A DNA stretch of 64,000 nt, from contig CASCGD010000003.1 of NCBI GenBank assembly GCA_949132985.1, positions 1,147-65,146 of the forward strand. The letters run 5' to 3'. Numbering within the stretch: the first letter of the stretch is position 1; every line of letters begins with the position of its first letter. This stretch comes from an uncultured Lachnospiraceae bacterium. Its GTDB lineage: Bacteria > Bacillota > Clostridia > Lachnospirales > Lachnospiraceae. Made by a program: the position numbers and the translations under genes. The notes under the pieces are model-generated. The model worked only from the letters and a program-made list of their open reading frames with translations. It was not told the DNA's origin and did no database searches. Shown here one piece after another: positions 1 through 64,000 of this stretch.

Positions 1-111
1 AAAATCAATGAGGAAACAGATTTTACATTTCCTGAGGCGCAGAAAACAAAAAAAGAACTATTTCCCGAGTATGATCTCGAGTATTTATTTGCATCAGATG
101 TGAATGCCTGA
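1..111 (+). CDS. C-terminal end of Cro-like XRE HTH regulator (partial)
   Basis: Frame 1 reads KINEETDFTFPEAQKTKKELFPEYDLEYLFASDVNA*, typical of Firmicute phage Cro C-termini. Confidence 0.7.
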   Translation, partial: KINEETDFTFPEAQKTKKELFPEYDLEYLFASDVNA

Positions 112-186
112 GAAATAGAGCGCAGGGCATTCATTTGAATACAAAGTGCTTATAGAATACAAAAGTAGAAAAAGAGGTGACATGTT

Positions 187-393
187 GTGGAAACTGTAAA
201 GATTACTCCGTGGTTATATGTTATTGGGCTCGTTGCGATTTTGGTCAGCCTTGCAGTGGTCATTTGGAAATCTAGAAAAGAGTTTCCAAGTGACCACGTA
301 CGGCGTGATTTATTTAACATATGGTGGATGTTGGCAATCATATCCGTTCTGACCTTGGTTGACCGGGTGTACATTTATGTATGTCTTCCGTAG
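187..393 (+). CDS. Small two-TM membrane protein
   Basis: GAGGTG RBS, GTG start, two hydrophobic segments. Confidence 0.6.
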   Translation: METVKITPWLYVIGLVAILVSLAVVIWKSRKEFPSDHVRRDLFNIWWMLAIISVLTLVDRVYIYVCLP

Positions 394-1183
394 GCGGTTC
401 ATTGCTATTTGGCGCGGAATCGAGGGCATCGTATATTTTCTCCAATAGTTTTGTTTGCTTCCGCTCTTCGTACATAAGCTCTTTATGCTGGGCTTCATCT
501 TGCTGCATGCGTTCAGCGTGTTGCTGTTTAGATAGGGCAGTGGATGAGTTGTCGGAGACTATGCTTAAAAAAAGCGATAAAATGGCCACTAGTAGACCTA
601 TGACAGCAATAAATGTATCGTGATTAGTTTTATCAACACGAACAATCTGCTCAGAGTTTGACGGTGGAAGCTCTATTGAGTCATCCATATCAGAAAACAT
701 TTTTGCAACAGGCTCGGGCAGATCAATATAGCCACCTGATTCTAGATCGGAGGATATAGTTATATTTTCCATGTTGGAGGTAAAAGTGGAGAAAATATTG
801 TCCTGCTTTTGTGTAGCATTGGCGATAATCTGTGAGGATTCATATAAAAGCCGAGCGGGAAGGTTGATATTTTCGCAGGCCAGAGAAATTCCTTCTGTGA
901 GTGCAGAAAGGCTTTCGGTTTTTATATTATAGCGCTGGATATAATCCAATGAATCAGCAAACTGATCCAGTAAAGCATTAGAAGGTTTAATGTTTTGAAG
1001 GAGATCTGGCCTGTCGTAAAGAGGGTTGGAAGCTGCAGCCAGAGCTTGCTCTAGGAGAAGTGAGCTAGGATTTTCTGCTTGAAGCGATTCGGCGAATGCT
1101 GATCGCACTTGGTTGGAATTAACAAGGTCAATCGCTGGTTGTAATGAAGCAACAAGTTCTGCTATGTAGCTGATATTTTTCAT
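338..1183 (-). CDS. Hypothetical single-TM/coiled-coil protein, antisense to lytic genes
   Basis: 281-aa ORF, AGGAGG RBS, TM segment TFIAVIGLLVAILSLFLSIV. Confidence 0.7.
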   Translation of the reverse strand: MKNISYIAELVASLQPAIDLVNSNQVRSAFAESLQAENPSSLLLEQALAAASNPLYDRPDLLQNIKPSNALLDQFADSLDYIQRYNIKTESLSALTEGISLACENINLPARLLYESSQIIANATQKQDNIFSTFTSNMENITISSDLESGGYIDLPEPVAKMFSDMDDSIELPPSNSEQIVRVDKTNHDTFIAVIGLLVAILSLFLSIVSDNSSTALSKQQHAERMQQDEAQHKELMYEERKQTKLLEKIYDALDSAPNSNEPPTEDIHKCTPGQPRSERI

Positions 1184-1416
1184 CAGGGGCGCTCCTCCTA
1201 AAAATAATTTATGAAAAATTTTACGATATTCTGTAAAAAATTACAATGTATTTTAGAAAAATTTTATTTATTTTTTAGATTGGGGGGGGCGGAAGATTCA
1301 AATGGAAACAAAAGGTTTACTTTTCCTGAATATGAAATGAGTTGTTGGGCATTAGGGTTAAACACTGATAAATTCCTGCATCCCAGAATGCCGGTATAGA
1401 GGGGAGGTGAATAGAA

Positions 1417-1578
1417 GTGACAGAAAACGTTAACAAAGAAATGTTTCTGTACGCAATGGAAAAAGAGGAGAAAACAGGATTTGTAAAAATCCTCCCCATG
1501 AATGGCGACGCAATCACCATCCATGGGGAAAAGGAAGCGATGTTCTTGATGCAGAGGCTTATTGAATGCTTCCTATAA
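1417..1578 (+). CDS. Small hypothetical protein (53 aa)
   Basis: GGAGGTG RBS then GTG; hand-translated, below ORF-track cutoff. Confidence 0.5.
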   Translation: MTENVNKEMFLYAMEKEEKTGFVKILPMNGDAITIHGEKEAMFLMQRLIECFL

Positions 1579-1756
1579 TCGTAATGATTTTGCCGGATCC
1601 GCTTTTAGGAATAGATTTCAGCTTAAATTTGCGCAGGTATTGTCGCAGGGCAAATTTACATTCGGATTCAGTCAGCTTTCGGTATGCATAGGCGCGAAGG
1701 GTAAAATCGCCTATTTTTATGACAGTTACGACATTCGGCGTTGGTAAATCATACAT
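1559..1756 (-). CDS. Small basic hypothetical protein (65 aa, MYDLPTP...)
   Basis: GAAAGGAAG RBS, own promoter TTGCAA-16-TATCCT. Confidence 0.6.
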   Translation of the reverse strand: MYDLPTPNVVTVIKIGDFTLRAYAYRKLTESECKFALRQYLRKFKLKSIPKSGSGKIITIIGSIQ

Positions 1757-1900
1757 TTTATGCATCTTCCTTTCTGCGGTTGGATCTGGCGGGAGTCTGT
1801 AAAGAAAGGATAGCACAAAAACTACGATTTGCAAAGCATCAGAAATCACACCGGATAGGTTTATACGCTCTGATGCCGGTATAGAGAGGAGGTGAATAAC

Positions 1901-2095
1901 GTGGTTGTAAAAAGAATGCCAGACGGAGTATGCAGTTCTTTGAGTTTGGTTGGAAAAGAGCATTTATCAGATGTGCTGATCGAATGGTTAAGAAGTCAGA
2001 ATTTATCCGTGCGCCAAGCAAGGGATCTCTTAAAAGATACTGAAAAGATGATCGAAAATGCTTGGCGCACGGAAGAAAGCAAAATTAGCCTCTAG
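1901..2095 (+). CDS. Small hypothetical protein
   Basis: AGGAGGTG RBS, GTG start. Confidence 0.55.
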   Translation: MVVKRMPDGVCSSLSLVGKEHLSDVLIEWLRSQNLSVRQARDLLKDTEKMIENAWRTEESKISL

Positions 2096-2261
2096 GATAA
2101 TGCGATAGTTGCTCTCTGATGTTTTCCAAGGCAAAGCGATAGTCATATGCAAAGCTATAGAGTTCTTCTTTTGTAGGTATCTCGCGTTCGGGTTGTTTAC
2201 GTGATAATCGCGCCTGTGCATAAGCAATAGCTAATTGTTGGTACAGTGTTTGTGATTCCAT
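2085..2261 (-). CDS. Small hypothetical protein (58 aa, MESQTLYQQLAIAYAQ...)
   Basis: GAAAGGAG RBS, extended -10 TGcTATCCT upstream; hand-translated. Confidence 0.6.
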   Translation of the reverse strand: MESQTLYQQLAIAYAQARLSRKQPEREIPTKEELYSFAYDYRFALENIREQLSHYPRG

Positions 2262-2388
2262 AGGAAAACTCCTTTCTTTTGTAATCGGCTCTGGCGGAGC
2301 CTGTAAAAAAAGGATAGCACAGATACCAGAAGATGGGAAGAAATTTTTGTACCTTCGGGTGCCAGTATAGAGGGGAGGTGAAAAGAAA

Positions 2389-2604
2389 GTGAGGGAACAA
2401 GAACAGGAAAATTATAAAGAGCTTATTGAAACCACTGAAAGCATTGCCGTTAAATACGCGAATATGGTAGAAGATCGTATTGACGACGTAAAGAATGGCT
2501 TAACGGGCGTTGATTTGAAAGATGTTTATGAATGCATCCAGATATTGGGGCACATCGTTGCAACGCTGGAAAGACTCAGCCGCATGAGAGATTTAGTTGA
2601 TTGA
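2389..2604 (+). CDS. Small helical hypothetical protein
   Basis: GGAGGTG RBS, 71 aa. Confidence 0.6.
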   Translation: MREQEQENYKELIETTESIAVKYANMVEDRIDDVKNGLTGVDLKDVYECIQILGHIVATLERLSRMRDLVD

Positions 2605-2630
2605 TGCGGCTGAATCATACCAGAGACGCA

Positions 2631-2855
2631 TTAGTAACAGCGTTCCCATTCACTCAGGTCGGTTGGCGCATCATCGATTTGACCGTCAAGTCGATCCCAG
2701 TCATAGCAACCCGTGCAGTGCAAATAAACGTTGTCGGCTTCTGCTTGCGGCGAACTGCAGGATTCCCAAACGGTGTCATCGTAGAGGAAGCCATAGCGAC
2801 CATCATCCAGGCGTTTAATGTATAGGGTGCCTATTGGGCTTTCATATTTCCACAT
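2631..2855 (-). CDS. Small acidic hypothetical protein (MWKYESPIG...)
   Basis: AAAGGAG RBS, promoter TTGCCA-17-TATTCT. Confidence 0.65.
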   Translation of the reverse strand: MWKYESPIGTLYIKRLDDGRYGFLYDDTVWESCSSPQAEADNVYLHCTGCYDWDRLDGQIDDAPTDLSEWERCY

Positions 2856-3140
2856 ATGATAAACAGCTCCTTTCTTTCAAGTTCGGCTCTGGCGGGAGCC
2901 TGTAAGCATAGAATAGGGTGAATGGCAGGAGATGGCAATAGAAAACTGAAAAAATTCACAAAATGAAAAGTTTTTAAGAAAAAACGTATAAATCTTTTCG
3001 ATTTGTGAATTTCAAATTGAAATCAGGAAGGGGTGAAGTGAATCATTGGATTTTCGGAAAAACTGGAAAGCCTGATGGAAGAGCTGGATATCCAAAGCTT
3101 GCGGAATTAACGAGTGTTGGCATAGAGGGGAGGTAGATGC

Positions 3141-3329
3141 ATGACATATGCAAAAAAGGTGATGCGTCTGACAGAACTTGAAAAAGATGGTTTTCCAAAG
3201 GAATATTTAATGCGCGCATACCGTTCGAAAGGACAGACATTTGCGCGAAAAATAAATCCTGCAGCTCGCAACTCACCTATTATTTTTGACACAGAGGAAT
3301 TTGACAAATGGAGGATAAAAAACGCATGA
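3141..3329 (+). CDS. Excisionase-like winged-helix DNA-binding protein
   Basis: 62 aa; MRLTELEKDGF...PIIFDTEEFDKW pattern; early-operon position. Confidence 0.55.
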   Translation: MTYAKKVMRLTELEKDGFPKEYLMRAYRSKGQTFARKINPAARNSPIIFDTEEFDKWRIKNA

Positions 3330-3541
3330 GCAATCATCTATTTGACAACCTGAAAAAGGAAAGCACCTATGCATTGCAAAGCAAAAGCCGGGATCTGGTG
3401 TATGAGACATACGGCTCCGCGAAAATGGCATGTGCGCTGGGCGTGATCAGTAAAGATCAGTTTATGGAAATCAACCACATGCTGATCAAAGAGGGAATCA
3501 ACAATCCACAGTGGCGGCAGGAGGCAGAAAAAGACCGGTAA
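3326..3541 (+). CDS. Hypothetical phage protein
   Basis: ATGA overlap with the previous gene. Confidence 0.65.
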   Translation: MSNHLFDNLKKESTYALQSKSRDLVYETYGSAKMACALGVISKDQFMEINHMLIKEGINNPQWRQEAEKDR

Positions 3542-3622
3542 CAATTAACGTTCGTATTTGAGTAGCGTTACAAACATAGTTCACACAATCACGGCGGCAC
3601 CTGCCGCCGGAAAGGAGGTACT

Positions 3623-3931
3623 ATGCTTACGGCGGAGCAGATCAGGAAAAAAATTTATAAATGCGCGGAAGCATTTGAAGAACATTACCGCGCAGGCGAA
3701 TATTCTCTCGCGAAATATGATTACGATACCGCAAGCACAATGGCGGTATTCATGGAGCTTCCCCCGGAGGATATGTATGAATTATTCCAAAACCATAACC
3801 CGGACGATGACGCCGATCCGGTCTGGGGCCGTTTCAACCTAGATAAAGCGCGTGAGTGTTATCTCTGGTGCATCCGGAAGAACCGCACGAATGAGGTTAT
3901 GCCGTTCCATCTTCCACGCGCGCCATTGTGA
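3623..3931 (+). CDS. Hypothetical phage protein
   Basis: AAAGGAGGT RBS, 102 aa. Confidence 0.7.
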   Translation: MLTAEQIRKKIYKCAEAFEEHYRAGEYSLAKYDYDTASTMAVFMELPPEDMYELFQNHNPDDDADPVWGRFNLDKARECYLWCIRKNRTNEVMPFHLPRAPL

Positions 3932-3951
3932 CGCATCTGACAACAAAAAAA

Positions 3952-3979
3952 CACCTGCAGGGCGGTCATCCTGCAGGTG
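3952..3979. other. 10-bp perfect stem-loop upstream of rep (possible origin element or minus-strand terminator)
   Basis: CACCTGCAGG-gcggtcat-CCTGCAGGTG preceded by an A-run. Confidence 0.5.
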
Positions 3980-4111
3980 CAGACATATCAGATATGCCTT
4001 GTTCATTACACATAAATCATAACATGGCATCCCTGAAAAGTCAAGGAAAACCAAGGGTTTAAAGGCCCTTTTACAACAATCTTCACAGTATTAAAGTTAG
4101 GATAGAGTGTC

Positions 4112-4939
4112 ATGTATGAAATGAAATATTACGAGTTTCACGACTCGGTTGAATACGAATATAGGTTCGCCGGCAGATATGGGGCGAAGGGGGAGAAGCG
4201 GGCAAAAAGAAAGAAGGCCACCCCGGAACAGGTGAGGCGACAGAACCAGTGGAACAAGGAAGCGATGGTGCGGCGGCTCATAAAACGGAATTTCCGCCCG
4301 GGGGATCTCTGGATGACCCTGAAATACCCAAAGGGGACTAGGGAATCATTTGGGGAAGTGAAAGATGACATGGGCTGCTTCCTGCGGGAGATGCGCAAGG
4401 AGTACAAAAGGCGCGGCCAGCCCTTAAAGTGGATCAACCGCATCGAGATTGGGGAACGCGGGGGTATCCATATGCATATTATAGTCAGCCGTCTGGACGG
4501 GGAACCGGGCACGGACATCGTGGCGCAGCGGATTTGGGAGCAGATAGCCGGAGGCCGCATTAATTACAGCAACCTCTATGCAGCTGGGGGGTATAAAAAT
4601 TTAGCCAGGTATATCACCAAGCCCCCGAATGAAGAGCAGGAGAAGCAGCTGTCTTTTTTTGACCCATCAGAGCGCAGGCAGATGATCCGGTACTCTTCCT
4701 CCCGCAACCTGGTCCGCCCGCAGCCCCAGAAAAAGAAAAGCCATTGGCGGACCATGCGCCGGATGATCAAGGACGGCATCAGGCCGCGCCCAGGCTACTA
4801 CATCGACCCGGAATCTGTCTACTACGGCATCAACCCGTTTAATGGGACAACCTACCTCAAGTATACCGAGTGCAGGCTCGGGACAAAAGACGGCACGGCA
4901 GAGCCAATTAAGCCAGAATGGGAGGAGTGGAGCGGATGA
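4112..4939 (+). CDS. HUH-endonuclease rolling-circle-type replication initiator
   Basis: Motif I MTLKY, motif II GIHMHIIV, motif III LARYITK. Confidence 0.8.
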   Translation: MYEMKYYEFHDSVEYEYRFAGRYGAKGEKRAKRKKATPEQVRRQNQWNKEAMVRRLIKRNFRPGDLWMTLKYPKGTRESFGEVKDDMGCFLREMRKEYKRRGQPLKWINRIEIGERGGIHMHIIVSRLDGEPGTDIVAQRIWEQIAGGRINYSNLYAAGGYKNLARYITKPPNEEQEKQLSFFDPSERRQMIRYSSSRNLVRPQPQKKKSHWRTMRRMIKDGIRPRPGYYIDPESVYYGINPFNGTTYLKYTECRLGTKDGTAEPIKPEWEEWSG

Positions 4940-5370
4940 TAACGGATATCTACATACAGTCGAGCATCCGGAGCATGGAGCGGCGCGACGGCATTGTAGG
5001 GTTTGTGGTCGAGCGCCAGACGGATGTGCCAGAGACATTTACGCAGTTTGGCCGCGTCCTCTCCGCAACCAAAAACTGTGCCGACCTCCTGGGCTTAAAA
5101 AACGCACTGATACACACAGCTCCAGAGGACTACCTGCATATCTATCTCGATAACAGCTACGTCACAGCGGCGATCATGCATGACTGGCTCGGGGAGTGGT
5201 GGTTCAACGGCTGGAAAACCGCAAAGGGCAGGCCGATTGCCAACATGGAGGAATGGCAGTCTGTATCGGTGCTCCTGGACGGCAGGAAGCCAGAGATCCA
5301 CTCAGGGACACACCAGTACAAGCGCTGGCTGGAAAGCGAGCTGGCGCGGAGGTCAAAAAAGTATGGATAG
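4936..5370 (+). CDS. RNase H-like protein (acidic catalytic residues look partly lost)
   Basis: LHIYLDNSYV...W...NGWKTAKGRPIANMEEW matches the RNase HI basic-protrusion region. Confidence 0.75.
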   Translation: MITDIYIQSSIRSMERRDGIVGFVVERQTDVPETFTQFGRVLSATKNCADLLGLKNALIHTAPEDYLHIYLDNSYVTAAIMHDWLGEWWFNGWKTAKGRPIANMEEWQSVSVLLDGRKPEIHSGTHQYKRWLESELARRSKKYG

Positions 5371-5570
5371 GACAGCACGGACAATCAAAAGCATTGCCCG
5401 TGCCCCGCCAGAAAGCCCGAAAAGACAGAATGGGAAGCTGTTTTCCGGCGTGGACAGTGCGGACAGCAGGAAAAAATGTGGATAACTGCAAAAAAGCCCA
5501 TAAAGACAAAATGAAGGTGCATTTTGCGGAGGGAAGAAAAAAGACAATCAGGGACAAAAAGGAGGCTGAA

Positions 5571-6062
5571 ATGAAGGGACGAAAAGCAAATATCCGTCTG
5601 GACACATTTGCGGGCGGCGCTCTGGCCGAGAAGGTAGATGAAGCAGTCATGCAGGTTGTCGAGAATATACAGAACCCGAACACGGAAGCAAAGATCAAGC
5701 GCAGAATCAGCATTGTGATTGACTTCGCGCCGAGCAAAACCCGCCAGGTGGCCAGCACGAAAATTTCCGTCACGACGAAGCTTGCGCCCACGGAAGCGAT
5801 CGACACGCAGGTATTAATGGGCGTAGATATGCGGACGGGGGAACTCGGGATACAGGAGATCGGCGAGCAGATCAGCGGGCAGATGAACCTTGCAGATTTT
5901 GACCATGCAGAGGAAAAGCCGCAGGAGGCAACAGGAGGCGGAAAACCGCTGGACTTGAGAAACAGGGGTCCTGTGGCCGGAAAAGATGTTGATCCCGAGA
6001 CAGGGGAAGTACTTATGGAAGAGCAGAAAATTGTAGATATCGGCCAGAGGGCCGTACAGTAA
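5571..6062 (+). CDS. Conserved phage early protein
   Basis: AGGAGG RBS; FAGGALAEKVD...NIQNPNT...R.I.I motif. Confidence 0.7.
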   Translation: MKGRKANIRLDTFAGGALAEKVDEAVMQVVENIQNPNTEAKIKRRISIVIDFAPSKTRQVASTKISVTTKLAPTEAIDTQVLMGVDMRTGELGIQEIGEQISGQMNLADFDHAEEKPQEATGGGKPLDLRNRGPVAGKDVDPETGEVLMEEQKIVDIGQRAVQ

Positions 6063-6074
6063 AGGAGGAAAACC

Positions 6075-6818
6075 ATGGAAGATTTGAGAGATGCATTGGA
6101 ATACATCGCCGAACTGGCAGTTGGGGCACAAAAACCGGAGCAGATCGAGATTAACGGGCGGACTTATTGCACAAAGAGCCTCACCCGCTACGACCGCCCG
6201 GACATGGCCGAGCCGATCAAGGCAACGACCCTCACGTCCCTTGTGGATTATATCAAAGAGAGCCGGGAAGAGCTGCGCGAGCGCATGATCATCCAGATCA
6301 CGGACCCGACGGAGGTTCTGTTATATTCCGGCCTTACGCCAGAGCGCGACCGGGAAATGCTCTTCAAGGTAAATGCGCTGCTTCCGCGTTTTGACTTCGG
6401 CACGGAATATGGCCAGGAGAATTTTCTGATCGCGCTGCAGTCGTGTTTTGAAAGGAATGATGACAGGGATACTGTCTCGCTGTTCGCGGGCAACGTCGTC
6501 GACACGCAGGAGGCTGCCTACTCCGACGACGGTGTATCACAGCAGGCAGTCATGAAAACCGGAGTGGCGAACAAAGAAAACGTGCTTGTGCCGAACCCGG
6601 TACATCTGATCCCGTACCGCACGTTTCTCGAGGTGGAGCAGCCGGGCAGCGATTTTATCTTCCGGGCAGGCAAAGGGCGCGACGATACGCCGACGTTTAA
6701 GCTCGTGTCGGCAGACGGCGGGCTTTGGAAATCGCAGGCGCTTGACAACGTGAAAACCTATCTCACAGAGGCGCTGAAGGATATCCCGAACCGGGAGCAG
6801 ATCACGATTATTGCATAA
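6075..6818 (+). CDS. Conserved phage early protein
   Basis: DDGVSQ, PNPVHLIPYRTFLEVEQP, ADGGLWK motifs. Confidence 0.75.
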   Translation: MEDLRDALEYIAELAVGAQKPEQIEINGRTYCTKSLTRYDRPDMAEPIKATTLTSLVDYIKESREELRERMIIQITDPTEVLLYSGLTPERDREMLFKVNALLPRFDFGTEYGQENFLIALQSCFERNDDRDTVSLFAGNVVDTQEAAYSDDGVSQQAVMKTGVANKENVLVPNPVHLIPYRTFLEVEQPGSDFIFRAGKGRDDTPTFKLVSADGGLWKSQALDNVKTYLTEALKDIPNREQITIIA

Positions 6819-6860
6819 CAGCCGCGGGAGGGGCATTCCTCCCGCTATAAGGAGAACGGC

Positions 6861-7193
6861 ATGAAATCAAAACGTACGAAGGCGTGCGATTTCTCACAGA
6901 AAGAGCGCGACCGGATCAAAGAGCGTGACGGAGGCTGCATTTTCTGCCGGATGCGCTACCGCATGGAAAAAGCAGACAGCTACAATACATCCACCAGGGA
7001 GATCATGCACTACATCCCGCGCTCGCAGGGTGGCCTCGGAATTGGAAGAAATGCAGCGGTCGGCTGCAGGTATCATCACAAGATGATGGACGAGGGGGAG
7101 CACCGGGATGAAATGCGGGGGCTGATGAAGAAATACCTACAGTCCATGTACCGGGGATGGGATGAGCGGGAGCTTGTCTACCGGAAAGAGTGA
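6861..7193 (+). CDS. HNH/NinG-like endonuclease
   Basis: RD..CIFC...HYIPRSQGGLG...N...C..HH. Confidence 0.75.
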   Translation: MKSKRTKACDFSQKERDRIKERDGGCIFCRMRYRMEKADSYNTSTREIMHYIPRSQGGLGIGRNAAVGCRYHHKMMDEGEHRDEMRGLMKKYLQSMYRGWDERELVYRKE

Positions 7194-7209
7194 GACAGGA
7201 GGATGAGCC

Positions 7210-7425
7210 ATGGAAAGAAAGTATAGGAAAGCGGTTACGATCGTGGCGCTGGTTGCGCTGCTGTCGATCGTGGCGATTTGTGCAGGGCTGGTAGTAACAG
7301 TCTGGTATGTGGAGATTGGGACGGGAATTTCCATAGCGGGCATGGCAGCGCTTATTGGATGCTCATGGGCACGCAACATTATTGAAAGCGCGTGGGACGA
7401 AATTGGGGAGCGGGGCAAAGACTAA
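7210..7425 (+). CDS. Small two-TM membrane protein
   Basis: AGGAGG RBS, hydrophobic. Confidence 0.6.
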   Translation: MERKYRKAVTIVALVALLSIVAICAGLVVTVWYVEIGTGISIAGMAALIGCSWARNIIESAWDEIGERGKD

Positions 7426-7556
7426 GAGCGGAAGCGAATGTACGTTGACAATTGAATATTGGCGGTTGGCGCAAGGAAATAAAGGCTTTGATGTAGAAAG
7501 ATGTTGATTATTGTATAAAAAAGTAATATCATGTAACCATAGATGCATGAGGGGGC

Positions 7557-8525
7557 ATGATTCAGTACATGATACGTCAAAACTGGTTAAAATATGCGAA
7601 TATCGTAATTCCGTTTTTGGGGCCAATTGCTTTTGAATTTAGCAATAGTGTTACAGGTGAATGGTTAAATGCGCAGAAAAAGCTAAATTTGTCTACAGGG
7701 AAAATTATAACTTTGCTCATAGGAGTGGCATATATTGTTGTAATGATATGCTTGCTATGGTATGATGAGAAAAAGAAACGGTATGCGGATAATTTGCAAA
7801 TGCAGTTAGATGAATTGCAGAAAAGGACAAAGGTTTACGAACATTCGAACGAGACATTGCGCATATTGTTAGCGTATTTGGAGGATAAGATTAAAGCACA
7901 GATTGATTATCTGAGAGAGCATGGTAAAATTGATGTAAGGGATCTAAACATTAATTCCGCGTCTGCAAACATTGCAAGAATAATCTATAAGATTATATCT
8001 GATAATAGCACGGATATTAAATTGTCGGTAAATATTTATGATCGGACAATCGAATCGGGTCCAGAATATACGACAATGATAGCGCATGAAGGCCATGTTT
8101 CTCAGCCAAGTGCATTTGGGGTTCCGAAGGTTTTGAGTCCAGACAAAAGCAATAATAGGTATTGCGAGAAAGTCATATTAAGCAACAAACCAGATTATAG
8201 AATATTGCTTACGAAAGAAGAGGTTGCAAAAGCTTTTAATCAAAGCCTGAATAAATGTAAGTATAATCAATATTTAGGAATACCTATACGAAAATTGGGA
8301 GGTATCAATATTGCGTTAATAGAAATTGTTGCACACGATAAGGCTGTTATATGGAAAACAGAGGATGAGGCCATACAATTCGCGGCAGATTATTGTGAAA
8401 CACTTAAAGAATATATTTTGCTCATCAAGAGAATATATGAGCAAGGGGAAGCGATAGCGCGCAAGATAGGGCAGAGAGGAGGTGTGCAACATGGGAAAAG
8501 CAATGTCGACATTAGTACGTCCTAA
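7557..8525 (+). CDS. AT-rich accessory (moron) protein: TM segments, coiled coil, GAF-like C-terminus
   Basis: AT-rich; own promoter TTGATT-17-TATCAT; YNQYLGIPI...IALIEI strand pattern. Confidence 0.7.
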   Translation: MIQYMIRQNWLKYANIVIPFLGPIAFEFSNSVTGEWLNAQKKLNLSTGKIITLLIGVAYIVVMICLLWYDEKKKRYADNLQMQLDELQKRTKVYEHSNETLRILLAYLEDKIKAQIDYLREHGKIDVRDLNINSASANIARIIYKIISDNSTDIKLSVNIYDRTIESGPEYTTMIAHEGHVSQPSAFGVPKVLSPDKSNNRYCEKVILSNKPDYRILLTKEEVAKAFNQSLNKCKYNQYLGIPIRKLGGINIALIEIVAHDKAVIWKTEDEAIQFAADYCETLKEYILLIKRIYEQGEAIARKIGQRGGVQHGKSNVDISTS

Positions 8526-8649
8526 ATTAAAAACACAAGAGGATTATATCAGGCAAAGAGAAAAGAGTAAAAATGATTTTGAACAATTTGCAGAAAAGAG
8601 GAATAGATTGACCTATATCAATAACGGGAAAGAAAAAAAGCGGATGTAA
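8491..8649 (+). CDS. Small basic protein (52 aa), second moron gene
   Basis: AGGAGGTG RBS; hand-translated MGKAMSTLVRPK... Confidence 0.55.
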   Translation: MGKAMSTLVRPKLKTQEDYIRQREKSKNDFEQFAEKRNRLTYINNGKEKKRM

Positions 8650-8672
8650 GGAAATAATGCTGTAGAGATTGG

Positions 8673-8712
8673 AAAATACCAACCGTCAATATTCGATGGT
8701 TGGTATTTTTTT
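8673..8712 (+). terminator. Intrinsic terminator closing the moron
   Basis: AAAATACCAACCGTC...GATGGTTGGTATTTT plus T-run. Confidence 0.8.
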
Positions 8713-8742
8713 GTCCAAAAACAGGGGAAACGAGGTGATGAG

Positions 8743-9108
8743 ATGGACAAAAAACCAAGTGAAGTGATTACGGATTTCCTGAATTTCCTTGAGACATCAA
8801 AGTGCGAGTATGAATCTGCTTACACCTGCGTCGGGGAAGAGGACCGGAAGGTACAGACCTTTCTCCATGATATCGAATTTGCGTCAAACAAAAATGAGCG
8901 CAACCGTGTCTGCACGAAACTTCAACAGAGCAGGCGGTCCCGGAGGCAGTCAAAAGACCGGGCGAAGCTGTACGGGCATATACACAGCTTCTGTACAGAC
9001 AGCCAGAACCAGAAATTTATAAAGGCGCTGCGGCGCCTGCAAAATGAACAGATCACGGAGGAGAAATATTTGTTCGGCCCCCGTGAATTTAAAAACCGGG
9101 TGGAATAA
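8743..9108 (+). CDS. Hypothetical phage protein
   Basis: 121-aa ORF with GAGGTG RBS. Confidence 0.7.
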   Translation: MDKKPSEVITDFLNFLETSKCEYESAYTCVGEEDRKVQTFLHDIEFASNKNERNRVCTKLQQSRRSRRQSKDRAKLYGHIHSFCTDSQNQKFIKALRRLQNEQITEEKYLFGPREFKNRVE

Positions 9109-9119
9109 GGAGGGACAAC

Positions 9120-9431
9120 ATGTATTGCTACATATGCAGCCCATACCGCGGAAACCTGATCAGGCGCATCCGAAACCGGCGCTATGCCAGGGCGCTGACA
9201 AAACGGGCTATTGACATGGGTTACACACCGATCACACCGCATCTGTATCTGACGCAGGTCTTAAATGACAACCGGCAGCAGGAGCGGGAAAAGGGTCTGA
9301 AACTTGGCCTGGATTTACTAAACGTCTGCGGGACAATGATAGTCGGCTGCCGCTATGGGATCACGGAAGGGATGCAGAAAGAGATCACGCAGGCAGCGCG
9401 GATGCGCGTGGATATCAAATATCGGGGGTAG
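9120..9431 (+). CDS. Nucleoside 2-deoxyribosyltransferase-like (DUF4406-like) protein
   Basis: YICSPYRG...PITPHL...ITEGMQKEI. Confidence 0.7.
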   Translation: MYCYICSPYRGNLIRRIRNRRYARALTKRAIDMGYTPITPHLYLTQVLNDNRQQEREKGLKLGLDLLNVCGTMIVGCRYGITEGMQKEITQAARMRVDIKYRG

Positions 9432-9433
9432 AG

Positions 9434-9622
9434 ATGGCAGAAAAAATGATAAACGTTACTGCGGCCCTGTCCGCGGCAGTGCTCCTCGCGGGGGTAGTGT
9501 TGACGCCATGGCTGGGGTTTGCAGGGCTGAAAATTGCGTCAGGTGCAGTGCTGGTGCTTGCGGTTGCTTGTCTGGCACATTTCGCGGTCAAATCAAAAAT
9601 ATGGGGAGGGAAAGGTGAATGA
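9434..9622 (+). CDS. Small membrane protein
   Basis: Two hydrophobic helices, operon packing. Confidence 0.55.
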   Translation: MAEKMINVTAALSAAVLLAGVVLTPWLGFAGLKIASGAVLVLAVACLAHFAVKSKIWGGKGE

Positions 9623-9804
9623 GCGAGGTAGCAGTACAAACATATCGATGCAGCAAGGTCGGGAAGACATGCATCTACGGGTGCAGGCTGTCAGGAGAAC
9701 CGATCTGTGAATACATATTAATCGAGCACCACCGGCGGGGTTGCCCTCCAGAGGCATGTGACAAATACGCGAGGAAGGCCAGACGGAGGAAGGCAAAGCT
9801 ATGA
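9619..9804 (+). CDS. Small Cys-rich phage protein
   Basis: C..C..CEYIL...RRGCPPEACDKY. Confidence 0.6.
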   Translation: MSEVAVQTYRCSKVGKTCIYGCRLSGEPICEYILIEHHRRGCPPEACDKYARKARRRKAKL

Positions 9805-11303
9805 TAAATGGGAAACTAATTGTAGACAATTTTGCCGGTGGCGGCGGTGCAAGCACCGGAATCGAAATAGCAACCGGATACAGCGTGGACATAGCAGTTA
9901 ACCATGATCCGGAAGCGATAAAAATGCATAAGGCAAATCATCCGGCCACAACGCATTATTGCGAAAATGTATGGTCGGTTGACCCGGTGAAAGCCTGCGG
10001 CGGGCATCCGGTGGCGCTTGCATGGTTCTCCCCGGACTGCAAGCATTTTTCCAGGGCAAAAGGCGGAAAGCCGAAGGACAAGAACATCCGGGGGCTTGCA
10101 TGGGTGGCCTGCCGGTGGGCGGGGCTTGTCCGGCCGGACGTGATCATGCTCGAAAATGTGGAAGAGTTTAAGACGTGGGGGCCGCTGAACAGGCGGCACC
10201 GCCCGATCTCGAAAAAGCGCGGAGAGACGTTCCGGAAGTTTGTCAGCCAGCTGGAAAATCTGGGCTATGCCGTGGAATACCGGGAGCTGGTGGCTGCTGA
10301 TTACGGCACGCCCACCATGCGCAGAAGATTTTTTCTGGTCGCCCGGTGCGACGGCAGGCCGGTTGTCTGGCCGAAGCCGACACATGCGCCGGTGGAGAGC
10401 GAGGCGGTAAAGGCCGGGCTTCTGAAACCTTATGTCGGAGCCTGGACGCAGATCGATTTTTCCCTGCCGTGTCCGTCTATCTTTGACACTGCCGGGGAAA
10501 TCAAAGAGAAATACGGCATCCGTGCCGTGCGTCCGCTTGCCGAAAAAACGATGGAGCGGATCGCGAGAGGCCTGAAAAAATTTATACTGGATAATCCGGA
10601 ACCTTTTGTCATCCGAGGGGCCTCGGCGGCAGAAAACCGCAGCCTTTTCGTCGCACCGACACTGATACAGTATCATTCCGAGACGTATAACGGCGTGGTC
10701 CGGGGGCAGAAGCTGGACAGGCCCATCATGACGGTGGACGGCTCCAACCGATACGGTCTGGCAGCGGCATTCCTGCAGAAATACTATGGAGGCGGCTATA
10801 CGGGCGCAGGGGAGAGCGTATCGAATCCGCTGCCGACTGTGACAACACGGGATCATAACAGCATATGTGCGGTCACACTCATCCAGATGAATAATCATTG
10901 CGACGGGAAAAATATCAGGGAACCACTGCCAACCGTCACGGCGGGTGACGGCCATTTCGGCGAGGTGAGGGCGTTCCTGATCAAATATTATGGACAGGGC
11001 ACCGGGCAGGCAGTCACAGATCCTTTGGATACAATCCCGACGCATGACAGATTCGGCCTTGTCACGATTGCGGGAACGGATTATCAGATCGTAGACATTG
11101 GTCTGCGGATGCTTGAACCGAAGGAACTGTATGGATGCCAGGGCTTTCCGGCTGATTACATCATCGATCATGACCACACCGGGAAGAAGTATCCCAGAAG
11201 TGAGCAGGTGCGGCGGTGCGGCAATGCGGTATGTCCACCGATTCCGGCGGCACTGGTCAGGGCAAATCTGCCGGAATTATGCTGTTCAGTGAAGGAGTCT
11301 TAA
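9801..11303 (+). CDS. DNA (cytosine-5) methyltransferase
   Basis: FAGGGG motif I, SPDC motif IV, ENV motif VI, RRRFF motif VIII, GNAV motif X. Confidence 0.93.
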   Translation: MINGKLIVDNFAGGGGASTGIEIATGYSVDIAVNHDPEAIKMHKANHPATTHYCENVWSVDPVKACGGHPVALAWFSPDCKHFSRAKGGKPKDKNIRGLAWVACRWAGLVRPDVIMLENVEEFKTWGPLNRRHRPISKKRGETFRKFVSQLENLGYAVEYRELVAADYGTPTMRRRFFLVARCDGRPVVWPKPTHAPVESEAVKAGLLKPYVGAWTQIDFSLPCPSIFDTAGEIKEKYGIRAVRPLAEKTMERIARGLKKFILDNPEPFVIRGASAAENRSLFVAPTLIQYHSETYNGVVRGQKLDRPIMTVDGSNRYGLAAAFLQKYYGGGYTGAGESVSNPLPTVTTRDHNSICAVTLIQMNNHCDGKNIREPLPTVTAGDGHFGEVRAFLIKYYGQGTGQAVTDPLDTIPTHDRFGLVTIAGTDYQIVDIGLRMLEPKELYGCQGFPADYIIDHDHTGKKYPRSEQVRRCGNAVCPPIPAALVRANLPELCCSVKES

Positions 11304-11309
11304 GTTTAG

Positions 11310-12125
11310 ATGAAAGCGATTATGAAATATCCCGGAAGCAAATGGAGCATCGCGGACTGGATCATCAGTTATTTTCCGGAGCACCACAGCTATCTGGAGC
11401 CGTTTTTCGGCTCGGGCGCGGTCCTGTTCCATAAGCCCCAGAGCAACATCGAGACAGTCAATGATCTCGACGGGAACGTCGTCAACCTTTTTGAGTGGAT
11501 CAAAAAGGACCCGGAGCGCCTTGCGCACGAGATATATTTTACACCGTATGCCAGACAGGTTTACGAGGATGCTTTTGCGGCGGTACCGGCGGACAGCTTC
11601 GGCCGGGCGGTAAATTTCTACATCCGTCTCAATATGGGTCACGGCTTCCGCACAAATGGAGAAAAGGTCGGATGGAAAAATGATGTACAGGGCCGGGAGC
11701 GTGCCTATGCGGCGCAGGACTGGTGCCGTTACCCGGAAAAGATCATGCAGGCAGCAGAGCGCCTGCGGGGCGTGCAGATCGAGAACCGCCCGGCAGCAGA
11801 GCTGGTCGAGAGGTTTAACAGCAAAAAGGTGCTCATCTACGCAGACCCGCCCTATGTCCTCAGGACAAGGCACGGGAAGCAGTACCGGCATGAGATGGAC
11901 GACCAGGCGCAGGACGATCTCTTAGATGTGCTGCTGGACCACAAAGGTCCGGTGCTCCTAAGTGGATATGACAATGCCCTGTATAACGACCGTCTGCGGG
12001 GCTGGTGCCGGGAAGAGACAACCTGCTATTCGCAGGCACACTCCAAGAAAAGGGAAGTGCTCTGGATGAATTTCCAGCCAGAAAACATACAGATGGATCT
12101 TAAGGATTTTGAGGTAAAACAGTGA
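11310..12125 (+). CDS. DNA adenine methyltransferase (Dam/D12 class)
   Basis: KYPGSK, EPFFGSG, DPPY. Confidence 0.93.
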   Translation: MKAIMKYPGSKWSIADWIISYFPEHHSYLEPFFGSGAVLFHKPQSNIETVNDLDGNVVNLFEWIKKDPERLAHEIYFTPYARQVYEDAFAAVPADSFGRAVNFYIRLNMGHGFRTNGEKVGWKNDVQGRERAYAAQDWCRYPEKIMQAAERLRGVQIENRPAAELVERFNSKKVLIYADPPYVLRTRHGKQYRHEMDDQAQDDLLDVLLDHKGPVLLSGYDNALYNDRLRGWCREETTCYSQAHSKKREVLWMNFQPENIQMDLKDFEVKQ

Positions 12126-13021
12126 TGGATTTAGAACAGAAAGCAATCGAACGGATTAAGCTTGCATCGGAGATGAGCCTGCACCACTACGGGGAACCGT
12201 TGGTATGTGCCTACTCGGGAGGAAAGGACAGTGATGTAATGCTAGAGCTGTTCAAACGCTCCGGCATACCGTTTGAGGTACACAACAGCCATACAACCGC
12301 GGACGCGCCGCAGACGGTATACCACATCCGCGCGGTATTCCGGGAGCTGGAGCTACAGGGGATTAAATGCACAATCGACTACCACCGGCAGCAGGACGGG
12401 ACAAACATCACCATGTGGAATCTTATCCCAAAAAAACTGATGCCGCCGACGAGGAAGGTGCGTTACTGCTGCTCAGTATTAAAAGAAAGCGGGTGCAGAA
12501 ACCGCATGATCGCGACCGGCGTCCGCTGGGCAGAAAGCGTCAGGAGGAGGGAAAGGGAAGCGTTTGAAGGAATTGTGCCAAGAAAATCAGATAAAATAAG
12601 GGTTTCCGATGAAAAAATGCTCCTGACAGACAACAACGACACAAGACGCTTGTTTGAACACTGCCAGTTAAAAGCGAAAACTGTAGTAAATCCTATTATC
12701 GACTGGACGGATGGAGCCGTATGGGAATTTTACCAGCATGAGTGCAGGCTGCACAATCCGCTCTATGAGATGGTTTGTTACCGCGTCGGCTGTATCGGTT
12801 ACCCAATGGCGAGAAAAAAACGTTACAAGGAATTTGCCATTTTTCCAAATTATAAGCAGGCATACATCCATGCATTTGACCGGATGCTTTTGGAACGTGT
12901 GCGGCGGGGGTTGGAAAGCAAATGGAGTTGTGGGGAAGAGGTTTTCATCTGGTGGATGGAGGATAAAAATATACCAGGGCAGATATCGATGGATGAATAT
13001 TATGGGGAAATGGAGGTGTAA
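12122..13021 (+). CDS. PAPS-reductase-family (PP-loop) protein
   Basis: AYSGGKDS, RYCC, GVRWAES..R, NPIIDW, RVGCIG. Confidence 0.88.
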   Translation: MMDLEQKAIERIKLASEMSLHHYGEPLVCAYSGGKDSDVMLELFKRSGIPFEVHNSHTTADAPQTVYHIRAVFRELELQGIKCTIDYHRQQDGTNITMWNLIPKKLMPPTRKVRYCCSVLKESGCRNRMIATGVRWAESVRRREREAFEGIVPRKSDKIRVSDEKMLLTDNNDTRRLFEHCQLKAKTVVNPIIDWTDGAVWEFYQHECRLHNPLYEMVCYRVGCIGYPMARKKRYKEFAIFPNYKQAYIHAFDRMLLERVRRGLESKWSCGEEVFIWWMEDKNIPGQISMDEYYGEMEV

Positions 13022-13026
13022 AGGGC

Positions 13027-13698
13027 GTGAGGGTATTGCCAATATTATTTAACACGGATATGGTTCGGGCGGTACTGGACAACAGAAAGACGGCCACGCG
13101 GCGGGCTGTGCGATACAAATACAGTAACACTGAAATGAAAATGCGGACGGATAAGTATGGGACATGTCTTATTGAGATCCAAAAAGATATTGAAGGGGAG
13201 ACACACGGTAAGTATCCGGATGGCCGCAAATGGCAGAAACTCCTCCCGTACATAGAAAAGAAAGCACCGTATAAAAAGGGTGATGTCCTGTATGTCCGTG
13301 AGACATGGGCATTTTTACCGTGCATTGACTGTGTACGTGAAGGGACAGACTGCGGCAGGCCATGCGTTACATATGAGGACAAAGACGGTGTATCGGACGG
13401 ATGCTTTGTGTACCGGGCAGACCATCCGGACCCGGGCCGCGTCAGCTGGAGCCCGTCCATCCATATGCCAAAGGCAGCGGCCAGAATCTGGCTGGAGGTT
13501 ACGGACGTAAGGACGGAACGCCTGCAGGACATAGACGATAAGGGGATTGTAGCGGAAGGTCTTGAGATCGGGGCGCCGTTTGAAGAATTATGGGATTCTA
13601 CCATCAAGAAATCCGATCTTGATCGCTACGGCTGGGATGCCAACCCGTGGGTATGGACAATAGAATTTGAGCGTTGCGAAAAGCCAAAGGAGGGCTGA
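13027..13698 (+). CDS. ASCH/PUA-like phage protein
   Basis: ILFNTDMVRA...KTATRR...GDVLYVRETW...PSIHMP...NPWVW. Confidence 0.75.
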   Translation: MRVLPILFNTDMVRAVLDNRKTATRRAVRYKYSNTEMKMRTDKYGTCLIEIQKDIEGETHGKYPDGRKWQKLLPYIEKKAPYKKGDVLYVRETWAFLPCIDCVREGTDCGRPCVTYEDKDGVSDGCFVYRADHPDPGRVSWSPSIHMPKAAARIWLEVTDVRTERLQDIDDKGIVAEGLEIGAPFEELWDSTIKKSDLDRYGWDANPWVWTIEFERCEKPKEG

Positions 13699-13702
13699 AA
13701 GT

Positions 13703-14359
13703 ATGGATAGATTAACAAGTACGCAAATAATAGAGCACGCAGATGGGACTACTCATGAACAGATGTATTGCTTTGATCATCTCTGGGGTCCGGCGTATTT
13801 CAAAAAGGGCACAAAAGATTATGACGAATATCTCCAATTAGTAAAACGCCTTGTTGAATACGAAAATACCGGCCTTACACCGGAGCAGATCAAGGAGATG
13901 GACAGGCTCTACAAAGCAAAAAGCGAAGAGCTGGCGGAGTGTAAAGCACGGCAGCAGGACAACACCTTAAACCTGCCCTGCAAGATCGGGCAGGAGGTAT
14001 ATATCGTCAGCTTAAACAGGACCGGGTATACCACGGGCGAAGTCGTATCTATCAAAATCGGCGCACATGGGGTGTCACTGCGCATTTATATCCCGTCGGA
14101 TAAGCAGCATATCAACCGCGCGTTTGAGCAGATCGGCAAGAGTGTGTTTTTCGAGCGAGCATCAGTTGAAAAGGCATTGGTGGTGAGGAGGGAATGTACA
14201 CATGAACATAACACCAAGAAAGGCATCAGATCGGGGCGGCTATCTAATGATGCCGCTTGTAAAAAACATCCCAGAGCCGAAACATCCGGAATGGAGACGG
14301 ACAACCTGCCCGGCATGTGGTCGGGAGTGCTGGGAGCGACCTCTTCCGGCAGGATTTGA
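13703..14359 (+). CDS. Hypothetical mosaic phage protein
   Basis: RL.EYENTGLTPEQI and LPCKIG modules. Confidence 0.65.
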   Translation: MDRLTSTQIIEHADGTTHEQMYCFDHLWGPAYFKKGTKDYDEYLQLVKRLVEYENTGLTPEQIKEMDRLYKAKSEELAECKARQQDNTLNLPCKIGQEVYIVSLNRTGYTTGEVVSIKIGAHGVSLRIYIPSDKQHINRAFEQIGKSVFFERASVEKALVVRRECTHEHNTKKGIRSGRLSNDAACKKHPRAETSGMETDNLPGMWSGVLGATSSGRI

Positions 14360-14459
14360 CAGATCATCTTTTGACGGAGTGCTTTGTACAGAGTGCGCAT
14401 TAATGGACGAACATAAAAAATACCCCAAAAATGTGAAAGGTGCGGAACAGAAACATTAG
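14202..14459 (+). CDS. Small Zn-finger phage protein
   Basis: CPACG...CTEC; GAGGAGG RBS. Confidence 0.6.
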   Translation: MNITPRKASDRGGYLMMPLVKNIPEPKHPEWRRTTCPACGRECWERPLPAGFDRSSFDGVLCTECALMDEHKKYPKNVKGAEQKH

Positions 14460-14612
14460 AATTATACAATCTCTCAATTCCACGCCAGATGCTTGGCGAC
14501 ACAAGTATTATCCACGAAACCTTCGCGGGACATGACAGAATGGCGACTGTATGCCGTGGATGCTTGAAAAGAGCTGAAGAAGAATTACGTAAATGGATGG
14601 GATGGTGATTAA

Positions 14613-15317
14613 GTGAGGGAAATAATAGAAGATATGCTGATATGGACCATGGCAATATCTCTGTGGGTTTTAGCGCAGCCGATGAAAATGATTAAAATTA
14701 TGAGAGGGCGGTGTTTGGTATCCGGATGCGGAAATAAGGCAACACATTTTGGGATTGATGGGCATGAATCATATGGGATGTGTGATGATTGTTACAATGA
14801 TTATAAAAATTTAGCGAATAAGCTGGAATGTATTGCAGATGAATTACAGCAAATGGGGAGGGGGCAAGTCATGAGCGATGGTTCTGACAGAATGAGGGAA
14901 ATTTTATTCATGGCGAAACGGACAGATGACGGGGGATGGGTAACAGGATATGTTACAAGGATAAAACATTTAGACGAAGAGGGAAAAGTTGAAAGGTATT
15001 ATTTTAACGCATTAAGTGAATCAGGGTGGGTGGCGGAATGTGTTGTATCCGCCGAAAGCGTCTGCCAGTTTACGGGATATGAAGCCATTCGGAGAAAAAA
15101 AGTTTTTGAGCATAATATTGTATTTTGCGAAGACAATCAACATTTTGGTCATGTCGTATCTAAAGACGGGGCATTCTTAATTGAGTGGGAGAGATCGGGA
15201 GATTATTTAAGGCAGGATATACATTTTTGGTTCGCGGAGAGAAGGATGTACGTTGTTGGTAACATTTTTGACAACCCAGAACTTATGAAAGGAAAAGAAG
15301 CAGAATATGAGCAATGA
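14613..15317 (+). CDS. YopX-family protein (domain starts ~14892)
   Basis: MREILF.AKR...W..G; CQFTG; VVGNIFDNPEL. Confidence 0.75.
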   Translation: MREIIEDMLIWTMAISLWVLAQPMKMIKIMRGRCLVSGCGNKATHFGIDGHESYGMCDDCYNDYKNLANKLECIADELQQMGRGQVMSDGSDRMREILFMAKRTDDGGWVTGYVTRIKHLDEEGKVERYYFNALSESGWVAECVVSAESVCQFTGYEAIRRKKVFEHNIVFCEDNQHFGHVVSKDGAFLIEWERSGDYLRQDIHFWFAERRMYVVGNIFDNPELMKGKEAEYEQ

Positions 15318-15924
15318 TCTTATCAACAGGAACACGCTGTTCAAAAAAATGGGTATGAATACGGGGTTATTTGATAAAAATAAGACACCCATCGATGTTG
15401 GTGACAGAACTAGGCTTGTTTTAGATGATGGGGAAGTAAGAGAATTTGATGTATGTTTTAAGACTGTAAATCGCACCACGGTAAAAACTCTGCGGGGGTT
15501 TTCACCGGAAACAGTAGATGTATCTATCACTGGGGTTTTCTTTTGCTGGCGAGGCAATGATTTGCTTCCCTGTGTGGATGAAAACGGTGTTTCTGATGTG
15601 TCAAAGATGGAAGTAATCAGCAAATATAATAACAATGCTAAACCTCCAGATGAAACCGATGGGTTGAAATATGACAAAGAACTGTATTTAGACAACGAGA
15701 TTTATGGACTCGATGAAGATTTTGTAAAAAGAAGTGAAAAGGTCGTAAAGTGCAGAAAACCACATGAATGTAATAATTGCGGAAATGAAATAGAGTCCGG
15801 CAATTATGCAATATGTGAAACTGGCTTTATGTATGGAAATCCGGTTTCCACCTACACATGCATAAAGTGCATGGAGGAATGGATGGAAGAGTTAGGCCGG
15901 GTAGAAACAGGAGACGAAGAATGA
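15307..15924 (+). CDS. Hypothetical mosaic protein with C-terminal Zn ribbon
   Basis: TGLFDKN; CRKPHECNNC...C..C. Confidence 0.65.
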   Translation: MSNDLINRNTLFKKMGMNTGLFDKNKTPIDVGDRTRLVLDDGEVREFDVCFKTVNRTTVKTLRGFSPETVDVSITGVFFCWRGNDLLPCVDENGVSDVSKMEVISKYNNNAKPPDETDGLKYDKELYLDNEIYGLDEDFVKRSEKVVKCRKPHECNNCGNEIESGNYAICETGFMYGNPVSTYTCIKCMEEWMEELGRVETGDEE

Positions 15925-16187
15925 GCAATGATCTAATCAGTAGAGCTGCTCTGTTGAAAGAAATGGAAAAAGGAATCATCATAGAAGACCAGCCAAGTGA
16001 ATACCAGCGCTATCGGAACATAGTAAAGAACATGCCTGCTGCCTATGATACAGACAAGGCAGCAGAGCAGATCGAAAAGACAACCAGACCCGGACAACCA
16101 GAATACTACTTAGACGGTCGCCCGGTCATATACAAAGAACAGGCCATAGAGATCATAAGATCAGGAGGGAGGCAGCAGGATGAATAA
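15921..16187 (+). CDS. Hypothetical phage protein
   Basis: MSNDLISRAALL...MPAAYD...AIEIIRSGG. Confidence 0.65.
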   Translation: MSNDLISRAALLKEMEKGIIIEDQPSEYQRYRNIVKNMPAAYDTDKAAEQIEKTTRPGQPEYYLDGRPVIYKEQAIEIIRSGGRQQDE

Positions 16188-17025
16188 AACAAAAATTGAT
16201 TGGTGCGACAGCACATGGAACCCGGTAACGGGTTGCCTGCATGGATGCGAATATTGCTATGCGAGGGGGACGGCAGAACGGTTCAGAGGGTTTGAGCCAT
16301 CAGAAAATGGAGCGTGGGACACAATTCAGTACGGAAAGGGAAAAGAAAGGCTTGGAGTCCTGAATAGTGCGCAGGTAAAGAAATGCAAGGATGGGAAAAT
16401 AATTCGTGCCCCTTATCCATTTGGATTTACCCCGACACTCCACCGTTACCGATTGAACGATTATATAAACAAGAAAGGTAGAAATATCTTTGTCTGCTCC
16501 ATGGCGGATCTGTTTGGGGATTGGGTGCCGGACGAATGGATTGAGGAAGTTTTTGCGGCCTGTGCAAAAGCGCCGCAGCATAATTACCTGTTTCTGACCA
16601 AAAACCCGAAAAGATACCTCGATCTGGAAATATCCGGGAAGCTCCCGAAGGGCGATAATATGTGGTATGGTGTCACGATCAACAATATGAAACAGGTCGA
16701 ACGGGTATATGAAGCAGTCGGAAATTTGCCGGGAAGTACACATCTGTTTCTTAGCGTCGAACCATTGCTGGAAGATATATCATGGCATCCGCGATGGTCT
16801 GATATGGTAATAAATTGGTGGATGGGTTGGGTCATCATTGGCGCGGAAACAGGCAGCAGGAGGAACAAGGTTGTGCCGGAAAGAAAGTGGATCAAGAATC
16901 TTGTAAATGATTGCGGATTCATGCAAATGCCAGTATTTATGAAATCCAGCCTCAAAGAAATCTGGGGCGAACCGCTCATACAGGAATTTCCGAGGAAACT
17001 GAAAGGAGGCAGCAGCCATGCGTAA
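16180..17025 (+). CDS. Gp37/Gp68 (DUF5131) radical-SAM-like protein
   Basis: TWNPVTGCLHGCEYCYA, FVCSMADLF, LTKNP, FLSVEPL, IGAETG. Confidence 0.88.
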   Translation: MNKTKIDWCDSTWNPVTGCLHGCEYCYARGTAERFRGFEPSENGAWDTIQYGKGKERLGVLNSAQVKKCKDGKIIRAPYPFGFTPTLHRYRLNDYINKKGRNIFVCSMADLFGDWVPDEWIEEVFAACAKAPQHNYLFLTKNPKRYLDLEISGKLPKGDNMWYGVTINNMKQVERVYEAVGNLPGSTHLFLSVEPLLEDISWHPRWSDMVINWWMGWVIIGAETGSRRNKVVPERKWIKNLVNDCGFMQMPVFMKSSLKEIWGEPLIQEFPRKLKGGSSHA

Positions 17026-17332
17026 AAGACTGGCCCCATCAGACCGCCAGCTTATCTATAACAGATACAACGGCCATTGCGCCTACTGCGGACAGGTAAT
17101 CACACGGAAAAATTTCCACGTAGACCACATGCTCCCTTCCTGCGGGAGCTGTGCCCGCTACAAGTCAACCCATGACCTTGAGACATTCCGCCGGATGCTT
17201 TCAAAGATCCCAGAGAGACTGCAGCGTGATTCGAGTACATATAAGATTGCGCTTCGCTTCGGCATGGTGAAAGAGTATCGGGAACCGGTCAGGTTTTATT
17301 TTGAGAAGATGGAGGGCAGCAGCCATGGATAA
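17018..17332 (+). CDS. HNH endonuclease with apparent internal deletion
   Basis: GHCAYCG...HVDH joined almost directly to PSCGSC. Confidence 0.65.
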   Translation: MRKRLAPSDRQLIYNRYNGHCAYCGQVITRKNFHVDHMLPSCGSCARYKSTHDLETFRRMLSKIPERLQRDSSTYKIALRFGMVKEYREPVRFYFEKMEGSSHG

Positions 17333-17747
17333 CAAAGAACTGATCCATCAATACGTAGACGCGGCGAAGCTGGCAGAGGAGACACTCGAGGATATTGAAG
17401 CACTGAACAAGAGAAAGTGCCTGGTACTTGGCAAGGTAAAAGGGAGCAACCCTGAGTTCCCATACGAATCAAGGAGCTTTTCGATCTCTGGAACTACATG
17501 CACATTTAAAGAAGCGGACAAGATCAGGGAACAAGAGCGGGTTTTAGAGGAACGATACCAGGCAGCAGTATCGGCGAAGGAAGCGGCTGAAAGGTTTATC
17601 AACCATGCACCGCCACGGATTCAACGGATTATCCGCTATCGGTATATACAGGGATTGTCATGGGATATGACAGCGGCAAAAATAGGAGCAGGTGCATCAG
17701 AAGGGAGCATTCGAAAGGAATTGGAAAGATTTCTAAAAAAAGTTTAG
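17325..17747 (+). CDS. Late transcriptional activator (RinA/ArpU-like)
   Basis: RIIRYRYIQGLSW..TA..IG; last gene before terminase. Confidence 0.75.
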   Translation: MDNKELIHQYVDAAKLAEETLEDIEALNKRKCLVLGKVKGSNPEFPYESRSFSISGTTCTFKEADKIREQERVLEERYQAAVSAKEAAERFINHAPPRIQRIIRYRYIQGLSWDMTAAKIGAGASEGSIRKELERFLKKV

Positions 17748-17750
17748 ATT

Positions 17751-17800
17751 TTGTCCGTTTTGTCCACAATGTCCGGAAAGTTTGTGCTAAATTATAATGG
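17751..17800 (+). promoter_or_regulatory. Late promoter with three TGTCC direct repeats at 9-bp period
   Basis: TGTCC at 17752, 17761, 17770, then a -10-like TATAAT at 17793 with no consensus -35. Confidence 0.6.
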
Positions 17801-17940
17801 AGGAAAGAAGGCAATCACCCCTTGTTCTTGTCAGAAGGAAAGCAGCACGGCAGCAGTCGACGCTGCTTTCCTTTGCGCTAACATGGAATTTTGTGTGCAA
17901 GAAAACAGCCTAAAATAACTGTGGATGCGCGTAAAAAATC

Positions 17941-18000
17941 CAGGTTCTGTGGGAAAAATTTTTTGGTTGCGGGTCGGAACGAGGCCCAAAGCCCGCCTAG
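17941..18000. other. Possible cos/packaging site region
   Basis: Non-coding GC-rich segment directly upstream of the small terminase; positional inference only. Confidence 0.35.
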
Positions 18001-18042
18001 ATATTAAAAATTTTTTATGCTTTGCCGAATCGGAGGTTTAAA

Positions 18043-18627
18043 ATGGGTGCAAAAGGAATGGATGAGTTAGATGACATACTGGTGACGTCAAAAGTGCTGG
18101 AAGCCCTGTTTTGCGTGAAGGACAGGACGATCCGCTATCTTGCGGATAACGGGATTGTAAAGAGGGGTTCGCACGGGAAATATCTGCTGATGGAATCGGC
18201 AAAAAGCTACATACTGGCGCTGAAAGTCAAAAACACCGGAAAGATTCGGACAGATGACGAGGAAGAGGATCTAAACCTGAATGCGGAAAAAGCTATGCAT
18301 GAGCGTGTTAAGCGCCAGATTGATGAGATCAAGCTGCAGCTGATTCGGGGAAAGGTCCATAAGGCCGAGGACGTGGAGGCTGTCATGACCGACATGTTTG
18401 AACGGTTCCGCATGAAAATGTCTGCACTCCCGGCAAAGCTGGCTAAGGGACTGGAGGGAAAGGGGCGTGCTGAGATCCGGAAAATTTTGCAGAAAGAAAT
18501 CAAACAGGCGCTGAATGAACTCGCGGACTATAAGCCGGCCGATTTTTATTCGGATGAGCATATAGAGATTTCCGGGGAGGCGTTAAACGTGCTTGGGGAT
18601 TATGAAGATGGGGAAAACGGAGGTTAA
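18043..18627 (+). CDS. Terminase small subunit (Nu1-like)
   Basis: N-terminal wHTH plus coiled coil, precedes TerL. Confidence 0.85.
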   Translation: MGAKGMDELDDILVTSKVLEALFCVKDRTIRYLADNGIVKRGSHGKYLLMESAKSYILALKVKNTGKIRTDDEEEDLNLNAEKAMHERVKRQIDEIKLQLIRGKVHKAEDVEAVMTDMFERFRMKMSALPAKLAKGLEGKGRAEIRKILQKEIKQALNELADYKPADFYSDEHIEISGEALNVLGDYEDGENGG

Positions 18628-20500
18628 CTGGCGCACGCTGGCATTTATGAGCGGGCTGACTGAGACGCTGCGCCCGAAAAAAGAGCTTACGATCAGCCAG
18701 TGGGCGGAAGAGAATATGGTGTTTTCGGTAGGCACAAATGAACCGGGGCAGTATACGGTGGATGCGGCACCGTACCAGGGCCAGATTATGGATGCAATCG
18801 TTGATCCGGAAGTGGTCGAGGTGATAGTCATGAGCTCGGCGCAGATTGGAAAGACAACGATAGAGATGTGCAGCATGGGGTATTATATCTGCCACGAGCC
18901 GGTGATGATGATGCTTGTCATGCCAACGATTGATGATGCGGAAAGATTCAGTAAGTTGAAGCTTGCGCCTATGATCAGGGATGTGAGAGCCCTTCGCGAG
19001 AAAATATCAAAAGCAAAGACGAGGGATTCCAGCAATACGCTGTTGCTGAAAAGCTATCCGGGAGGCAGTCTGGTCATATCGGGTGCGAACTCACCGTCTT
19101 CCCTGTCTATGCTCTCGGTGCAGGTTGTATTGATGGATGAGATCGACCGCTACCCGGAATCAGCCGGGAGCGAAGGAAACCCGATCCGGCTTGCGGAAAA
19201 GCGTGCTACAAGCTACTGGAATAAAAAGTATGTCAAACTGTCAACGCCGACCATTGCAGGGAAAAGCAATATCGAGGAGGAGTACGAAAAAGGCTCGATG
19301 GAGCAGTGGTGCGTGAAATGCCCGGAATGCGGGCATTTCCAGCCCTATGACTTCGAACGGCTGAATTTTGAAACCGTGTCCATGGCATGCGAACACTGTG
19401 GATGCCTGGTTCCGGAGCAGGCATGGAAGGAGTCAGAGCACGCGTGGATCGCGCAGCACCCGAAGCGGAAGAAGCGGCGCAGCTTCCACATTAACGAAAT
19501 GGCAAGCCCGTTTGTGGAATGGCAGGAGATTATAGATGCGCACCAGTATGCGTATAAGCGGATGAAGGAAAAGCACGATCCGCGGGATATGATTGTATTT
19601 ACCAATACGCGGCTTGGGAAAACATGGGACGAAACGCTCATGGACACAGATGTGATCGACAAGAGTGCCATCGAAAAACGTGCTGAATTTTACGGCGCAG
19701 ACATCCCAGAGGGCGTCCTGATGCTGACAGCCGCAGTCGATGTACAAAAAGACTGGCTGGAGGTGGAGGTGCGCGGCTGGGCGCGGAACTATGAGACATG
19801 GGGCATATACCGGGAAAAATTTTACGGCGATCTGATCAAGGACGAGCCGTGGGACCGGGTGGAAGCTTATCTTGACCAGACGTTTGCATTTGCGGACGGC
19901 CGCAGGCTCGGGATTGCGGGGTACGCGGTCGATACGGGCGGCTGCCACACAAACAAGGTTTATAAGTGGACAAAGGCCCAGAAAAAGCGGGGAAAGAAGT
20001 GCTATGCCATCAAGGGCTATGCGGGAAAGCCGGATATTCCCCTCATCCACAACAAGCGCGTTGTTGACATCAAAGAGGAGAGGGGCAAAAAGACCGTGGT
20101 TGTGGATAGGACGATGCTACAGATCATCGGTGTGGACTCCGGCAAGGAGGATATCACGAACCGCCTGAAAATTACGGAGCCGGGCGAAGGCTACTGCCAT
20201 TTTCCGGCAGACGAAGGCAGGGGTTACGACCACGACTATTATGAAGGGCTTACGAGCGAACATAAGATCGAAAAAAATGTGAGAGGCGTCATAAAGACGG
20301 CGTGGGTGAAAAAGAGTTCCGGCGCGAGAAACGAGCCGTTCGACCTGTTTAATTATAATTATGCAGCTGTCGAACTGATAAACCCGAAATGGGATGTCCT
20401 GGAAGAAAAGCTGGAGCGCGGGATCAATTACACGCAGCCGCACGCAGGGGCAAAAAAACGGGCGCGCGGGACGGTTGGAGGAATTGAGGTGTATAGATGA
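18602..20500 (+). CDS. Terminase large subunit (lambda GpA family)
   Basis: SAQIGKT Walker A, LMDEIDRY Walker B, STPT, CPECG, AAVDVQ, RNEPFD. Confidence 0.95.
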   Translation: MKMGKTEVNWRTLAFMSGLTETLRPKKELTISQWAEENMVFSVGTNEPGQYTVDAAPYQGQIMDAIVDPEVVEVIVMSSAQIGKTTIEMCSMGYYICHEPVMMMLVMPTIDDAERFSKLKLAPMIRDVRALREKISKAKTRDSSNTLLLKSYPGGSLVISGANSPSSLSMLSVQVVLMDEIDRYPESAGSEGNPIRLAEKRATSYWNKKYVKLSTPTIAGKSNIEEEYEKGSMEQWCVKCPECGHFQPYDFERLNFETVSMACEHCGCLVPEQAWKESEHAWIAQHPKRKKRRSFHINEMASPFVEWQEIIDAHQYAYKRMKEKHDPRDMIVFTNTRLGKTWDETLMDTDVIDKSAIEKRAEFYGADIPEGVLMLTAAVDVQKDWLEVEVRGWARNYETWGIYREKFYGDLIKDEPWDRVEAYLDQTFAFADGRRLGIAGYAVDTGGCHTNKVYKWTKAQKKRGKKCYAIKGYAGKPDIPLIHNKRVVDIKEERGKKTVVVDRTMLQIIGVDSGKEDITNRLKITEPGEGYCHFPADEGRGYDHDYYEGLTSEHKIEKNVRGVIKTAWVKKSSGARNEPFDLFNYNYAAVELINPKWDVLEEKLERGINYTQPHAGAKKRARGTVGGIEVYR

Positions 20501-20733
20501 GAGTGATTATAAAAAACGAAAAGCAGCTGAGGCAGGCGAAGGAGGATTACGAGGCGCTGCATAAGGCGTGGCGGAAAACCCTGCTTGCGCAGAGCTATTC
20601 GGAGAGCTCAAACCAGCTGACGCGGGCAAGTCTGAAAGAGCTCCGCGCAGAGATGGCGGATTATGAAGCTGCGATTGCTGCTTATGAGTCGCGCGGGAAC
20701 CGCAGGAGCGTCCGAGCCGTGCCACTGGATTGA
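20497..20733 (+). CDS. Head-tail joining protein (gpW-like)
   Basis: QSYS...LTRASLKEL; lies between TerL and portal. Confidence 0.75.
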   Translation: MRVIIKNEKQLRQAKEDYEALHKAWRKTLLAQSYSESSNQLTRASLKELRAEMADYEAAIAAYESRGNRRSVRAVPLD

Positions 20734-20782
20734 GGGGCGCGCCCGAGAACGGGCGCTGTATTAATTTTTGGAGGAAAGCGCG

Positions 20783-22420
20783 ATGGGATTCAAAGACATT
20801 ATGGAGCAGGCGCGGCTAAAGCGTGATCTGAAGCAGGAGCAGACAAAAAACCAGCTTGCCAGAACGCGGGCGAATACCGCGGCGCTTGAGATGCAGGCGG
20901 ACGCGATCGAGCAGTACAGAAATTCGGGCTACTCAAATGGCGGGGCATCCAGAACGGCCACATGGGCGGAAAAATACCATTCACACAGCCTTTCGGCGAA
21001 AAGCGATATTGAGGAAAACCGGAAGACGCTGCGGGAAAGGACACGCGATCTCTCGATGAACGCACCGCTCGCAACGGCAGCGGTAGTCAGTACGCGGACG
21101 AACTGTGTCGGCTCCGGGCTTGTGCCGAAGCCAAAAATCAATTACGGGCTGTTGGGAATTGAAAAAGAGGCGGCGGAGGAGCTGCAGACAAAAATCAAAA
21201 ATGAATTTGCACTGTGGGCCGAGAGTACGCTCTGCGATGCGAGTGACCAGAACAATTTTTACGAGCTTCAGCAGATCGCTTTCCTTGACTGGCTGAAAAA
21301 CGGCGAGGAGTTTGCGCTGATCCGTTACGATGAGGAGCTTCCTTACATGCCTTACCGTCTCAGGATAAAGCTTGTCGAGGCCGACAGGGTGTGCGTGGAA
21401 GAAAGCTTCGGGGAGTATGATGGGTGTGACAGGCAGTTAAAAAACGGAAACACCGTCATGAACGGCATAGAAATTGACCCGGGCGGGAAGGTGGTTGCCT
21501 ATCATATATGTTCCGTGCATCCGGGGGAGTACACGGCAAAAAAGCTGGAATGGACGCGAGTTGAGAAACGGGGAAAGAAGACGGGCAACCCGAACGTGCT
21601 GCACATTTTTAACGCGGAACGCGCGGAGCAGTACCGGGGTGTGCCATTTTTAGCGCCGGTCATTGAGACGATCAAGCAGCTTTCACGTTATACGGAAGCA
21701 GAAATTATGGCGGCGGTTTTAAATGCAATGCTCGCAATTTTTATTACAAGTAAATCCGGGGAAGAGGTTGGCGGGTACGAAGGAGTGGTAGAAGGCGAAG
21801 ATCGGAGGGGTGGCGAGGGAAAGGCCGAGATCGGGGCAGGAACACTCACGTATCTCGGGGAGGGCGAAGATGTCAAGCCGGTCGAGTCAAAGCATCCGTC
21901 CGGGAATTACGATGCCTTTGTGCGGGCGATGTCAATGCAGATTGGCGCAGCACTTGAAATTGCACCGGAAATTCTCCTGAAAAAATTCGGGCAGAATTTT
22001 TCGGCATCAAAAGGCGCGTTAAACGAAACGTGGAAAGCGTACTCCATGCGAAGGAAGTGGTTTGTTAATGATTTCTGCCAGGAGGTATACGGCCTGTGGT
22101 TTGCGGAGGCCGTGAGCAAGGGCAGGATCGACGCGCCGGGGTTTTTCGAGGACCCGATTATACGAAAGGCTTATACGAGGGCAACGTGGAACGGTCCCGC
22201 ACAGGGGAATTTAGATCCTGTGAAGGAGGTCAGTGCATCCGTGAAGCGGATTGAAAACGGTCTTTCGACGCGCGAGGACGAATGCGCGATGATCAATGGC
22301 AGCGATTACGAAGACAATGTGCGCACGCTGATCGGGGAAAATGAGAAGCTGGCGGAGGCAAACAAAAAGGGAGGAAAGAATGAAAACAATAAAGGTAAAA
22401 GGGCCGATCGTATCAAATAA
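20783..22420 (+). CDS. Portal protein, lambda family
   Basis: LRERTRDL..N, QYRGVP.LAP, NFSAS, DPVKE. Confidence 0.95.
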   Translation: MGFKDIMEQARLKRDLKQEQTKNQLARTRANTAALEMQADAIEQYRNSGYSNGGASRTATWAEKYHSHSLSAKSDIEENRKTLRERTRDLSMNAPLATAAVVSTRTNCVGSGLVPKPKINYGLLGIEKEAAEELQTKIKNEFALWAESTLCDASDQNNFYELQQIAFLDWLKNGEEFALIRYDEELPYMPYRLRIKLVEADRVCVEESFGEYDGCDRQLKNGNTVMNGIEIDPGGKVVAYHICSVHPGEYTAKKLEWTRVEKRGKKTGNPNVLHIFNAERAEQYRGVPFLAPVIETIKQLSRYTEAEIMAAVLNAMLAIFITSKSGEEVGGYEGVVEGEDRRGGEGKAEIGAGTLTYLGEGEDVKPVESKHPSGNYDAFVRAMSMQIGAALEIAPEILLKKFGQNFSASKGALNETWKAYSMRRKWFVNDFCQEVYGLWFAEAVSKGRIDAPGFFEDPIIRKAYTRATWNGPAQGNLDPVKEVSASVKRIENGLSTREDECAMINGSDYEDNVRTLIGENEKLAEANKKGGKNENNKGKRADRIK

Positions 22421-23474
22421 TACGGCGGTTTTTTACAAATGGGTCGGCTGGGACTGTTGTTCGCCTGGAATGATCGCGGAGGCGCTGGAGGATGCGGCAG
22501 GCGAAGATGTGGTGGTGGAAATCAATTCGCAGGGCGGCGTGTGTGTGAGCGGTTATGAGATTTATACGGCGCTTAAGGGTTACAGCGGAAATGTGACCGC
22601 ACATGTCATCTATGCGGCGTCTGCGGCGACACTGATCGCCTGCGCGGCAGACAAGGCGTTGATTTCCGATGCAGGTATTTACATGATCCATAATACACAG
22701 TCATACGCAGAAGGGGATTACCGGGACATGGACGAGAGCGGGGATTCCCTGCGGCAGTTTAACGAAGGCCTGTTAAATGTGTATGAGAAAAAAACCGGAA
22801 TGAGCCGCAAAGAGATTCAGCGCCTTATGGATGATAATACCTATATGGGTCCGCAGCGTGCGATTGAATACGGTTTTATCGATGGTTATATTTTTGACCG
22901 GGAGCCAGAGGGAAATCTGGTGCAGACGGTCGTTGCGGCGGAGATCCCGATTATGCCGGAGCGCATTGCGAAAGAGATCATGGCAATGTATAAGAATCAA
23001 ACAACCGCGCCGACGCGACAGGAAACCAATTTGCAGGACGCGGCAGAGGAGCCGCAGGAAAAGGAAGGAGAGGTAATTATGACACTTGAGGAATTTGCAA
23101 ACCAGAGCGACGAGGCGCGCGCAGAGCTGGAAGAATTGAAGCGCACGATGCGGGAGCAGGGGGTGACAAGCGAGCGCGAACGCATGAAAGCGCTTGACGC
23201 GCTCGAAGGAGCTGTGCTCGGAGATGATATCAGGGAGGCAAAATACGGGGAGCATCCGATCGATGCGCCAGCGCTTGCCTACCAGTCGGCAATGAAAAGC
23301 CGGAAGGCGGCAGCAGGATACATGGAGGATGCGGTTGCAGACGCGAAAAACTCCGGTGCGGAAGATGTGGGTATCGGTGATGCGGATGCAGGAGAGGATA
23401 AAACGGATGAGTCTGACGGGATGGCGGCGTATGTGAACAAAAAGAGAGGAGGCTGGAATGGGGCTGTTAAATAA
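22380..23474 (+). CDS. ClpP-type head maturation protease with scaffold tail
   Basis: INSQGG, AASAA, YMIHN, GFID. Confidence 0.92.
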   Translation: MKTIKVKGPIVSNNTAVFYKWVGWDCCSPGMIAEALEDAAGEDVVVEINSQGGVCVSGYEIYTALKGYSGNVTAHVIYAASAATLIACAADKALISDAGIYMIHNTQSYAEGDYRDMDESGDSLRQFNEGLLNVYEKKTGMSRKEIQRLMDDNTYMGPQRAIEYGFIDGYIFDREPEGNLVQTVVAAEIPIMPERIAKEIMAMYKNQTTAPTRQETNLQDAAEEPQEKEGEVIMTLEEFANQSDEARAELEELKRTMREQGVTSERERMKALDALEGAVLGDDIREAKYGEHPIDAPALAYQSAMKSRKAAAGYMEDAVADAKNSGAEDVGIGDADAGEDKTDESDGMAAYVNKKRGGWNGAVK

Positions 23475-23811
23475 GAATAGTTACAAGGTAGAGGCGGATC
23501 ACCTGATTTATGATACCACGCATCCGGTAGACGCGAAGAATGTGCAGGTGTTGATTACGCCAATGGATGCGGGCGTGATTGAAAGAGGGCAGATCATTGA
23601 TGTGTCAGAAGGCACATACACGCTGCACGAGGAATCCGGCACACCGAGTTGTATCGCGGCGGAAAACGTGACGTATACAGAGGATGACACGGACGTGATC
23701 GTCCCGTGCTATATCACGGGCGCGTTCCACGCCAAAAGAGTCATCGCATCGCCGGAGCTGACAGAAACAGATGTGGAAACGCTGCGGGAAAAAGGCATCA
23801 TTTTAAAGTAG
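23458..23811 (+). CDS. Head decoration protein (gpD-like)
   Basis: Position; ends LREKGIILK. Confidence 0.75.
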   Translation: MGLLNKNSYKVEADHLIYDTTHPVDAKNVQVLITPMDAGVIERGQIIDVSEGTYTLHEESGTPSCIAAENVTYTEDDTDVIVPCYITGAFHAKRVIASPELTETDVETLREKGIILK

Positions 23812-23823
23812 GAGGGAAGAAAA

Positions 23824-25125
23824 GTGGTTACGGAGACTTATAAACTGATCAATGCGATCAAAAAGATGTATCCGGTTGTTACGTTCTTCAAGGACAGATA
23901 CTTCCCGGATGCAAGGGTTTTCTATTCGCAGAAAGTGCTTATAGAAATGAAAAAGAAGGGGCGCAAGGTAGCACCGTTTGTCGTCCCGATTGTTGGTGGC
24001 ATCCCGGTAAAAAGCGAAGGTTACTGGGCTGACGAACTGACCGCGCCCTTTATCGCGCCGAAAATGGAAATTACGGCCGAAGAGCTTGAAAAGAAGGCAT
24101 TTGGCGAATCACCGGAAACAGACCGCAGACCGGAAGACCGGGAGAATGAGATCGAGGCAGAGCATATGGACGATATGCGCAAATCGATCCTCCGCAGGCT
24201 GGAGCTTATGAGCACAGAGATTATCCTGACGGGAGGCGTCGTGATGAAGCATTATGCGACCGCGGAGGACGCGGCAAATGATGTCCGTTATGACTTGAAG
24301 CAGTTCCGGTATTATGAAGGGGAATTTAAAAACAGATACCGGTTTGCGAAGGATTTCAGGACAATGACAGCGCAGGAACGTGTTATGGAGTTTTACAAGA
24401 TCGCGGCGATCCTGCGCAAAAGAGGAGTCCGTGCGACGGATATCGTTATGACGAGCGACGTGTCGATGCTCCTCGTGACAGATCCTGATTTTCTGGATTA
24501 TTATGACAAAAAGAGTGTCCAGACCGGAACGATTGACCAGGTGGAACTCCCGGAGGGTGTTGCGAGGAATGGGACAATCAATATCAATGGTGTCGTGATG
24601 ACCATGTATACCTATGACTGCGAGTATGAGGATCTCGACGGGGCGGCAAAGCCGTTTCTTCCTGCAGGAACGATCGCGTTCTTAAAACCGGGAATCGGAG
24701 AGACGGTTTACGGGCAGGTGACGTTTGTGAAAGGTTCCAGGCATGTGTCCTATGCGGAGAAAATCGTGCCGAGGGCATATGCCGACGAGAAAAACAACAT
24801 CCTTGAGGTGCAGGAGTTTTCGAGGCCGGTGCCGTATCCGTTTGACCCGGAATCATGGATCGTCTGCAATATTTATGATGGGCCCGCGGATTCTTCACCG
24901 GATAGTGGACGGGAAGGCGGAACAACGGGTGAAGCGGACGTGGCGCAGTACGCGTTAGAGCCGGACGGTGTGGAGACGAAATCGGAAGCCGAGATCATGG
25001 CGATGACGCGGAAGGCGGATGTGATCGCTTACGCGGAGTCCATCGGCCTTACAGGGCTTACGGAAGATATGAAGCTTGATGAGCTGAAGGCGGCGACACT
25101 GCAGCATCAGAATGAAATCTACTAA
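23824..25125 (+). CDS. Major capsid protein (lambda gpE family) with C-terminal extension
   Basis: FFKDRYFP, KVAPFV, RRLELM, SRPVP. Confidence 0.92.
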   Translation: MVTETYKLINAIKKMYPVVTFFKDRYFPDARVFYSQKVLIEMKKKGRKVAPFVVPIVGGIPVKSEGYWADELTAPFIAPKMEITAEELEKKAFGESPETDRRPEDRENEIEAEHMDDMRKSILRRLELMSTEIILTGGVVMKHYATAEDAANDVRYDLKQFRYYEGEFKNRYRFAKDFRTMTAQERVMEFYKIAAILRKRGVRATDIVMTSDVSMLLVTDPDFLDYYDKKSVQTGTIDQVELPEGVARNGTININGVVMTMYTYDCEYEDLDGAAKPFLPAGTIAFLKPGIGETVYGQVTFVKGSRHVSYAEKIVPRAYADEKNNILEVQEFSRPVPYPFDPESWIVCNIYDGPADSSPDSGREGGTTGEADVAQYALEPDGVETKSEAEIMAMTRKADVIAYAESIGLTGLTEDMKLDELKAATLQHQNEIY

Positions 25126-25143
25126 GAGTAGGGGGAGACAGTT

Positions 25144-25314
25144 ATGTTCATTGCAAAAGGCACGGTTATCGTAAATGGAAAAGAATTTGGGAAAGGGCAG
25201 GCTGTTAAAGGCCTGTCCAAAACGGATATTAAGTGGATGAAGAAGCGCGGGTTTATCGAGGATGTTCCCGATGAGGAAAAGCCGGCGAAGGAGGAGATAA
25301 AAGCAAAAAAATGA
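25144..25314 (+). CDS. Small head-associated protein (gpFI position, 56 aa)
   Basis: GGGGGAG RBS; ATGA overlap with the next gene; hand-translated. Confidence 0.6.
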   Translation: MFIAKGTVIVNGKEFGKGQAVKGLSKTDIKWMKKRGFIEDVPDEEKPAKEEIKAKK

Positions 25315-25667
25315 CATTTCGGGAAGCATACGGCGAGGACTTGAAGGATGTATTTTTTGATCCGGAGGAATTTGGCAGTGAGCACACGATTGACGGAGTG
25401 GCGTTGACAGTCGTGCTAAAGGAAGCTGACTTTGAGAGCGGAGGCCGGGGGTCTGAGCTGAAAAACGCATTCAATCCGAAGGAATCGGCGGTCAATAAAA
25501 AAACGCTTGTGCTCTGCATCCGGGAAGAGGATGTAGAAGAGAAGCTGGAGCGGAAAAAACTGACCGTAAACGCAATGATTGAAGTAGACGGAAAGAAAAT
25601 GTTTATCCACAGCGTCAGCCATATGATGGAAATGTACAGGCTGGTTGTGGGACAGCACGGGGTATAA
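25311..25667 (+). CDS. Head closure protein
   Basis: DL..VFF.PEEF...HTIDG. Confidence 0.75.
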   Translation: MTFREAYGEDLKDVFFDPEEFGSEHTIDGVALTVVLKEADFESGGRGSELKNAFNPKESAVNKKTLVLCIREEDVEEKLERKKLTVNAMIEVDGKKMFIHSVSHMMEMYRLVVGQHGV

Positions 25668-25675
25668 GAGGAATA

Positions 25676-26287
25676 ATGGAAGAATCGTATTTAACGGTCG
25701 ATGTGGTGGACCATGTATTAAAAACAGCATTAAAGAAGATGGGGAGCGAGTCGGGCGTAGTGCTTTCAAGAGCTTCCAATCGTGCGGCTACTGCGGCAAA
25801 TACGGAAATCAAGAAGAGAACTGCGGAGCTTTTTATCGTTAGACAGCGTGATATACAAGAGGCTCTTTGGACACGAAAGGCGACAGTGGCGCGGCCACAG
25901 GCACAGCTGCGGTACAAGTCCAAGAAAAAGAACCTGTATGAGTGGCGCGCAGGCGGAAGCGGGGCTGTTACTCCGCAAAGAATCGTGTCGCACACGGGAA
26001 GGAGGCCAAACCCGAACGTGTATAAGGCGGGGATCAAGCGCGGGGAGGGGAAAAAACCGTATGGTCGCGCCCCAAAAGCGTTTGTCCAAAGGATGCCGCG
26101 CAACGGAGGCATTATCTTTGTCAGAAGAGAACACAACTTTTCGCGCAGTAAACTAAAAGCCATCCAGGCGCCGGCACTTACGCAAGTCATGGCTGCCAGA
26201 AAAATCATGGAGCCGGCAACGGGCAGGGCAAATGAAATATTCTGCAAGAGACTTGATGCGGAGCTTGATTATTTGCTGAAATCATAA
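25676..26287 (+). CDS. Minor tail protein (gpZ-like)
   Basis: Basic; RASNRA...KAFV; position. Confidence 0.75.
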   Translation: MEESYLTVDVVDHVLKTALKKMGSESGVVLSRASNRAATAANTEIKKRTAELFIVRQRDIQEALWTRKATVARPQAQLRYKSKKKNLYEWRAGGSGAVTPQRIVSHTGRRPNPNVYKAGIKRGEGKKPYGRAPKAFVQRMPRNGGIIFVRREHNFSRSKLKAIQAPALTQVMAARKIMEPATGRANEIFCKRLDAELDYLLKS

Positions 26288-26297
26288 GGAGGGGACA

Positions 26298-26768
26298 GTG
26301 ACAGATTTAAAATTGCAGGAGGTACTTGTTGGAGAGATCCGAAGCCTTCTGCAAAACCAGAGCCTGAAAAAGCTGGACGGCACTGCCTGGAAGGACCTAA
26401 ACGTCTACCAGCAGGAAAAACCGTACAAGGACGATGAGGACGACGCCGCCCAGGAGGATTATATCATCGTCATGCTCGGCGATGAGGATCTTGGGGAGGA
26501 CAGGCGCTGGAAGGTGGATGTGCATATGATCATGAGCATTTGCCTTTATGAGAATGCGCATCAGGGCAACATGATCCTTGCGAACCTCATGAACCAGATT
26601 TTCATGCATCTGCAGCGGAAAGGCATCATAGGGGATATATTCGGGATGGAGCCGGAGGCGTACAAGCGGTTCAATCATGAGTGCTATCCCAACTATTATG
26701 AATGCGACCTGATTACCGTCTGGAAGCTTCCGGAAGTTGAGCGGGAATCATCGGAGGATTTTATATGA
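26298..26768 (+). CDS. Tail completion/terminator protein
   Basis: Position; acidic 156 aa. Confidence 0.6.
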   Translation: MTDLKLQEVLVGEIRSLLQNQSLKKLDGTAWKDLNVYQQEKPYKDDEDDAAQEDYIIVMLGDEDLGEDRRWKVDVHMIMSICLYENAHQGNMILANLMNQIFMHLQRKGIIGDIFGMEPEAYKRFNHECYPNYYECDLITVWKLPEVERESSEDFI

Positions 26769-26998
26769 AGCAGATTGCATACATCGGCCCGACCATCCGC
26801 GGGCTTGTAAAGAAAAACCAGATTTTTACGTATGAGCCAAAAGCGATTATGGAAAAGGCGGGACGCTTGTCCATGTACACGGGATATCTGTTCGTGCGCA
26901 TGGATGACATTGTAAGTAAGAGGAAAGAGTTGCGGGAGCAGGGAACATTATTAAACATTTCGTACAAAATTGTACAGAAGGAGGCGGGAAATGTCTGA
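26765..26998 (+). CDS. Small tail-associated protein
   Basis: YIGPTI motif, immediately before sheath. Confidence 0.6.
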   Translation: MKQIAYIGPTIRGLVKKNQIFTYEPKAIMEKAGRLSMYTGYLFVRMDDIVSKRKELREQGTLLNISYKIVQKEAGNV

Positions 26999-28448
26999 TT
27001 ATAAGCATCGGATAGAGACGGACCGGGATGCGGCGATTGCGGCAAGTCCGGTCACAGGGAGCTATAATGTGCAGGTTGTTGTAGGGACTGCGCCGGTCAA
27101 TCAATCGAAACATATGGAAGAAGCCGTGAACCGTCCCGTCCTTGTCAGGAGCATGAAGGACGTGACTGAATATTTTGGGTGGAGCGACGATTACGGGAAA
27201 TATACGCTCATGCAGGCGGCGCATATGTCGTTCAAGTCGTTCCCAGTGGCGCCGGTTGTCATGATCAATGTGCTTGACCCGTCAAAAACGGAGCATACGG
27301 CAGCAGTGGCGGGAAAGGAAATCGCGCTTGTAAAGGGCAGCGCTCTCGTTGAGGACGACGGGATACTCGCTGACACGATTGTCATTACGGCGGGTGATGC
27401 GGAGGCTGAAAAGGATACGGATTACGCGGCGACGGTCAGTGCGGCAGGGGTAGTGATCGCGGCGCTTCCCGAGGGAAAACTGGAAGGCGCTCAAAAAGTA
27501 ATGGTTGGGTATCAAAAACTGAAGCCCGAAGGGGTTGTGCCGGAGGATATTGTCGGCGGGCTTGATGAGAACGGTGTTCGAAAAGGAATCGAGCTGATCG
27601 ATGAGGTATACGCAAAGCTTGGCGTTCTGCCGGGCGTGCTGACGGCACCGGGATTTTCCGGGAACCCGATGGTTGCCATGGCATTAGAAGCAAAGGCGGA
27701 GCTTGCCGGGGACTTTTCAAACGCGATGGCGGTTGTGGATATCGATACGGATACAGCGACAAAAATCACAGACGTTGCGGCGGCAAAAGAAGTGCTTGGC
27801 GCGAAGTCAAGATGGGTTGTTGCATGCTGGCCGAAAGTTCTGGTGTCCGGGAAGGTGATTGCAATGTCGTCCGCGGTATCGGCGTTATTGCAGTACACAT
27901 GCATCAAAAATAATAATATCCCGTGCGAATCCCCGGATAACCTGAGCATCGGGATTGATGGGCTTGTCCTTTCGGACGGCACGGAGCTCAACATCACACA
28001 GGCGCAGGTAAATGACTACCTGAACAAAATCGGCGTTGTGTCGTGCATCTATATGAACGGCTGGAAGTGCTGGGGAAACAACACGACCGCGTACCCGGAT
28101 GAGACCGCGCCGAACAGCCGCTTCATTAAAAACGTGCTGATTGCGAACTATCTGGAAAACCGTTTCAAGGTCGACCACTTATCGAAGCTCGGGAGGACGG
28201 CGACGATGAAGCGGATCGAGGCGATTGTTACGGAGTTTAACGCGCTGATCGGCACGCTTGTACCGGACTATCTTGCGGGCGGGGAGGTTGTTTTTGACAA
28301 GGAGGATAACCCGATCTGGAAATTGCAGGAGGGGCATCTGACCTTCCGGACAAAATATGCGGATTATACGCCGATTGAGTATATTCTGAATAAATTTACA
28401 TGGGATTCCACGATTCTGGAGGACGCACTGACAGGAGGTGAAGCATAA
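26991..28448 (+). CDS. Tail sheath protein
   Basis: VVVGTAPV, APGFS, CWP, ESP.N, GWKCWGNNT. Confidence 0.93.
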   Translation: MSDYKHRIETDRDAAIAASPVTGSYNVQVVVGTAPVNQSKHMEEAVNRPVLVRSMKDVTEYFGWSDDYGKYTLMQAAHMSFKSFPVAPVVMINVLDPSKTEHTAAVAGKEIALVKGSALVEDDGILADTIVITAGDAEAEKDTDYAATVSAAGVVIAALPEGKLEGAQKVMVGYQKLKPEGVVPEDIVGGLDENGVRKGIELIDEVYAKLGVLPGVLTAPGFSGNPMVAMALEAKAELAGDFSNAMAVVDIDTDTATKITDVAAAKEVLGAKSRWVVACWPKVLVSGKVIAMSSAVSALLQYTCIKNNNIPCESPDNLSIGIDGLVLSDGTELNITQAQVNDYLNKIGVVSCIYMNGWKCWGNNTTAYPDETAPNSRFIKNVLIANYLENRFKVDHLSKLGRTATMKRIEAIVTEFNALIGTLVPDYLAGGEVVFDKEDNPIWKLQEGHLTFRTKYADYTPIEYILNKFTWDSTILEDALTGGEA

Positions 28449-29005
28449 TGGCAGGCACAAATACAATGCCGGTTACAAATCTGATACCTGATAAAATCGG
28501 GCGGTATAACGCGTATGTCGGAGATACGGATGTAGCGAACAAGCTGATCGGGATTACGGCGGAGATGACGCTCCCGACGTTTACGTATATGTCGGAAGAG
28601 CTGAATCTTTCAGGAACGGGAGGGAAGATCGATTCCCCGGCTGACGGGCAGCTCGAGAGTGCGCAAATCGACATTCCGTTCACGAATATTTCCGAACAGG
28701 CGCTGGCCCTTGCGGCGAACGATGACAAGGCTTTGATTCTGCGGGCAGAACAGGAATTTATGGACAGGACCACTTACGCAAAGGTGAAAAAGCCGAGGGT
28801 CATTACCATCCGGGGGCTGACAAAGGAGATTAATTTTGGCTCGCTGAAAAAGGCGGGGTTCGGAAACCCTTCTATCAAAAAGGAAATTTTATATTACAAG
28901 GAAGTCGTTGACGGCGTGACGGTGTTTGAGATCGACAAACTCAACGGGTCGCCGTTTATTATCAACGGCGTGAACAAGGCGGCTGAAACGGACAGCATGA
29001 TTTAA
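28448..29005 (+). CDS. Tail tube protein (P2 FII family)
   Basis: LIG..E.TLP; YYK..VDG...FEIDKLN. Confidence 0.88.
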   Translation: MAGTNTMPVTNLIPDKIGRYNAYVGDTDVANKLIGITAEMTLPTFTYMSEELNLSGTGGKIDSPADGQLESAQIDIPFTNISEQALALAANDDKALILRAEQEFMDRTTYAKVKKPRVITIRGLTKEINFGSLKKAGFGNPSIKKEILYYKEVVDGVTVFEIDKLNGSPFIINGVNKAAETDSMI

Positions 29006-29015
29006 GGAGGGCAAA

Positions 29016-29411
29016 ATGGGCGAGGAAAAGAATATGATGGTTACAGACGGCGAGGCGGCAGAGAATGCGGCGCTCATGGCGGAGGCGGACAGCGCATCGG
29101 GCGGCGAGCGGCCAGAGATGCGCATCCCGTATGTCGTGAAATTAAGCCGCGCATACGATCTGGACGGAAAAAGCATCAACACGGTGGATCTGACAGGGCT
29201 TGATGAGCTGACGACGATGGACGCGCAGGAGGTGGACGAGATCGTGAGCAGGATCGGGCACAGGACGAGAAATAAATGGGCGGACACGCTCTACACAAAG
29301 CACGTCGCAGTAAAGGCGAGCGGGCTTCCGGTGGAGTTTTTCAACCGGCTCCGCTGGAACGATATGAATGAGATCACAAATGTGGTGGCGCTGTATTTTT
29401 TATTAAGATAA
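29016..29411 (+). CDS. Tail assembly chaperone; -1 frameshift extension to 29596
   Basis: T TTT TTA slippery site at 29396-29402; -1 frame open to TGA 29594-29596. Confidence 0.85.
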   Translation: MGEEKNMMVTDGEAAENAALMAEADSASGGERPEMRIPYVVKLSRAYDLDGKSINTVDLTGLDELTTMDAQEVDEIVSRIGHRTRNKWADTLYTKHVAVKASGLPVEFFNRLRWNDMNEITNVVALYFLLR

Positions 29412-29597
29412 AAGCCGGCGAAAATCTGGTGGAAAACTTAAACCAGCTTATCATACAGATGATCGTAGAATATAACCAGCCGCTGGAATATCTTGAAAAC
29501 CTCCCGATCGGAAGACTGTTAAAACTGGCGGACGGCATCGCGGAGTATGTGAAAGCCAGGGAGGAATACAGAAGGAGCATGAAACGGGAGGGCTGAC

Positions 29598-32500
29598 ATG
29601 GGAAAAGCGCAGTATATGCTGGAGGTGAAGCTCGGGGCTTCCACAACGGCCAGCTATAACAGGAATATCAACCGGGCGCTGAAAAGCCTGGATGGGCTGG
29701 AATCGACGGCAAAGCATGTGGCGGCGGGAGCCGCCGCGGCTTTTGCCGCAGTCAATATCTCACAGCTCGCGGAGGATGCATTTGGCACCTATTCGAAATT
29801 TGAACAGGCGATGCGCAATACGGCAGCGATCTCAAATGCAACCACAGCAGAGTATGAGATGATGGAGCAGGCGGCGCGCGAGGCCGGAAGGGGAACGACG
29901 AAAACGGTCGCCGAGTCCGCCGAGGCTCTGGGCTATATGGCGCTGGCGGGATGGGATGCAAAGGAGTCCGTGGAAGGATTAATGCCGATCCTGAAGCTGT
30001 CCGAGGCAACAGGCGCGAAACTGAAAGAGACGAGCGATCTTGTCACGGACTCCATGAGTGCCTTCGGCCTTAGTGTCAGAGACATGGGGGTATATCTGGA
30101 TGAGCTTGTTGCCGGCAATAATAATTCCAACATGACAGCCGTCATGCTTATGGAAACGCTGATCGGGACAGGCGGTGCGGCAAGGTCGCTGGGGGCAAGC
30201 CTGGAGGATACGATCACGGCGGCCGGCGTGCTGGCAGACAACGGCACAAAAGCCGGGAAGGCCGGCACGGCGATGAACTCCATCCTGACGCGCCTGGCTG
30301 CAAACAGCAAGGCGAGGGACGCGCTGGAAGAGATCGGGGCGAGTGTTTTTGATGCGGAAGGGAATTTTGTCGGGCTCCGGGAAGCGATTATAGAGATCGA
30401 CAAGGCGCTTGCGGGAATGAGCACCGAGCAGCGGAGCGGTTATCTGAAGGATATCGCCGGAACGCATTACTACAGCCAGATGGAATACCTGCTTGCCAGC
30501 GTACGGGAAGGCGCGAACGGCGCGGCGAGCGCGTGGGACAAGCTGGAAAAGAAAATCGAAGACAGCGGCGGCGCGCTTGACCAGATGAACGCGACGGCGA
30601 CGGATACGATGTCGGCATCATGGGAGCGGATGAAATCCGCGGTAGACGATGCAAAGATCAGCCTTGTTGATGTGTTCGGCGGTGACGTGACGGATTTTCT
30701 CGACCATGCCGCGGCAAAGATCCCGGATATTACGGATCATGTGACGGATTTTGTATCGAACAACAAGGCGGAGATTTTCGATGCGCTTGAAACAGGAGGG
30801 GAACTGATCGGAAATGTCTGGAACATTGCGGAGGGATCCGTTACATGGCTTTTGGATCATGAAGGCGCGGTGGTGGGTGCGCTGACGTCGATCGGAACGG
30901 CGCTGTTCCTCAAAAAGGCTGTAAGTTCCGCCACGTCCATTGTGTCATTTCTCTCGGGGCTCACAACGCCCATGGGCGTGATTGCCGGACTGTCCGGAGC
31001 CGTGGGGGTGATTGCGGGCCTGGGTGCGGCGGTTGACCAGGCAAACGAGCGGGCGGGGCGCGCGAACCTGGACGAGCATTTCGGGGACATTTCGCTATCT
31101 CTGGAAGAGCTGCAGGACATAGCAGGCGAGATCGTGCATGGGAATGACCTAAATACAGTCGCGGAGATGCTGGATGCAGTCGGGGAATCCGAGAACGCTT
31201 TAAAGGGCGTAAACCGGGCTTTAAAGGAGCTTGAAAAAAGCTCGTGGAAGATCAGGGCGGGATTTTCTCTTGATGAGCAGGATTCCGAACAATATGTGAC
31301 AAAAGTAGATGAATATGTGCGCCAGGCACAGGAATACATCGACGCGAAGGGCTACGAGGTAACTGTAGGGGCCACACTTTTGTTTGGGGCGGATTCCGAG
31401 CGGACTGCGGAGGCATCGGAGTACGCGAACGAACTTAGTGAGCGGGCACAGGGATTCGGGAGATTTATACAGCAGCAGATCGTTGTTGCACTGCAGGATG
31501 ACGGGATCATTGACGAGGCCGAAGATGCGTTGATCCAGCATTACGCCCAGAGCATCGACAAGATTAAGACGGCGATCAGCGAAGGGCAGTCAGAAGCAAG
31601 GATGCAGGCGATCAAGGTGAAATACAGCGGGGCGGAGCTTGACGAGGAGGGATTCCTCCAACTGGCGGATGAAATCGGAAAGGCCACGGAAGAAAACCGG
31701 GACGCCGCGCTTGCCGCCTATGAGTCTACGATGGCAATTTATAATGCCAAGAAGCTGTCAGACCCATCCTACAAGACATATGACGAGGATGCGCGGGCGG
31801 CAGAGCTGGCTTTTTTTCAGCAGAACGCGGATGCGGTTACAAATGGAGCGTCCTATCTCTTAGAGAGCATCCAGTCGGCATACCCGGAGCTGGAAAGCGC
31901 GGTCGTGCAGGCACAGGGGAAACTTAGTGAAATACTGGAACAGGCTTTTGCCGGGGACGGGAAAGGAGGATTGCTGCGGGGAGACCCGGATGCCTGGGGG
32001 AACATCATAAGCAGCCTGTATGACGGAATGGTGGCTGACGATCCGGCGGTGCAGCATGCGCTGGAGATCATACTTTCGCAAACAGAGCCTATTCGGGACG
32101 GGCTGGAGCAGGCAGCCCGGGAGTGCGAAGAGGCCGGGGAGGAGATTCCGGAAGCAGTAAAGAGCGGATTACAAAAGCTGGATATGCTTGGCGCGCTTTC
32201 GGGAGACAAGGACTCGGCATGGACGTTATTCATGGATGCAGTTGCAGACAACGAGGAATACAGGAATGTAATAGAAACTGCAAAAGAGAATGGGGCGAAT
32301 ATCCCGGAGCAGATTTCCGAGTCGATTACCGGCAACCAGGTGAGTATTGAGAATGCGATTGATGGACTTTATGCTTACTCAAACCAGTACCTCGACCAGA
32401 TCTATTCCAGGGGTTTTGATGTGGATGCGGAAGTGCGCGTGAATTACAAGACCACAACCAAGAAGCCGCCGTCCATTTATGACGGTACAGGGAGCTATGT

Positions 32501-32891
32501 AAATCCAATTACAGCTACACCCCATGCAACGGGCGGAATCTTTTCCACACCTCATTTTGGCCTTCTGGCAGAGGATGGCCCCGAGGCTTATATTCCGCTG
32601 GACGGCTCAAAAAATGCGCTGTCCATATGGGAAAAGGCCGGCGCGATGCTCGGCGTCGGACAGCCAAAGGACGAGGCGCTTGTATCAGGCATTGCGGGCA
32701 GCGCAGGGATGGCGCGTGAAAATAGCGGAATCAACATACAGATTAATAACAGTCCACACATTATCATACAGGGAAACGCTTCGGAAAGCGACGTCCAGGC
32801 AGGCGTGGCCCTGGGCGCAGAGGATATTATCAATATCGTAAAGGAATATGTTGACGGACGGGCGCGGGTGAGCTTTTCGGGCGGCAGGTGA
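29598..32891 (+). CDS. Tape measure protein (TP901-type core)
   Basis: 1097 aa Ala/Gly-rich; YMALAGW; HATGGI...AEDGPEA.IPL. Confidence 0.95.
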   Translation: MGKAQYMLEVKLGASTTASYNRNINRALKSLDGLESTAKHVAAGAAAAFAAVNISQLAEDAFGTYSKFEQAMRNTAAISNATTAEYEMMEQAAREAGRGTTKTVAESAEALGYMALAGWDAKESVEGLMPILKLSEATGAKLKETSDLVTDSMSAFGLSVRDMGVYLDELVAGNNNSNMTAVMLMETLIGTGGAARSLGASLEDTITAAGVLADNGTKAGKAGTAMNSILTRLAANSKARDALEEIGASVFDAEGNFVGLREAIIEIDKALAGMSTEQRSGYLKDIAGTHYYSQMEYLLASVREGANGAASAWDKLEKKIEDSGGALDQMNATATDTMSASWERMKSAVDDAKISLVDVFGGDVTDFLDHAAAKIPDITDHVTDFVSNNKAEIFDALETGGELIGNVWNIAEGSVTWLLDHEGAVVGALTSIGTALFLKKAVSSATSIVSFLSGLTTPMGVIAGLSGAVGVIAGLGAAVDQANERAGRANLDEHFGDISLSLEELQDIAGEIVHGNDLNTVAEMLDAVGESENALKGVNRALKELEKSSWKIRAGFSLDEQDSEQYVTKVDEYVRQAQEYIDAKGYEVTVGATLLFGADSERTAEASEYANELSERAQGFGRFIQQQIVVALQDDGIIDEAEDALIQHYAQSIDKIKTAISEGQSEARMQAIKVKYSGAELDEEGFLQLADEIGKATEENRDAALAAYESTMAIYNAKKLSDPSYKTYDEDARAAELAFFQQNADAVTNGASYLLESIQSAYPELESAVVQAQGKLSEILEQAFAGDGKGGLLRGDPDAWGNIISSLYDGMVADDPAVQHALEIILSQTEPIRDGLEQAARECEEAGEEIPEAVKSGLQKLDMLGALSGDKDSAWTLFMDAVADNEEYRNVIETAKENGANIPEQISESITGNQVSIENAIDGLYAYSNQYLDQIYSRGFDVDAEVRVNYKTTTKKPPSIYDGTGSYVNPITATPHATGGIFSTPHFGLLAEDGPEAYIPLDGSKNALSIWEKAGAMLGVGQPKDEALVSGIAGSAGMARENSGINIQINNSPHIIIQGNASESDVQAGVALGAEDIINIVKEYVDGRARVSFSGGR

Positions 32892-32894
32892 TTT

Positions 32895-33116
32895 ATGGGA
32901 GGATACTATTACACAACAAAATCCGGCGATATGTGGGATTATATCGCATGGAAGGTATATGGAGCAGAACGTTTTGTAGAAGCATTATTTTTGGCGAAGG
33001 AAAACCGCGAGTTATTGTATATTTATATATTTTCGGCGGGCGTAAAAGTGTGGTGCCCGTACGTGGAAGAGGAGGACGCGGATGACGAAGTGCCGGACTG
33101 GAGGAATGAAGGATGA
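32895..33116 (+). CDS. Tail protein X (LysM-like)
   Basis: YTTKSGDMWD.IA.KVYG...N...IFSAG...P. Confidence 0.85.
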   Translation: MGGYYYTTKSGDMWDYIAWKVYGAERFVEALFLAKENRELLYIYIFSAGVKVWCPYVEEEDADDEVPDWRNEG

Positions 33117-34126
33117 GCCTTGCCATGAGGTCGAAGATTGTGCTGCATTATAATCACGTAGAAGTGCCGGAGAGTGTTACTGACGACTGCGAGGGATTTA
33201 CATTTGAGGACAATGCATCAGGGAATGCGGATTCCATTGCACTCACGCTGTCGAACCGTTCCGGAAGGTGGTTCCGGAAGTTCCACCCGAAGGAAAGCGA
33301 TTTTATAAAAGCCTGGATTGCGGTTGAAAACTGGGAGCAGGGAAAGGAAAATGCAAAATTATATTGCGGAAAGTTTGCTGTTGATGAGCTGGCTTTCTCC
33401 GGATTCCCGGAGCGGGTACAGGTTAAGGGGATATCCATGCCGATCAAAGGGAAATTTAACGTAACTGAACGCAACCGGACATGGAAGAAAACGACGACGA
33501 AGCAGATTCTTTCGGATATTGCAAAGGATGCGGGGATAAAGCTTGTCTATGAGGCAGAAGTACATACGATAGACGAGACTTCCCAGAGCGGCAGTACGGA
33601 CATGGAATTTGCTTTCAGTGTGTGCTCCGATTATGACATAGCGTTGAAGCTTTATGACGATAAGATGATCGCGTATGACAAGACGGCATATGAAAAAAAG
33701 AAGGCAGCCTATACGATCAAAAAATCGCAGCTCGGGGGAAGCGGCGCGTATTCCGTCAAGGAGCAGATTCGGACCCTGTATGACAGCGTAAAAATACAAT
33801 ATGCAAAAGACGGAAAAACGGTCACGTATGAGTATACCATTCCCGGAAAGAAGGGCACGCGCAGGATGTTTCTATCGGAGAAAGCGGAGTCCATAAAGGA
33901 TGCCGAGCTAAAGGCGAAAGCGCGACTGAGGGAAAATCTGCGGGAAAGCAAATCGTTGAGCCTGGCATTGACCGGGAATGTCCGGTACCGGGCGGCTGAA
34001 AATTTTATGCTGGAGGGCTTCGGGAAGCTGGACGGAAAATATTTTATTGATTATGTGTGCCACAGCAAATCAAACGGGAAATATACAAGCAGGATCATCG
34101 CACATCCGGTCGTGACGCATTTTTAA
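33113..34126 (+). CDS. Baseplate hub (P2 gpD-like)
   Basis: DNASG.ADSI, CGKF.VD, GFGKLDGKY. Confidence 0.88.
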   Translation: MSLAMRSKIVLHYNHVEVPESVTDDCEGFTFEDNASGNADSIALTLSNRSGRWFRKFHPKESDFIKAWIAVENWEQGKENAKLYCGKFAVDELAFSGFPERVQVKGISMPIKGKFNVTERNRTWKKTTTKQILSDIAKDAGIKLVYEAEVHTIDETSQSGSTDMEFAFSVCSDYDIALKLYDDKMIAYDKTAYEKKKAAYTIKKSQLGGSGAYSVKEQIRTLYDSVKIQYAKDGKTVTYEYTIPGKKGTRRMFLSEKAESIKDAELKAKARLRENLRESKSLSLALTGNVRYRAAENFMLEGFGKLDGKYFIDYVCHSKSNGKYTSRIIAHPVVTHF

Positions 34127-34168
34127 AACACGAAGCGGCGCGTGCCCATCATGGAAAGGAGGACAGGC

Positions 34169-34561
34169 TTGGCAGGAATTTTTTTATGTGAGGTGTCTGC
34201 GGCCCATGCAAAAGAGGGGACGGTTGATGTGAAAGTCGCCGACCGGGATGGCATGATAAAGACGGATGTGCCGATGCTTGATACGGTATATGAGATGCCG
34301 GAGGTCGGGGAAGTGCTGGCGGTATTGTTCGAGGAACGGAGCGGGGCGCTGCAGCGAGGGCTTGTGCTCGGGCACCCGTACTCTGCGGGGAACCGTCCGG
34401 AGCAGAGCGGGGAGCAGATTTTCTGCAAAACATTCCGCGACGGGGCATTTGTGAAATATGATGCGGCAACTAAGACGATGGATGTGAGTGCTGAAAGAAT
34501 TTGCGTGAAGCATCTGGCCGCAGAGCACATCGTATACAGAACCGCATGTGAAAAGGAATAA
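34169..34561 (+). CDS. Baseplate spike (gpV-like)
   Basis: AAAGGAGG then TTG; MPEVGEV...GLVLG..Y...N.P. Confidence 0.8.
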   Translation: MAGIFLCEVSAAHAKEGTVDVKVADRDGMIKTDVPMLDTVYEMPEVGEVLAVLFEERSGALQRGLVLGHPYSAGNRPEQSGEQIFCKTFRDGAFVKYDAATKTMDVSAERICVKHLAAEHIVYRTACEKE

Positions 34562-34563
34562 TC

Positions 34564-35238
34564 ATGGGAAAAGTCGGAAGCCTTGGGGGAATCCAGTTTT
34601 ATGTAAAGAGTGTAGACGGAAAAAATAAAATATTGAGCTTCCAGAATATGTCGAGGGAATCGTCAGCAAAGTACGAAGAGCATCCGGTCACGGGCAAAAA
34701 GGCATATCTGGAATTTATTGCCCCGGAGCCGCATCAGATCACGCTGACGATCGTGGCGAGCAAACAGTTCGGCGTAGCGCCGAGAACCCTGCAGGAAAAG
34801 CTTCACACATATGAAGAGGAGGGCAGGGTATGCACCTTTATGCTCGGGGGCAAGAAGGTCGGGCATTTTAAGTGGGTGATTGTCAGTACGTCAGATGTTT
34901 ATACCAAGATTACTGTCGGCGGCAGGGTTATGCAGATGAGTTTTACGCTGACATTAAAGGAATACAGGTATAAACGAAAGAAAAGCGCGACGTACACATC
35001 TCCCGTGAAGCCAGGGGGAAGCACCAAAAACAGCGCGAAAGGCGGTACAAAGAAATACGAGCCAAAGGTTAAAAGCTATGAAACGTATACGGTTAAAAAA
35101 GGAGATACGTTATGGCGCATCGCGAAAAAGTATTATGGGAATGGGGCGAAATATATAAAGATATATAATGCAAATAAGAATATTATCAAAAATCCGAATA
35201 AATTGACAATCGGGTGGAAGATAAAAATACCGAAATAG
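34564..35238 (+). CDS. Tail tube initiator (gpU-like) with C-terminal LysM
   Basis: GSLGGI.F...LTLKEY; YTVKKGDTLWRIAKKYYG. Confidence 0.88.
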   Translation: MGKVGSLGGIQFYVKSVDGKNKILSFQNMSRESSAKYEEHPVTGKKAYLEFIAPEPHQITLTIVASKQFGVAPRTLQEKLHTYEEEGRVCTFMLGGKKVGHFKWVIVSTSDVYTKITVGGRVMQMSFTLTLKEYRYKRKKSATYTSPVKPGGSTKNSAKGGTKKYEPKVKSYETYTVKKGDTLWRIAKKYYGNGAKYIKIYNANKNIIKNPNKLTIGWKIKIPK

Positions 35239-35249
35239 GAGATGCCTGG

Positions 35250-35552
35250 ATGGAAGTTGTATATGATAGAGGCTACATGCGCGAAGCTATGTCGGAGGCG
35301 GAACAGAAAAGTATTTCTTCCTGCGTCAACACGATTGCGTCCACTGCATATGGAACCGTGCCGTATGCACGGGAAATGGGGCTGAAACAGATATTGCCGC
35401 GGAATAATTCTGAAATGGCAAAGAATGAATATGCGACAGAGCTCGTGGATGCTGTTGAGAGCTGGGAGGAGCGGGTGGGTGTAAAAGAAGTTATATTTGA
35501 GGAGAATTGTGAAGTGAAGGTGGTGGTTGAATATGGCGGGCAGCTCGATTGA
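35250..35552 (+). CDS. Baseplate wedge gp25/gpW-like
   Basis: T..GTVPY.REMG...WE.R. Confidence 0.8.
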   Translation: MEVVYDRGYMREAMSEAEQKSISSCVNTIASTAYGTVPYAREMGLKQILPRNNSEMAKNEYATELVDAVESWEERVGVKEVIFEENCEVKVVVEYGGQLD

Positions 35553-36687
35553 AAATTTGCCGGAGATATCGATTTTAGATGATGAAGGAATCACTCTCGA
35601 ATCAATACAAAACGAGATGATCTCTGACTATGAACAGCGATATCAAGAGATAACCGGGCAGGAAATCGCATTGCATCCGGCAGACGAAGACCGGATTAAA
35701 CTCATGGTGGTAGCGGGAATGTATTATCAACTATGCGTTATCATGAATGAAAATTATAAAATGAACTTTTTGCCAAACATGTATGGCGACAGGTTGAAAA
35801 ACTGGGCGGCAAATTTTGGATTTGTGGAAGATGGCGTAAGGCGGGCGACGGTGACCTTGCGCTTTTTTGCATCTAAAATACAGGAGTTTGCTATAGGGAT
35901 ACCGCAGGGGACACGGGCGACTGCCGGAGACAGTATTTTTTTTGCTACAGATGAATATGCGGAAATACTGCCGGGCGAAGAGTACGTGGATGTGCCCGCT
36001 ACATGCACGCAGGATGGAAAGGCCGGAAATGAGTATCAGGCCGGGAAGATAGAAATACTCGTCGATCCGGTAAATATGATACGTGGAGTAGTCAATGTTT
36101 CTGACAGCGACGGCGGCCATGATGCGTACACAGACGATGAGTTAAGAGAGCTGGTATTAAATTTCCCGTCTACGTATTCGACCGCAGGCCCGGAAGAAGG
36201 GTATATACAGCTTGTCAGGCAATGCAGCGACCGGATTGTAAGCGTGAGGAAAATTGAAGCGGAAGAAGCGGTCGTCAGGATGTGCATTATGTGCGAAGGA
36301 GGAAAGATCCCGGATGAAGATTATTGCGAACAGATATTGCAGCGCATCAAGGCTTTAAAGTGCACGCCGGATACGGACAAAGTTGAAATTGTCGCTCCCG
36401 AGGTTATCGAGTACGAACTGGATATAACCTACTATATTTCCGAGGATAAGAAGGATATTGCAGAGTCTATTAAAACGGGCGTCGGGGAGGCTGTGGTATC
36501 TTTTACCGAATTTACGCAGGAAAATATAGGGCATGATATAAATCCGGATATCTTGACGGCGTATACAAGTGCGGCAGGGGCAAGACGGATTGTAATTCAT
36601 GCGCCGGAATACACCGTCATCAGGGAAAACCAGATTGCGATATGTAAATTAGTAGATGTGAAATACGGAGGGCTGGAGCAGGACTGA
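35533..36687 (+). CDS. Baseplate J-like protein
   Basis: IPQGTR, G..GN, GG.D..TD.ELR, STAGP. Confidence 0.92.
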   Translation: MAGSSIENLPEISILDDEGITLESIQNEMISDYEQRYQEITGQEIALHPADEDRIKLMVVAGMYYQLCVIMNENYKMNFLPNMYGDRLKNWAANFGFVEDGVRRATVTLRFFASKIQEFAIGIPQGTRATAGDSIFFATDEYAEILPGEEYVDVPATCTQDGKAGNEYQAGKIEILVDPVNMIRGVVNVSDSDGGHDAYTDDELRELVLNFPSTYSTAGPEEGYIQLVRQCSDRIVSVRKIEAEEAVVRMCIMCEGGKIPDEDYCEQILQRIKALKCTPDTDKVEIVAPEVIEYELDITYYISEDKKDIAESIKTGVGEAVVSFTEFTQENIGHDINPDILTAYTSAAGARRIVIHAPEYTVIRENQIAICKLVDVKYGGLEQD

Positions 36688-36688
36688 T

Positions 36689-37363
36689 ATGTATGATATT
36701 GGAGATGCAGGAGGGTTGTATGCTTCCATGCCGTCGAATATGCAGGATGAAAAAACAGATGCATTTTGTTTTGCAGTCGAACGTCAGGCGGGACGGATCA
36801 GAAATCTATTGCAAAAATTGAACGTGTGGAGCGATCTGGACCATGTAAAGCCAGGCCATTATGATTATGTTGCGGCATGTCTGAGGGCGCTTTATTACAG
36901 ATCAGATTTGCCGGATCATCAAAAACTGGCCGCAATTAAAAGTGCGATGATGACATACCGTTACGCTGGAAGCATGCGAGCAATCGAGGAGCTTTTAAAT
37001 AATGTTTTTTCGGAAGCGGAATTTATACCATGGTACGAATATGGCGGGAAGCCCTTCTGTTTTAAGGTCAAAACAAATGAGACATTGACAGAGAATAACA
37101 CGTCGTATTTTCTCAACATGATCAACAAAGTAAAAAGTGCGCGGGATAAGGTGGAGATAATAGAAGTCACCCGGATTACCCACCGCCCGATACACTCCGG
37201 AACCGGAGGGATTACGCACAGTAAATGTGTGATTTTGGATCATTTTAATGAGAAAAGAAGTACGCATGTCAGGCAGGGTGTCGGAATGGAGGCACAGAGA
37301 ATCCAAAGAAGCGCGATTGTGGCTGAGGATCTTTCTTCTCAAGTAGACACAAAAAATAGGTAA
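36689..37363 (+). CDS. Baseplate wedge / tail protein I
   Basis: PWYEYGGKPF.F...N.VKSAR. Confidence 0.85.
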   Translation: MYDIGDAGGLYASMPSNMQDEKTDAFCFAVERQAGRIRNLLQKLNVWSDLDHVKPGHYDYVAACLRALYYRSDLPDHQKLAAIKSAMMTYRYAGSMRAIEELLNNVFSEAEFIPWYEYGGKPFCFKVKTNETLTENNTSYFLNMINKVKSARDKVEIIEVTRITHRPIHSGTGGITHSKCVILDHFNEKRSTHVRQGVGMEAQRIQRSAIVAEDLSSQVDTKNR

Positions 37364-37381
37364 AGGGGGAATGGAAATAAC

Positions 37382-38155
37382 ATGGCAGATTTTAATAATG
37401 CTATCATGACAGACAGCGGCGCGGCACTTTTGGCAAAAGACACTGCCGGTGTCGCTCGAATTAAATTTACCAAGCTGGTAACCGGTTCAGGAGTTTACGC
37501 AGAATCTGAAAAAGCAAGGGAGAATTTACAGTCTTGTACGGGCCTGAAAGAACCAAAGCAGGAGATCCCTTTTTCTTCTATTTCAATGGAAACCGATACA
37601 TGTGTAAAACTTGTTGCGCTTATTTCGAATGCAGAACTTACGACCGGGTATTATGTAAATGAAGTTGGTGTATATGCAGTTGATGAGATGAACGAAGACG
37701 CGGAGCCGGTGCTTTATTCCATCGCGGTTGCAAATATAGCGGATTATTTGCCGCCATATAACGGATTGGTGACATCTACAATCACGCAGGAATATTTTGC
37801 GACGGTAGATAATGCGCTTGAAGTCACAATCCAGACAAACGCCGGGGCCGTGGCTCTTGCGGAAGATTTAGAAGCACTGAAGCAGGAAGTTGACGGGAAA
37901 CAGGATGCAGTTAAGGGGAAAGGGCTGTCAACAGAGGATTATACAACAGACGAAAAACAGAAGCTCGCCGGGATCGATAAAGGTGCAAATAAAACAATTA
38001 TAGACACAGAACTGTCCCCGGAATCCGAAAACCCCGTACAAAACAAGGCAGTGGACGCCGCCATCAAGTCCCTTGGTGCAGCTGTTATTATCAGTGACAC
38101 CGCCCCAGACCGCACAGAAAATGTATTATGGGTAAAACCGGGAGGTAGCACATGA
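37382..38155 (+). CDS. Tail fibre base/stem protein with no apparent receptor-binding domain
   Basis: P2 gpH-like N-terminus (T..G..L.AK, NEVGVYA); GKGLSTEDYT.DEK.KL; ends ISDTAP...VLWVKP. Confidence 0.85.
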   Translation: MADFNNAIMTDSGAALLAKDTAGVARIKFTKLVTGSGVYAESEKARENLQSCTGLKEPKQEIPFSSISMETDTCVKLVALISNAELTTGYYVNEVGVYAVDEMNEDAEPVLYSIAVANIADYLPPYNGLVTSTITQEYFATVDNALEVTIQTNAGAVALAEDLEALKQEVDGKQDAVKGKGLSTEDYTTDEKQKLAGIDKGANKTIIDTELSPESENPVQNKAVDAAIKSLGAAVIISDTAPDRTENVLWVKPGGST

Positions 38156-39039
38156 GCATATTAATACCAAGCACAGAGCCGGGGGTATTGCAGGATGCGG
38201 AGACACTCAAGACGTATAATCCTGATATCGCGGCTTATGAGGAGTGCGATAGCGCGCTGATACCAGCAGATGGTGTTTGGCAGGAGGTATGGCCGGAGCA
38301 CCGGCAGGAGGTACATTATCTGATGCTCTATGACCGGGGCAATGAATGTATGGATGTCACTGGCGGATGGGAATATGTGCAAGAAGCCGGAATGCATAAC
38401 GCAGCATATATAGGCGAAGGAATTTGGCGTACAAAGCGAGAGATTGATTTTTCGGCCTATCCGAAAGGGATGGCGAACAGGCAGGCGCGCTTTATCTCTG
38501 GGTCAAGTCCTCGCAATTACACCTATATTTTCTCGCATGGCTCCTACCTGGAACCCGTGAACAAAAATAGCTATAAGGGATTTGTGTCATTTGACACAGA
38601 ATCCCCGACCAATTTTGTGCCATATATCTATGTATATAGCAATACTTATTATCCAACTACGAACAGAGGAGAAAGAAGGAGCGATTGTTTGTATATCTAT
38701 CATAATTACACCAGCTATTCGGAAACGGAAGAATATGTATATAGCCTTTGGGTGTATCAAGACGACGATTGGCAGACGTGGCTATCAAAGGCAGGGCTGG
38801 ACGCCGCATCTTATGACACACTCGATAGCGTGATGCAGGATGCGGCAGCTCTTGGCGTGCTGCTTGCATCAAGGCAAGCGGTGTCTTACATGATCTACCA
38901 GTGCACCGGTAGTGTTATGGTATCGGCTATCCAGTCAAAGGCATTTTTGGCGGCGCTGGAGGGTAGCCCATATAAGGACAAGATATATGCAAACGAGCAT
39001 TGGGACAAATTTTTGACGATGGTCGGGGTAGAGTTGTAA
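38152..39039 (+). CDS. Tail-tip protein 0 (no leader; ATGA-coupled to the stem gene)
   Basis: Shared N-module ending WQEVWP; LYDRGNECMDVTGGW. Confidence 0.75.
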   Translation: MSILIPSTEPGVLQDAETLKTYNPDIAAYEECDSALIPADGVWQEVWPEHRQEVHYLMLYDRGNECMDVTGGWEYVQEAGMHNAAYIGEGIWRTKREIDFSAYPKGMANRQARFISGSSPRNYTYIFSHGSYLEPVNKNSYKGFVSFDTESPTNFVPYIYVYSNTYYPTTNRGERRSDCLYIYHNYTSYSETEEYVYSLWVYQDDDWQTWLSKAGLDAASYDTLDSVMQDAAALGVLLASRQAVSYMIYQCTGSVMVSAIQSKAFLAALEGSPYKDKIYANEHWDKFLTMVGVEL

Positions 39040-39050
39040 GGAGGAATTAT

Positions 39051-39080
39051 ATGTGTAAGGTTTTTAAGGGGGGGGGGTAA
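39051..39080 (+). promoter_or_regulatory. Leader ORF 1 (MCKVFKGGG*) with G10 tract at 39068-39077
   Basis: AAGGAGG RBS, ATG 39051, TAA directly after the tract. Confidence 0.8.
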
Positions 39081-39107
39081 AACCCCGCGCAGCGCCGCAG
39101 GTGGCGT

Positions 39108-39752
39108 ATGGCAGTAATGGTATGGGACAGCAACAGCCAGGCGTTTGCAGATGCAGAGCCGCCGCTTGCCTATAATCAGCAGCTTGACGCATGGCAGGAG
39201 ACAGAGGGCAATCTGTACAATCCTGGCATTGAGGCGTGGGAAAAGGTGTGGCCAGCAGATGTAAAAGTATATATGGATGCAACCCTTGGATGGCCGCTGG
39301 CAGATGGGCAGACGCTTGGGGCAGACGGATTTGCCCGTCAGAATGCAGACGGGTCGTATACGATCCGGGCGCAGGACGACTCACATACGGTAGTCGGGTG
39401 TAAGGGCATCACATTTGAGCCGCCACAGGGACGCTCTAAGATACACATGACGCTTGACAGTTATAGCCGGAACAATGTCGGGGGCACAAATAACTATGTT
39501 GCTGTCTATGTTGTTGCAAGTAATGTATTAGAGCAAGCCTCGATAGACGCGGCGCAGATCGTATTTAATTCTGTCGCAAAAGGAACTGGCCGTGGCGACG
39601 AAACCGAGCCGGTAGAGATAGGGAAGGATACTGTTATTGATATCAGCCAATACAAATCGTACAGATATTTTTGTATCGGCACATCAACTGGTAGTGGGGG
39701 ATGGTCTACGGGCTGGACGGAGATCACGGTTAGCAATATATATTTTGAGTAA
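39108..39752 (+). CDS. Variable tail-tip protein 1
   Basis: Shared ~48-aa N-module ending AWEKVWP; divergent beta-rich C-domain. Confidence 0.8.
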   Translation: MAVMVWDSNSQAFADAEPPLAYNQQLDAWQETEGNLYNPGIEAWEKVWPADVKVYMDATLGWPLADGQTLGADGFARQNADGSYTIRAQDDSHTVVGCKGITFEPPQGRSKIHMTLDSYSRNNVGGTNNYVAVYVVASNVLEQASIDAAQIVFNSVAKGTGRGDETEPVEIGKDTVIDISQYKSYRYFCIGTSTGSGGWSTGWTEITVSNIYFE

Positions 39753-39765
39753 AGGAGGGAAATAT

Positions 39766-39858
39766 ATGTGTAAAATCAGATCGGGGGGGGTAAAACCTCG
39801 CGCGGCGCCGCAGGTGCGGTATGCCGTTAGTATGGAACAATCGGCTGCAGGCCTTTGA
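39766..39858 (+). promoter_or_regulatory. Leader ORF 2 (MCKIRSGGVKP...) with G8 tract at 39783-39790
   Basis: AAAGGAGG RBS; overlaps the tip ATG out of frame. Confidence 0.8.
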
Positions 39859-40444
39859 GGAGTCGGAGCTGCCGCTTACCTACAATCCTGCCGTAGATGC
39901 ATGGCAGGACACGGAGGGCCTTGTATACAACCACGAGCTGGATGCGTGGGAAAAAGTCTGGCCGGAAATTATCTATTTTGTCAAAAACGGCGTACCGCAA
40001 GCAGGATATACCTGGGCGGACACCTACAAAGGAAATGACGGGAATGCTGGAAGTTATTCCGCGCGGACAGACGGAGATTATTTTGCCCTGTCTGTTAGCG
40101 GGACTGCCACAGCTGGCAAAATGATTGTGTTCCCCGCAATTGAAAAGGCGGGGACATTATGTGCGGAAGATATTGCGGTTACTGCTACGCATGGTAACAA
40201 CCATGTACATTTTGGCTTTGCGCGCGTTGACAGCGCTGGAAAGACAATTATATACGGCGAGGTAGCGGGTGGGTCCAGCGGGTGGGCGTATTGCCTGCCG
40301 CCTAACAGCACCGGAGGCAGCATAGACATATTGCAAAATGAGTTGTCTGCGGGCAGCTGCCCGAAACTTGGGATCTACTGCAACAATTATTATGGATTTT
40401 CCGGCACGCTGCAGATCCGGAATCTCTATTTTGTACCTAATTAA
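39821..40444 (+). CDS. Variable tail-tip protein 2
   Basis: Shared N-module; divergent C-domain. Confidence 0.8.
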   Translation: MPLVWNNRLQAFEESELPLTYNPAVDAWQDTEGLVYNHELDAWEKVWPEIIYFVKNGVPQAGYTWADTYKGNDGNAGSYSARTDGDYFALSVSGTATAGKMIVFPAIEKAGTLCAEDIAVTATHGNNHVHFGFARVDSAGKTIIYGEVAGGSSGWAYCLPPNSTGGSIDILQNELSAGSCPKLGIYCNNYYGFSGTLQIRNLYFVPN

Positions 40445-40457
40445 GGGAGGGAAATAT

Positions 40458-40550
40458 ATGTGTAAAATAAGATCGGGGGGGGTAAACCTCCGCGGGCATC
40501 CGCAGGTGCGGTATGCCGTTAATATGGGACAAACAATTACAGGCGTTTAG
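40458..40550 (+). promoter_or_regulatory. Leader ORF 3 (MCKIRSGGVNL...) with G8 tract at 40475-40482
   Basis: GGGAGG RBS; overlaps the tip ATG out of frame. Confidence 0.8.
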
Positions 40551-41151
40551 AGAGTCAGGGACGCCGCTGGCCTACAACCCTGGGCTGGGAGCATGGCAGG
40601 AAACCGAAGGATGTGTTTATAACTCGCAGCTGGGTGCATGGGAAAAAGTCTGGCCAGGCGAATTATATCTGTACAAGGACGGTGACGAGTGCACGGATAT
40701 TACAGGCGGATGGAAATATCAGCCTTACAATTATTATTCATCAGCATTTACCTGCAAAATGCCAACTATCGAAAGGAGGGCCGACAGCCTATATACAAGG
40801 CTGGTATTTGGACGATCGTTTAATTGCGCTTTAATCGGCACAGCAAATATCATTGATACATCGCGCTACACAAAGATGTGTTGTGAGGTCTCGGGCACAT
40901 GCTCATCAACTAACGCGGCATGTTGGGGCGAAATAGCGGCTTTTGCTGGTGGATACAGCTATAATTATAAAAAACAATACGGATGTGAGATCTGTTACGG
41001 CGGATATGGAGGACACTATGCATCGTCCAATCACGCGCTGTTGGAACTTGATATAACTGATATCAGCAGTGCGGCATTTGCGATAGAGCATGTCTGTGAT
41101 TCGATTGCGGCCCCGGATTTTGTGCAATTATTTAAGTTATGGCTTGAGTAG
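40513..41151 (+). CDS. Variable tail-tip protein 3
   Basis: Shared N-module; LYKDGDECTDITGGW; ends KLWLE. Confidence 0.8.
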   Translation: MPLIWDKQLQAFRESGTPLAYNPGLGAWQETEGCVYNSQLGAWEKVWPGELYLYKDGDECTDITGGWKYQPYNYYSSAFTCKMPTIERRADSLYTRLVFGRSFNCALIGTANIIDTSRYTKMCCEVSGTCSSTNAACWGEIAAFAGGYSYNYKKQYGCEICYGGYGGHYASSNHALLELDITDISSAAFAIEHVCDSIAAPDFVQLFKLWLE

Positions 41152-41202
41152 GGATGCGCCGCATCTCTTTAATTTTACAAAAAAATGAAAGGAAGAGAAT
41201 TA

Positions 41203-41592
41203 ATGGGAAAAATCGTATTTGGCAACAAGGAAATTATCACACAAAGCGTATACCCATACGCGTACAGCAACGGAAAAGTAGTACTAAGGGTGTCAGCACG
41301 CGAAGAAGATGTGTCAGAGAATGACCTGAAACAGCTCAAAGACAATATGCTCCCGATTGAATACTATGAGTGCAAAACAGTCATGGACGCAGAGACGGGA
41401 GCTCTCACAGAAACGGATGCATGGGAACTGAAGGCAACCTATGATAACTACGACTCCGGCGAGTACGTATCATCCTACAAGGACGGCGTATACTCCTGCG
41501 AGATAACGCGTGTGGGAGAAACAGAAAAGGCCGTCCGCAGGAACACGGCAGATATCGCCTATCTTGGTATCATGGCCGGGGTAGAGCTGTAA
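41203..41592 (+). CDS. XkdW-like tail fibre accessory protein
   Basis: Ends ADIAYLGIMAGVEL; lies near the XkdX-like gene. Confidence 0.6.
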   Translation: MGKIVFGNKEIITQSVYPYAYSNGKVVLRVSAREEDVSENDLKQLKDNMLPIEYYECKTVMDAETGALTETDAWELKATYDNYDSGEYVSSYKDGVYSCEITRVGETEKAVRRNTADIAYLGIMAGVEL

Positions 41593-41603
41593 GGAGGATA
41601 TAT

Positions 41604-41672
41604 ATGTGTAAGATTTTTAAGGGGGGGGGTAAAACCCCGCGCAGCGCCGCAGGTGATCTATGGCGTTGCTGA
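41604..41672 (+). promoter_or_regulatory. Leader ORF 4 (MCKIFKGGGKTPRSAAGDLWRC*) with G9 tract at 41621-41629
   Basis: AAGGAGG RBS; stop begins 10 nt after the A of the tip ATG. Confidence 0.8.
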
Positions 41673-42298
41673 TACCGGATGTCGCGGGTGTCTATATAGA
41701 TCAAAAGCCGCCGCTTATCTACAACCATCAGCTAGAGGCATGGCAGGACACCGAGGGATACGCGCATGACAATGCATTTGAGGCGTGGCGCAAGATCTGG
41801 CCGGAGAAGTTATATTTATATACGGATGGCGATGAGTGCGTAGATGTAACGGAAGGGTACGACGGAATTTATACAGAAACAGGCGCGTTTATCACAAAGG
41901 GCCCTGACTCCATAAAAATTTTTGCAGATCGTGGCGATGGTTGGAAACTTGCAAAATTCTGCTCAAGGAATAAGGTGGATTTTACAAAATACAAAAAGCT
42001 TCGTGCGGTTATGTCTGGCAGGGCATGGGATGTTGTCAGTCCAACTGGAACTATCTATAATTGCATTTCAGCACATATATCTTTCTTCCACACGTATTCC
42101 AATGAATGGGGAGATGGGCAGGATCTTGATGTGCCACAATCCATATTACCGTTTAATCAGACTCATAATTTTGAAATGCCGTACAAAGAGTATGTATTAA
42201 ATATTCCGGACGAAGCCGCATATATCGGATGGCGGTCACATGTTGGATTAACCGGAGGAAAGTATGAATTCCGCATCAAACAACTATGGCTGGAATAA
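41660..42298 (+). CDS. Variable tail-tip protein 4
   Basis: Shared N-module; LYTDGDECVDVTEG; ends KQLWLE. Confidence 0.8.
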   Translation: MALLIPDVAGVYIDQKPPLIYNHQLEAWQDTEGYAHDNAFEAWRKIWPEKLYLYTDGDECVDVTEGYDGIYTETGAFITKGPDSIKIFADRGDGWKLAKFCSRNKVDFTKYKKLRAVMSGRAWDVVSPTGTIYNCISAHISFFHTYSNEWGDGQDLDVPQSILPFNQTHNFEMPYKEYVLNIPDEAAYIGWRSHVGLTGGKYEFRIKQLWLE

Positions 42299-42326
42299 AT
42301 CAAACAAAGAAAGCGAGGAAAAGACC

Positions 42327-42467
42327 ATGAACGTAAAAGAATTAGCAAAGAAATATTATCCCACCTATTGGGATATCAACCGCATGCGCAATCTTGTAGC
42401 GGCAGGCAAGTTGTCTGAGGCAGACTATCAGGAGATCACAGGCAGTACATACCGCGCCACGGAGTAA
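42327..42467 (+). CDS. XkdX-family protein
   Basis: KKYY..YW......LV..GKLS..DYQEITG..Y. Confidence 0.85.
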   Translation: MNVKELAKKYYPTYWDINRMRNLVAAGKLSEADYQEITGSTYRATE

Positions 42468-42477
42468 GGAGGATTAG

Positions 42478-42546
42478 ATGTGTAAGATTTTTAGGGGGGG
42501 GGGTAAAGCACCCTCGCGCAGCGCCGCAGGTGCGGTATGCCGTTAA
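42478..42546 (+). promoter_or_regulatory. Leader ORF 5 (MCKIFRGGGKAPSRSAAGAVCR*) with G10 tract at 42494-42503
   Basis: AAGGAGG RBS; stop begins 7 nt after the A of the tip ATG. Confidence 0.8.
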
Positions 42547-43125
42547 TATGGGACAAACAATTAAAAGCATTTGTAGACACGGCTCCGCCGCTGCTCTACG
42601 ACCCGGCCATAGAGGCCTACGGAGATACCGAGGGTTATGTGCACGACAATGCACTTGAGGCTTGGCGCAAAGTCTGGCCCGCACGGCTGTATCTCTATCA
42701 TGAGGGTGGAGAGTGTGCAGGTATTACCGGTGGATGGGATGCGTATCCATACAAACTTACGGGATGGGGGGAGCGAGCTTGCGCCAACTCTGGTTAAAGG
42801 GGTATCCGATATGAGCGCATCAATGCAGAGCCCATATGCGGGAGCAGTAGCGACATGTGCCACCATACAGATAGACAGGTTTGGCAAGTTATGTGCTATA
42901 TGCTCTGGGAGCGCGCAGATACACTCGGGAGTTACGTTGTGTTTGGCACCGGTTATATCGGAAAGCCAACGAGAGGTTGCTGTATATTCCGTTATTGATA
43001 TGGGAACTACAAAAACAGATGAACAGATTATTGCAGATATATCGCAGATAAGCGGAAGCCAACATGTGATCTTTCGGATGGTTGCTAATTGTAATGTAAC
43101 AATCAAGCAAGTATGGCTTGAGTAA
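42537..43125 (+). pseudogene. Variable tail-tip protein 5, frameshifted at G6 (42766-42771)
   Basis: Removing one G joins 42537..42797 to 42637..43125, giving a product ending KQVWLE. Confidence 0.8.
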
Positions 43126-43178
43126 GGGGATGCGATCGCATCTCTTTCATTTTGTAAAAAGAGGGGAGGGAGATAATC

Positions 43179-43505
43179 ATGACCGTGGATATAAGCACGC
43201 TGATACTTGCTATGTCGATTCCGTCCGCTGTGACCGGTTTTTGCTTTTGGCTTATGGAGCGGCGCATCGAAAAGCGGGAAAAAGAAAGGGAACGGAAAGA
43301 GGCAATCCGGGAGAAGAGCGAGATACTTACTGTGAAAGGAATCGGCGCAGCGATCGCGCTGGGAGAAGCGACAGCGGAAGCAGTATCCAGAATACCGGAT
43401 ACGCATTGTAACGGCGACATGCATAAAGCGCTGGAATATGCCAGAAGCGTTAAGCATGAGCAAAAGGATTTCTTCGTTGAACAGGGAATCCATGAAATTT
43501 ATTGA
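43179..43505 (+). CDS. Holin-like / lysis-associated membrane protein
   Basis: N-terminal TM; CNGDMHKAL; lysis-cassette position. Confidence 0.65.
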   Translation: MTVDISTLILAMSIPSAVTGFCFWLMERRIEKREKERERKEAIREKSEILTVKGIGAAIALGEATAEAVSRIPDTHCNGDMHKALEYARSVKHEQKDFFVEQGIHEIY

Positions 43506-43519
43506 AGGAGGGAAAAATC

Positions 43520-43681
43520 GTGATCCAGATCACACAAATGAACGGAACATACAACGAATGGAAACCCGAACAGTACACTGATTATATGTATGATGGCAAG
43601 TGCTTTATCATTATGCGCGGTGAAAAATGGGTAGGAATCTATAACATGGATGCAATCAGGAGCATCGTAATCGACCAGTAA
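43520..43681 (+). CDS. Small hypothetical protein (53 aa)
   Basis: AAGGAGG RBS then GTG; hand-translated. Confidence 0.55.
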   Translation: MIQITQMNGTYNEWKPEQYTDYMYDGKCFIIMRGEKWVGIYNMDAIRSIVIDQ

Positions 43682-43695
43682 AGGGGGAAATCACA

Positions 43696-43935
43696 ATGAA
43701 AGGAATCAACTGGACAAGGAAACTCACGAGCCGCAAATTCTGGGCGGCAGTCACGTCGTTTGTCTCGATGATGATTATGGCCACAGGCGGCACACAGGGC
43801 ACCGCGGAGCAGATAACGGCGCTTATTATGGCGGGCGCATCGGTTGTGGCGTATATCGTCGCGGAGGGTCTTACGGATGCGGCAAACACTGCCGCTGCCG
43901 GCATCGAGATCGAGGAGGGAACCGATGAAAATTAA
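43696..43935 (+). CDS. Holin
   Basis: INW.RKLTSRKFW, two TM, YI.AEG..DA. Confidence 0.85.
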   Translation: MKGINWTRKLTSRKFWAAVTSFVSMMIMATGGTQGTAEQITALIMAGASVVAYIVAEGLTDAANTAAAGIEIEEGTDEN

Positions 43936-44710
43936 AATAAAACTTGCATCCAAACACAACTACGGAGGATGGCGGGATACAAAACAGATCAAATACATCG
44001 TCCTGCATTATACCGCGGTTGATGGAGACAGCGACGAGGGTAATGCAAGCTACTTTGCAAGGCCGCACGATCCCAAGACGTCGGCACATTATTTTGTGGA
44101 TGACGACTCAATTACGCAGTCCGCGCCAGATAATTACATTGCCTATGCAGTCGGCGGCAAGCGCTGGGAGGACTGCAGGCAGACCGGAGGCGGCAAACTC
44201 TACGGCAAGGCCACCAATGCCAACACAATCAATATCGAGATGTGCGACAGCAAAAAGGACGGTGTGATCATGGCGCAGCCTGCGACGATCACGCGCACGA
44301 TCAAGCTGGTACGCCTGCTGATGGACAAGTACAATATCGATATCGATCATGTGATCAGACACTTTGACGTCAACGGCAAGCACTGCCCGGCCTATTACAT
44401 GGATGCGGGAGCGTGGGCTGCATTTAAGGCGCGCATCCTTGGCTACAGGGCCGGCAACAAGTACAGGACGGCCAAGCCCTGCTATCTGCGCCTCTCACCT
44501 GCTGGCAAAAAGCTCACCTATGAGGAGGCACCGGATCACATCAAGGCAAAATCCATAAAAAAGAAGGGGTATATCTCCTTCAAAAAAGGCGCGATCTTCA
44601 AGCTTGTCGAAGTTGCCGAAAAGAACGGCGATCTCTGGGGCAGGATGAAAACCGGCTATTGGGTACCGCTGCGCTATAAGAGCGCCCTGCGGGCGATCAT
44701 CTGCAAATAG
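43925..44710 (+). CDS. Endolysin, N-acetylmuramoyl-L-alanine amidase (Amidase_2)
   Basis: YIVLHYT, SAHYFVD, IEMC, RHFDVNGKHCP. Confidence 0.93.
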   Translation: MKIKIKLASKHNYGGWRDTKQIKYIVLHYTAVDGDSDEGNASYFARPHDPKTSAHYFVDDDSITQSAPDNYIAYAVGGKRWEDCRQTGGGKLYGKATNANTINIEMCDSKKDGVIMAQPATITRTIKLVRLLMDKYNIDIDHVIRHFDVNGKHCPAYYMDAGAWAAFKARILGYRAGNKYRTAKPCYLRLSPAGKKLTYEEAPDHIKAKSIKKKGYISFKKGAIFKLVEVAEKNGDLWGRMKTGYWVPLRYKSALRAIICK

Positions 44711-44721
44711 GGGCAGTCAAT

Positions 44722-44751
44722 ATAACAGGCGGCATTATGCCGCCTGTTATT
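44722..44751. terminator. Bidirectional terminator
   Basis: ATAACAGGCGGCA-tta-TGCCGCCTGTTAT between convergent genes. Confidence 0.85.
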
Positions 44752-45445
44752 ACTGAATCCATGCCTCCTGCGGCATATTGTCTAAAATACTGTCAAGATC
44801 CCGGAACGCGTTGCCTTTCCATGTGAATTGGAATCCGCTCGTTTCTTCATCTGCTTTTTCGTATAATTCTTCGATCTGCCTCACCATCTGCAAATATCCT
44901 GTATTCTGGTCGCGTAGGATATCCAGCGCGGACTTGATGCAGTCGTACCGGTACCGCAATCCGATATAGGATTGATAGGTTCCAAAACAATACCGCATGG
45001 CTTTGATTAACTCGTCTTTTGTAAGGCGTTTCAGCTTCTTTGCCGCTTCATCATTCGCCCATTCGCTTTCATAATAGCCTAATCCATAATAGTCATGTTC
45101 GTATATATCGTATCCAAGCATTTCACCGCCTTTATTCACGGCAGCAAAAAAGATATCAAAATATTCCGGCACATATTCATTCCGGAGGTCGTCCCACATC
45201 CGTTCGCATTCACCGGCCAGATCACCAAACATCATCTTAAATTCAAAGGCATCGTCCTCATCCCCATCAAGGGTATTGATGAGTGTGTCCTCATCCCCGT
45301 CAATATAATACTGCACTTCGTCGCACGCTTCCCCTATATCCCATAGGGCTTCCTGTATATCATCGAGGTTCAGCCCTTTCGCAAGCGGTTTCTTATAGCG
45401 TAAATTCTTCGCTTTCAAGCGCTTTGTTTCCTCTGCATTTATCAT
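44750..45445 (-). CDS. Acidic hypothetical protein (accessory island, left arm)
   Basis: 231 aa from MINAEE; AGAAAGTGAG RBS. Confidence 0.8.
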   Translation of the reverse strand: MINAEETKRLKAKNLRYKKPLAKGLNLDDIQEALWDIGEACDEVQYYIDGDEDTLINTLDGDEDDAFEFKMMFGDLAGECERMWDDLRNEYVPEYFDIFFAAVNKGGEMLGYDIYEHDYYGLGYYESEWANDEAAKKLKRLTKDELIKAMRYCFGTYQSYIGLRYRYDCIKSALDILRDQNTGYLQMVRQIEELYEKADEETSGFQFTWKGNAFRDLDSILDNMPQEAWIQ

Positions 45446-45451
45446 CTCTGT

Positions 45452-45747
45452 CTCACTTTCTCCCTGCATTACCCGGCAGGGACGGGAAAACGGTTAATGC
45501 TCAATCAGTTGACTATAAATTTGATCTGCTGCTTCTGGATCAGCGTCAAGCATATCAAACGTATCTTTGATTCTGGCATATACTTCCGAAACGATAGCCT
45601 TCTGTGTGATTGCCTTATCTTCTTGATTGATTCTGCCTGCTTCAAAAGCGTATCCGTCAATCAGTTCCTTTAAAGATTTTGTCCTGTAATGCATATCTCT
45701 TGCCATATCCTCCTCACTTTCTCCCTGCATTACCCGGCAGGGACGGG
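45452..45747 (-). repeat. Two identical 35-bp repeats (45452-45486, 45713-45747); structural variants at 45951-45980 and 46638-46670
   Basis: CTCACTTTCTCCCTGCATTACCCGGCAGGGACGGG occurs twice. Confidence 0.92.
45494..45706 (-). CDS. Small hypothetical protein
   Basis: 70 aa from MARDMHY; RBS within the repeat. Confidence 0.7.
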   Translation of the reverse strand: MARDMHYRTKSLKELIDGYAFEAGRINQEDKAITQKAIVSEVYARIKDTFDMLDADPEAADQIYSQLIEH

Positions 45748-45754
45748 GTAGAAG

Positions 45755-45940
45755 TTACATTGTAGTGTTATTGATAGTCACCATAATTTCACTTAAAGCA
45801 CTTAAGCAATCCTCCGCTATGCTTACATCAGACAGGAACAATTCATCTTCTCTGGATTCTGGTTCTTGGTCAATTATGTTTCTTGCCTTTTTGATATATG
45901 CAAGCACTCTTTCAGAATTTCTTTTATTCATCTGTTTCAT
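45755..45940 (-). CDS. Small hypothetical protein
   Basis: 61 aa from MKQMNK; purine-rich RBS. Confidence 0.65.
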   Translation of the reverse strand: MKQMNKRNSERVLAYIKKARNIIDQEPESREDELFLSDVSIAEDCLSALSEIMVTINNTTM

Positions 45941-45983
45941 ATCTTCCCTTCTTTCTCCCGGCGCAACCCCGCCGGGTGGGTGG

Positions 45984-46250
45984 TTAATATACGCATGCTT
46001 CTGCAATGCTGTTTTCGATAATTGAATAAGTGTCAATCTCTAACTTGTACTCTTCTTCGCTTATTACACCGAGTTCATGGTCAAGTTCAGCGTCTTCATA
46101 TAATTTTCTGTTCATGTCCTTGAAAACTTTCCTGCCGTATTTTGTAAATGATAAGTAGAGTTCAATTCCGCATGATGTTCCATATCTTTTTGCCATTTCT
46201 AATGCTTCTTTGCGAGAGTGGTTGTATTCGTTTTTATAATTTCTTTTCAT
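45984..46250 (-). CDS. Small hypothetical protein
   Basis: 88 aa from MKRNYKNE. Confidence 0.65.
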   Translation of the reverse strand: MKRNYKNEYNHSRKEALEMAKRYGTSCGIELYLSFTKYGRKVFKDMNRKLYEDAELDHELGVISEEEYKLEIDTYSIIENSIAEACVY

Positions 46251-46314
46251 TTCCCATATCTTCCGTTCCTTTGATATTGCCGGTTTAAAGGGTTTCCGGC
46301 GTCCTATATGGTTG

Positions 46315-46548
46315 TTATGCAATCCCGTAGAGTCTGGTAGATTTGCGGAAGGTTTTAAGGACTCCGCCCGGCGTCCCATCCGGCTTAATCGTCCAGTGTG
46401 TATGTATACCGGAGAAATCGCTGCACAGACGTACGGTTATGGTCTTAGGGGTCTCCCGGACGATCTCGACCACATCAAACAAAAATCCGTCTGCCTCTGC
46501 TAACTGTGTACCAACCTTAATGTTACCTGCTAAAATGATGCTTGCCAT
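46315..46548 (-). CDS. Small beta-rich hypothetical protein
   Basis: AGGAGGT RBS, 77 aa. Confidence 0.75.
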   Translation of the reverse strand: MASIILAGNIKVGTQLAEADGFLFDVVEIVRETPKTITVRLCSDFSGIHTHWTIKPDGTPGGVLKTFRKSTRLYGIA

Positions 46549-46701
46549 AGTTTATACCTCCTGTATGAAAAGTGCTGATTATAGTTTCTTTTATGTTGGA
46601 TTTTCACCCCGAAGCTATTCAGCCGGTTCCGGTCGCTGTTGCCGAACTCTACGCCCCGGCAACCGGGCGGTTAAAAGTGTTTTGTTCTTGTTTCTGTAAT
46701 T

Positions 46702-46746
46702 ATAATAACACTAATATTAGTGGTTGTCAACACTGATATTAAAGTT
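46702..46746 (-). promoter_or_regulatory. Strong leftward promoter TTGACA-17-TATTAT with two palindromic operators
   Basis: AACACTAATATTAGTGGT at 46707 and AACACTGATATTAAAGTT at 46729. Confidence 0.85.
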
Positions 46747-46826
46747 TTTTGAAAAATATTTTTGGAGTTGATTTTATGAAGCCTGTGTATTATAATGATG
46801 AAAAGTCAAAGAAAGGGAGTGGAGAA

Positions 46827-47054
46827 ATGTGGCGTTACAAGATTGATATTTTGAAAGAATTATCGAATAGAGGATACACAAGTACTAAAATGAGGAAAGA
46901 CAAAATAATGTCAGAAGGGACAATGCAGCATATCAGGAAGGGGAAGGGAATATCAGTTGATACACTGAATACGATATGTTTGATATTGCGATTGGAACCA
47001 TCTGATATAATAGAAATAATACCAACAGATGAAGAAAAGATAAAATATTTTTAA
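46827..47054 (+). CDS. Small XRE/HTH_26 repressor (Aca-like)
   Basis: MSEGTMQHIRKGKGISVDTLNTIC..L...PSDIIE; own promoter TTGATT-17-TATAAT. Confidence 0.88.
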   Translation: MWRYKIDILKELSNRGYTSTKMRKDKIMSEGTMQHIRKGKGISVDTLNTICLILRLEPSDIIEIIPTDEEKIKYF

Positions 47055-47055
47055 A

Positions 47056-47100
47056 AACACTAAAATTAGTGTTGACACATACCAAAAAAGGTGTTATTAT
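47056..47100 (+). promoter_or_regulatory. Strong rightward promoter TTGACA-17-TATTAT with two operators
   Basis: AACACTAAAATTAGTGTT at 47056 and CATACCAAAAAAGGTGTT at 47078. Confidence 0.85.
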
Positions 47101-47155
47101 ATAATTGTCCAAAGGGAACGGCGGACAATAACTCGAAAGGGAGAAAGGAGAACAG

Positions 47156-47326
47156 ATGAACGATATGGCAACAAACAAGCAGCTACAATTTATCACATGG
47201 TTGATAACAACGGCAACCGACAAATGCCAGACAATCGAGGAAGTAAGGGAGCTGAACAAGGAAATTCGCAAACACTCCGACGGACTGATTGATGAACTGG
47301 CAGAACAGAACAAAGGGGCTGAATAA
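47156..47326 (+). CDS. Small hypothetical protein (56 aa, MNDMATNKQLQF...)
   Basis: GAAAGGAG RBS; hand-translated. Confidence 0.65.
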   Translation: MNDMATNKQLQFITWLITTATDKCQTIEEVRELNKEIRKHSDGLIDELAEQNKGAE

Positions 47327-47425
47327 ACAGCCCCAACACAACAGAAAGGGCGGCAGGCACACAAGCCGCCCGATTCTCAAAAATTATAGCAAATATAAAA
47401 TGATAAATCAATGGAGGAAATAAAA

Positions 47426-47623
47426 ATGAAGAGATATGGCAAAGATTTCGAACTGACAGAGGAACTTATGGATACAATAGGCAGTTACATGGACGATGAC
47501 ATACGCGAGGATATCCACGGAGAGATGGCCCCTTGCACGCCGGAAGAATTTTTAAAAAGGTATCTGGAATCAGACCCGGACTTCGCGGAACTTTTGAAAT
47601 CTGAATTTGATATTGTGATGTGA
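47426..47623 (+). CDS. AcrIC5-like small acidic protein
   Basis: YMDDDIREDIHGEMAPCTPEEFLKRY resembles the AcrIC5 core as recalled; highly acidic. Confidence 0.65.
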   Translation: MKRYGKDFELTEELMDTIGSYMDDDIREDIHGEMAPCTPEEFLKRYLESDPDFAELLKSEFDIVM

Positions 47624-47636
47624 GGCGCTTTGAGTA

Positions 47637-48419
47637 ATGGGTATATGGGAAAAACTGTTGGAAACGTATGACACATATTGTGAGAGCGGGCGCGTAGCGC
47701 CCGTTGCGCATACGCGGATTATTATGCATATTGGGGTAGTATTGGATAAAGAGTCAAACGTGCTCGTTGCGGCAAAGGGGAAACAGTCCATACTCGCTCC
47801 GTGCACGATTGACTCCGAGTGCAGGACAAGAAATGTTGCCCCGCACCTGCTCCACGACAACGTATCGTACATTGTGCCGGGCGTGGACGATAAAAGGCAC
47901 AGGGCATACCTTGAGCAGTTGGGGGCGTATGTGTCACAGGTGAACGATCCGCTAGCACAGATCATATACGATTATGTAAAGCGGGAGACGATTGCAGATG
48001 ATTTGAAACATCTGGTCGATCTGGCGGATAGGAAAAATAAAGGTCTTGTTATTGGATTTGGGATAAGGGACATACCGGAGACGCTGGATGCGTCGATAGA
48101 TACGATATGGACGGATTATTATTTGTCCACTCTTCCCATAAATGGGATATGCGGCATCACCGGACAGCCGGATCATATACCGGGCAAATATCCGGGGAAT
48201 ATCAGGCATCCAAGTGACATGGCAAAATTGTTTGTCGGTAAAGATACAGATCCTTTGTGCAGTATGCCAAAGATAAAGGCGGGCTATATTGCCAGCCAGA
48301 AAATTATACATATGCTGCAGGCAATGCACGGAGGATGGGTGGAGCAAGACGAATTGCCTTTGACCGATTGTGTATTGAGGGTGGGTGATCTTGCACACGA
48401 AGAAAGAGCGGAATTATGA
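47637..48419 (+). CDS. Orphan, C-terminally truncated Cas8c/Csd1-like protein
   Basis: W.KL.ETYD, PVAHT, PCT..S..RT...APH.L.D...Y, YLEQL, GIC.ITG...P..IR...D.AKL, SQK. Confidence 0.75.
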   Translation: MGIWEKLLETYDTYCESGRVAPVAHTRIIMHIGVVLDKESNVLVAAKGKQSILAPCTIDSECRTRNVAPHLLHDNVSYIVPGVDDKRHRAYLEQLGAYVSQVNDPLAQIIYDYVKRETIADDLKHLVDLADRKNKGLVIGFGIRDIPETLDASIDTIWTDYYLSTLPINGICGITGQPDHIPGKYPGNIRHPSDMAKLFVGKDTDPLCSMPKIKAGYIASQKIIHMLQAMHGGWVEQDELPLTDCVLRVGDLAHEERAEL

Positions 48420-49036
48420 AAAACAGAACACAAAAGGTTTGCCAGGACTGCGGCAAGCCTTTTTATGGAGGTAAAGATTGCTTTTACTGCCCGGGCTGCG
48501 CCAAAAAGAAAAAATCTGATACGGTAAAAAGAATCCGTGTCTGCCAGGATTGCGGAGTTGAATTTTTTGGCGGGCCGCGGTCAAAGAGGTGTCCAAACTG
48601 CGCGCGTTTGGCAAAGCGGGAGCGGGACAGGAAAAATAAAAAAGAAGGCCCGAAAAGACCGACTGGCAGCATGGACGTATGCGCTGTATGCGGGAAAGAA
48701 TACATTGTCTCTTCTGGCCGTCAAAAATACTGCTCTGAGGCTTGCCAGCGCAAAGGCGTGTTAGAGTGGCAGCGGAAACATAAAAAAGGATATAGCAAAG
48801 AGTCGGGACAGGATGCAAAAAAGCAGGGACGGCGCAAAGAGCAAAAAAAGATATGCGTATATTGCTTGCGGGAATTTAAGAGCAGCACGTCAACAAATAC
48901 ATGCTCCGAATATTGCAGATCGGAGCAGAAAAAGCTTGAACAGTGTGTTGTCGACGTGAAAAGAGGGCGCAAAAGGGATTTGAAAAGATACGAGGATATG
49001 CGGAAGGAGTATAGGGAGAGGATGCGGAAAACATAA
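48416..49036 (+). CDS. Basic multi-Zn-ribbon protein
   Basis: Four CxxC...CxxC/CSxxC units; Lys/Arg-rich. Confidence 0.8.
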   Translation: MKNRTQKVCQDCGKPFYGGKDCFYCPGCAKKKKSDTVKRIRVCQDCGVEFFGGPRSKRCPNCARLAKRERDRKNKKEGPKRPTGSMDVCAVCGKEYIVSSGRQKYCSEACQRKGVLEWQRKHKKGYSKESGQDAKKQGRRKEQKKICVYCLREFKSSTSTNTCSEYCRSEQKKLEQCVVDVKRGRKRDLKRYEDMRKEYRERMRKT

Positions 49037-49186
49037 ATTTTGTCTCGGAATGCGGTGGAATGCCCAGAGGAGTGATGAATAAAAGGAAGCTATGTCGGGA
49101 AATGAGCCTTAAAAAAGGAAATATTTTAAAGTACGAAGGCATATTATATATTATAATAGGAAGAAACAGGCGTGAGGTTGTAACTG

Positions 49187-49208
49187 AAATGTCTCATAAA
49201 TGTCTCAA
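49187..49208. other. Tandem direct repeat AAATGTCTCA x2; likely integrase arm-type sites
   Basis: About 40 bp inside the att core. Confidence 0.55.
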
Positions 49209-49246
49209 ATATAGCCCTAAATGCGCATAAACAGCGCAATAAGGCA

Positions 49247-49292
49247 TTGACTTTTAATCAAGTTGTCGGGGGTTCGAATCCCCCGTGTCTCA
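49247..49292 (+). other. attR core: 3' half of tRNA-Lys(UUU)
   Basis: TTGACTTTTAATCAA anticodon arm, GGTTCGAATCC T-loop and 3' acceptor strand present; no D-arm or 5' acceptor strand upstream. Confidence 0.88.
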
Positions 49293-49299
49293 GGAGCGG

Positions 49300-49344
49300 A
49301 AAATCGCCGTAAGCCTTGATTTTTCAGGGGCTGCGGCGATTTTT
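49300..49344 (+). terminator. Host tRNA terminator
   Basis: AAAATCGCCG...CGGCGATTTTT. Confidence 0.75.
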
Positions 49345-50041
49345 GTGTAGTGGGATGCGTGCAGTAGTTAAATGCTTTGTCATGTTCTCAGGCAGCATTA
49401 TGATAATCGATAACAGCGATTTCTGTTAAGATGCCTTTAAATTTTTTTGATGATTGGGGAGTAAGCAGTTGCAATCCATAATATTTCCAAACGGCTGACG
49501 ATTACGACATGCAGATATTGTTTGTTTACGGGTAGACCAGGAACGCGGCAACTTGGTTATGGGTAATCATTTGGATATTGCTCGATAATTTCTCTGTTTT
49601 TTTATGCAGGATAGGTCCCCCCTTGTGAACGGAGGGTATCTTTCATTCAAATACTGCGTTCCATTATCAGAATAGCGCACGACATTTGGAAAACCAATAT
49701 ATATTCCCGGCTTTTTAAAAACATAGTGGTAAATAAACGAGTGACATAGGTCCATGTTCTTTCCTGCAAGTAAGCCAACTGTGTTTTATAACATATAATT
49801 GTGAAGAAAACATGATCCATCCGGCATTTTTAATATATTATATCATAAAAAGAATGTATCGGAGAAGGGAACGGGCTATTACGGAAAATCGCGCGTGAAA
49901 CGAACATAAAAAATACAAAAAATGCACAAAAAGAAGAAAAAGGCTCTTCCATATTTTAGAGGATAGTGCTATAATATTTTCATAGTACGTGCTACCCTTT
50001 TGAGCAGCACAGAAAAAAGAAAAAGGAAAGGAAGAAATGAA

Positions 50042-51046
50042 ATGAAGAACAAATTCAAAAAAATTGTTGCTACCGTGGCTGCAATTGCAGTTGCATTGAC
50101 CACAGTCGTAGTGACAGACGTAACAACTGCGCAGGCGGCGGAGTATGATGATTTATATATGTCGGCAAGCGCAGAGAACGGTGCAGCAGGCGTAGAGAAC
50201 AAGTACAACTTTACGGTTAATAATGCAGGCAAGGTGTATTTCCAGATTGCAACGACAGAGTACACTGGCATTACCGTAACACTCTACAACAGCACAGGCG
50301 GTAAGGTAGAGGATGCGAATAATCCGCTTTATATTTCAAGCACGGATGAAGTGTGGACCATGGATTCCTCAACCGGTTATGCGATCAATGGTGACATGTG
50401 GGAGCTGCCGGCAGGCGATTATACATACGGTGTGAAATTTGATACCGATCATCAGTATCTGATCAATATTTATCAGGAGAAGCCTTCCGCAAAGATCAGT
50501 GATTCCAAGGCTACCGTTACCACCGGTTTCACAAAGAAGCTCAGCGTAAGCGGCTCTAAGGTTACAAAGTGGTCCAGCAGCAAGAAATCTGTTGCAACCG
50601 TAGATTCTAAGGGTAAGGTTACCGCTAAGAAGACCGGTAAGGCAACGATCAGTGCGAAGTGCGAAAACGGCCAGACCGTAAAGTGTGTTGTAACCGTTAA
50701 GGCGAATAAGTACACCGCAAGCAAGATCTCCGTTGGCCAGGTTACTTATGGCAAGTGGGGAATGGAAGCTTACAGTGCAAGCTTCGACTCAAAGGGCAAT
50801 CTGGTAGTTAAGGTAAGAATCGCGAACAACACAACCGGACGCCTGACTCAGATCAGAAGCTTAAAGGTTACCGTTAAGAACGGCAGTGGAAAAACCGTTG
50901 CGAAATATTCTACAAGCAAGAAGAATATCTCTGTTCCGGCATACTCCACAAAGGATACCAGCTTCACAATCGCTAAGTCTAAGGTTAAGAAAGTAGACCT
51001 GAGAAATGCAACGATTACCTGCAGCGGTAATGGATACGGATATTAA
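50042..51046 (+). CDS. Secreted/surface protein with bacterial Ig-like (Big_2) domain
   Basis: Signal peptide ending AQA; KWSSSKKSVATVDSKGKVTAKKTGKATISA. Confidence 0.85.
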   Translation: MKNKFKKIVATVAAIAVALTTVVVTDVTTAQAAEYDDLYMSASAENGAAGVENKYNFTVNNAGKVYFQIATTEYTGITVTLYNSTGGKVEDANNPLYISSTDEVWTMDSSTGYAINGDMWELPAGDYTYGVKFDTDHQYLINIYQEKPSAKISDSKATVTTGFTKKLSVSGSKVTKWSSSKKSVATVDSKGKVTAKKTGKATISAKCENGQTVKCVVTVKANKYTASKISVGQVTYGKWGMEAYSASFDSKGNLVVKVRIANNTTGRLTQIRSLKVTVKNGSGKTVAKYSTSKKNISVPAYSTKDTSFTIAKSKVKKVDLRNATITCSGNGYGY

Positions 51047-51064
51047 TATTTACTGACGGATAAC

Positions 51065-51100
51065 AGACCCCCGGATGGTATTTGCCCTCCGGGGGTTTTA
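51065..51100 (+). terminator. Intrinsic terminator
   Basis: ACCCCCGGA...TCCGGGGGTTTT. Confidence 0.75.
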
Positions 51101-51169
51101 CAAATGGAACCGGAAGCTGCTTCAAAGATGTTTTTGGACAGTTCCTCAGAGAGCAATACAGGAGACAAA

Positions 51170-53038
51170 ATGACTGCAACACAATTGCTGAAAACTTATT
51201 TTGGCTATGATTCCTTTCGCAAAGGGCAGCAGGAGCTAATCGATTCTATTTTATCGGGAAAGGATGTCATGGCTGTGATGCCAACCGGTGCCGGGAAGTC
51301 CATCTGTTATCAGGTGCCTGCGCTGCTTCTCTCAGGCATCACGCTTGTTATTTCGCCCCTCATTTCTTTAATGCAGGATCAGGTTAAATCTTTAAACGAA
51401 GCCGGAATTCACGCGGCGTTTATCAATTCCTCACTGACAGAAACACAGATCGCAAAGGCGCTTCATCTGGCAAGGGAAGGCGTTTATAAAATCATCTATG
51501 TGGCACCGGAACGGCTGGAGAGCGCAGGCTTTCTGGATTTTGCGATGGGCAGCGATATTTCGATGGTTACGGTTGACGAGGCGCACTGCATTTCTCAGTG
51601 GGGACAGGATTTTCGGCCCAACTATTTAAAAATTGTGGATTTTATTGAACGTCTGCCGGCCCGCCCCATCGTGAGCGCGTTTACGGCGACGGCCACGGAG
51701 GAGGTCAAGACAGATATTATATGTGTTTTAAAGCTGCATGAGCCGAAGGTCGTTGTGACGGGTTTTGACCGGGAGAATCTCTACTACCGTGTGGAGCAGC
51801 TTTCTGCCGGGCAGAAGGTGGCTTTTGTGACGGACTACATCAGCAAGCACCCGAACGAGAGCGGAATCATCTATTGCGCCACGAGGAAAAATGTGGATAT
51901 GCTCTATGAGAGCTTATTTAAGCAGGGTGTACCGGTGACCAGCTATCACGCAGGAATTGACAATGAGCTGCGAAAGAAAAATCAGGAGGATTTTATTTAT
52001 GACCGGACACCGGTCATCGTGGCTACAAACGCCTTTGGCATGGGCATCGATAAGTCGAACGTGCGGTTTGTGATTCACTATAATATGCCGCAGAGTATGG
52101 AAAATTATTATCAGGAGGCCGGCCGCGCGGGACGGGATGGTGAGAGTGCGCAGTGCATCCTGCTGTTTTCTCCTCAGGATGTCCGCATCAATCAGTTTCT
52201 GCTCGACCGAAAAGATTTTGAAGGCTCCGAAAGCGACGAGATCGAATTGATCCGGCAGAGAGATGCACAGAGACTTTGGGTGATGGAGGGATATTGCAAG
52301 AGTACCTCCTGTCTCAGAAATTATATTCTCACCTATTTTGGCGAACGGGTTTTGGTGCCCTGTGATAATTGCGGGAACTGCCACGGAGAATATGAAGAGG
52401 TCGATATGACCGAGGACGCGAAATGGGTGATTAACTGTATCGCGGAGACGAGGGGCAGATTTGGGCTGAGCATTGTGACAGGTGCACTGCTGGGAGCAAA
52501 ACGCGCCAGATTAAACGAGGTGGGGGCGACGGAGTATAAGTCTTATGGGGCGCTCTCAGGCAGGAGCGAAGGGGCGCTTCGGCTGCTGATTGACCGGTTG
52601 CTGGCGGAGGGATTCATCACCCGAACGGAGGGCGCATACAGTGTCCTGCAAATGGGCGATATCCGAAGACTGAGAGACGAGAATACCCGGATTGTGGTTC
52701 GCATGCCGAAGAAGAAGGAGACGGCGGTAAAGAGCAGAGGCATGAGCAAGCGCAGTACGGATTCCCTCACCAGCGCAGGATACCGGCTGTTTGAACAGCT
52801 CAAAGGGCTGCGCCTTGCCATCGCAAGGGAGGAAGGCATGCCGCCCTATATCGTTTTCAGCGATAAGACGCTGATCGATATGTGCGCCAGACTTCCCGGA
52901 AACAAGCAGGAAATGCTGGCGGTCTCCGGCGTCGGGGAACATAAATTTCAAAAATACGGGGAACGCTTTTTAGATGAAATCGCGAAATTTGCGGCTGATC
53001 ATCCGGGAGCGGTGGTTGTTTCGGAGGTGGAGGAGTAG
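51170..53038 (+). CDS. recQ: DNA helicase RecQ
   Basis: PTGAGKS, DEAHCISQWG, QEAGRAGRDG, Zn/RQC and HRDC regions. Confidence 0.96.
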   Translation: MTATQLLKTYFGYDSFRKGQQELIDSILSGKDVMAVMPTGAGKSICYQVPALLLSGITLVISPLISLMQDQVKSLNEAGIHAAFINSSLTETQIAKALHLAREGVYKIIYVAPERLESAGFLDFAMGSDISMVTVDEAHCISQWGQDFRPNYLKIVDFIERLPARPIVSAFTATATEEVKTDIICVLKLHEPKVVVTGFDRENLYYRVEQLSAGQKVAFVTDYISKHPNESGIIYCATRKNVDMLYESLFKQGVPVTSYHAGIDNELRKKNQEDFIYDRTPVIVATNAFGMGIDKSNVRFVIHYNMPQSMENYYQEAGRAGRDGESAQCILLFSPQDVRINQFLLDRKDFEGSESDEIELIRQRDAQRLWVMEGYCKSTSCLRNYILTYFGERVLVPCDNCGNCHGEYEEVDMTEDAKWVINCIAETRGRFGLSIVTGALLGAKRARLNEVGATEYKSYGALSGRSEGALRLLIDRLLAEGFITRTEGAYSVLQMGDIRRLRDENTRIVVRMPKKKETAVKSRGMSKRSTDSLTSAGYRLFEQLKGLRLAIAREEGMPPYIVFSDKTLIDMCARLPGNKQEMLAVSGVGEHKFQKYGERFLDEIAKFAADHPGAVVVSEVEE

Positions 53039-53082
53039 AGGGAAAAGAATATGGAGACTGAAACATATATCATGTATGTGTC

Positions 53083-53138
53083 TTGACAAACAGAGGTTAC
53101 AGTTGTATCCTATAAACGAGGGTACGATTGTAACCTCT
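53083..53138 (+). promoter_or_regulatory. Promoter TTGACA-17-TATCCT with two BlaI/CopY boxes
   Basis: TACAGTTGTA at 53098 and TACGATTGTA at 53123 match TACAnnTGTA. Confidence 0.8.
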
Positions 53139-53288
53139 TTTGCGCGCAAGATAAGGAGCTGTTAAAAGTTCTTTTTGAACAAATCCTGAGCACACGAATG
53201 CAGACGACGAGGTGCTTTGTCCGCTTGGGAACAAACGGTAAGAAATGGAAGATGCGGAAGCTTCAGGAAAAATGAGAGGAGGACGAAT

Positions 53289-53735
53289 ATGTCAAAGCCG
53301 GAAGAAAAAATAACGGATGCGGAGCTGGAGGTCATGCAGGCCTTGTGGGAGGCGAAGGGGCCGATGACGCTGGCGCAGGTGAAAGCGGCGCTTGCCGGGC
53401 GCAACAAAGATACGACAAAGACGCTGCTTCGCCGTTTGTGTGAAAAGGGAGCGGTAGGGCAGGAAAAGAGGGAGGTTTATTATTATTGTCCATTGGTGGA
53501 GCGGGATGAGCTGGGGCTTTACCGCACCGGCCGTCTGATCGAAAAGCTCTATGCGGGGAGTGCAAAGGCGATGGTGGCGTCTCTGGTGGAGCATGAGCAG
53601 CTTGGCCCGCAGGACGTGGAGGAGCTGCGGGAGCTGTTCGCCAATTTGACGGGGAAGGCAGAGCGCAAAGCGCCTTTTGAGACAACTTCCGACGACCTGC
53701 CCGTGAATGGAGACAGGCGGGCATTACATCATTAA
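53289..53735 (+). CDS. BlaI/MecI/CopY family repressor
   Basis: ITDAELEVMQALW...TKTLL.RL..KG. Confidence 0.92.
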   Translation: MSKPEEKITDAELEVMQALWEAKGPMTLAQVKAALAGRNKDTTKTLLRRLCEKGAVGQEKREVYYYCPLVERDELGLYRTGRLIEKLYAGSAKAMVASLVEHEQLGPQDVEELRELFANLTGKAERKAPFETTSDDLPVNGDRRALHH

Positions 53736-53748
53736 AGGAGGCAGGCAT

Positions 53749-56208
53749 ATGGCAGATTTTTTGTTCCGTTTTTTACAGATGAGTGCGGTGGGTTCCCTGA
53801 TGGCGGGGCTGATCTTTCTGTGGCATCGCTTTCTTCGGAAAGAGGCGATTAACACGATTTTTTATTATATGTGGCTGCTTGTATTGCTGCGGCTGTGTGT
53901 GCCCTTTGGCGTTACGGTTTCGCTTCCTGTGGTCGGGGAATGGGCGTTTGAATCGGAGCGGAGGCTGGAAGACGGGGGAGCGGAGAGGCTGGCATCTGCG
54001 GAGAAGTCCGATGCGGCAGGGAAAGACCAGCCGGAATTTACAGGGAAGCAGGGTGCGGCAGGGAAAGACCGGCTGGAATTTGCAGGGAAGCAGGGCGCGG
54101 CAGGGAAAGACCAGCCGGAATTTGCAGGGAAGCCCGGTGCGGCAGAGAATGCTCCGCGGCTATCGGACGCGGGGAATGTGCTGCGGGAAGCAGGGCGCGG
54201 CTTCCAGGATTTTTTAAGCATTCCCTGGCTGTGGGTGCTTCTGTGGAGTGCAGGTGCGGTGGTCTGTCTGGGGCGCTATGTGACAGGATATGTTCGTTTT
54301 TACTGTGCGGTGAAAAGGGCTGCATTGGAGGCTTCGCCGAAAGCGCAGGAGGTATTGTGTGAACTTGATCCGGATGGCCGTGTCCGCATTCTGGAGTGTC
54401 CCTTTGCGGCGACGCCGATGCTGATGGGGCTTTTGCGGCCGACCATTGTTTTGCCCGTCGGTGTTGAGGACAAACAGCGGTTAAAGGATATTGTGACACA
54501 TGAGCTGGTCCACGCACGCCGCCATGATCTGCTCTATAAATGGTTTGCAGTGGCAGTGACGAGCCTCCACTGGTTTAACCCGGTTATGATTCTGGTGCGA
54601 AGGGAGATCGGCCGTGCCTGTGAGCTGTCCTGCGACGAGGCGGTGATGCGCGGCATGGACGGGGAAGAGCGGCTGCACTACGGAGAGACGCTGCTGAGTC
54701 TGGCGGCAGCTCATCCCGGCGGTTTAAGGCTGGTAACGATGACGTTGTGCGAGGAGAAAAAGCAGTTAAAGGAACGGCTGGTGTCCATCGCAGCCTATCG
54801 AAAAAAAGGAGCGGCGGCCGTGCTCGTGTCTGTGTATGTGTTAATCTTTTTGTGCAGCTGTGGGACGATTTCCGGTGCAGATTTTGTGAGGGCGGACGCG
54901 CCGGGAGAGAAAGCGGGCGGCAGCGCTTCCGGGATGAATCCGGCGGGAGAGAGCGAAGCGGTGGATATGGCAAATGCCGGGGCTGCGGATGTTCCGCAGG
55001 ACAGCGCAAATGCCGGGAACGGATCAGAGGATGACGGTTCGGACGGGAACCGGAGTAAAACGGCGGTGCTGCTTCGGGAAGCGCTATTGGGAGAAAGACC
55101 GATTCTCTGTGCGAACGGTGAGGACGCGCCTGTCTCCATGAACATTGATGATGTGCCGGATATTTTCGACCCGCACAGCGAATATGCGAAGATCTGGCAG
55201 TTTACGGTGATTGATCTGGACGGGGACGGCGAGGAGGAGGCAGTTCTGCGCATTTTAGGCTTGTCGGGCGATATGGGCGGCTGCCTGGTGCTCCACTGTG
55301 CGGATGACGAGGTGCTCGGTTTTGCCACAAGCTATCAGACGTTTGAAGTGCTCAAGGCAGACGGAACGTACAACGGCAGAGGGGGAGAGATACTGGACGG
55401 TGTTTGCAGGATGGGTTTTGAAGGGAATACCTGTACCTTTGACTGGCTGATTTCCTGTACGTTTTCCGATGCCGGGGAACAGACAGAGCAGGAGGAGGGC
55501 TATCCGGAGCTTTCTTATTATGTGAAGGGCGCATCCGTCAGTGAGGAGGAATGGAGCGCGGCAGTGAATGAGCAGGGTGAAAAGGAGGATGCTGAGTGGA
55601 GCTTTTATTCGAAAGCGGCGGTCGAGAGGCTGCTGACGGAGGATGGCGGCCTTCCGTTTGAATATACCCCGGACGATGCGGAAGCGGAAGACGGAACCGG
55701 CAAAGATTCAAAAACGAGTGATCAGAGCCGCGATGCCCGGGAGAAGAAGAATCTGGAGGACATGTATCAATTTCCGGTGCGCGTCTCCGATACGCGGTTG
55801 CTGACGGTGGTGCTTGATACGTCAGAGCCGGAAAAGAATTATTTTTCTGTGGAACGGATATACGTTTATGACGGCGATACGCTCATACAGACCATAGAGA
55901 CGGCGGAGCTGACACTGCCGCAGGATTACCTGTGGGAAGGATTGTTTGTAAACAAAGGCCATGCGGAGGGTGAGCCGGATGTTCGGGACGTGAACTTTGA
56001 CGGGGCGGAGGACTTCGGGCTTTTGTGTGCAGCTTCTTACCCGAAAAATCTTCCGTTCACGTACTTTTACTGGTTTGAGTCGGAAGGAAAGTTTGTGCAG
56101 GGCTTCACCATATTCGGCGGCAGGGCGCTGGAGGTGGATGAGGAGCAGAAATGCCTGATTGAGCACTGGTATGATGTGAACGGGGAGCATACGACCCGCT
56201 ATGCGTGA
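53749..56208 (+). CDS. BlaR1-type M56 metallopeptidase
   Basis: HELVH, HWFNP, CELSCDE, TM segments. Confidence 0.92.
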   Translation: MADFLFRFLQMSAVGSLMAGLIFLWHRFLRKEAINTIFYYMWLLVLLRLCVPFGVTVSLPVVGEWAFESERRLEDGGAERLASAEKSDAAGKDQPEFTGKQGAAGKDRLEFAGKQGAAGKDQPEFAGKPGAAENAPRLSDAGNVLREAGRGFQDFLSIPWLWVLLWSAGAVVCLGRYVTGYVRFYCAVKRAALEASPKAQEVLCELDPDGRVRILECPFAATPMLMGLLRPTIVLPVGVEDKQRLKDIVTHELVHARRHDLLYKWFAVAVTSLHWFNPVMILVRREIGRACELSCDEAVMRGMDGEERLHYGETLLSLAAAHPGGLRLVTMTLCEEKKQLKERLVSIAAYRKKGAAAVLVSVYVLIFLCSCGTISGADFVRADAPGEKAGGSASGMNPAGESEAVDMANAGAADVPQDSANAGNGSEDDGSDGNRSKTAVLLREALLGERPILCANGEDAPVSMNIDDVPDIFDPHSEYAKIWQFTVIDLDGDGEEEAVLRILGLSGDMGGCLVLHCADDEVLGFATSYQTFEVLKADGTYNGRGGEILDGVCRMGFEGNTCTFDWLISCTFSDAGEQTEQEEGYPELSYYVKGASVSEEEWSAAVNEQGEKEDAEWSFYSKAAVERLLTEDGGLPFEYTPDDAEAEDGTGKDSKTSDQSRDAREKKNLEDMYQFPVRVSDTRLLTVVLDTSEPEKNYFSVERIYVYDGDTLIQTIETAELTLPQDYLWEGLFVNKGHAEGEPDVRDVNFDGAEDFGLLCAASYPKNLPFTYFYWFESEGKFVQGFTIFGGRALEVDEEQKCLIEHWYDVNGEHTTRYA
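54013..54145 (+). repeat. In-frame 42-bp tandem repeat, ~3.2 copies (AAGKDQPEFTGKQG)
   Basis: Units start at 54013, 54055, 54097, 54139. Confidence 0.9.
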
Positions 56209-56485
56209 GGAACGCGCAGCCATTATGCACGCTTCGTCAGGGGAAATCGTGTGCATTGCAGGGCAGGGAATCATAATATAATTAAAAATCTTATAAAAAA
56301 ATTTAAAAAAGTAAGGAAATATGCTTCCAAATAGTGTATAATCTCTATACTGTGAATTTTCCAGAATACAGCTTCAGAATGAAGCTGCTGCTGCACGTAA
56401 ATCCGATTATAGGATTCCCGGAGGGGTTCCTATAATATAATTTATGAAAAGGAATATTTTCTTGAACAGATGGAGGCAAATTAGA

Positions 56486-58597
56486 ATGATTGGCACACCA
56501 CGTTATAAAGAGCCGGTCCGGGGACAACGGCTGCAACCCTTAGACGTGATTGCCGGTTTTCCGGTGCGCCCTGGATTTTACCGCACCAACGGAGCAACGC
56601 CGGGAAATGGCGGCGTGAGCTTTACGATCGGCTCTCACCACGCAACAGGCTGTACACTGCTTTTGTTTCACCCGCACGAGAAGGAGCCTTATGCAAGGCT
56701 TCCCTATCCGGATACCTATCGCATCGGAAACATTTATTCGATGTTTGTGTACGGATTAAAAATAGAAGATTTTGAGTATGCATTTCAGTTTGACGGTCCC
56801 TATGACGAGCGGGAGGGGCACCGTTTTGACAAGAATGCGATCATTTTGGATCCTTACGCCAAGGCTGTGACAGAGCAGCGCGGATGGGGAGAGAAGTTTG
56901 AGGACGGCTATGTCTACAAGGCGCGGGTCGTGGAAAACAATTTTGACTGGGGAAAAAAGAAGCAGCTGGAGAATAACCTGGAGGATATGGTCATCTATGA
57001 GATGCATGTCCGCGGATTCACGATGGATCCGTCTTCCGGCGTGACGGCGCGGGGAACCTTTGAGGGAATTCGTGAAAAAATTCCTTATCTCAAGGAGCTG
57101 GGCGTTAATGCGGTGGAGCTGATGCCTATTTTCGAGTTTGACGAGATGGGTTCCGCCAGAGAGCACAACGGACAGACGCTGGTGGATTATTGGGGCTATA
57201 ATACGGTGTGTTATTTTGCACCGAACACAAGTTATTCCTATGTGCAGGAGCACAACCATGAGGGCGACGAGTTAAAAAGGCTCATCCGTGAGCTGCACGA
57301 CAACGGCATAGAGGTTCTTCTTGACGTTGTGTTCAACCATACGGCGGAGGGAAATGAGCTTGGCCCGGTCTTTTCCTTTAAGGGAATCGATAACAAGACG
57401 TTTTATATGCTGACACCGGAGGGCTATTATTACAATTTCAGCGGCTGCGGCAATACGATGAACTGCAATGACCCCATTGTGCGGCGCTATATTATGGATT
57501 GCCTGAGCTACTGGGTCATCGAGTATCGTGTGGACGGCTTTCGTTTTGATCTGGCGTCAATTTTGAGCCGCGATAAAAACGGTGTGCCGATGGAAAATCC
57601 GCCGTTGCTGGAGAGCTTGGCGTTTGACGAGATTCTTTCCGGCGTGAAGCTCATCGCGGAGGCGTGGGATGCGGGCGGCCTGTATCAGGTAGGTACGTTT
57701 CCGAGCTGGAACCGCTGGGCGGAGTGGAACGGCAGATACCGCGACGACATGCGCCGTTTTTTAAAGAGCGACGACGGAATGGCTCCTGCGGCGGTGGCGC
57801 GGATCACCGGTTCCCGCGATATTTACGATCCGCTGGTGCGCGGGCAGAGTGCATCGGTGAACTTTTTGACGTGCCACGACGGTTTCACACTGTATGATCT
57901 TTATTCCTACAATGTGAAGCACAATGAGTCTAACGGATGGAATAATACGGACGGCGATAATAACGGCAACAGCTGGAACTGCGGCTGTGAGGGTGATACG
58001 GACGATCCGGAGGTCGAAAAGCTGCGGCGGCGCATGGTGAAAAACGCTTTTGCTACGCTGCTGTGCAGCAGAGGTCCTGCGATGTTTTTTGCGGGGGATG
58101 AGTTTTGCAACACGCAAAAAGGAAATAATAACGCCTACTGCCAGGACAATGAGATTTCGTGGCTGGACTGGAACCGAAAAGAGAAGTACCGGGAGGTCTA
58201 TGATTTTGCCCGGTTTATGATTCATTTCCGCATGGCGCATCCGGTGCTGCGTAAGCCGACGGCTCCGGCAAGCTGCGGCTTCGCGGATATTTCCTATCAT
58301 CACGGGCGTGCGTGGAATGCGGACTGCGGGAATAATGCGCGTCTGATCGGACTGATCTACGCGGGAAAAAATGACGCGGGAGAGGATGACCTGGTCTATG
58401 TGGGCATCAACACCTATTGGGAGACGCTTGGAACCGGATTCCCGGACCCGCCGGCGGGCTACCGCTGGATGCTGGTAGCGGATACAATGCGGGGAGGCGC
58501 GCTGCCGGAGGCGGAACCGCTTCTGGCAGGACGTTACGATATGGGATCGCGCAGCGTGATTATTATGGTTATAGAGAAAATAAAGCCGGGGGATTAA
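56486..58597 (+). CDS. glgX: Glycogen debranching enzyme (GH13)
   Basis: YWGY, DVVFNHTAEG, DGFRFDLA, AEAWD, HDGFTL. Confidence 0.93.
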   Translation: MIGTPRYKEPVRGQRLQPLDVIAGFPVRPGFYRTNGATPGNGGVSFTIGSHHATGCTLLLFHPHEKEPYARLPYPDTYRIGNIYSMFVYGLKIEDFEYAFQFDGPYDEREGHRFDKNAIILDPYAKAVTEQRGWGEKFEDGYVYKARVVENNFDWGKKKQLENNLEDMVIYEMHVRGFTMDPSSGVTARGTFEGIREKIPYLKELGVNAVELMPIFEFDEMGSAREHNGQTLVDYWGYNTVCYFAPNTSYSYVQEHNHEGDELKRLIRELHDNGIEVLLDVVFNHTAEGNELGPVFSFKGIDNKTFYMLTPEGYYYNFSGCGNTMNCNDPIVRRYIMDCLSYWVIEYRVDGFRFDLASILSRDKNGVPMENPPLLESLAFDEILSGVKLIAEAWDAGGLYQVGTFPSWNRWAEWNGRYRDDMRRFLKSDDGMAPAAVARITGSRDIYDPLVRGQSASVNFLTCHDGFTLYDLYSYNVKHNESNGWNNTDGDNNGNSWNCGCEGDTDDPEVEKLRRRMVKNAFATLLCSRGPAMFFAGDEFCNTQKGNNNAYCQDNEISWLDWNRKEKYREVYDFARFMIHFRMAHPVLRKPTAPASCGFADISYHHGRAWNADCGNNARLIGLIYAGKNDAGEDDLVYVGINTYWETLGTGFPDPPAGYRWMLVADTMRGGALPEAEPLLAGRYDMGSRSVIIMVIEKIKPGD

Positions 58598-58881
58598 TCC
58601 CCCGGCTTTGTGCGTAAATCTGCAAATGGAAGCTTGCTGCTATGATATTTCGCTGCGTGCATCGGGGGTCTTTGATTTTCCGCGCGAAATTTTCGGACAT
58701 GAAGGACTCCTTTCCTGATACAATAATAAGTAGTAAAAAAACCGGGATTGAATTTCAAGAAAAGTTTTTAAACTTTTTGGGATTTTTTGGAGAGTGGGTC
58801 TGTCTAATGTATGTAAAACGAAAACGAAGGACGCTTCGTGGAGGTTTTGCATGTACAGTGCGCACGGGAGGTACTGCAGAT

Positions 58882-59409
58882 ATGCAGGAAAAACAAAGAA
58901 GCGATTTGGTAAAAAGGGCAAAAAGGCGTGAAACGGATGCTTTCACTGAGCTGATGCAGCTTCACATGAAGGATATGTACCGGGTTGCCGTGTCTATCCT
59001 CATGAACGATGAGGATGCCGCGGATGCGATTCAGGATGCGATTCTTGCCTGCTGGGAGAAGATCGGCAGCTTGAAAGAGCCGCGTTATTTCAGCACATGG
59101 ATGACGCGGATCCTGATCAACAAGTGCTATGACATCCGCAAACGAAACCAGCGGTTCACGGATCTTGAAGGCTGGGAAGAGCCGGCGGCGGAGGATCACT
59201 ACAATCTGGAATGGAAGGAAGCGCTTTGCGTGCTGAACGAACAGCAACGCGTTGTGGTCGAGCTGTTCTACGGTGAGGGATACCGCACCGAGGAGATTGC
59301 GCGAATTTTAAAAATTCCGAAGAGTACGGTGCAGACCAGGCTCTGGCGGGCACGGCAAAAGCTGGCAGGCTATTACGCGGACGGATATCGCAGCTGTCAG
59401 GGAATCTGA
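58882..59409 (+). CDS. ECF sigma-70 factor
   Basis: DAADAIQD, FSTW..RI..N, EIA..L.IP.STV.TRL.RAR. Confidence 0.92.
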   Translation: MQEKQRSDLVKRAKRRETDAFTELMQLHMKDMYRVAVSILMNDEDAADAIQDAILACWEKIGSLKEPRYFSTWMTRILINKCYDIRKRNQRFTDLEGWEEPAAEDHYNLEWKEALCVLNEQQRVVVELFYGEGYRTEEIARILKIPKSTVQTRLWRARQKLAGYYADGYRSCQGI

Positions 59410-59470
59410 AGCATGTGTGCTGCCGATAGATAGCATCCTGCACGGAAAGCGGGCGAAAGGAGCAAATCAT

Positions 59471-60487
59471 ATGGATAAGAATGAGAAAATAATTTTTCAA
59501 CATGATATCGAGGTGCCGCCGATCGTGATGGAGAAAGCTGAAGCTGCCTTTTTAACGATCGAAAAGGAAGGAAGGAATATCATGAGAGAGAATAAGAGCG
59601 TAAAAATGAGAGGGATCGTAAAATCAACAGCGGCGGTTGCGGCTTGTGCAGCACTGCTTGTAGCGGCAGGAGTCGCGGCGGGTGACTTTGTGGGCGGGGA
59701 TGCCCCGGTCACGGAGGTCGCAGACAGGAGCGGTGTCTCTGCGGCGGACGGCTCTGTGGGAGGAAAGGGAATCCCCACGGCAGAGGGCAGTGCGAAGGAC
59801 GGGTTCTGTACGGTGGAGCCGACCTTTTCTTTGGCCGCATATGCGCCGGAGGGTGTGAAGACCGGTGTGTCGGGCGACGGCCTTGTGTTCACCGATATCG
59901 GGCACGGTGAAGGCGGCTTTACGGGAATGCTCTTTCAGGTGCAGGGCGACGGTATCACGGACGTCGATATGAAAATTGACAAGGGCGCACTGTATACGAC
60001 GACGATCGAGGAGACGACGGTGGACGCTATCCAAGCTATCATGGAGGGAGGGATGCCGGACGAGGACGGCGACCCGAATACGCACACGGTTTACAGTCTG
60101 ATAGGCGATTATGATCCGAACGAGAAGACGGAGGATCAGGAACCCCGTGATGTCATTGCCTACCACTGCACAAAGGTCGGAACGGAGGTCTCAGGGGCAT
60201 ACGAGGCGGGATTGTACTACGGCTTTTACATTCCGGACGACGTGACCTCGTCGAAGTACGATCTGGCAGAGGCGTACCGCGAGCAGCTTGGCGTTTTTGA
60301 GGGAGCGACACTTAGCGTTTCCGTGACCGGGAAGGACGGCAGCAGGTCGACAAAGGAGTACGCCCTGTCGGTGAAAAAGCTGGCGCTGGACGCAGAGCGT
60401 AACGTTACCCAGACCGAGTGGAAGGAAGGTGAAGCCGGAATGGAAGAGGGCTATGTATACGGCGTGATGGCGACGGAAAAAGAATAG
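59471..60487 (+). CDS. Putative membrane anti-sigma factor
   Basis: Follows the ECF gene; single TM AAVAACAALLV. Confidence 0.7.
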   Translation: MDKNEKIIFQHDIEVPPIVMEKAEAAFLTIEKEGRNIMRENKSVKMRGIVKSTAAVAACAALLVAAGVAAGDFVGGDAPVTEVADRSGVSAADGSVGGKGIPTAEGSAKDGFCTVEPTFSLAAYAPEGVKTGVSGDGLVFTDIGHGEGGFTGMLFQVQGDGITDVDMKIDKGALYTTTIEETTVDAIQAIMEGGMPDEDGDPNTHTVYSLIGDYDPNEKTEDQEPRDVIAYHCTKVGTEVSGAYEAGLYYGFYIPDDVTSSKYDLAEAYREQLGVFEGATLSVSVTGKDGSRSTKEYALSVKKLALDAERNVTQTEWKEGEAGMEEGYVYGVMATEKE

Positions 60488-60667
60488 GGCAGTATCATAC
60501 GGTTTTATGACGGATACGGGCGGGAGCATATCAAGGCTTCCGCCCGTTTTTGCGGCGCATGGGGGATGAAAGAAAGCTCCGTGGTTGTAAAATTAAGAAA
60601 ATCTGCTATAATTGATAAAAGTGATTTGCAGTGGGCTTCGTGTATGCAGTAAGGATGGGAGAGAGCT

Positions 60668-61969
60668 ATGAGTATGAACAGCGTCGTGAGCGCCGAGCGC
60701 GTTCACATTGGTTTTTTCGGGTGCCGCAACGCGGGCAAATCGAGTCTTGTCAACGCAGTGACGGCGCAGGAGCTATCGGTCGTAAGCCGGACGGCGGGGA
60801 CGACGACCGACCCGGTTAAAAAAGCAATGGAGCTGCTTCCGGTGGGCCCGGTGGTGATCGTGGACACACCGGGCTTTGACGATGCGGGGGCGCTGGGAGA
60901 AAAGCGCGTGGAACGCACAAGGCAGGTGCTGCGGGACATCGACGTAGCCGTACTCGTCATCGATGCGGCGGCAGGTGTGCGGGAGGCAGACGGTGAGCTG
61001 CTCGGACTGATGGAAGAGCGCCGGCTGCCATACCTGATCGCGTGGAACAAATCGGATCTGGACGTGCCGGTTGCACCGGGAGGTACGGATGGCCGTCCCG
61101 GCTCTGCGGAGCAGATTTGCATGTCAGGGCAGCAGGCCATCGGCTGTGAGGCAGGAAGCAGGCTGCCTGGCGTGCCCATCGAGCGGCAGTTTTGGGTGAG
61201 CGCGAAGAGCGGTCAGGGCATTGAAGAATTAAAGTGCGCCCTCGGCACCCTGGCGAACGTGGAGGAAACGGCGCCCCCGCTTGTTACAGATTTGGTAAAA
61301 CCCGGCGATCTGCTGGTTTTAGTCGTTCCCATCGATTCGGCAGCGCCGAAGGGCAGGTTAATTTTACCGCAGCAGCAGACGATTCGTGACATATTGGATG
61401 CGGACGCGCGTGCGCTTGTGGTGAAGGAGGATGCGGTGGCACAGACGCTCTCGGAGCTTTCCGCGCCGCCGGCGATGGTTATCACCGATTCTCAGGTCTT
61501 CGGAAAGGTTGCGGCGGCAGTGCCAAAGGACGTGGCGCTCACGTCGTTTTCGATTTTGATGGCGCGTCATAAGGGATTCCTTGAATTGGCCGTAGCAGGC
61601 GCGGCAAAGCTTCCGGCGCTTGGTGACGGAGACCGCGTGCTCATCTGCGAGGGCTGTACGCATCACAGGCAGTGCGGCGATATCGGAACCGAAAAGCTTC
61701 CGCGGTTGCTGGAAACATATACAAACAAGGAGCTTCAACTGGAATTTGCCTCGGGGAAGGATTTCCCGGAGGATTTGTCGGGATATGCCCTCGTGCTGCA
61801 CTGCGGCGGATGCATGCTGACGGAGCGGGAGGTGTGTGCGCGCATGGAAACGGCCCGGGCACAGGGCGTCCCGGTGACGAACTACGGGACGGCGATCGCA
61901 CAGATGAATGGAATTTTAAGGCGTTCGCTGTCGGTGTTTCCGGGGCTGATTGATAAATATTTTGCATGA
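60668..61969 (+). CDS. hydF: [FeFe]-hydrogenase maturation GTPase
   Basis: G..NAGKSS, GTTTD, DTPG, NKSD, CTHH, HCGGC. Confidence 0.96.
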   Translation: MSMNSVVSAERVHIGFFGCRNAGKSSLVNAVTAQELSVVSRTAGTTTDPVKKAMELLPVGPVVIVDTPGFDDAGALGEKRVERTRQVLRDIDVAVLVIDAAAGVREADGELLGLMEERRLPYLIAWNKSDLDVPVAPGGTDGRPGSAEQICMSGQQAIGCEAGSRLPGVPIERQFWVSAKSGQGIEELKCALGTLANVEETAPPLVTDLVKPGDLLVLVVPIDSAAPKGRLILPQQQTIRDILDADARALVVKEDAVAQTLSELSAPPAMVITDSQVFGKVAAAVPKDVALTSFSILMARHKGFLELAVAGAAKLPALGDGDRVLICEGCTHHRQCGDIGTEKLPRLLETYTNKELQLEFASGKDFPEDLSGYALVLHCGGCMLTEREVCARMETARAQGVPVTNYGTAIAQMNGILRRSLSVFPGLIDKYFA

Positions 61970-62106
61970 CGGTCGCGGATGAGGCGGCGGGCCTGTGTTT
62001 TTCGGCGGGAATGATTTGACAGGATGCGGAAACTGACAGCGGTCATGGGAAGGTACGGTTGCGATTTCGCGGGCGGAAATGATTTAACAGGGCACCGGAG
62101 GAGCAG

Positions 62107-63150
62107 ATGGACAGAAGGAAACAAATTGAAACGCTGGAAAAAAATCACATATTGCCGCAGGAGGAGCTGGCGGCGTTGATTGTGGGGGCAAAGCCGGAGG
62201 ACGACGCGTACCTTTTTGCCCGCGCCCGCGCGGTGCGTGAGCGGGTCTACGGAAAAGCGGTCTACATGCGGGGGCTGATCGAGTTTACGAACTACTGTAA
62301 AAACGACTGCTATTACTGCGGCATTCGAAGAAGTGCGCCGCATGCCGAGCGCTACCGGCTCAGCGAGGAGGAGATTTTGGATTGCTGTGAGGTGGGCTAC
62401 GGTCTTGGATTTCGCACGTTTGTTTTGCAGGGCGGCGAGGATTTGTATTTCACGGATGAACGGATGGTATCGATTGTTACACAGATCAGAGCGCGCTGGC
62501 CGGACTGCGCACTGACCCTTTCCGTTGGGGAGAGAGCGCGGGGGAGCTATGAGGCGCTTTTTGCGGCAGGGGCGAACCGGTATCTCCTGCGTCATGAGAC
62601 GGCAGACGAGGCGCACTATGCGCGGCTCCACCCAGGGGAGCTGTCCTTAGAGCATCGGAAAAGGTGCTTGTGGGATTTAAAGGAGATTGGCTATCAGGTG
62701 GGCTGTGGTTTTATGGTGGGTTCACCGGGGCAGACTGCGGCATGCCTAGCGGAGGACTTGCAGTTTATCCATGAGCTGAAGCCACATATGGTGGGCATCG
62801 GTCCCTTTGTGCCGCAATGTGATACGCCTTTTGCGGGGGAGGCGCAGGGTAGTCTGGAGTTAACGCTGCGGCTGCTCGGTATCATCCGTCTCATGGAGCC
62901 TTGCGTGCTGCTTCCGGCAACGACGGCGCTGGGGACGATCCATCCGCATGGCAGGGAAAAAGGCATTCTGGCCGGAGCGAACGTGGTTATGCCGAATCTT
63001 TCGCCTCAGACGGTGCGGAAGAAATATATGCTTTATGACAACAAAATCTGCACCGGGGATGAGGCGGCGGAGTGCGTGGACTGCCTGCGGCAGCGCATCG
63101 CGTCCATTGGATACGAGCTGTCGGGCAGCCGGGGAGATTATGTGAATTGA
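62107..63150 (+). CDS. hydE: [FeFe]-hydrogenase radical SAM maturase
   Basis: CKNDCYYC, LLRHET, YDNKIC. Confidence 0.95.
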   Translation: MDRRKQIETLEKNHILPQEELAALIVGAKPEDDAYLFARARAVRERVYGKAVYMRGLIEFTNYCKNDCYYCGIRRSAPHAERYRLSEEEILDCCEVGYGLGFRTFVLQGGEDLYFTDERMVSIVTQIRARWPDCALTLSVGERARGSYEALFAAGANRYLLRHETADEAHYARLHPGELSLEHRKRCLWDLKEIGYQVGCGFMVGSPGQTAACLAEDLQFIHELKPHMVGIGPFVPQCDTPFAGEAQGSLELTLRLLGIIRLMEPCVLLPATTALGTIHPHGREKGILAGANVVMPNLSPQTVRKKYMLYDNKICTGDEAAECVDCLRQRIASIGYELSGSRGDYVN

Positions 63151-63227
63151 CAAAGGGCAGGACAGTCCGCAGGAATTAGGGACTTGACTCTGATGTTCAA
63201 ATAAAACCAGAAACAGGAGGAAGAGAG

Positions 63228-64000
63228 ATGTACGATCCAAGATCAAACAAGGCAGAGGAATTCATTGACGACGGAGAGATATTAGAGACGCTGGCATACG
63301 CAGAAAAAAATAAGCGCAACGCGGCGCTTATCGACCGGATTATCGAGAAGGCAAAGCTTCGCAAGGGCCTTTCTCACCGGGAGGCGGCGGTCCTTTTAGA
63401 CTGCGAGCTGGAGGATAAAAACGAGGAGATCTACGAGCTGGCAAAGCAGATTAAGAAGGATTTTTACGGCAACCGCATCGTCATGTTTGCGCCGCTGTAT
63501 CTGTCCAACTACTGCATCAATAGCTGTGTGTACTGCCCTTACCATATCAAAAACAAGCACATTGCGCGAAAGAAGCTGACCCAGGAGGAGATTCGGCGCG
63601 AGGTCATTGCGCTACAGGATATGGGGCACAAACGGCTGGCGCTGGAGACAGGGGAGGACCCGGTCAATAACCCGATCGAGTATGTGCTTGAGAGCATTGA
63701 GACGATCTACGGTATCAAGCACAAAAACGGAGCCATTCGCCGGGTCAACGTCAACATCGCAGCGACGACGGTGGAAAACTACAGGCGCTTAAAAGATGCG
63801 GGTATCGGCACCTACATTCTCTTTCAGGAGACGTACCACAAAAAGAGCTACGAGACCCTCCACCCGGCAGGGCCAAAGCATGATTACGCTTACCATACCG
63901 AGGCGATGGACCGGGCGATGGAGGGCGGTATCGACGACGTGGGGCTGGGGGTGCTCTTCGGGCTAGAGATGTACCGCTATGAGTTTGCCGGACTTTTGAT
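63228..64000 (+). CDS. hydG: [FeFe]-hydrogenase radical SAM maturase (partial)
   Basis: MYDPRS..AEEFID; FAPLYLSNYCINSCVYCPY; runs off the window end. Confidence 0.93.
   Translation, partial: MYDPRSNKAEEFIDDGEILETLAYAEKNKRNAALIDRIIEKAKLRKGLSHREAAVLLDCELEDKNEEIYELAKQIKKDFYGNRIVMFAPLYLSNYCINSCVYCPYHIKNKHIARKKLTQEEIRREVIALQDMGHKRLALETGEDPVNNPIEYVLESIETIYGIKHKNGAIRRVNVNIAATTVENYRRLKDAGIGTYILFQETYHKKSYETLHPAGPKHDYAYHTEAMDRAMEGGIDDVGLGVLFGLEMYRYEFAGLL

Follow-up and report, generated by a model that had tools for sequence, protein, structure and literature searches.

In the baseplate tripods of the lactococcal P335 phages TP901-1 and Tuc2009, BppU–BppL(–BppA), an adapter protein carries small trimeric receptor-binding proteins (RBPs) encoded by a separate gene (PMC4742702, PMC3186816). 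These RBPs comprise an N-terminal piece for attachment, a neck and a jelly-roll head that binds saccharides; Tuc2009 has a second carbohydrate-binding module as well. In the anchor–branch receptor-binding protein systems of Klebsiella phages of the KP32/K11/KP34 type, one anchor is attached to the tail, further RBPs are separate and dock by a short conserved N-terminal piece, and the heads, exchanged as modules, set host range (Latka et al. 2019, PMC6872550; PMC13352976). In Campylobacter phages, hypermutable polyG tracts in RBP genes reportedly vary host recognition within a phage population by reversible, frameshift-type changes (Sorensen et al. 2021, Cell Rep 35:109214, cited in PMC12823448; related reading on phage polyG and contingency loci: PMC10877375; preprint 10.1101/2025.10.21.683753), and invertible fibre segments are described for Mu (G/Gin) and P1 (C/Cin) (cited in PMC12823448).

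The window analysed here (a 64,000-nt stretch of DNA) comes from a Lachnospiraceae bacterium of the mouse gut and contains a prophage in which a fibre stem gene is followed by six tip genes, all on the + strand. On balance we lean towards reading this array as the split receptor-binding apparatus, modular in build, of a temperate phage with a contractile tail; in it the tips would dock on the stem and bind glycans, and runs of G would act as switches. Such an apparatus would resemble the Klebsiella systems in having one tail-attached anchor and separate RBPs that may dock by a short conserved N-terminal piece, and in exchanging heads as modules. Unlike those systems, with which it has no sequence relation, it has small CBM-like jelly-roll heads rather than beta-helix depolymerases, a stem that showed no T4 gp10-like branching domain, and six tips, five of them behind poly-G leaders, rather than two. 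With TP901-1 and Tuc2009 it would share a Gram-positive host and an adapter with small separate RBPs; these are siphoviruses with one RBP gene, whereas the window encodes a contractile-type baseplate (baseplate J, P2-I), and none of its proteins matched Bpp proteins by sequence or by profile. As in the Campylobacter phages, G homopolymers are tied to receptor-binding genes; there the runs lie in the RBP coding sequence, whereas here they lie in a leader mini-ORF, outside the RBP coding sequence, so that any effect must act via translational coupling, would gate five genes in parallel and would do so in a phage of a Gram-positive gut anaerobe. Alternative distal fibre parts lie side by side as in Mu and P1, perhaps likewise under a stochastic heritable switch, but those phages need an invertase, inverted repeats and opposed cassettes and fuse the variable part to a constant N-part, whereas here all genes point one way, the contig has no recombinase gene and each tip is a complete protein in its own right.

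The fibre locus and its stem

The baseplate J and P2-I genes show that the locus lies where the fibre of a contractile-tail baseplate is encoded (Table 1), and lysis genes follow the hairpin that closes the array. All open reading frames of the first-pass annotation are present, in the single orientation that it described. The six tips do not form an uninterrupted array, as a 135-aa ORF and an XkdX-family gene are interleaved. XkdX is typical of PBSX-like fibre modules; the ATG at 42327 is its likely start, the listed ORF beginning at 42264. The 135-aa ORF matched no family in Pfam/PHROG-type profile searches; its last 7 codons (..MAGVEL) lie within a DNA repeat, D5, shared with the end of tip 0 and leader 1 (88% over 67 nt), and its protein shows no similarity to tip 0 past the last 6 residues. 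The claimed absence of a reverse transcriptase and of a recombinase also held: RVT_1 had no match in the whole genome (87% complete), nor had Resolvase or Phage_integrase on the window's contig. Only seven inverted repeats were found in the region, imperfect pairs of 16–22 nt, none of which bracket tip genes.

Table 1. Positions of the genes, leaders and terminator-like hairpins of the fibre locus.
Feature	Position	Strand	Description	Basis
Baseplate J	35527-36687	+		PF04865 E 1.6e-32; PHROG baseplate family
P2-I-like baseplate protein	36689-37363	+		PF09684 E 5.4e-11; PHROG baseplate family
Stem	37382-38155	+	257 aa; tail-collar fibre N-domain, short shaft	PF12571, phrog_7037
Tip 0	38152-39039	+	295 aa; divergent N-module, jelly-roll unit (LMLYDRGNECMDVTGGW...), C-terminal helical domain	
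Leader 1	39040..39107	+	GGAGG; mini-ORF ATG 39051; G10 39068-39077; stop TAA 39078-39080, 30 nt upstream of tip ATG ('short')	
Tip 1	39108-39752	+	214 aa; N-module, divergent beta-rich head, end NIYFE	ORF, alignment
Leader 2	39753..39820	+	mini-ORF ATG 39766, extends to 39858; G8 39783-39790; stop starts 35 nt past tip ATG ('long')	
Tip 2	39821-40444	+	207 aa; N-module, divergent head, end NLYFVPN	ORF, alignment
Leader 3	40445..40512	+	mini-ORF ATG 40458, extends to 40550; G8 40475-40482 ('long')	
Tip 3	40513-41151	+	212 aa; N-module (three beta-hairpins), CBM-type jelly roll, end KLWLE	
Hairpin after tip 3	41150..41168	+	terminator-like	repeats D7, D13
135-aa ORF	41185..41592	+	unrelated to tips	no family match
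Leader 4	41593..41659	+	mini-ORF ATG 41604; G9 41621-41629; stop starts 10 nt past tip ATG ('mid')	
Tip 4	41660-42298	+	212 aa; N-module, head, end KQLWLE	ORF, alignment
XkdX-family small gene	42327..42467	+		PF09693 E 8.4e-8, above cut-off
Leader 5	42468..42536	+	mini-ORF ATG 42478; G10 42494-42503; stop starts 7 nt past tip ATG ('mid')	
Tip 5	42537..43125	+	split by +1 frameshift at G6 run (42766-42771)	ORFs, sequence
Hairpin after tip 5	43124..43147	+	terminator-like, array end	repeat of post-tip 3 hairpin

The stem was said to end abruptly without a receptor domain, and only its N-terminal collar domain was matched (PF12571 at residues 6–152; phrog_7037 at profile positions 2–212 of 480); its C-end reads ...AAVIISDTAPDRTENVLWVKPGGST, the shaft terminating in ..VIISDTAPDRTENVLWVKPGGST. 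Its residues 1–170 share 75% identity with the Roseburia phage Shimadzu fibre (LR596903.1, orf22–orf24), which occupies the same gene position after baseplate J and P2-I and does have a receptor domain. Both phages appear to diversify the distal fibre end, yet by different means: Shimadzu has one 432-aa fibre with an extra C-terminal half and, immediately downstream, DGR genes for Avd and a reverse transcriptase, whereas the window has a truncated stem and a separate bank of tips. The C-end motif of the stem, ..S.TAP....LWV.P, is terminal in 53 and internal in none of the 120 listed homologues. In four longer fibres it forms an internal, repeated shaft unit, so that a role as docking site is not a necessary one. 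Comparison by hhalign of stem ends with tip N-modules gave no similarity, and no fused stem–tip protein was found as a Rosetta stone.

Tip 0 overlaps the stem by the ATGA stop/start that had been described and has its own strong ribosome site within the stem 3′ end. Its AF2 model is confident only at residues about 200–290, which are helical, and its best fold match, the superhelix of the C. difficile phage CDHS-1 RBP, is weak (Z 7.8); homologues occur in L017 and in genome G223.

Shared N-modules, divergent heads and mosaic relatives

Alignment bore out an N-module of about 48 aa common to the six downstream ORFs. In tips 1–5 its copies are 38–67% identical (mean 51%), that of tip 0 being divergent (25–33% to the others), while the C-domains of tips 1–5, rightly called highly divergent, average about 24%. 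A motif reported from four tips, LY..G.EC...TGGW, lies in tips 0, 3, 4 and 5, and the similar C-ends KLWLE, KQLWLE, KQVWLE and NIYFE were all found as noted. Pfam and PHROG searches returned no family annotation for any tip. The N-module belongs to a family of 257 clusters (E≤0.001) that carries no annotation. Of the 150 hits listed, nearly all have it at residues 1–70 of a protein about 200 aa long, P0137 (residues 288–323) being the only listed hit in which it is internal; 83 of 149 inspected proteins finish in WLE, followed by one more residue at most.

The lectin- or CBM-type jelly roll expected of the C-domains was seen in the AF2 model of tip 3 (pLDDT 82, pTM 0.78), which consists of three short beta-hairpins and a CBM-type jelly roll. 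The latter matched a xanthanase CBM and CBM29 in the fold search (VIA Z 12.2 and 10.7), and Foldseek also matched phage tailspike lectin domains, the nearest viral structures being tail proteins. Within this model the N-module has a pLDDT of only 61–76, and its three-fold repeat, visible by eye, is not significant in profile self-comparison.

Relatives support an exchange of N-modules and heads, as judged from their sequences: P0002 is a chimera of a tip 5-like N-module and a tip 3-like head. Genome G223 holds two prophages with unrelated stems (a 282-aa collar type and a 504-aa collagen-like one), the DNA of whose loci is alike (94% identity) only across the last 35 codons of the stem with the N-part of the tip, and again across XkdX with a tip 0-like gene. 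This cassette supports a pairing of stem end with tip start and favours the stem over tip 0 as the putative dock.

Such mosaicism would also be expected if the tip genes were a bank of recombination cassettes, in which N-module, leader, WLE end and twin terminators serve as homology arms and heads are swapped between phages or into an expressed slot. Direct repeats (D1–D5, D7, D13) do sit at the cassette borders, and the 135-aa ORF shares just its last 7 codons and the leader with the tip 0 end. We nevertheless find this reading improbable: a ribosome site, a mini-ORF and a start codon belong to each cassette, so that none looks silent; since the repeats are all direct, intramolecular exchange would delete cassettes, not swap them; the N-module least like the others is that of tip 0, the one slot that is obviously expressed; and the contig lacks a recombinase gene. 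Recombination probably built the array, which is compatible with a split receptor-binding apparatus. That the tips are not virion parts at all but accessory (moron-like) carbohydrate-binding proteins, for instance cell-wall-binding lysis helpers or exclusion factors, seems quite improbable. Their lack of annotation, their place just upstream of the lysis genes and the occurrence of CBM folds in wall-binding proteins would agree with it; yet the array begins by overlapping the fibre stem in translation and contains a fibre-module gene, the stem requires a receptor-binding partner, the closest viral structure matches are tail proteins, and in G223 the tip N-part was inherited along with the stem end.

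G-runs in the leaders and in tip 5

Tips 1–5 are each preceded by a conserved leader of about 68 nt. It supplies the sole strong ribosome site, the tip's own being weak (AGGTG), and holds a mini-ORF (MCKI..) with a G8–G10 run as well as a hairpin across that weak site and the tip ATG. The length of the run, read from this one assembly, fixes the point at which the mini-ORF ends, and each of the three possible states is found among the five leaders: 30 nt before the tip ATG, 7–10 nt after it, or 35–119 nt into the tip gene. The 'mid' stop is retained via four different codon solutions. Six runs of at least seven G occur in the 64 kb, five of them within leaders, and at least G8 is held in all five leaders while neighbouring mini-ORF codons differ. 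In each leader the run can pair with a following CCCC or CCTC. Compared with shuffles, the hairpin is significant in leader 3 only, which has the strongest pairing of the tip ATG; at each of the five tips the start is base-paired above the median for 56 other gene starts, a moderate excess, since 7–29% of these controls reach each value.

Tip 5, annotated as the sixth tip ORF, has the N-module and the KQVWLE end but is not a single intact ORF. With one G fewer it would be an intact 195-aa protein ending in KQVWLE, and such a protein, P0008 (195 aa), is identical to tip 5 on either side of the break; intact and split forms are each found on independent contigs, homopolymer differences between assemblies being possible sequencing errors. 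In G223, runs of G9 and G7 lie inside the tip gene at two loci, both out of frame, which is the classical in-gene form, as in the Campylobacter phages; among relatives of these tips, a G10 run is implied by P0060, and P0040 represents an in-frame allele.

Out-of-frame genes could also mark an array of decaying duplication debris in which only tip 0 functions and the tip 5 frameshift and odd leaders reflect pseudogenisation. This we regard as very unlikely, given that four tips have kept reading frames of more than 200 codons each despite the wide divergence of their heads, that N-modules and WLE ends are conserved across the 257 clusters, and that the tip 5 lesion amounts to one G of a homopolymer, intact tip 5 copies existing elsewhere. 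All tips might instead be made together, as one multivalent or branched adhesion device like that of phages with several tailspikes, with the leaders as ordinary coupling elements that provide each downstream gene with a ribosome site and the G-runs as conserved hairpin parts. Phages with several RBPs are well documented (PMC6872550, PMC10253068), every tip bar tip 5 is an intact ORF, the run can pair with its C-rich partner throughout, and the leader runs showed no length variation in the one DNA copy at hand. We hold this to be possible but unlikely: the five leaders stand in three reading states despite conserved flanks, the runs persist although adjoining codons vary, the in-gene runs of the related lineage could act only as on/off frameshifts, and tip 5 is polymorphic at its run among otherwise identical copies.

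A proposed switchable receptor-binding apparatus

In the split apparatus that we favour, the stem would be an adapter, its collar domain seated on the baseplate and its short shaft ending in the ..S.TAP....LWV.P motif in place of a receptor domain; the receptor-binding parts would be encoded apart, as six paralogous tips. The N-module, with its three beta-hairpins, may be both a trimerising neck and the attachment piece for the stem end, and the CBM-like head would bind a glycan on the cell surface. Tip 0 is coupled to the stem in translation and is probably always made. At the other tips, slippage in the G-run would shift the mini-ORF stop among its three places, and the place of the stop would set how well ribosomes are handed over to the tip start, so that each tip could be turned up or down independently and reversibly.

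The first-pass annotation had tips chosen at the level of translation. Because the leaders carry G8–G10 runs, a heritable switch by DNA slippage is the likelier basis of the choice, and it would be read out through the leader mini-ORF. Tip choice is thus probably heritable slippage read out through translation, to judge from the leader sequences. With five tip genes behind slippage-prone runs, the phage probably varies which hosts it grips. If tips are switched singly, virions of one lysogen lineage would carry different tip sets, and such differing sets, if real, would hedge host range.

A stem without a head and an array of tips

The stem combines the N-terminal domain of the tail-collar fibre family with that family's gene order, following the baseplate J and P2-I-like genes. 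PF12571 (tail-collar fibre, N-terminal) was placed on its residues 6–152 (E = 5.8e-5, 23.6 bits, cut-off 23), and phrog_7037 ('tail fiber protein') matched it with E = 2.6e-40, over profile positions 2–212 of 480 only. Judged by this coverage and by the 432-aa fibre of Roseburia phage Shimadzu, the distal receptor-binding part of a full-length fibre is absent from the 257-aa stem, in agreement with the first-pass annotation, which had read the stem as ending with no obvious receptor domain. The Shimadzu tail fibre is also the best match to the stem among 50,697 phage records (74.7% identity to residues 1–170), the two sequences parting ways at about residue 166. In Shimadzu (LR596903.1, 7001–10296), genes for Avd and a reverse transcriptase lie immediately behind the fibre gene, which makes this gene the presumed target of a diversity-generating retroelement (DGR). 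The point of divergence therefore suggests one scaffold with two kinds of distal end: a presumably DGR-targeted distal half in Shimadzu, and in the window prophage a short shaft that stops.

Abrupt termination is a trait of the stem family. Within 20 residues of the C-end, 53 of the 120 listed homologues of the stem C-part carry a motif of the form ..V.VS.TQP......D[LIV]W[FIL]Q, and none of them has it at an internal site. In four longer fibres (722–804 aa), two or three copies of it make up internal shaft units ahead of a coiled coil; because of these internal copies, the motif is best read as a shaft element that is often the very end of the protein, and is no proof of a docking site. PDB sequence searches with the stem and with the tip profile returned no meaningful match.

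Features of the fibre locus
Feature	Position	Strand	Remarks
Baseplate J	35527–36687	+	Pfam/PHROG
P2-I-like gene	36689–37363	+	Directly 5′ of stem; Pfam/PHROG
Stem, 257 aa	37382–38155	+	Collar-fibre N-domain; ends ...AAVIISDTAPDRTENVLWVKPGGST
Tip 0	38152–39039	+	ATGA overlap with stem
Tip 1	39108–39752	+	Paralogue
Tip 2	39821–40444	+	Paralogue
Tip 3	40513–41151	+	Paralogue
orf135, unrelated 135-aa ORF	41185–41592	+	Interleaved in array
Tip 4	41660–42298	+	Paralogue
XkdX gene			Interleaved in array; PF09693, E = 8.4e-8, 32.6 bits, cut-off 23.5
Tip 5	from 42537	+	+1 frameshift at G6 run, 42766–42771

All of the ORFs that the first-pass annotation had given downstream of the stem were found, on one strand and with the start of tip 0 overlapping the stem stop. 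Its count of six tip ORFs held for tips 0–4 and failed for tip 5, which is split by the frameshift. This split had gone unmentioned, as had the interleaved orf135 and XkdX genes and a pair of terminator-like hairpins; an XkdX family gene within the fibre module is a trait of PBSX-like XkdV-XkdW-XkdX modules. Alignment recovered the 48-aa N-module common to the tips (identity among tips 1–5 of 38–67%, mean 51%), the motif LY..G.EC...TGGW in four of them (0, 3, 4 and 5) and the similar C-ends (..LWLE, ..VWLE, ..IYFE), while the C-domains of tips 1–5, described earlier as divergent, average 24% identity.

The near-identical hairpins (GGGATGCG..CGCATCTC and a T-run), at 41150–41168 after tip 3 and 43124–43147 after tip 5, split the array into two blocks. 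If they terminate transcription, expression of the second block would depend on read-through or on a separate promoter; a scan found one 11/12 promoter-like site, at 42033–42061 within tip 4. An Rfam search of 37000–44000 returned no family at E ≤ 1. The end of tip 0, together with the leader that precedes tip 1, is repeated at the end of orf135 with the leader of tip 4 (88% over 67 nt), orf135 having no further similarity to tip 0 beyond this end, and a second copy of the tip 3 end and terminator lies after tip 5. In view of these border repeats, the array looks like two blocks, one of tips 0, 1, 2, 3 and a terminator and one of orf135, tip 4, XkdX, tip 5 and a terminator, which appear to be joined via their shared borders.

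Tip heads and the N-module family

Pfam, PHROG and NCBIfam contained no family for any tip, and NCBIfam returned nothing for any part of the locus. An AlphaFold2 model of tip 3, built on a 12-sequence alignment (mean pLDDT 82, pTM 0.78), comprises six short strands in three pairs at residues 1–46 (pLDDT 61–76) and a well-modelled beta-sandwich from about residue 50. In a structure search other than Foldseek, the model matched the carbohydrate-binding region of a xanthanase (6fhn; Z 12.2, rmsd 3.1 Å, 145 aligned), CBM29 (including 1gwk; Z 10.7 and 10.0), CBM11, CBM86 and GH16 enzymes (Z about 10) and the lectin-like domain of tailspike 4 (TSP4) of phage CBA120 (Z 9.3). Foldseek also matched Klebsiella phage tailspike and fibre domains, and a viral structure library yielded uncharacterised and 'tail protein' gut-virome entries (best E 7e-10). 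The modelled C-domain of tip 3 has the beta-sandwich jelly roll of CBM-like phage receptor-binding protein (RBP) heads; the tip head is thus predicted to be a jelly roll of CBM/lectin type, as the first-pass annotation had expected of a Foldseek check, and we infer that such heads bind sugars.

Tip 0 is of a different type. In it, a divergent N-module (25–33% identity to the other tips) is followed by a jelly-roll unit and, at the C-end, by a helical domain with the terminal sequence ..IYANEHWDKFLTMVGVEL. The model of tip 0 is confident for the helical part only (residues ~200–290, pLDDT 80–95), the jelly-roll part being of low confidence. The best fold match, weak for a helical domain, was the alpha-superhelix of Gp22 (7qlr; Z 7.8, rmsd 2.9, 76 aligned), the receptor-binding protein of Clostridium difficile phage CDHS-1 (bioRxiv 10.1101/2021.07.05.451159); the ESM Atlas gave no usable match. 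Homologues of tip 0 occur as two tandem genes in a Clostridia genome from roe-deer caecum (L017) and after XkdX in G223, a relative genome of the same bacterial family with two prophages. At L017 (4994–7723), a 375-aa protein of two internal repeats precedes the two tip 0-type genes (266 and 261 aa), which lack the N-module; the second has AAGGGGGGGA (G7) upstream as ribosome site. In the database protein P0151, a tip 0-type C-end runs straight into another jelly-roll unit, a faint hint that a further head could sit beyond tip 0.

A profile of the N-module, searched against 1.84 billion representative proteins, matched 257 clusters at E ≤ 0.001, of which 80 reached E ≤ 1e-10. Almost all of the 150 listed matches are proteins of roughly 200 aa that begin with the module (residues 1–70); among these matches, P0137 alone has a part of it at an internal site (profile positions 38–73 at residues 288–323). 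The sequence WLE with at most one further residue forms the C-end in 83 of 149 sequences inspected. The family consensus, M.VkIWDsa.gAFkdAETP / liYD...gAwkDttG / Lvyd..agAWeErWp, looks like three copies of a 15-aa unit, in agreement with the three hairpins of the tip 3 model; a three-fold repeat was not significant in profile self-comparison. In the few long proteins that matched, the alignment is confined to the start of the jelly roll (LY..GDEC..TGGW); these proteins are chains of several jelly-roll units, and in some of them helical domains of the tip 0 type alternate with the units. The LY..GDEC..TGGW ... WLE unit is repeated within P0052, P0071, P0144, P0125 and P0151, single proteins of up to 1,280 aa, and alternates with the helical domain in P0052 and P0071 (1,052 and 1,042 aa). 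Because these units stand in tandem within single proteins, the separate tips of the window prophage have covalently chained counterparts elsewhere.

The tip family is rare in reference genomes. Whole-genome HMM searches found it in one of 400 sampled genomes of the bacterial family, G223, and in none of 398 scored genomes of the class; the other genome of the G223 genus gave no HMM match. No relatives of the tip alignments or of the leader DNA pattern were found in IMG/VR and JGI metagenomes, and tblastn with tip 3 matched none of the 50,697 phage records. Among GTDB species genomes, searched with a narrow pattern only, five distant loci had a jelly-roll unit or tip 0-type genes, and none of the five had a tip array.

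The junction between stem and tips

Genome G223 supplies the most informative data on docking. Its two prophages (L011 and L012) carry unrelated stems, a 282-aa collar fibre versus a 504-aa collagen-like fibre, yet the two stems share the identical end ..VEPGAQPRIGVPVYISATAPSNTDGLWVVPPET, with a tip gene behind each. When the loci were compared as DNA, homology was confined to two blocks. The first, 94% identical, takes in the 3′-terminal 35 codons of the stem gene, the ribosome site between the genes and the N-part of the tip up to ..AW.DVWP, and the second covers XkdX and the tip 0-like gene; the remaining stem sequence and the tip heads differ. This confinement argues that the stem end and tip start move between fibres as one unit, the pattern that would be expected of the two halves of an interface, although the same pattern would also arise if the conserved segments were merely recombination arms. 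Both G223 contigs, C49 and C27, end inside the tip 0-like gene, in 94% identical sequence (L011 11428–11985, L012 11127–11684). The shared cassette seems to have broken the assembly at this point, and the true arrays may extend further.

N-modules and heads are also reshuffled among relatives, as in P0002, a database protein with a tip 5-like N-module and a tip 3-like head. Comparison by hhalign revealed no similarity between stem C-ends and tip N-modules, and the 150 listed N-module matches included no stem–tip fusion; nor are the four longer fibres with the stem-end motif such fusions, the motif being only an internal shaft repeat before the coiled coil. Together, these data support well the anatomy of a split fibre, in which a headless stem is accompanied by a modular family of tips, each composed of an attachment module and a CBM head. 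Docking of the tips, the central claim of this split-fibre reading, is plausible.

Poly-G leaders and their possible role in tip choice

Each of tips 1–5 is preceded by a conserved leader of about 68 nt, in which the stop of the upstream gene is followed by a strong GGAGG, a mini-ORF beginning ATG TGT AAR RTN.. (MCKI/V), a G-run (G10, G8, G8, G9 and G10 for tips 1–5), a TAA and a GC-rich hairpin that extends over the tip ATG and includes an invariant CCGCAGGTG. For the tip itself, the only ribosome site is a weak AGGTG, 4 nt upstream of its ATG. These five runs are among the six runs of at least seven G in the 64-kb window. The sixth, a G8 at 1282–1289, lies in AT-rich intergenic DNA flanked by divergent genes, with an ATG (1303) about 14 nt downstream. 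It might serve as a ribosome site or as a further point of slippage-prone control in the prophage early region.

Slippage that fuses the mini-ORF to the tip is ruled out: the TAA after each run is always in the tip frame, 30 or 33 nt upstream of the tip ATG, and therefore no run length joins the two. Run length instead sets where the mini-ORF stops: 30–33 nt before the tip ATG (short), 7–10 nt after it (mid) or 35–119 nt into the tip gene (long). In the window, tip 1 is in the short state, tips 2 and 3 in the long state and tips 4 and 5 in the mid state. All five leaders preserve the mid stop, but with differing codons (TAA, TAG, TGA; TAATG in tip 1), which suggests that termination beside the tip start codon matters. 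We propose that the mini-ORF would deliver ribosomes and open the hairpin over the tip start, and that the length of the G-run would tune the hand-over of ribosomes to the tip. Base-pairing at the tip starts lends modest support: pairing of the start region is 0.57–0.66 in tips 1–5, in each case above the median for a control set of 56 further gene starts from the window (mean 0.47), with 7–29% of these control starts reaching the individual tip values and the five leaders being homologous to one another. Folding was significantly better than in shuffled sequence in leader 3 only.

Variation of G-runs is supported indirectly by three cases, with the caveat that homopolymer miscounts in assemblies may underlie the differences in length. 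Tip 5 is identical in both halves to P0008 (195 aa), which reads through with one G fewer; the intact form occurs on two contigs, and the split halves on two and three contigs from other assemblies. In the G223 tip genes, the run lies inside the coding sequence, after MPLIYSAEAGAFVEAETPRISM. One prophage has G9 and the second G7, and since an open frame would take G8, both genes are off, in opposite directions. Database tips of the G223 type include P0060, whose N-terminus is readable only with G10, and the in-frame allele P0040. Because two lineages of one tip family have G-runs at different places, these sequences point to selection for long runs. A run inside the RBP gene, the arrangement of Campylobacter phages, is present in G223 and, with the short G6, in tip 5, and does not apply to the G8–G10 leader runs of the window.

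The first-pass annotation had proposed that tips are chosen at the level of translation. Translation is retained as the read-out, and heritable G-run slippage read through translation is more likely than a purely translational choice. The full scheme, in which each of five tips is gated by the poly-G run of its leader mini-ORF, with three coupling levels and up to 3^5 heritable, reversible combinations on a common stem, is a tentative proposal that we judge somewhat less probable than its failure. Two other routes to tip variation were rejected. The annotation had noted no recombinase or reverse transcriptase in the window. RVT_1 had no match in the genome (87% complete), whereas a DGR would require a reverse transcriptase and Avd beside the fibre gene, and inversion of a shufflon type is opposed by the common orientation of all tips, by inverted repeats that are only short and imperfect and by zero Resolvase or Phage_integrase matches on the contig.

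Functionally, the closest systems are the anchor-branch RBPs of Klebsiella phages, in which secondary RBPs dock via a conserved N-terminal peptide (PMC6872550, PMC13352976). The lactococcal BppU-BppL tripod, in which an adapter bears small RBPs that have a jelly-roll head (PMC4742702), is also close; the locus has no sequence relation to either. The counterpart of the docking peptide would be the conserved N-module of the tips, and neither the stem nor tip 0 matched a T4 gp10-like branching domain in Pfam or PHROG. RBP genes with variable polyG tracts have been described in Campylobacter phages (Sorensen et al. 2021, via PMC12823448; PMC10877375), and it has been suggested that contingency loci are a general feature of phages (bioRxiv 10.1101/2025.10.21.683753). 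Neither a run placed in a leader mini-ORF nor five genes gated in parallel, as proposed for the window, is described in these sources. We regard the system as a variant on modular multi-RBP systems and on polyG-variable phage RBPs.

The locus defines a sizeable, unannotated family of small tips (257 clusters), each an attachment module with a CBM-like head, and its members are candidate receptor-binding proteins currently missed by annotation pipelines. One fibre scaffold is served either by a DGR, at the fibre locus of Shimadzu, or by a bank of separate tips, at the same locus in the window; if the gating proposal is true, the poly-G leader bank would be the slippage-based counterpart of that DGR. 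Little is understood of host range in temperate phages of the gut, and phages of Lachnospiraceae have hardly been studied. If the poly-G leaders switch, the pair of stem end and N-module would be a natural plug-in point for studying changes of host recognition, homopolymer slippage in a leader mini-ORF acting via translational coupling would be a new read-out, and phage contingency loci would extend from Campylobacter phages to Gram-positive gut phages.

Follow-up and report, generated by a model that had tools for sequence, protein, structure and literature searches.

What a phage can infect is limited mainly by its host range, and the phages of gut Clostridia are almost impossible to study in culture. 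The mouse-gut prophage described here carries host-recognition tail-tip genes with five spares, and each spare has a tiny, slippage-prone poly-G leader ORF upstream. This arrangement raises the question of what the leaders do and which tips the virus makes. We analysed the window, which is the whole stretch of 64,000 nucleotides containing the tip region, together with related metagenomic contigs, and we suggest that each leader is a probable phase-variable translational switch, most likely a heritable throw of the dice that chooses the tips to be made.

Organization of the tip region

The five window tips downstream of leader units are paralogous genes, and all five units have the same order: a ribosome-binding site (RBS), ATG-TGT-AAR (MCK), a tract of 10, 8, 8, 9 or 10 G, TAAA directly after the tract, a GC-rich spacer with AGGTG, and the tip ATG (Table 1). 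The sequence-only reading had described five repeat units of about 70 nt with their coordinates, tract lengths, three frame outcomes and current states, and these agree with our analysis base for base. As it had also held, the tract is unable to fuse leader and tip, since in all five units the TAA after the tract lies in the tip frame 30-33 nt before the tip ATG. When we added or removed single G residues in silico in MCK, L054-type and C88 units, each change shifted the leader stop among three positions, which in the window are the TAA itself (frame a), a stop just past the tip ATG in the GGT-AAA frame (frame b) and a stop farther inside the tip gene in the GTA-AA frame (frame c). The whole 64 kb contains just one other G tract of at least 7, at position 1282, and the unit pattern is not due to chance. 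The leader units are more conserved than the coding sequence downstream of them. Based on the GGAGG located 5-7 nt ahead of the leader ATG, the ATG itself and the low predicted opening energy of this site, we infer that the leader is translated.

Table 1. Features of the tip region in window coordinates. Each tip ATG is the first position of its tip; frame b and c stops are given relative to the tip ATG.
Feature	Coordinates	Strand	Leader ATG	G tract (length)	TAA to tip ATG (nt)	Frame b stop	Frame c stop	Current state	Remarks
Baseplate_J	35527-36687								Family match; upstream of shaft gene
Tail_P2_I	36689-37363								Family match; directly before shaft gene
Tail-fibre shaft protein, 257 aa	37382..38155	+							PF12571 Phage_tail_fib N-terminal; phrog_7037 tail fiber, E 2.6e-40
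First tip, 295 aa	38152..39039	+							Leaderless; start overlaps shaft stop (ATGA)
Leader unit 1	39040..39107	+	39051	39068-39077 (10)	30	+7	+65	a (early stop)	GGAGG; ORF 39051-39080, MCKVFKGGG then stop; TAA; GC-rich spacer with AGGTG
Tip 1, 214 aa	39108..39752	+							N-terminal docking domain, E 1.5e-24 against family profile; aligned with other tips
Leader unit 2	39755..39820	+	39766	39783-39790 (8)	30	+7	+35	c	ORF to 39858, 35 nt into tip 2
Tip 2, 207 aa	39821..40444	+							Tip alignment, family profile
Leader unit 3	40447..40512	+	40458	40475-40482 (8)	30	+7	+35	c	ORF to 40550
Tip 3, 212 aa	40513..41151	+							Tip alignment, family profile
Terminator-like hairpin	41150..41168	+							3' of tip 3; terminator prediction
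135-aa ORF	41185..41592	+							XkdW position; without family match
Leader unit 4	41593..41659	+	41604	41621-41629 (9)	30	+10	+107	b	ORF 41604-41672, MCKIFKGGGKTPRSAAGDLWRC then stop, 10 nt past tip ATG
Tip 4, 212 aa	41660..42298	+							N-terminal docking strands and CBM-like beta-sandwich (predicted)
XkdX-family small protein, 67 aa	42264..42467	+							PF09693, E 8.4e-8
Leader unit 5	42468..42536	+	42478	42494-42503 (10)	33	+7	+119	b	ORF 42478-42546, stop at +7
Tip 5, broken	42537..43125	+							86-aa ORF and 162-aa ORF; one extra G in G6 tract 42766-42771
Terminator-like hairpin	43124..43147	+							3' of tip 5, ahead of lysis genes; terminator prediction
Amidase_2	43844-44710								Family match; downstream of tip array

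There is no G tract upstream of the first tip (38152), which matches the profile of the tip docking domain weakly (E 1.6e-5 / 1.7e-6). An AlphaFold2 model of tip 4 (pLDDT 80.8) gave Foldseek matches to CBM29/27/4/16 and to C-terminal domains of phage tailspikes and fibres. Tip 5 has an intact counterpart in the protein database (P0005, 195 aa), whose alignment passes from the first to the second ORF at the G6 tract, and in a contig of run X3 this tract is one G shorter and the reading frame is intact. The 135-aa ORF and the 295-aa tip have only their last residues and flanking DNA in common (GVEL and the stop, TAAGGAGG), and similar ORFs of 127-134 aa occupy the same position in L049, L054 and L060.

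Recurrence of the unit and variation of the G tract

The window and nine other metagenomic contigs together gave 20 MCK-leader units. All 20 keep a GGAGG-type RBS, the ATG and an unbroken G7-G10 tract followed by TAA or TAG. At least seven leader peptides unrelated to one another occur in the same architecture, among them MTKTKIFQRGG and MVLQILFGGG in L053, MAETLIFLGG and MTKNVIFLGGG in L054-L059, MTERKFGG in L062, and M[TMI]KIFRGG in the second prophage of this genome (contig C88), where the leaders lie ahead of three non-homologous genes. The families are mutually not alignable outside the shared architecture, and the stop after the tract is retained in them as TAA or TAG. The tract is uninterrupted in all of the roughly 35 units, although units within one family are paralogues and such counts overstate independence. 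The leaders are restricted to extra tips: the first tips are leaderless in the window, L015, L016 and L054, and L049, a relative with a single tip, is without a leader.

The sequence-only reading had proposed hypermutable tracts of heterogeneous length, and this was seen in the contigs. In one phage, assembled from six samples, five contigs from different samples differ by 2 substitutions over about 4 kb and carry tracts of 6/8 and 7/8/9, so that tract length is almost the sole difference between these near-identical contigs; the lengths were read from assembled contigs, and homopolymer lengths from short reads carry some error. As in other repeat contingency loci, the tract is far more variable than its flanks. 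For unit 1 of the window, run X1, the likely source sample, contains Logan contigs with G8 and G9 compared with G10 in the assembly, and contigs of this run break within the G tract of unit 4. For window units 4 and 5, tract length is the only difference from their orthologues: both have G8 in L015/X2, and that of unit 4 is one base shorter in L014. L054 unit A and L062 have G6 tracts. Tract length is polymorphic between samples, and probably also within samples. None of the RNA runs contained the stretch.

When the 20 MCK units were sorted by state, all three states were of similar frequency, with 5 units in state a, 5 in state b and 10 in state c, and all three are also present in the other phage, the one with tracts of 6/8 and 7/8/9. 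The independent setting of each tip's unit, which had been proposed from the window, is borne out by the relatives, because every combination of states occurs among them. The complete array of L015 has no extra tip in state b.

Predicted accessibility of the start sites

Tip start sites behind leaders had predicted opening energies of 11.4-18.9 kcal/mol, compared with 6.9-12.8 kcal/mol for leaderless tips (one-sided Mann-Whitney p 0.009, six families against five), including 7.1 kcal/mol for the first tip of the window. Eight of nine other late genes had values of 5.5-8.5 kcal/mol, and the leader start sites had values of 2.7-7.6 kcal/mol. These energies predict that the tip start is locally buried and the leader start is open. 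Placing a simulated ribosome on the early stop did not lower the opening energy of the tip start. Because the tip start is predicted to be buried and the parked ribosome leaves it closed, the folding supports state a as OFF. The hairpin over the tip start has no conserved register, RNAalifold gave 0 compensatory pairs for it, and the folding-energy z-scores of the units were mostly non-significant. The sole consensus structure is a hairpin between the G tract and a C tract directly 3' of it. No Rfam 15 covariance model matched positions 38000-43600 at E up to 1.

Leader frame and the tip start codon

In every unit of seven leader families, inside the window and beyond it, one of the three frames ends +1 to +10 from the gene start (+1, +7, +8, +10). 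The sequence-only reading took this stop as a sign that frame b is ON, a view for which some support remains. In its favour, L054 unit A is shifted in register and still has a stop at +8 in another frame, and in the C88 array one frame always ends on an NTGA that overlaps ATG, TTG or GTG starts despite a 9-nt indel in the spacer. On the other hand, three or four of the five leaderless tips share the same +1-frame stop just past the ATG, which weakens the argument, and the stop arises in part simply from the N-terminal dipeptides (V-K, L-I, M-I). Variability by codon position did not single out frame b. The leader variant is associated with the second codon of the tip (Fisher p 0.018), which may be only linkage. 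Which frame is on is our inference, as is any effect on virion composition and host range.

Proposed mechanism and alternative explanations

Based on these observations, we consider it rather probable that the units are independent, heritable, stochastic switches that control the accessory receptor-binding tips carried by a contractile-tail prophage. Translation of the first tip would be constitutive, from a start codon that overlaps the fibre gene's stop. Each extra tip would have its own Shine-Dalgarno sequence and ATG hidden in a GC-rich local hairpin, behind a tiny ORF with a strong, unstructured start site, whose frame is set by the internal tract of 6-10 G. In frame a the leader would stop right after the tract, 30-41 nt before the tip ATG, the hairpin would not be reached, and the tip would be off or low. 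In frame b the leader would be translated through the hairpin to end 1-10 nt past the tip start codon, and the ribosome would melt the hairpin, terminate and begin again on the tip, which would then be on. In the third frame the result would differ by unit, with the tip probably off or at an intermediate level. Slipped-strand mispairing in replication would add or remove one G, so that each tip toggles separately and its protein is unchanged. More tentatively, the poly-G leader cassette, which in this genome lies ahead of two unrelated gene families in two prophages, could be a general and hitherto undescribed phage device: portable, placeable before any accessory tail gene, and acting for each gene as an independent, three-state, heritable and stochastic termination-reinitiation switch through which a lysogen lineage releases virions with combinatorial sets of glycan-binding tips atop the constitutive one.

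Here, we need to consider that the unit might mainly be a recombination joint for duplication, deletion and swapping of tip cassettes, with neutral tract variation and tips translated from their own AGGTG regardless of the leader. A contig of run X3 joins leader 4 straight to tip 5 within the G tract, the halves before and after the tract occur in differing combinations, the repeat also covers the 3' end of the gene before it (GVEL and the stop), and the cassettes follow genes as unrelated as a tip, the 135-aa ORF and XkdX. However, homology needs neither an RBS nor an ATG, an unbroken G tract or an adjacent stop, all of which are kept despite unrelated leader sequences, and unselected homopolymers decay by substitution, which is at odds with the uninterrupted tracts. 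Since the buried tip start and open leader start are also left unexplained, this explanation seems unlikely, and a role as recombination joint can coexist with the switch. Sequencing or assembly errors in homopolymers, combined with a relic of recent tandem duplication, would also give apparent length differences in assembled contigs, in which homopolymers are error-prone. We regard this as extremely improbable, because consensus contigs of independent runs show G6 against G8, a two-base gap that recurs in several samples, and an architecture conserved across non-alignable leader families is unlike a recent duplication.

Two other explanations keep the tract functional. The phase-variable tract in a translated leader could act on transcription, either through a ribosome whose position gates a premature terminator or Rho access, or as the spacer of a late promoter. 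The same logic has been published for Streptococcus gallolyticus pil1 (PMC3894217), the G-tract:C-tract hairpin lies right after the tract, and TGTAAR and TAAAAC are 16-18 nt apart across it in the window units. On the other side, neither a terminator-like site (stem and T run) nor a sigma-70-like promoter was predicted at any leader unit, the former being found only after tip 3 and tip 5; the hexamer-like words are missing from other leader families, and every family keeps the strong RBS and ATG that a promoter model does not need. The untranslated gaps are just 30-40 nt, which is short for Rho loading, and we consider an action on transcription quite unlikely. Homopolymers of 8-10 bases and SD-like G-rich tracts are recognised slippage sites, as in dnaX, prfB and IS elements, and all DNA states persist in nature, so the tract might instead be decoded heterogeneously, by transcriptional or tRNA-Gly slippage on an SD-like sequence. 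It would then yield a fixed mixture of outcomes, a dimmer that keeps tip levels low, not a heritable on/off state. Near-identical phages differ in tract length at the DNA level, however, and the G6 tracts of L054 unit A and L062 are short for efficient transcriptional slippage; slippage of this kind as the whole explanation is very unlikely, and it can act together with DNA slippage.

If the heritable translational switch is true, the prophage has a constitutive tip and up to five spare carbohydrate-binding tips turned on and off at random without damage to the proteins, a form of bet-hedging unlike DNA inversion, retroelement mutagenesis and frameshifts in coding sequence. At about 70 nt the unit is small and portable, and it can be recognised from the sequence; metagenome tract lengths could therefore show which receptors a phage population currently targets. 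For engineering, it would offer a stochastic translational switch that is ready to use. If the leaders work as we propose, annotators should treat these ORFs of 8-25 codons and their G tracts as functional parts and not as assembly noise.

Comparison with known systems

In classical translational coupling, termination-reinitiation and hairpin melting link genes with overlapping stop and start codons such as ATGA, and Adhin and van Duin reportedly put forward a scanning model of termination-reinitiation. The shared feature is an upstream ORF ending within a few nt of a downstream start, which in the phage units is predicted to be structured, and such a stop, within about 10 nt, was found at the units, though this out-of-frame stop is frequent in leaderless tips too. 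The difference is that here one of three registers would couple, and a hypermutable tract would set the register. Translational bypass of the T4 gene 60 type was rejected, as unit 1 lacks an in-frame GGN landing codon before the tip ATG and the states differ among units. Invertible tail fibres (Mu Gin, P1 Cin) and diversity-generating retroelements share the purpose of producing alternative receptor-binding ends from one genome. An invertible or shufflon-type switch was rejected: only short, imperfect inverted matches were found, all tips are on the + strand, and a scan of adjacent ORFs gave no match to a recombinase family.

In T2/T4 and other phages, contingency loci are described in which genes undergo reversible frameshift mutations (Gomez, Barrick and Waters, bioRxiv 10.1101/2025.10.21.683753); these share slippage-prone phage repeats used for bet-hedging, and their abstract does not include the leader-ORF design. 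Receptor-binding protein genes of Campylobacter Fletcherviruses contain hypermutable polyG tracts (Sorensen et al. 2021, Cell Rep 35:109214, as cited in PMC12823448). According to that account, both systems have phage G tracts, several per genome, and slippage-made subpopulations differing in host-recognition proteins, but in Fletcherviruses the tract lies in coding sequence and frameshifts the protein, whereas the tracts described here belong to separate leader ORFs with an in-frame stop and leave the tip protein unaltered. The Campylobacter-type coding switch was rejected for the five tracts, which precede the tip ATG by 30-33 nt and are separated from it by the in-frame TAA, and the sole window tract fitting that type is the G6 inside tip 5.

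The sequence-only reading knew of no uORF-based version, but one precedent for a repeat inside a leader ORF has been published, the phase variation of S. gallolyticus pil1 (Danne et al. 2014, PMC3894217). In both systems a simple repeat in a leader-peptide gene moves the leader end, here on the condition that the leader is translated, and expression of surface-structure genes depends on how far the ribosome advances over a stem-loop, as we propose for the tips. The pil1 system is bacterial, with a GCAGA pentanucleotide repeat and a stem-loop that is a transcription terminator (attenuation). An attenuation mechanism of this type is quite unlikely here, because no intrinsic terminator is predicted between leader and gene at any unit. 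The phage units instead have a mononucleotide tract, a predicted stem-loop over the RBS and start codon, and a frame ending on the start codon, which suggests termination-reinitiation, and each of several paralogous phage genes has its own copy of the unit ahead of it.

Leader units and the tips that follow them

In the prophage tail region of the window, five tip genes are each preceded by a leader unit composed of a ribosome-binding site (RBS), a small ORF with a run of G, a stop codon and a GC-rich spacer, and these units very probably make up a leader-ORF switch by which accessory tail tips undergo phase variation. When the sequence was re-examined, the coordinates of the units, the run lengths of 10, 8, 8, 9 and 10 for tips 1 to 5 and the in-frame TAA at -30 or -33 from the tip start all agreed with the sequence-only reading. 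Its three frame outcomes were also recovered, namely a leader that stops directly after the run (state a), just past the tip ATG (state b) or deeper inside the tip gene (state c), and the five units are currently in states a, c, c, b and b. The arrangement of the units is real and non-random, and the leader unit is more conserved than the coding sequence following it. In every array, the first tip lies directly after the shaft gene and is leaderless, with an ordinary RBS, as seen in the window and in the relatives L015, L016 and L054. Leaders are restricted to additional tips, which come after another tip, after a 127-135-aa ORF or after XkdX, and L049, the only relative seen with a single tip, has no leader. 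The 64-kb window contains one other run of at least seven G, a G8 in an AT-rich intergenic stretch without a tip-type leader.

The window contains the tail end of a contractile-tail prophage. Its gene order starts with gpU-like and LysM genes, followed by Baseplate_J, Tail_P2_I and the fibre shaft, and after the shaft come a series of small genes, XkdX, a holin-like gene and an Amidase_2 lysin. Tips 1-5 have an N-terminal domain of ~55 residues in common and divergent C-terminal bodies of ~150 residues; they matched no family in Pfam or PHROGs, and an exhaustive profile search revealed 165 clusters (50% identity) with the tip N-terminal domain, nearly all of ~200 aa. The AlphaFold2 model of tip 4 (mean pLDDT 80.8) contains short N-terminal strands and then a beta-sandwich. 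Its best matches in the PDB were carbohydrate-binding modules (CBM29, 27, 4 and 16) and C-terminal domains of phage tailspikes and fibres, with TM values of 0.4-0.55 by target, which define the fold class only. By position and fold, we regard tips 1-5 as putative receptor-binding tips without a named family. Since the 295-aa ORF after the shaft gene shows a weak match to the tip N-terminal domain and its start overlaps the shaft stop (ATGA), we consider it a probable sixth tip, without a leader. Homology between this ORF and the 135-aa ORF was rejected, as the two are alike in their last six residues only.

Positions of the features in the window and in related sequences
Feature	Sequence	Position
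G8 run, intergenic	window	1282-1289
Baseplate_J	window	35527-36687
Tail_P2_I	window	36689-37363
Fibre shaft, tail-collar fibre N-terminal domain	window	37382-38155
295-aa ORF, putative leaderless first tip	window	38152-39039
CCTCC-like word after the run	window	39081-39100
Start codons of tips 1-5	window	39108, 39821, 40513, 41660, 42537
Terminator-like hairpin after tip 3	window	41150-41168
Leader 4-tip 5 join (run X3 contig)	window	41620 to 42496
XkdX	window	42264-42467
G6 run inside tip 5	window	42766-42771
Terminator-like hairpin after tip 5	window	43124-43147
Leaderless first tip, start	L015	1271
Leaderless first tip, start	L016	1057
Leaderless first tip, 113 aa	L054	3927-4268
Leaderless first tip, 193 aa	L055	3927-4508
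Fused leader-tip gene	L050	1463-1816
IS element and adjoining unit	L061	183-2076
13-codon ORF with G8	L063 (G226:C2)	229065-229110, minus strand
Second array	L071 (contig C88)	2340-5785

A single additional G, in a G6 run within the coding sequence, splits tip 5, while intact versions with G5 exist (the 195-aa database protein P0005 and a contig of sequencing run X3 with one G fewer). The G6 run may represent a second site of slippage, of the coding type, or may simply reflect a mutation. Since tips 3 and 5 are alike in their last residues (LWLE), in their downstream DNA and in the terminator-like hairpins after them, the tip array looks like two duplicated blocks.

Distribution of the leader units

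No tip homologue was found in 1,200 sampled reference genomes (400 each of the family, order and class) outside G000, the genome of the window. In IMG/VR, DNA pattern scans gave three matches, all by chance, and no relative was confirmed with two protein profiles; tblastn against the INPHARED phage collection gave no match for tip 4 or the database protein P0092. Matches from pattern scans of metagenomes and genomes were mostly chance, and L042, from a Eubacteriales MAG of mouse gut, was alone real. Through protein look-ups and one pattern scan, we obtained nine metagenomic contigs with a leader of the MCK type, named after its first residues (including L014, L015, L016, L042, L047, L048, L050 and L060). 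The window and these contigs hold 20 MCK units, with run lengths of G7 (two), G8 (twelve), G9 (four) and G10 (two), and states a, b and c occur five, five and ten times, respectively. More distant tips show the same arrangement with leader peptides unrelated to the MCK type, in L053 (MTKTKIFQRGG and MVLQILFGGG), in L054-L059 (MAETLIFLGG and MTKNVIFLGGG) and in L062 (MTERKFGG).

A general pattern search revealed a second array in the same genome, on contig C88, which carries another prophage with Tail_P2_I and, later, a Peptidase_M15_4 lysin. Tail_P2_I is followed there by three paralogous genes in tandem, of ~305-341 aa, which are non-homologous to the tips and matched no family in Pfam or PHROGs. 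Upstream of each gene lie an RBS, a leader M[TMI]KIFRGG, a run of G9, G8 or G8, and TAG. Two frames of these leaders stop upstream, and the third ends on a TGA overlapping the start codon (ATG, TTG and GTG, respectively); the spacers differ in length by 9 nt with the register kept.

L050 carries a variant leader (MHRIFRGG, G9) that continues in frame into a tip without its first ~17 codons, so that the G run is now part of the coding sequence, and a second ORF comes next; this fused gene may be a remnant. In L061, an IS element (DDE transposase, 569 aa) adjoins a G8-TAG-spacer-tip unit on its upstream side and the leader ATG is gone, and the insertion seems to have truncated the leader. L063, from another genus of the family, has a 13-codon ORF with G8 and then TAA, and another frame ends on a TGA that overlaps the start (ATG) of an open frame of 278 residues; this could be an instance of the device before a different gene, or chance.

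Variable run length and recombination

The sequence-only reading would have been contradicted by invariant tracts, and tract length was found to vary among related prophages. Six samples gave independent assemblies of the phage of L054-L059, with runs of G6, 6, 8, 6, 8 and 6 in unit A and G8, 7, 7, 8, 9 and 8 in unit B. When five of its contigs were aligned over 4.3 kb, the last ~4 kb differed by two substitutions and the two runs. One of these substitutions introduces a stop codon that shortens the leaderless first tip to 113 aa in L054, versus 193 aa in L055. Unit 4, with identical flanks, has G9 in the window and G8 in L015 and run X2, and is one base shorter in L014; unit 5 has G10 in the window and G8 in L015 and X2. 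Run X1, which contains 96% of the stretch, is probably the source sample of the window, and its Logan contigs show G8 and G9 at unit 1 versus G10 in the assembly and break within run 4, suggesting run-length heterogeneity within one sample. All run lengths come from assembled contigs; those of X2, X19 and X3 cover parts of the stretch only and carry no information on the rest, and no RNA run contains the stretch.

The leader unit apparently also serves as a recombination joint, which is compatible with a role as a switch. The halves upstream and downstream of the run occur in differing combinations, and the repeat extends into the 3' end of the preceding gene. In a natural variant, an X3 contig, leader 4 passes directly into tip 5, with the junction inside the G run and with tip 4 and XkdX removed; this join is evidence that leaders can mediate cassette loss and shuffling. 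No inversion system was found at the locus. A sigma-70 promoter scan gave nothing at the units, no terminator was found there, and Rfam returned no match. Among decoding events, a gene-60-like bypass was rejected as not conserved, and so was a prfB-like +1 shift (CTT-TGA), which is confined to unit 2.

Predicted mode of action

The leader start sites carry GGAGG 5-7 nt upstream of the ATG, and their predicted opening energies are 2.7-7.6 kcal/mol in the window and 4.2-5.4 kcal/mol in other families. Those of tip starts behind leaders are 11.4-18.9 kcal/mol, compared with control values of 6.9-12.8 kcal/mol for leaderless tips and 5.5-8.5 kcal/mol for eight of nine other late genes (one-sided Mann-Whitney p = 0.009, one led unit per family versus five leaderless tips). 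The bases predicted to pair with the tip start are nearby or belong to the initial codons of the tip, and the predicted opening energy is not lowered when a ribosome occupies the early stop. For these reasons, the tip start is predicted to stay masked in state a, and only the read-through frames would open it.

In every leader family, one frame terminates 1-10 nt after the tip start codon, which is the classical restart geometry. Thus the conserved late stop of the sequence-only reading held across families, but as an argument for selection it had to be downgraded, since three or four of the five leaderless tips also have a +1-frame stop, and such a stop often follows from the N-terminal dipeptides V-K, L-I and M-I. 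As remaining support, the late-stop frame is open up to the tip start in all seven families. In unit A of L054 the register differs, but a stop still falls at +8, in another frame, and the NTGA overlap is kept over three different start codons in the C88 array; both favour the late-stop reading. Codon-position variability of the spacer identified no selected frame. We consider the translational-coupling model as a whole moderately probable, and are less confident that frame b in particular is the ON state.

The register of the tip-start hairpin is not conserved, RNAalifold detected no compensatory pairs or covariation, and single-sequence energy z-scores of the units were mostly non-significant. 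The sole consensus structure is a hairpin between the G run and a C-run. A C-rich, CCTCC-like word lies 5-15 nt after the run in most leader families and is complementary to both the G run and the tip Shine-Dalgarno, so that it could pair with either.

Comparison with known systems

The polyG tracts of Campylobacter phage receptor-binding genes act within the coding sequence (Sorensen 2021, cited in PMC12823448), and the contingency loci of T2/T4 are described as frameshifts of genes in the abstract of bioRxiv 10.1101/2025.10.21.683753. The closest logic to the prophage leader units is that of S. gallolyticus pil1, in which how far the ribosome reaches over a terminator depends on a GCAGA repeat within a leader ORF (PMC3894217). 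No terminator is predicted in the prophage units, where the masked element is, by prediction, the start site. The probable leader switch is a variant of phage polyG contingency loci and leader-ORF repeat switches and is not categorically new.

Follow-up and report, generated by a model that had tools for sequence, protein, structure and literature searches.

Downstream of the short tail-fibre gene of a gut prophage in the window (the whole 64,000-nucleotide stretch of DNA analysed here) lies an array of paralogous tip genes, five of which begin behind predicted hairpins preceded by short leaders with G-runs (Table 1). This arrangement raises the question of whether the hairpins hold the tips silent until a leader opens them or only reflect the local composition. 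The tips show no convincing family in Pfam or PHROGs; their modelled fold shows a weak match (TM about 0.4) to carbohydrate-binding modules and tailspike domains, with tip 3 predicted to combine shared N-terminal β-hairpins with a C-terminal jelly-roll similar to carbohydrate-binding modules. From this weak fold match and the position of the array after the fibre gene, we infer that they are alternative tail-tip, putative receptor-binding proteins of a myovirus-type prophage. The start of the ungated first paralogue is predicted to be open (opening energy 4.7 kcal/mol), and tip 5 is present in other samples in an intact form of 195 aa.

Table 1. Features of the tip-gene array in window coordinates; hairpins are predicted, and stops are given relative to the tip start.
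Feature	Position	Strand	Remarks
Short tail-fibre protein, 5′ of the tip array	37382..38155	+	PF12571, phrog_7037
Ungated first tip paralogue	38152..39039	+	Start overlaps the fibre-gene stop; strong SD; without a tract
Leader ORF 1	39051..39080	+	Strong SD 39038-39044; G10 39068-39077
Hairpin 1, copy 1	39068..39088	+	G-tract pairs with a C-rich arm; loop holds the stop codon
Hairpin 2 of tip 1	39087..39112	+	5-bp core 39092-39107; SD in a 6-nt loop
Tip 1	39108..39752	+	214 aa
Leader ORF 2	39766..39858	+	G8 39783-39790; read-through frame, stop at +35
Hairpin 2 of tip 2	39802..39827	+	AGGU tetraloop; A and U of the AUG bulged in the MFE
Tip 2	39821..40444	+	207 aa
Leader ORF 3	40458..40550	+	G8 40475-40482; read-through frame, stop at +35
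Hairpin 2 of tip 3	40495..40517	+	AGGU tetraloop; all of the AUG paired
Tip 3	40513..41151	+	212 aa
Leader ORF 4	41604..41672	+	G9 41621-41629; coupling frame, stop at +10 (putatively ON)
Hairpin 2 of tip 4	41641..41669	+	9-bp outer stem reaching codons 1-4
Tip 4	41660..42298	+	212 aa
Leader ORF 5	42478..42546	+	G10 42494-42503; coupling frame, stop at +7
Hairpin 2 core of tip 5	42523..42536	+	5 bp, AGGU tetraloop
Tip 5	42537..43125	+	Frameshifted at an internal G6 run 42766-42771; 86-aa product

Upstream of each gated tip is a leader ORF with a strong Shine-Dalgarno (SD) sequence and a run of 8–10 Gs, a simple repeat that determines the reading frame of the leader. In all five leaders, which of three stops is reached depends on the length of the tract: the tract-adjacent TAA at −30, a stop at +4 to +10, or the end of a long read-through frame at +35 to +119. 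Leader ORF 1 ends at the tract-adjacent TAA, with the AUG of tip 1 lying 30 nt further on, which would be the OFF state. The tracts lie 30–33 nt 5′ of the tips, and no tract length in the five-leader frame table produces a leader–tip fusion, which is prevented by a fixed in-frame stop. Among 18 distinct leader types collected via protein homology, all 18 have a frame with a stop at +4, +7 or +10, in which the upstream ORF runs through the structure and ends close to the downstream start. Because the third frame of the window-type leaders crosses the hairpin too, the assignment of ON and OFF is not unique. The SD of the gated tips is weak (duplexes of −6 to −8 kcal/mol versus −11 to −13 kcal/mol for the leaders), always 4 nt from the AUG and within a GC-rich fold, and the N-terminus of each gated tip is complete from its own AUG and matches that of the ungated paralogue. 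Leader–tip fusion, intron-like removal and hopping are excluded by this completeness together with the in-frame stop after every tract.

The initial annotation described covarying hairpins that pair over the SD and, in tips 2–4, over the AUG. The arm sequences it quoted for the five tips are all present at their positions, and RNAfold returns the stems for tips 1, 3, 4 and 5 and only a one-register variant for tip 2. A second small stem between the G-tract and a C-rich arm around the TAAA (hairpin 1) forms at the equivalent position in all five copies. The hairpins can be read in the sequence; what was said of them is overstated. The pairing probability of the A, G, G and U of the SD stays at 0–0.15 in tips 2, 3 and 5; in tip 1 it does not exceed 0.5, and only in tip 4 is the SD partly paired (A and G, 0.91 and 0.98). 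In tips 1, 2, 3 and 5 the AGGU core is left unpaired in the loop with only the last G of the SD paired, and these models point to an SD that is caged by a loop of 4–6 nt rather than base-paired. Pairing of the AUG holds fully for tip 3 (0.95–1.0) and shrinks to UG in tip 4 and to G in tip 2. The hairpin 2 of tip 1 is the weakest of the five and that of tip 4 the strongest, its arm fitting its own coding start. Hairpin 1 was also considered as an insulator of hairpin 2 from the G-run and rejected, as in four of the five copies the opening energy did not fall when its C-rich arm was knocked out in silico.

The most serious rival, which we regard as improbable, accepts the switch as real and takes the hairpins as incidental: the tips would be silent from a weak SD and a need for reinitiation, and the GC-rich spacer would fold anyway. 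The feeble SD duplexes given above favor it, as does the failure of the claimed covariation. The five-copy RNAalifold covariation term is a penalty (+1.84 kcal/mol), one of nine pairs is doubly changed, and no common fold is recovered. Likewise, RNAalifold does not recover the SD/AUG hairpin from 14 distinct homologous types, and a consensus structure with compensatory changes is absent from this leader family across the five copies and the 14 types. The tip-3 structure scored on these types is 44% paired, not above shuffles (198/500), an alternative 5-bp helix kept in 14/14 types with one compensatory change is not significant (39/500), and Rfam gives no match at E ≤ 1. One 5′ arm is common to tips 1, 4 and 5 and one 3′ part to tips 2, 3 and 5, so the arm differences reflect mosaicism and register shift. 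Composition alone accounts for much of the fold stability, the mean z against dinucleotide shuffles being only 0.46; z-scores of −3.1 to −3.7 are seen for tips 3 and 4 only, and only in the −45..+15 window. When the 5′ arm alone is shuffled, the fractions for tips 1–5 are 0.45, 0.04, 0.04, 0.004 and 0.21, with tips 1 and 5 not above the shuffles. Synonymous codons favor pairing in only two of the 14 types (tip 4 and L014), and general synonymous-codon selection for pairing is rejected. Arms are reshuffled between paralogues and strict matching is absent, which fits incidental folding; against it, cognate arm/coding pairs are better than swapped ones by 1.0–1.3 kcal/mol in the 14 types (permutation p 0.002–0.03).

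What the models suggest is conserved is occlusion of the start rather than a fixed set of base pairs. The predicted energy of opening the start region is 10.2 kcal/mol for gated starts (18 leader types), as opposed to 6.0 for ungated paralogues (p = 3e-4) and 4.5 for other prophage genes (p = 2e-7), with p values overstated because the leader types are related to one another and with GC content accounting for much of the gap. Inhibitory structure around the downstream start is, accordingly, a prediction for the gated tips as a class. The AT-rich types L010 and L012 (5.8 and 7.2 kcal/mol) overlap the range of ungated starts, which reach 9.0 kcal/mol, and so do some weak natural mosaics such as L017, at 7.0 kcal/mol. 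Replacing the 5′ arm in silico reduces the opening energy to 3–4 kcal/mol in tips 2–5, and the hairpin stays, at 9–15 kcal/mol in window-type leaders, when a ribosome is placed at the tract stop in the model. Incidental folding is further opposed by the spacers of the window-type leaders, which are 51–73% GC, and by several control genes with equally weak SDs whose starts are yet open. The earlier proposal of tips that are silent by default, as a leader-dependent switch requires, is thereby partly sustained: the leader switch exists, its tracts vary, and the predicted occlusion, the weak SD and the hairpin that survives the modelled ribosome agree with it, whereas covariation and a base-paired SD, offered as its proof, fail within the family.

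We consider it likely that the hairpins lock the genes for alternative tail-tip proteins OFF by default, as part of a phase-variable switch that works by translational coupling. A ribosome stopping at the TAA after the tract (−30) would leave hairpin 2 intact and the tip OFF, and one in the +4 to +10 frame would melt the hairpin and reinitiate, or free the site, turning the tip ON. Low or partial output might come from the frame with long read-through (+35 to +119). Replication slippage would flip each tract separately, yielding sibling phages with different tip sets in addition to the constitutive first tip.

The hairpin by itself is a textbook coupling element, translational coupling by unfolding or scanning being established (PMC12548453). 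In MS2 coat-lysis, f1 VII-IX and E. coli rpmI-rplT (reviewed in PMC12548453), a structure-hidden start is likewise opened by ribosomes of the upstream ORF, and an upstream stop ahead of the hairpin abolishes coupling, as proposed here; the prophage differs in its dedicated mini-leader, in the hypermutable G-run that sets the stop, and in having five copies per operon. In pil1 of Streptococcus gallolyticus (Danne et al. 2014, PMC3894217), too, a leader repeat shifts the frame and the ribosome reaches a stem-loop or does not. There, however, the repeat is GCAGA and the stem-loop an intrinsic transcription terminator before the whole operon. The phage instead provides each gene with its own mononucleotide run and start-site hairpin, the latter lacking a U-tract.

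That precedent of a repeat in a leader (PMC3894217), and a Rho factor encoded by the host, would suit pil1-type attenuation or polarity, in which the leader would control transcription, either with hairpin 2 as the terminator or through Rho sites laid bare on untranslated tips. We deem this very unlikely, as none of the leaders has a called terminator-like site, hairpin 2 is not followed by a U-tract, and termination at tip 1 would silence the later tips and the lysis genes, but the tracts vary independently in many combinations. Just as unlikely is recoding, in which the hairpins would promote ribosomal frameshifting, hopping or polymerase slippage at the G-run and so set a fixed tip ratio per cell: a G-run followed by hairpins does look like a recoding cassette and might add leakiness, and G8 could pair with the anti-SD (−10 kcal/mol), but the length variants are at the DNA level and the complete tip N-termini make a fusion unnecessary.

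The coupling switch is consistent with the variation between samples. In ten assemblies of one related phage the tip region differs by the length of three G-tracts (G7–G10), each varying independently, and otherwise only in that one assembly has three SNPs and another carries a different lysis allele; A6–7 and G5–6 runs are invariant in the same assemblies. Near-identical contigs show many tract combinations, leader ORF 3 has G9 in the 99.6% identical L009, and two further phage sets differ by G8/G9 only. Tract lengths were taken from contigs, and the variation is between samples. That the differences are sequencing or assembly errors at error-prone homopolymers, with hairpins just damping minor tail proteins constitutively, is scarcely believable given that G7, G8, G9 and G10 all occur, that other runs are invariant, and that phages unrelated to this one show the three-frame layout again, one version of it with poly-C. 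Phage contingency loci offer a comparison (PMC12633550): in Fletchervirus (Sorensen et al. 2021, PMID 34107245, via PMC12633550), G7–11 tracts vary receptor-binding proteins (RBPs) in a bet-hedging manner, as far as the source consulted goes, and the tracts vary here too. As described in that source, they lie within the RBP genes, unlike those of the prophage, which are in the upstream leader and would act via coupling, leaving the protein intact; at the five leaders the tracts lie ahead of the tip genes, and the fixed in-frame stop keeps them from shifting the frame of a tip. In the homologues L209 and L211 the tract is intragenic.

The two-hairpin layout recurs in unrelated phages. For 27 leader types from other phages, the opening energy is 11.5, against 6.1 for background genes from these loci, and both other frames usually stop before the hairpin. 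A frame stopping near the start is found in 24/27 of this broad set versus 68% of the background, and it was dropped as the sole discriminator. In one unrelated family a stem that pairs with the SD is kept through changes on one side and on both (82% paired, 0/500 shuffles), and the covariation term is −0.45, which is modest support; the SD-pairing stems of this family are long and its SDs strong (−12 to −16), and therefore in need of masking. This family, too, speaks against incidental hairpins. Searches of relatives and family genomes and protein-seeded viral and metagenome scans returned little, and a metagenome pattern scan gave no convincing leader among the matches read. In the openly accessible literature we found nothing on this combination.

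A G-run switch of this kind probably gives the virus random variation in its host-binding proteins. We lean slightly towards seeing in it an unpublished, widespread two-hairpin cassette (a poly-G leader with tract-masking and start-masking stems) that serves phages of gut Firmicutes as a per-gene three-level dial (OFF, low and ON) for alternative tail tips, that has arisen in, or diverged into, several forms unrelated in sequence, and that allows combinatorial host-range hedging without a recombinase or reverse transcriptase. If so, temperate gut phages would vary their receptor-binding kit through an enzyme-free switch of roughly 70 bases that annotation pipelines overlook, since the tip genes seem undamaged and the leaders fall below the length at which ORFs are called. 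Such a switch would be the counterpart of pil1 attenuation at the level of translation and would offer synthetic biology a compact stochastic element; the tract length in a metagenome would give the state of each tip, and host range may differ between sibling particles.

The window carries a prophage of the myovirus type (terminase, portal, head, sheath and tape measure genes), in which the baseplate genes are followed by a short fibre gene, a first paralogue coupled to the fibre gene, five further paralogues of ~200 aa each (tips 1–5) and the lysis genes. The paralogues have in common an N-terminus of ~65 aa, which recurs in about 300 protein clusters, and diverge behind it; most of the related contigs come from mouse-gut data. 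Tip 3, as modelled with AlphaFold (pLDDT 86), ends in a C-terminal jelly-roll akin to carbohydrate-binding modules and to domains of tailspikes (TM about 0.4). Given this weak fold match and the gene position after the baseplate and fibre genes, the paralogues can reasonably be regarded as putative tail tip proteins. Terminator-like hairpins are found 3′ of tips 3 and 5; since both lie within the late operon, 5′ of the lysis genes, transcription must get past them by leakiness or antitermination.

Features of the tip locus, its relatives and the spacer-matched sites (window coordinates unless a contig or stretch is named)
Feature	Position	Remark
Short fibre gene	37382-38155	3′ of baseplate genes
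First paralogue	38152-39039	start codon overlaps fibre-gene stop codon (coupled)
Terminator-like hairpin	41150-41168	3′ of tip 3
Internal G6 run	42766-42771	tip 5
Terminator-like hairpin	43124-43147	3′ of tip 5
Poly-C leader	L010:4963-4969	5′ of tip-3 homologue; stops -28, -24, +7
Intragenic poly-G	L209:1430-1500	homologous tip gene, near codon 22; about G9
Intragenic poly-G	L211:1430-1500	homologous tip gene, near codon 22; about G7
Poly-G leaders	C88: 2372, 3529, 4829	tail module of second prophage
Spacer-matched sites	11879, 24494, 32596, 34301, 35411, 38381, 41490	perfect at 32596 and 35411

Each gated tip is preceded by a leader ORF with a strong Shine-Dalgarno sequence (SD) and a run of G8–10. 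In frame 1 the leader stops at a TAA directly 3′ of the run (-30 or -33 from the tip AUG), in frame 2, the near-stop frame, at +7 or +10 in the window leaders, and in frame 3 it reads through to +35 to +119; no tract length joins leader and tip into one reading frame. Currently, tip 1 is in the TAA frame, tips 2 and 3 in read-through and tips 4 and 5 in the near-stop frame. A near-stop frame ending at +4, +7 or +10 is kept in 18/18 leader types found via protein homology. This frame would represent the ON state, since in three related stretches (L010, L012 and L226) the stops of both remaining frames lie upstream; the L010 leader follows the same three-frame logic with poly-C. Tip 5 itself is broken at an internal G6 run, which is G5 in intact copies; its cluster has intact (195 aa) and shorter forms side by side, and this run is possibly a second, slower switch.

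The initial annotation held that covarying hairpins hide the ribosome-binding site and start codon of every tip. All the quoted arms are present in the window, and RNAfold recovers both stems in 5/5 copies: hairpin 1, pairing the G-tract with a C-rich arm around the stop codon, and hairpin 2 at the tip start site. The SD is paired only in tip 4, and there partially, its AGGU core forming the loop in tips 1, 2, 3 and 5; the AUG, said to be paired in tips 2–4, is fully so in tip 3, partially in tip 4 and hardly at all in tip 2. Strict covariation was found neither in the five copies, whose consensus fold has a covariation term of +1.84 (a penalty), nor among 14 distinct homologous types, from which no common SD/AUG hairpin was recovered and on which the tip-3 structure does no better than shuffles. 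This reflects the reassortment of 5′ arms and 3′ parts between paralogues and the differing stem registers seen in the alignment. The observation is partly confirmed; its interpretation, that tips are silent by default under a leader-dependent switch, is partly supported, with predicted occlusion rather than covariation or a base-paired SD speaking for it.

For gated leader types (n=18), the mean ensemble cost of unfolding positions -14 to +3 is 10.2 kcal/mol, as compared to 6.0 in ungated family members (n=9; p=3e-4) and 4.5 in other prophage genes (n=27; p=2e-7), both p-values being optimistic because the leader types are mutually related. Composition explains much of this effect, the mean z against dinucleotide shuffles being only 0.46; tips 2, 3 and 4 do better than shuffles of their own 5′ arm, and tips 1 and 5 do not. 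Natural arm/coding pairs are 1.0–1.3 kcal/mol more stable than swapped ones (14 types; p 0.002–0.03), and the five window copies rank 4 of 120 for coding swaps and 20 of 120 for arm swaps. The tips form weak SD duplexes (-6 to -8 kcal/mol, versus -11 to -13 for the leaders) with invariant spacing. Together, these features indicate that occlusion looks selected, but loosely. Incidental folding combined with weak-SD reinitiation is an unlikely, if the strongest, competing account.

We propose, with fair confidence, that a tip is kept silent by hairpin 2 and its weak SD unless a ribosome translating the leader in the near-stop frame unfolds the stem and thereby couples to the tip, slippage in the G-run flipping the state. 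Coupled gene pairs in which a ribosome melts start-site structure are known (PMC12548453). With a ribosome modelled at the tract stop, hairpin 2, which begins about 9–12 nt beyond it (tips 1–4), stays folded. The read-through frame crosses hairpin 2 too, and partial output is possible, for which the MS2 coat-lysis pair (-50 nt) offers precedent. The G-run itself mimics an SD (-10 kcal/mol), and our guess is that hairpin 1 masks it. Transcriptional attenuation or Rho polarity appears improbable. Hairpin 2 has no U-tract, which speaks against attenuation; the host does encode Rho, as polarity would need. Recoding is comparably doubtful.

Ten assemblies from a related phage with three tips have the same tip region apart from tract lengths (G7–G10), save that one contig has three SNPs and another carries a different lysis allele. 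Length changes in the three tracts are independent of one another, and the A6–7 and G5–6 runs are constant; this variation is between samples, as read from assembled contigs, and we consider assembly error a very improbable source of it. A G8/G9 difference also occurs in two further phage sets and between window tip 3 and its counterpart in L009.

Our literature search found no paper on this leader-tract-hairpin combination. The pil1 locus of S. gallolyticus likewise has a repeat in the leader and a stem-loop target (PMC3894217), but no terminator-like site was found at the window leaders. Fletchervirus poly-G tracts (PMC12633550) serve the same purpose, whereas the window tracts act from outside the gene; a Fletchervirus-like alternative exists within the tip family in the intragenic tracts of L209 and L211, both out of frame.

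Elsewhere in the assembly, a type I-C-like CRISPR array (contig C6; L003, L004) has 7/37 spacers matching the window prophage, six of the seven matches having a GAA 3′ flank, which on the opposite strand reads as a TTC PAM. Such self-targeting points to an anti-CRISPR, to Cas proteins that are inactive or to a bin of mixed strains. AT-rich parts of contigs C34 and C59 have clusters of G7–G9 tracts, which may mark phase-variable host loci for surface glycans.

A pattern search free of any hairpin assumption (SD, ATG, G8, stop) matched 76 viral stretches. We analysed 27 distinct stretches that precede a clear gene, three of them from a second prophage of the same genome (C88), whose sequence-unrelated leaders combine hairpins that pair the SD with a frame stopping at +1, 5′ of paralogous genes of ~300 aa. 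In these 27, opening of the start region takes 11.5 kcal/mol versus 6.1 for other genes of the same loci, and most display the same two stems, a fully paired SD and one frame whose end falls within or next to the start codon. In one leader family the stem is preserved through G-U/G-C exchanges and some double substitutions (82% paired; 0/500 shuffles), with one slid control reaching a similar covariation score. Thus, these sister cassettes give the structural idea of the initial annotation better support than do the five tip copies it quoted. Poly-G leaders of variable length (G8–G10) also precede genes unlike tail tips (L030, L037, L039, L063; L032, L098), which code for a long, possibly secreted protein and, judged by eye, a sigma-factor-like protein. 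Hence, the poly-G leader device may gate other kinds of genes too.
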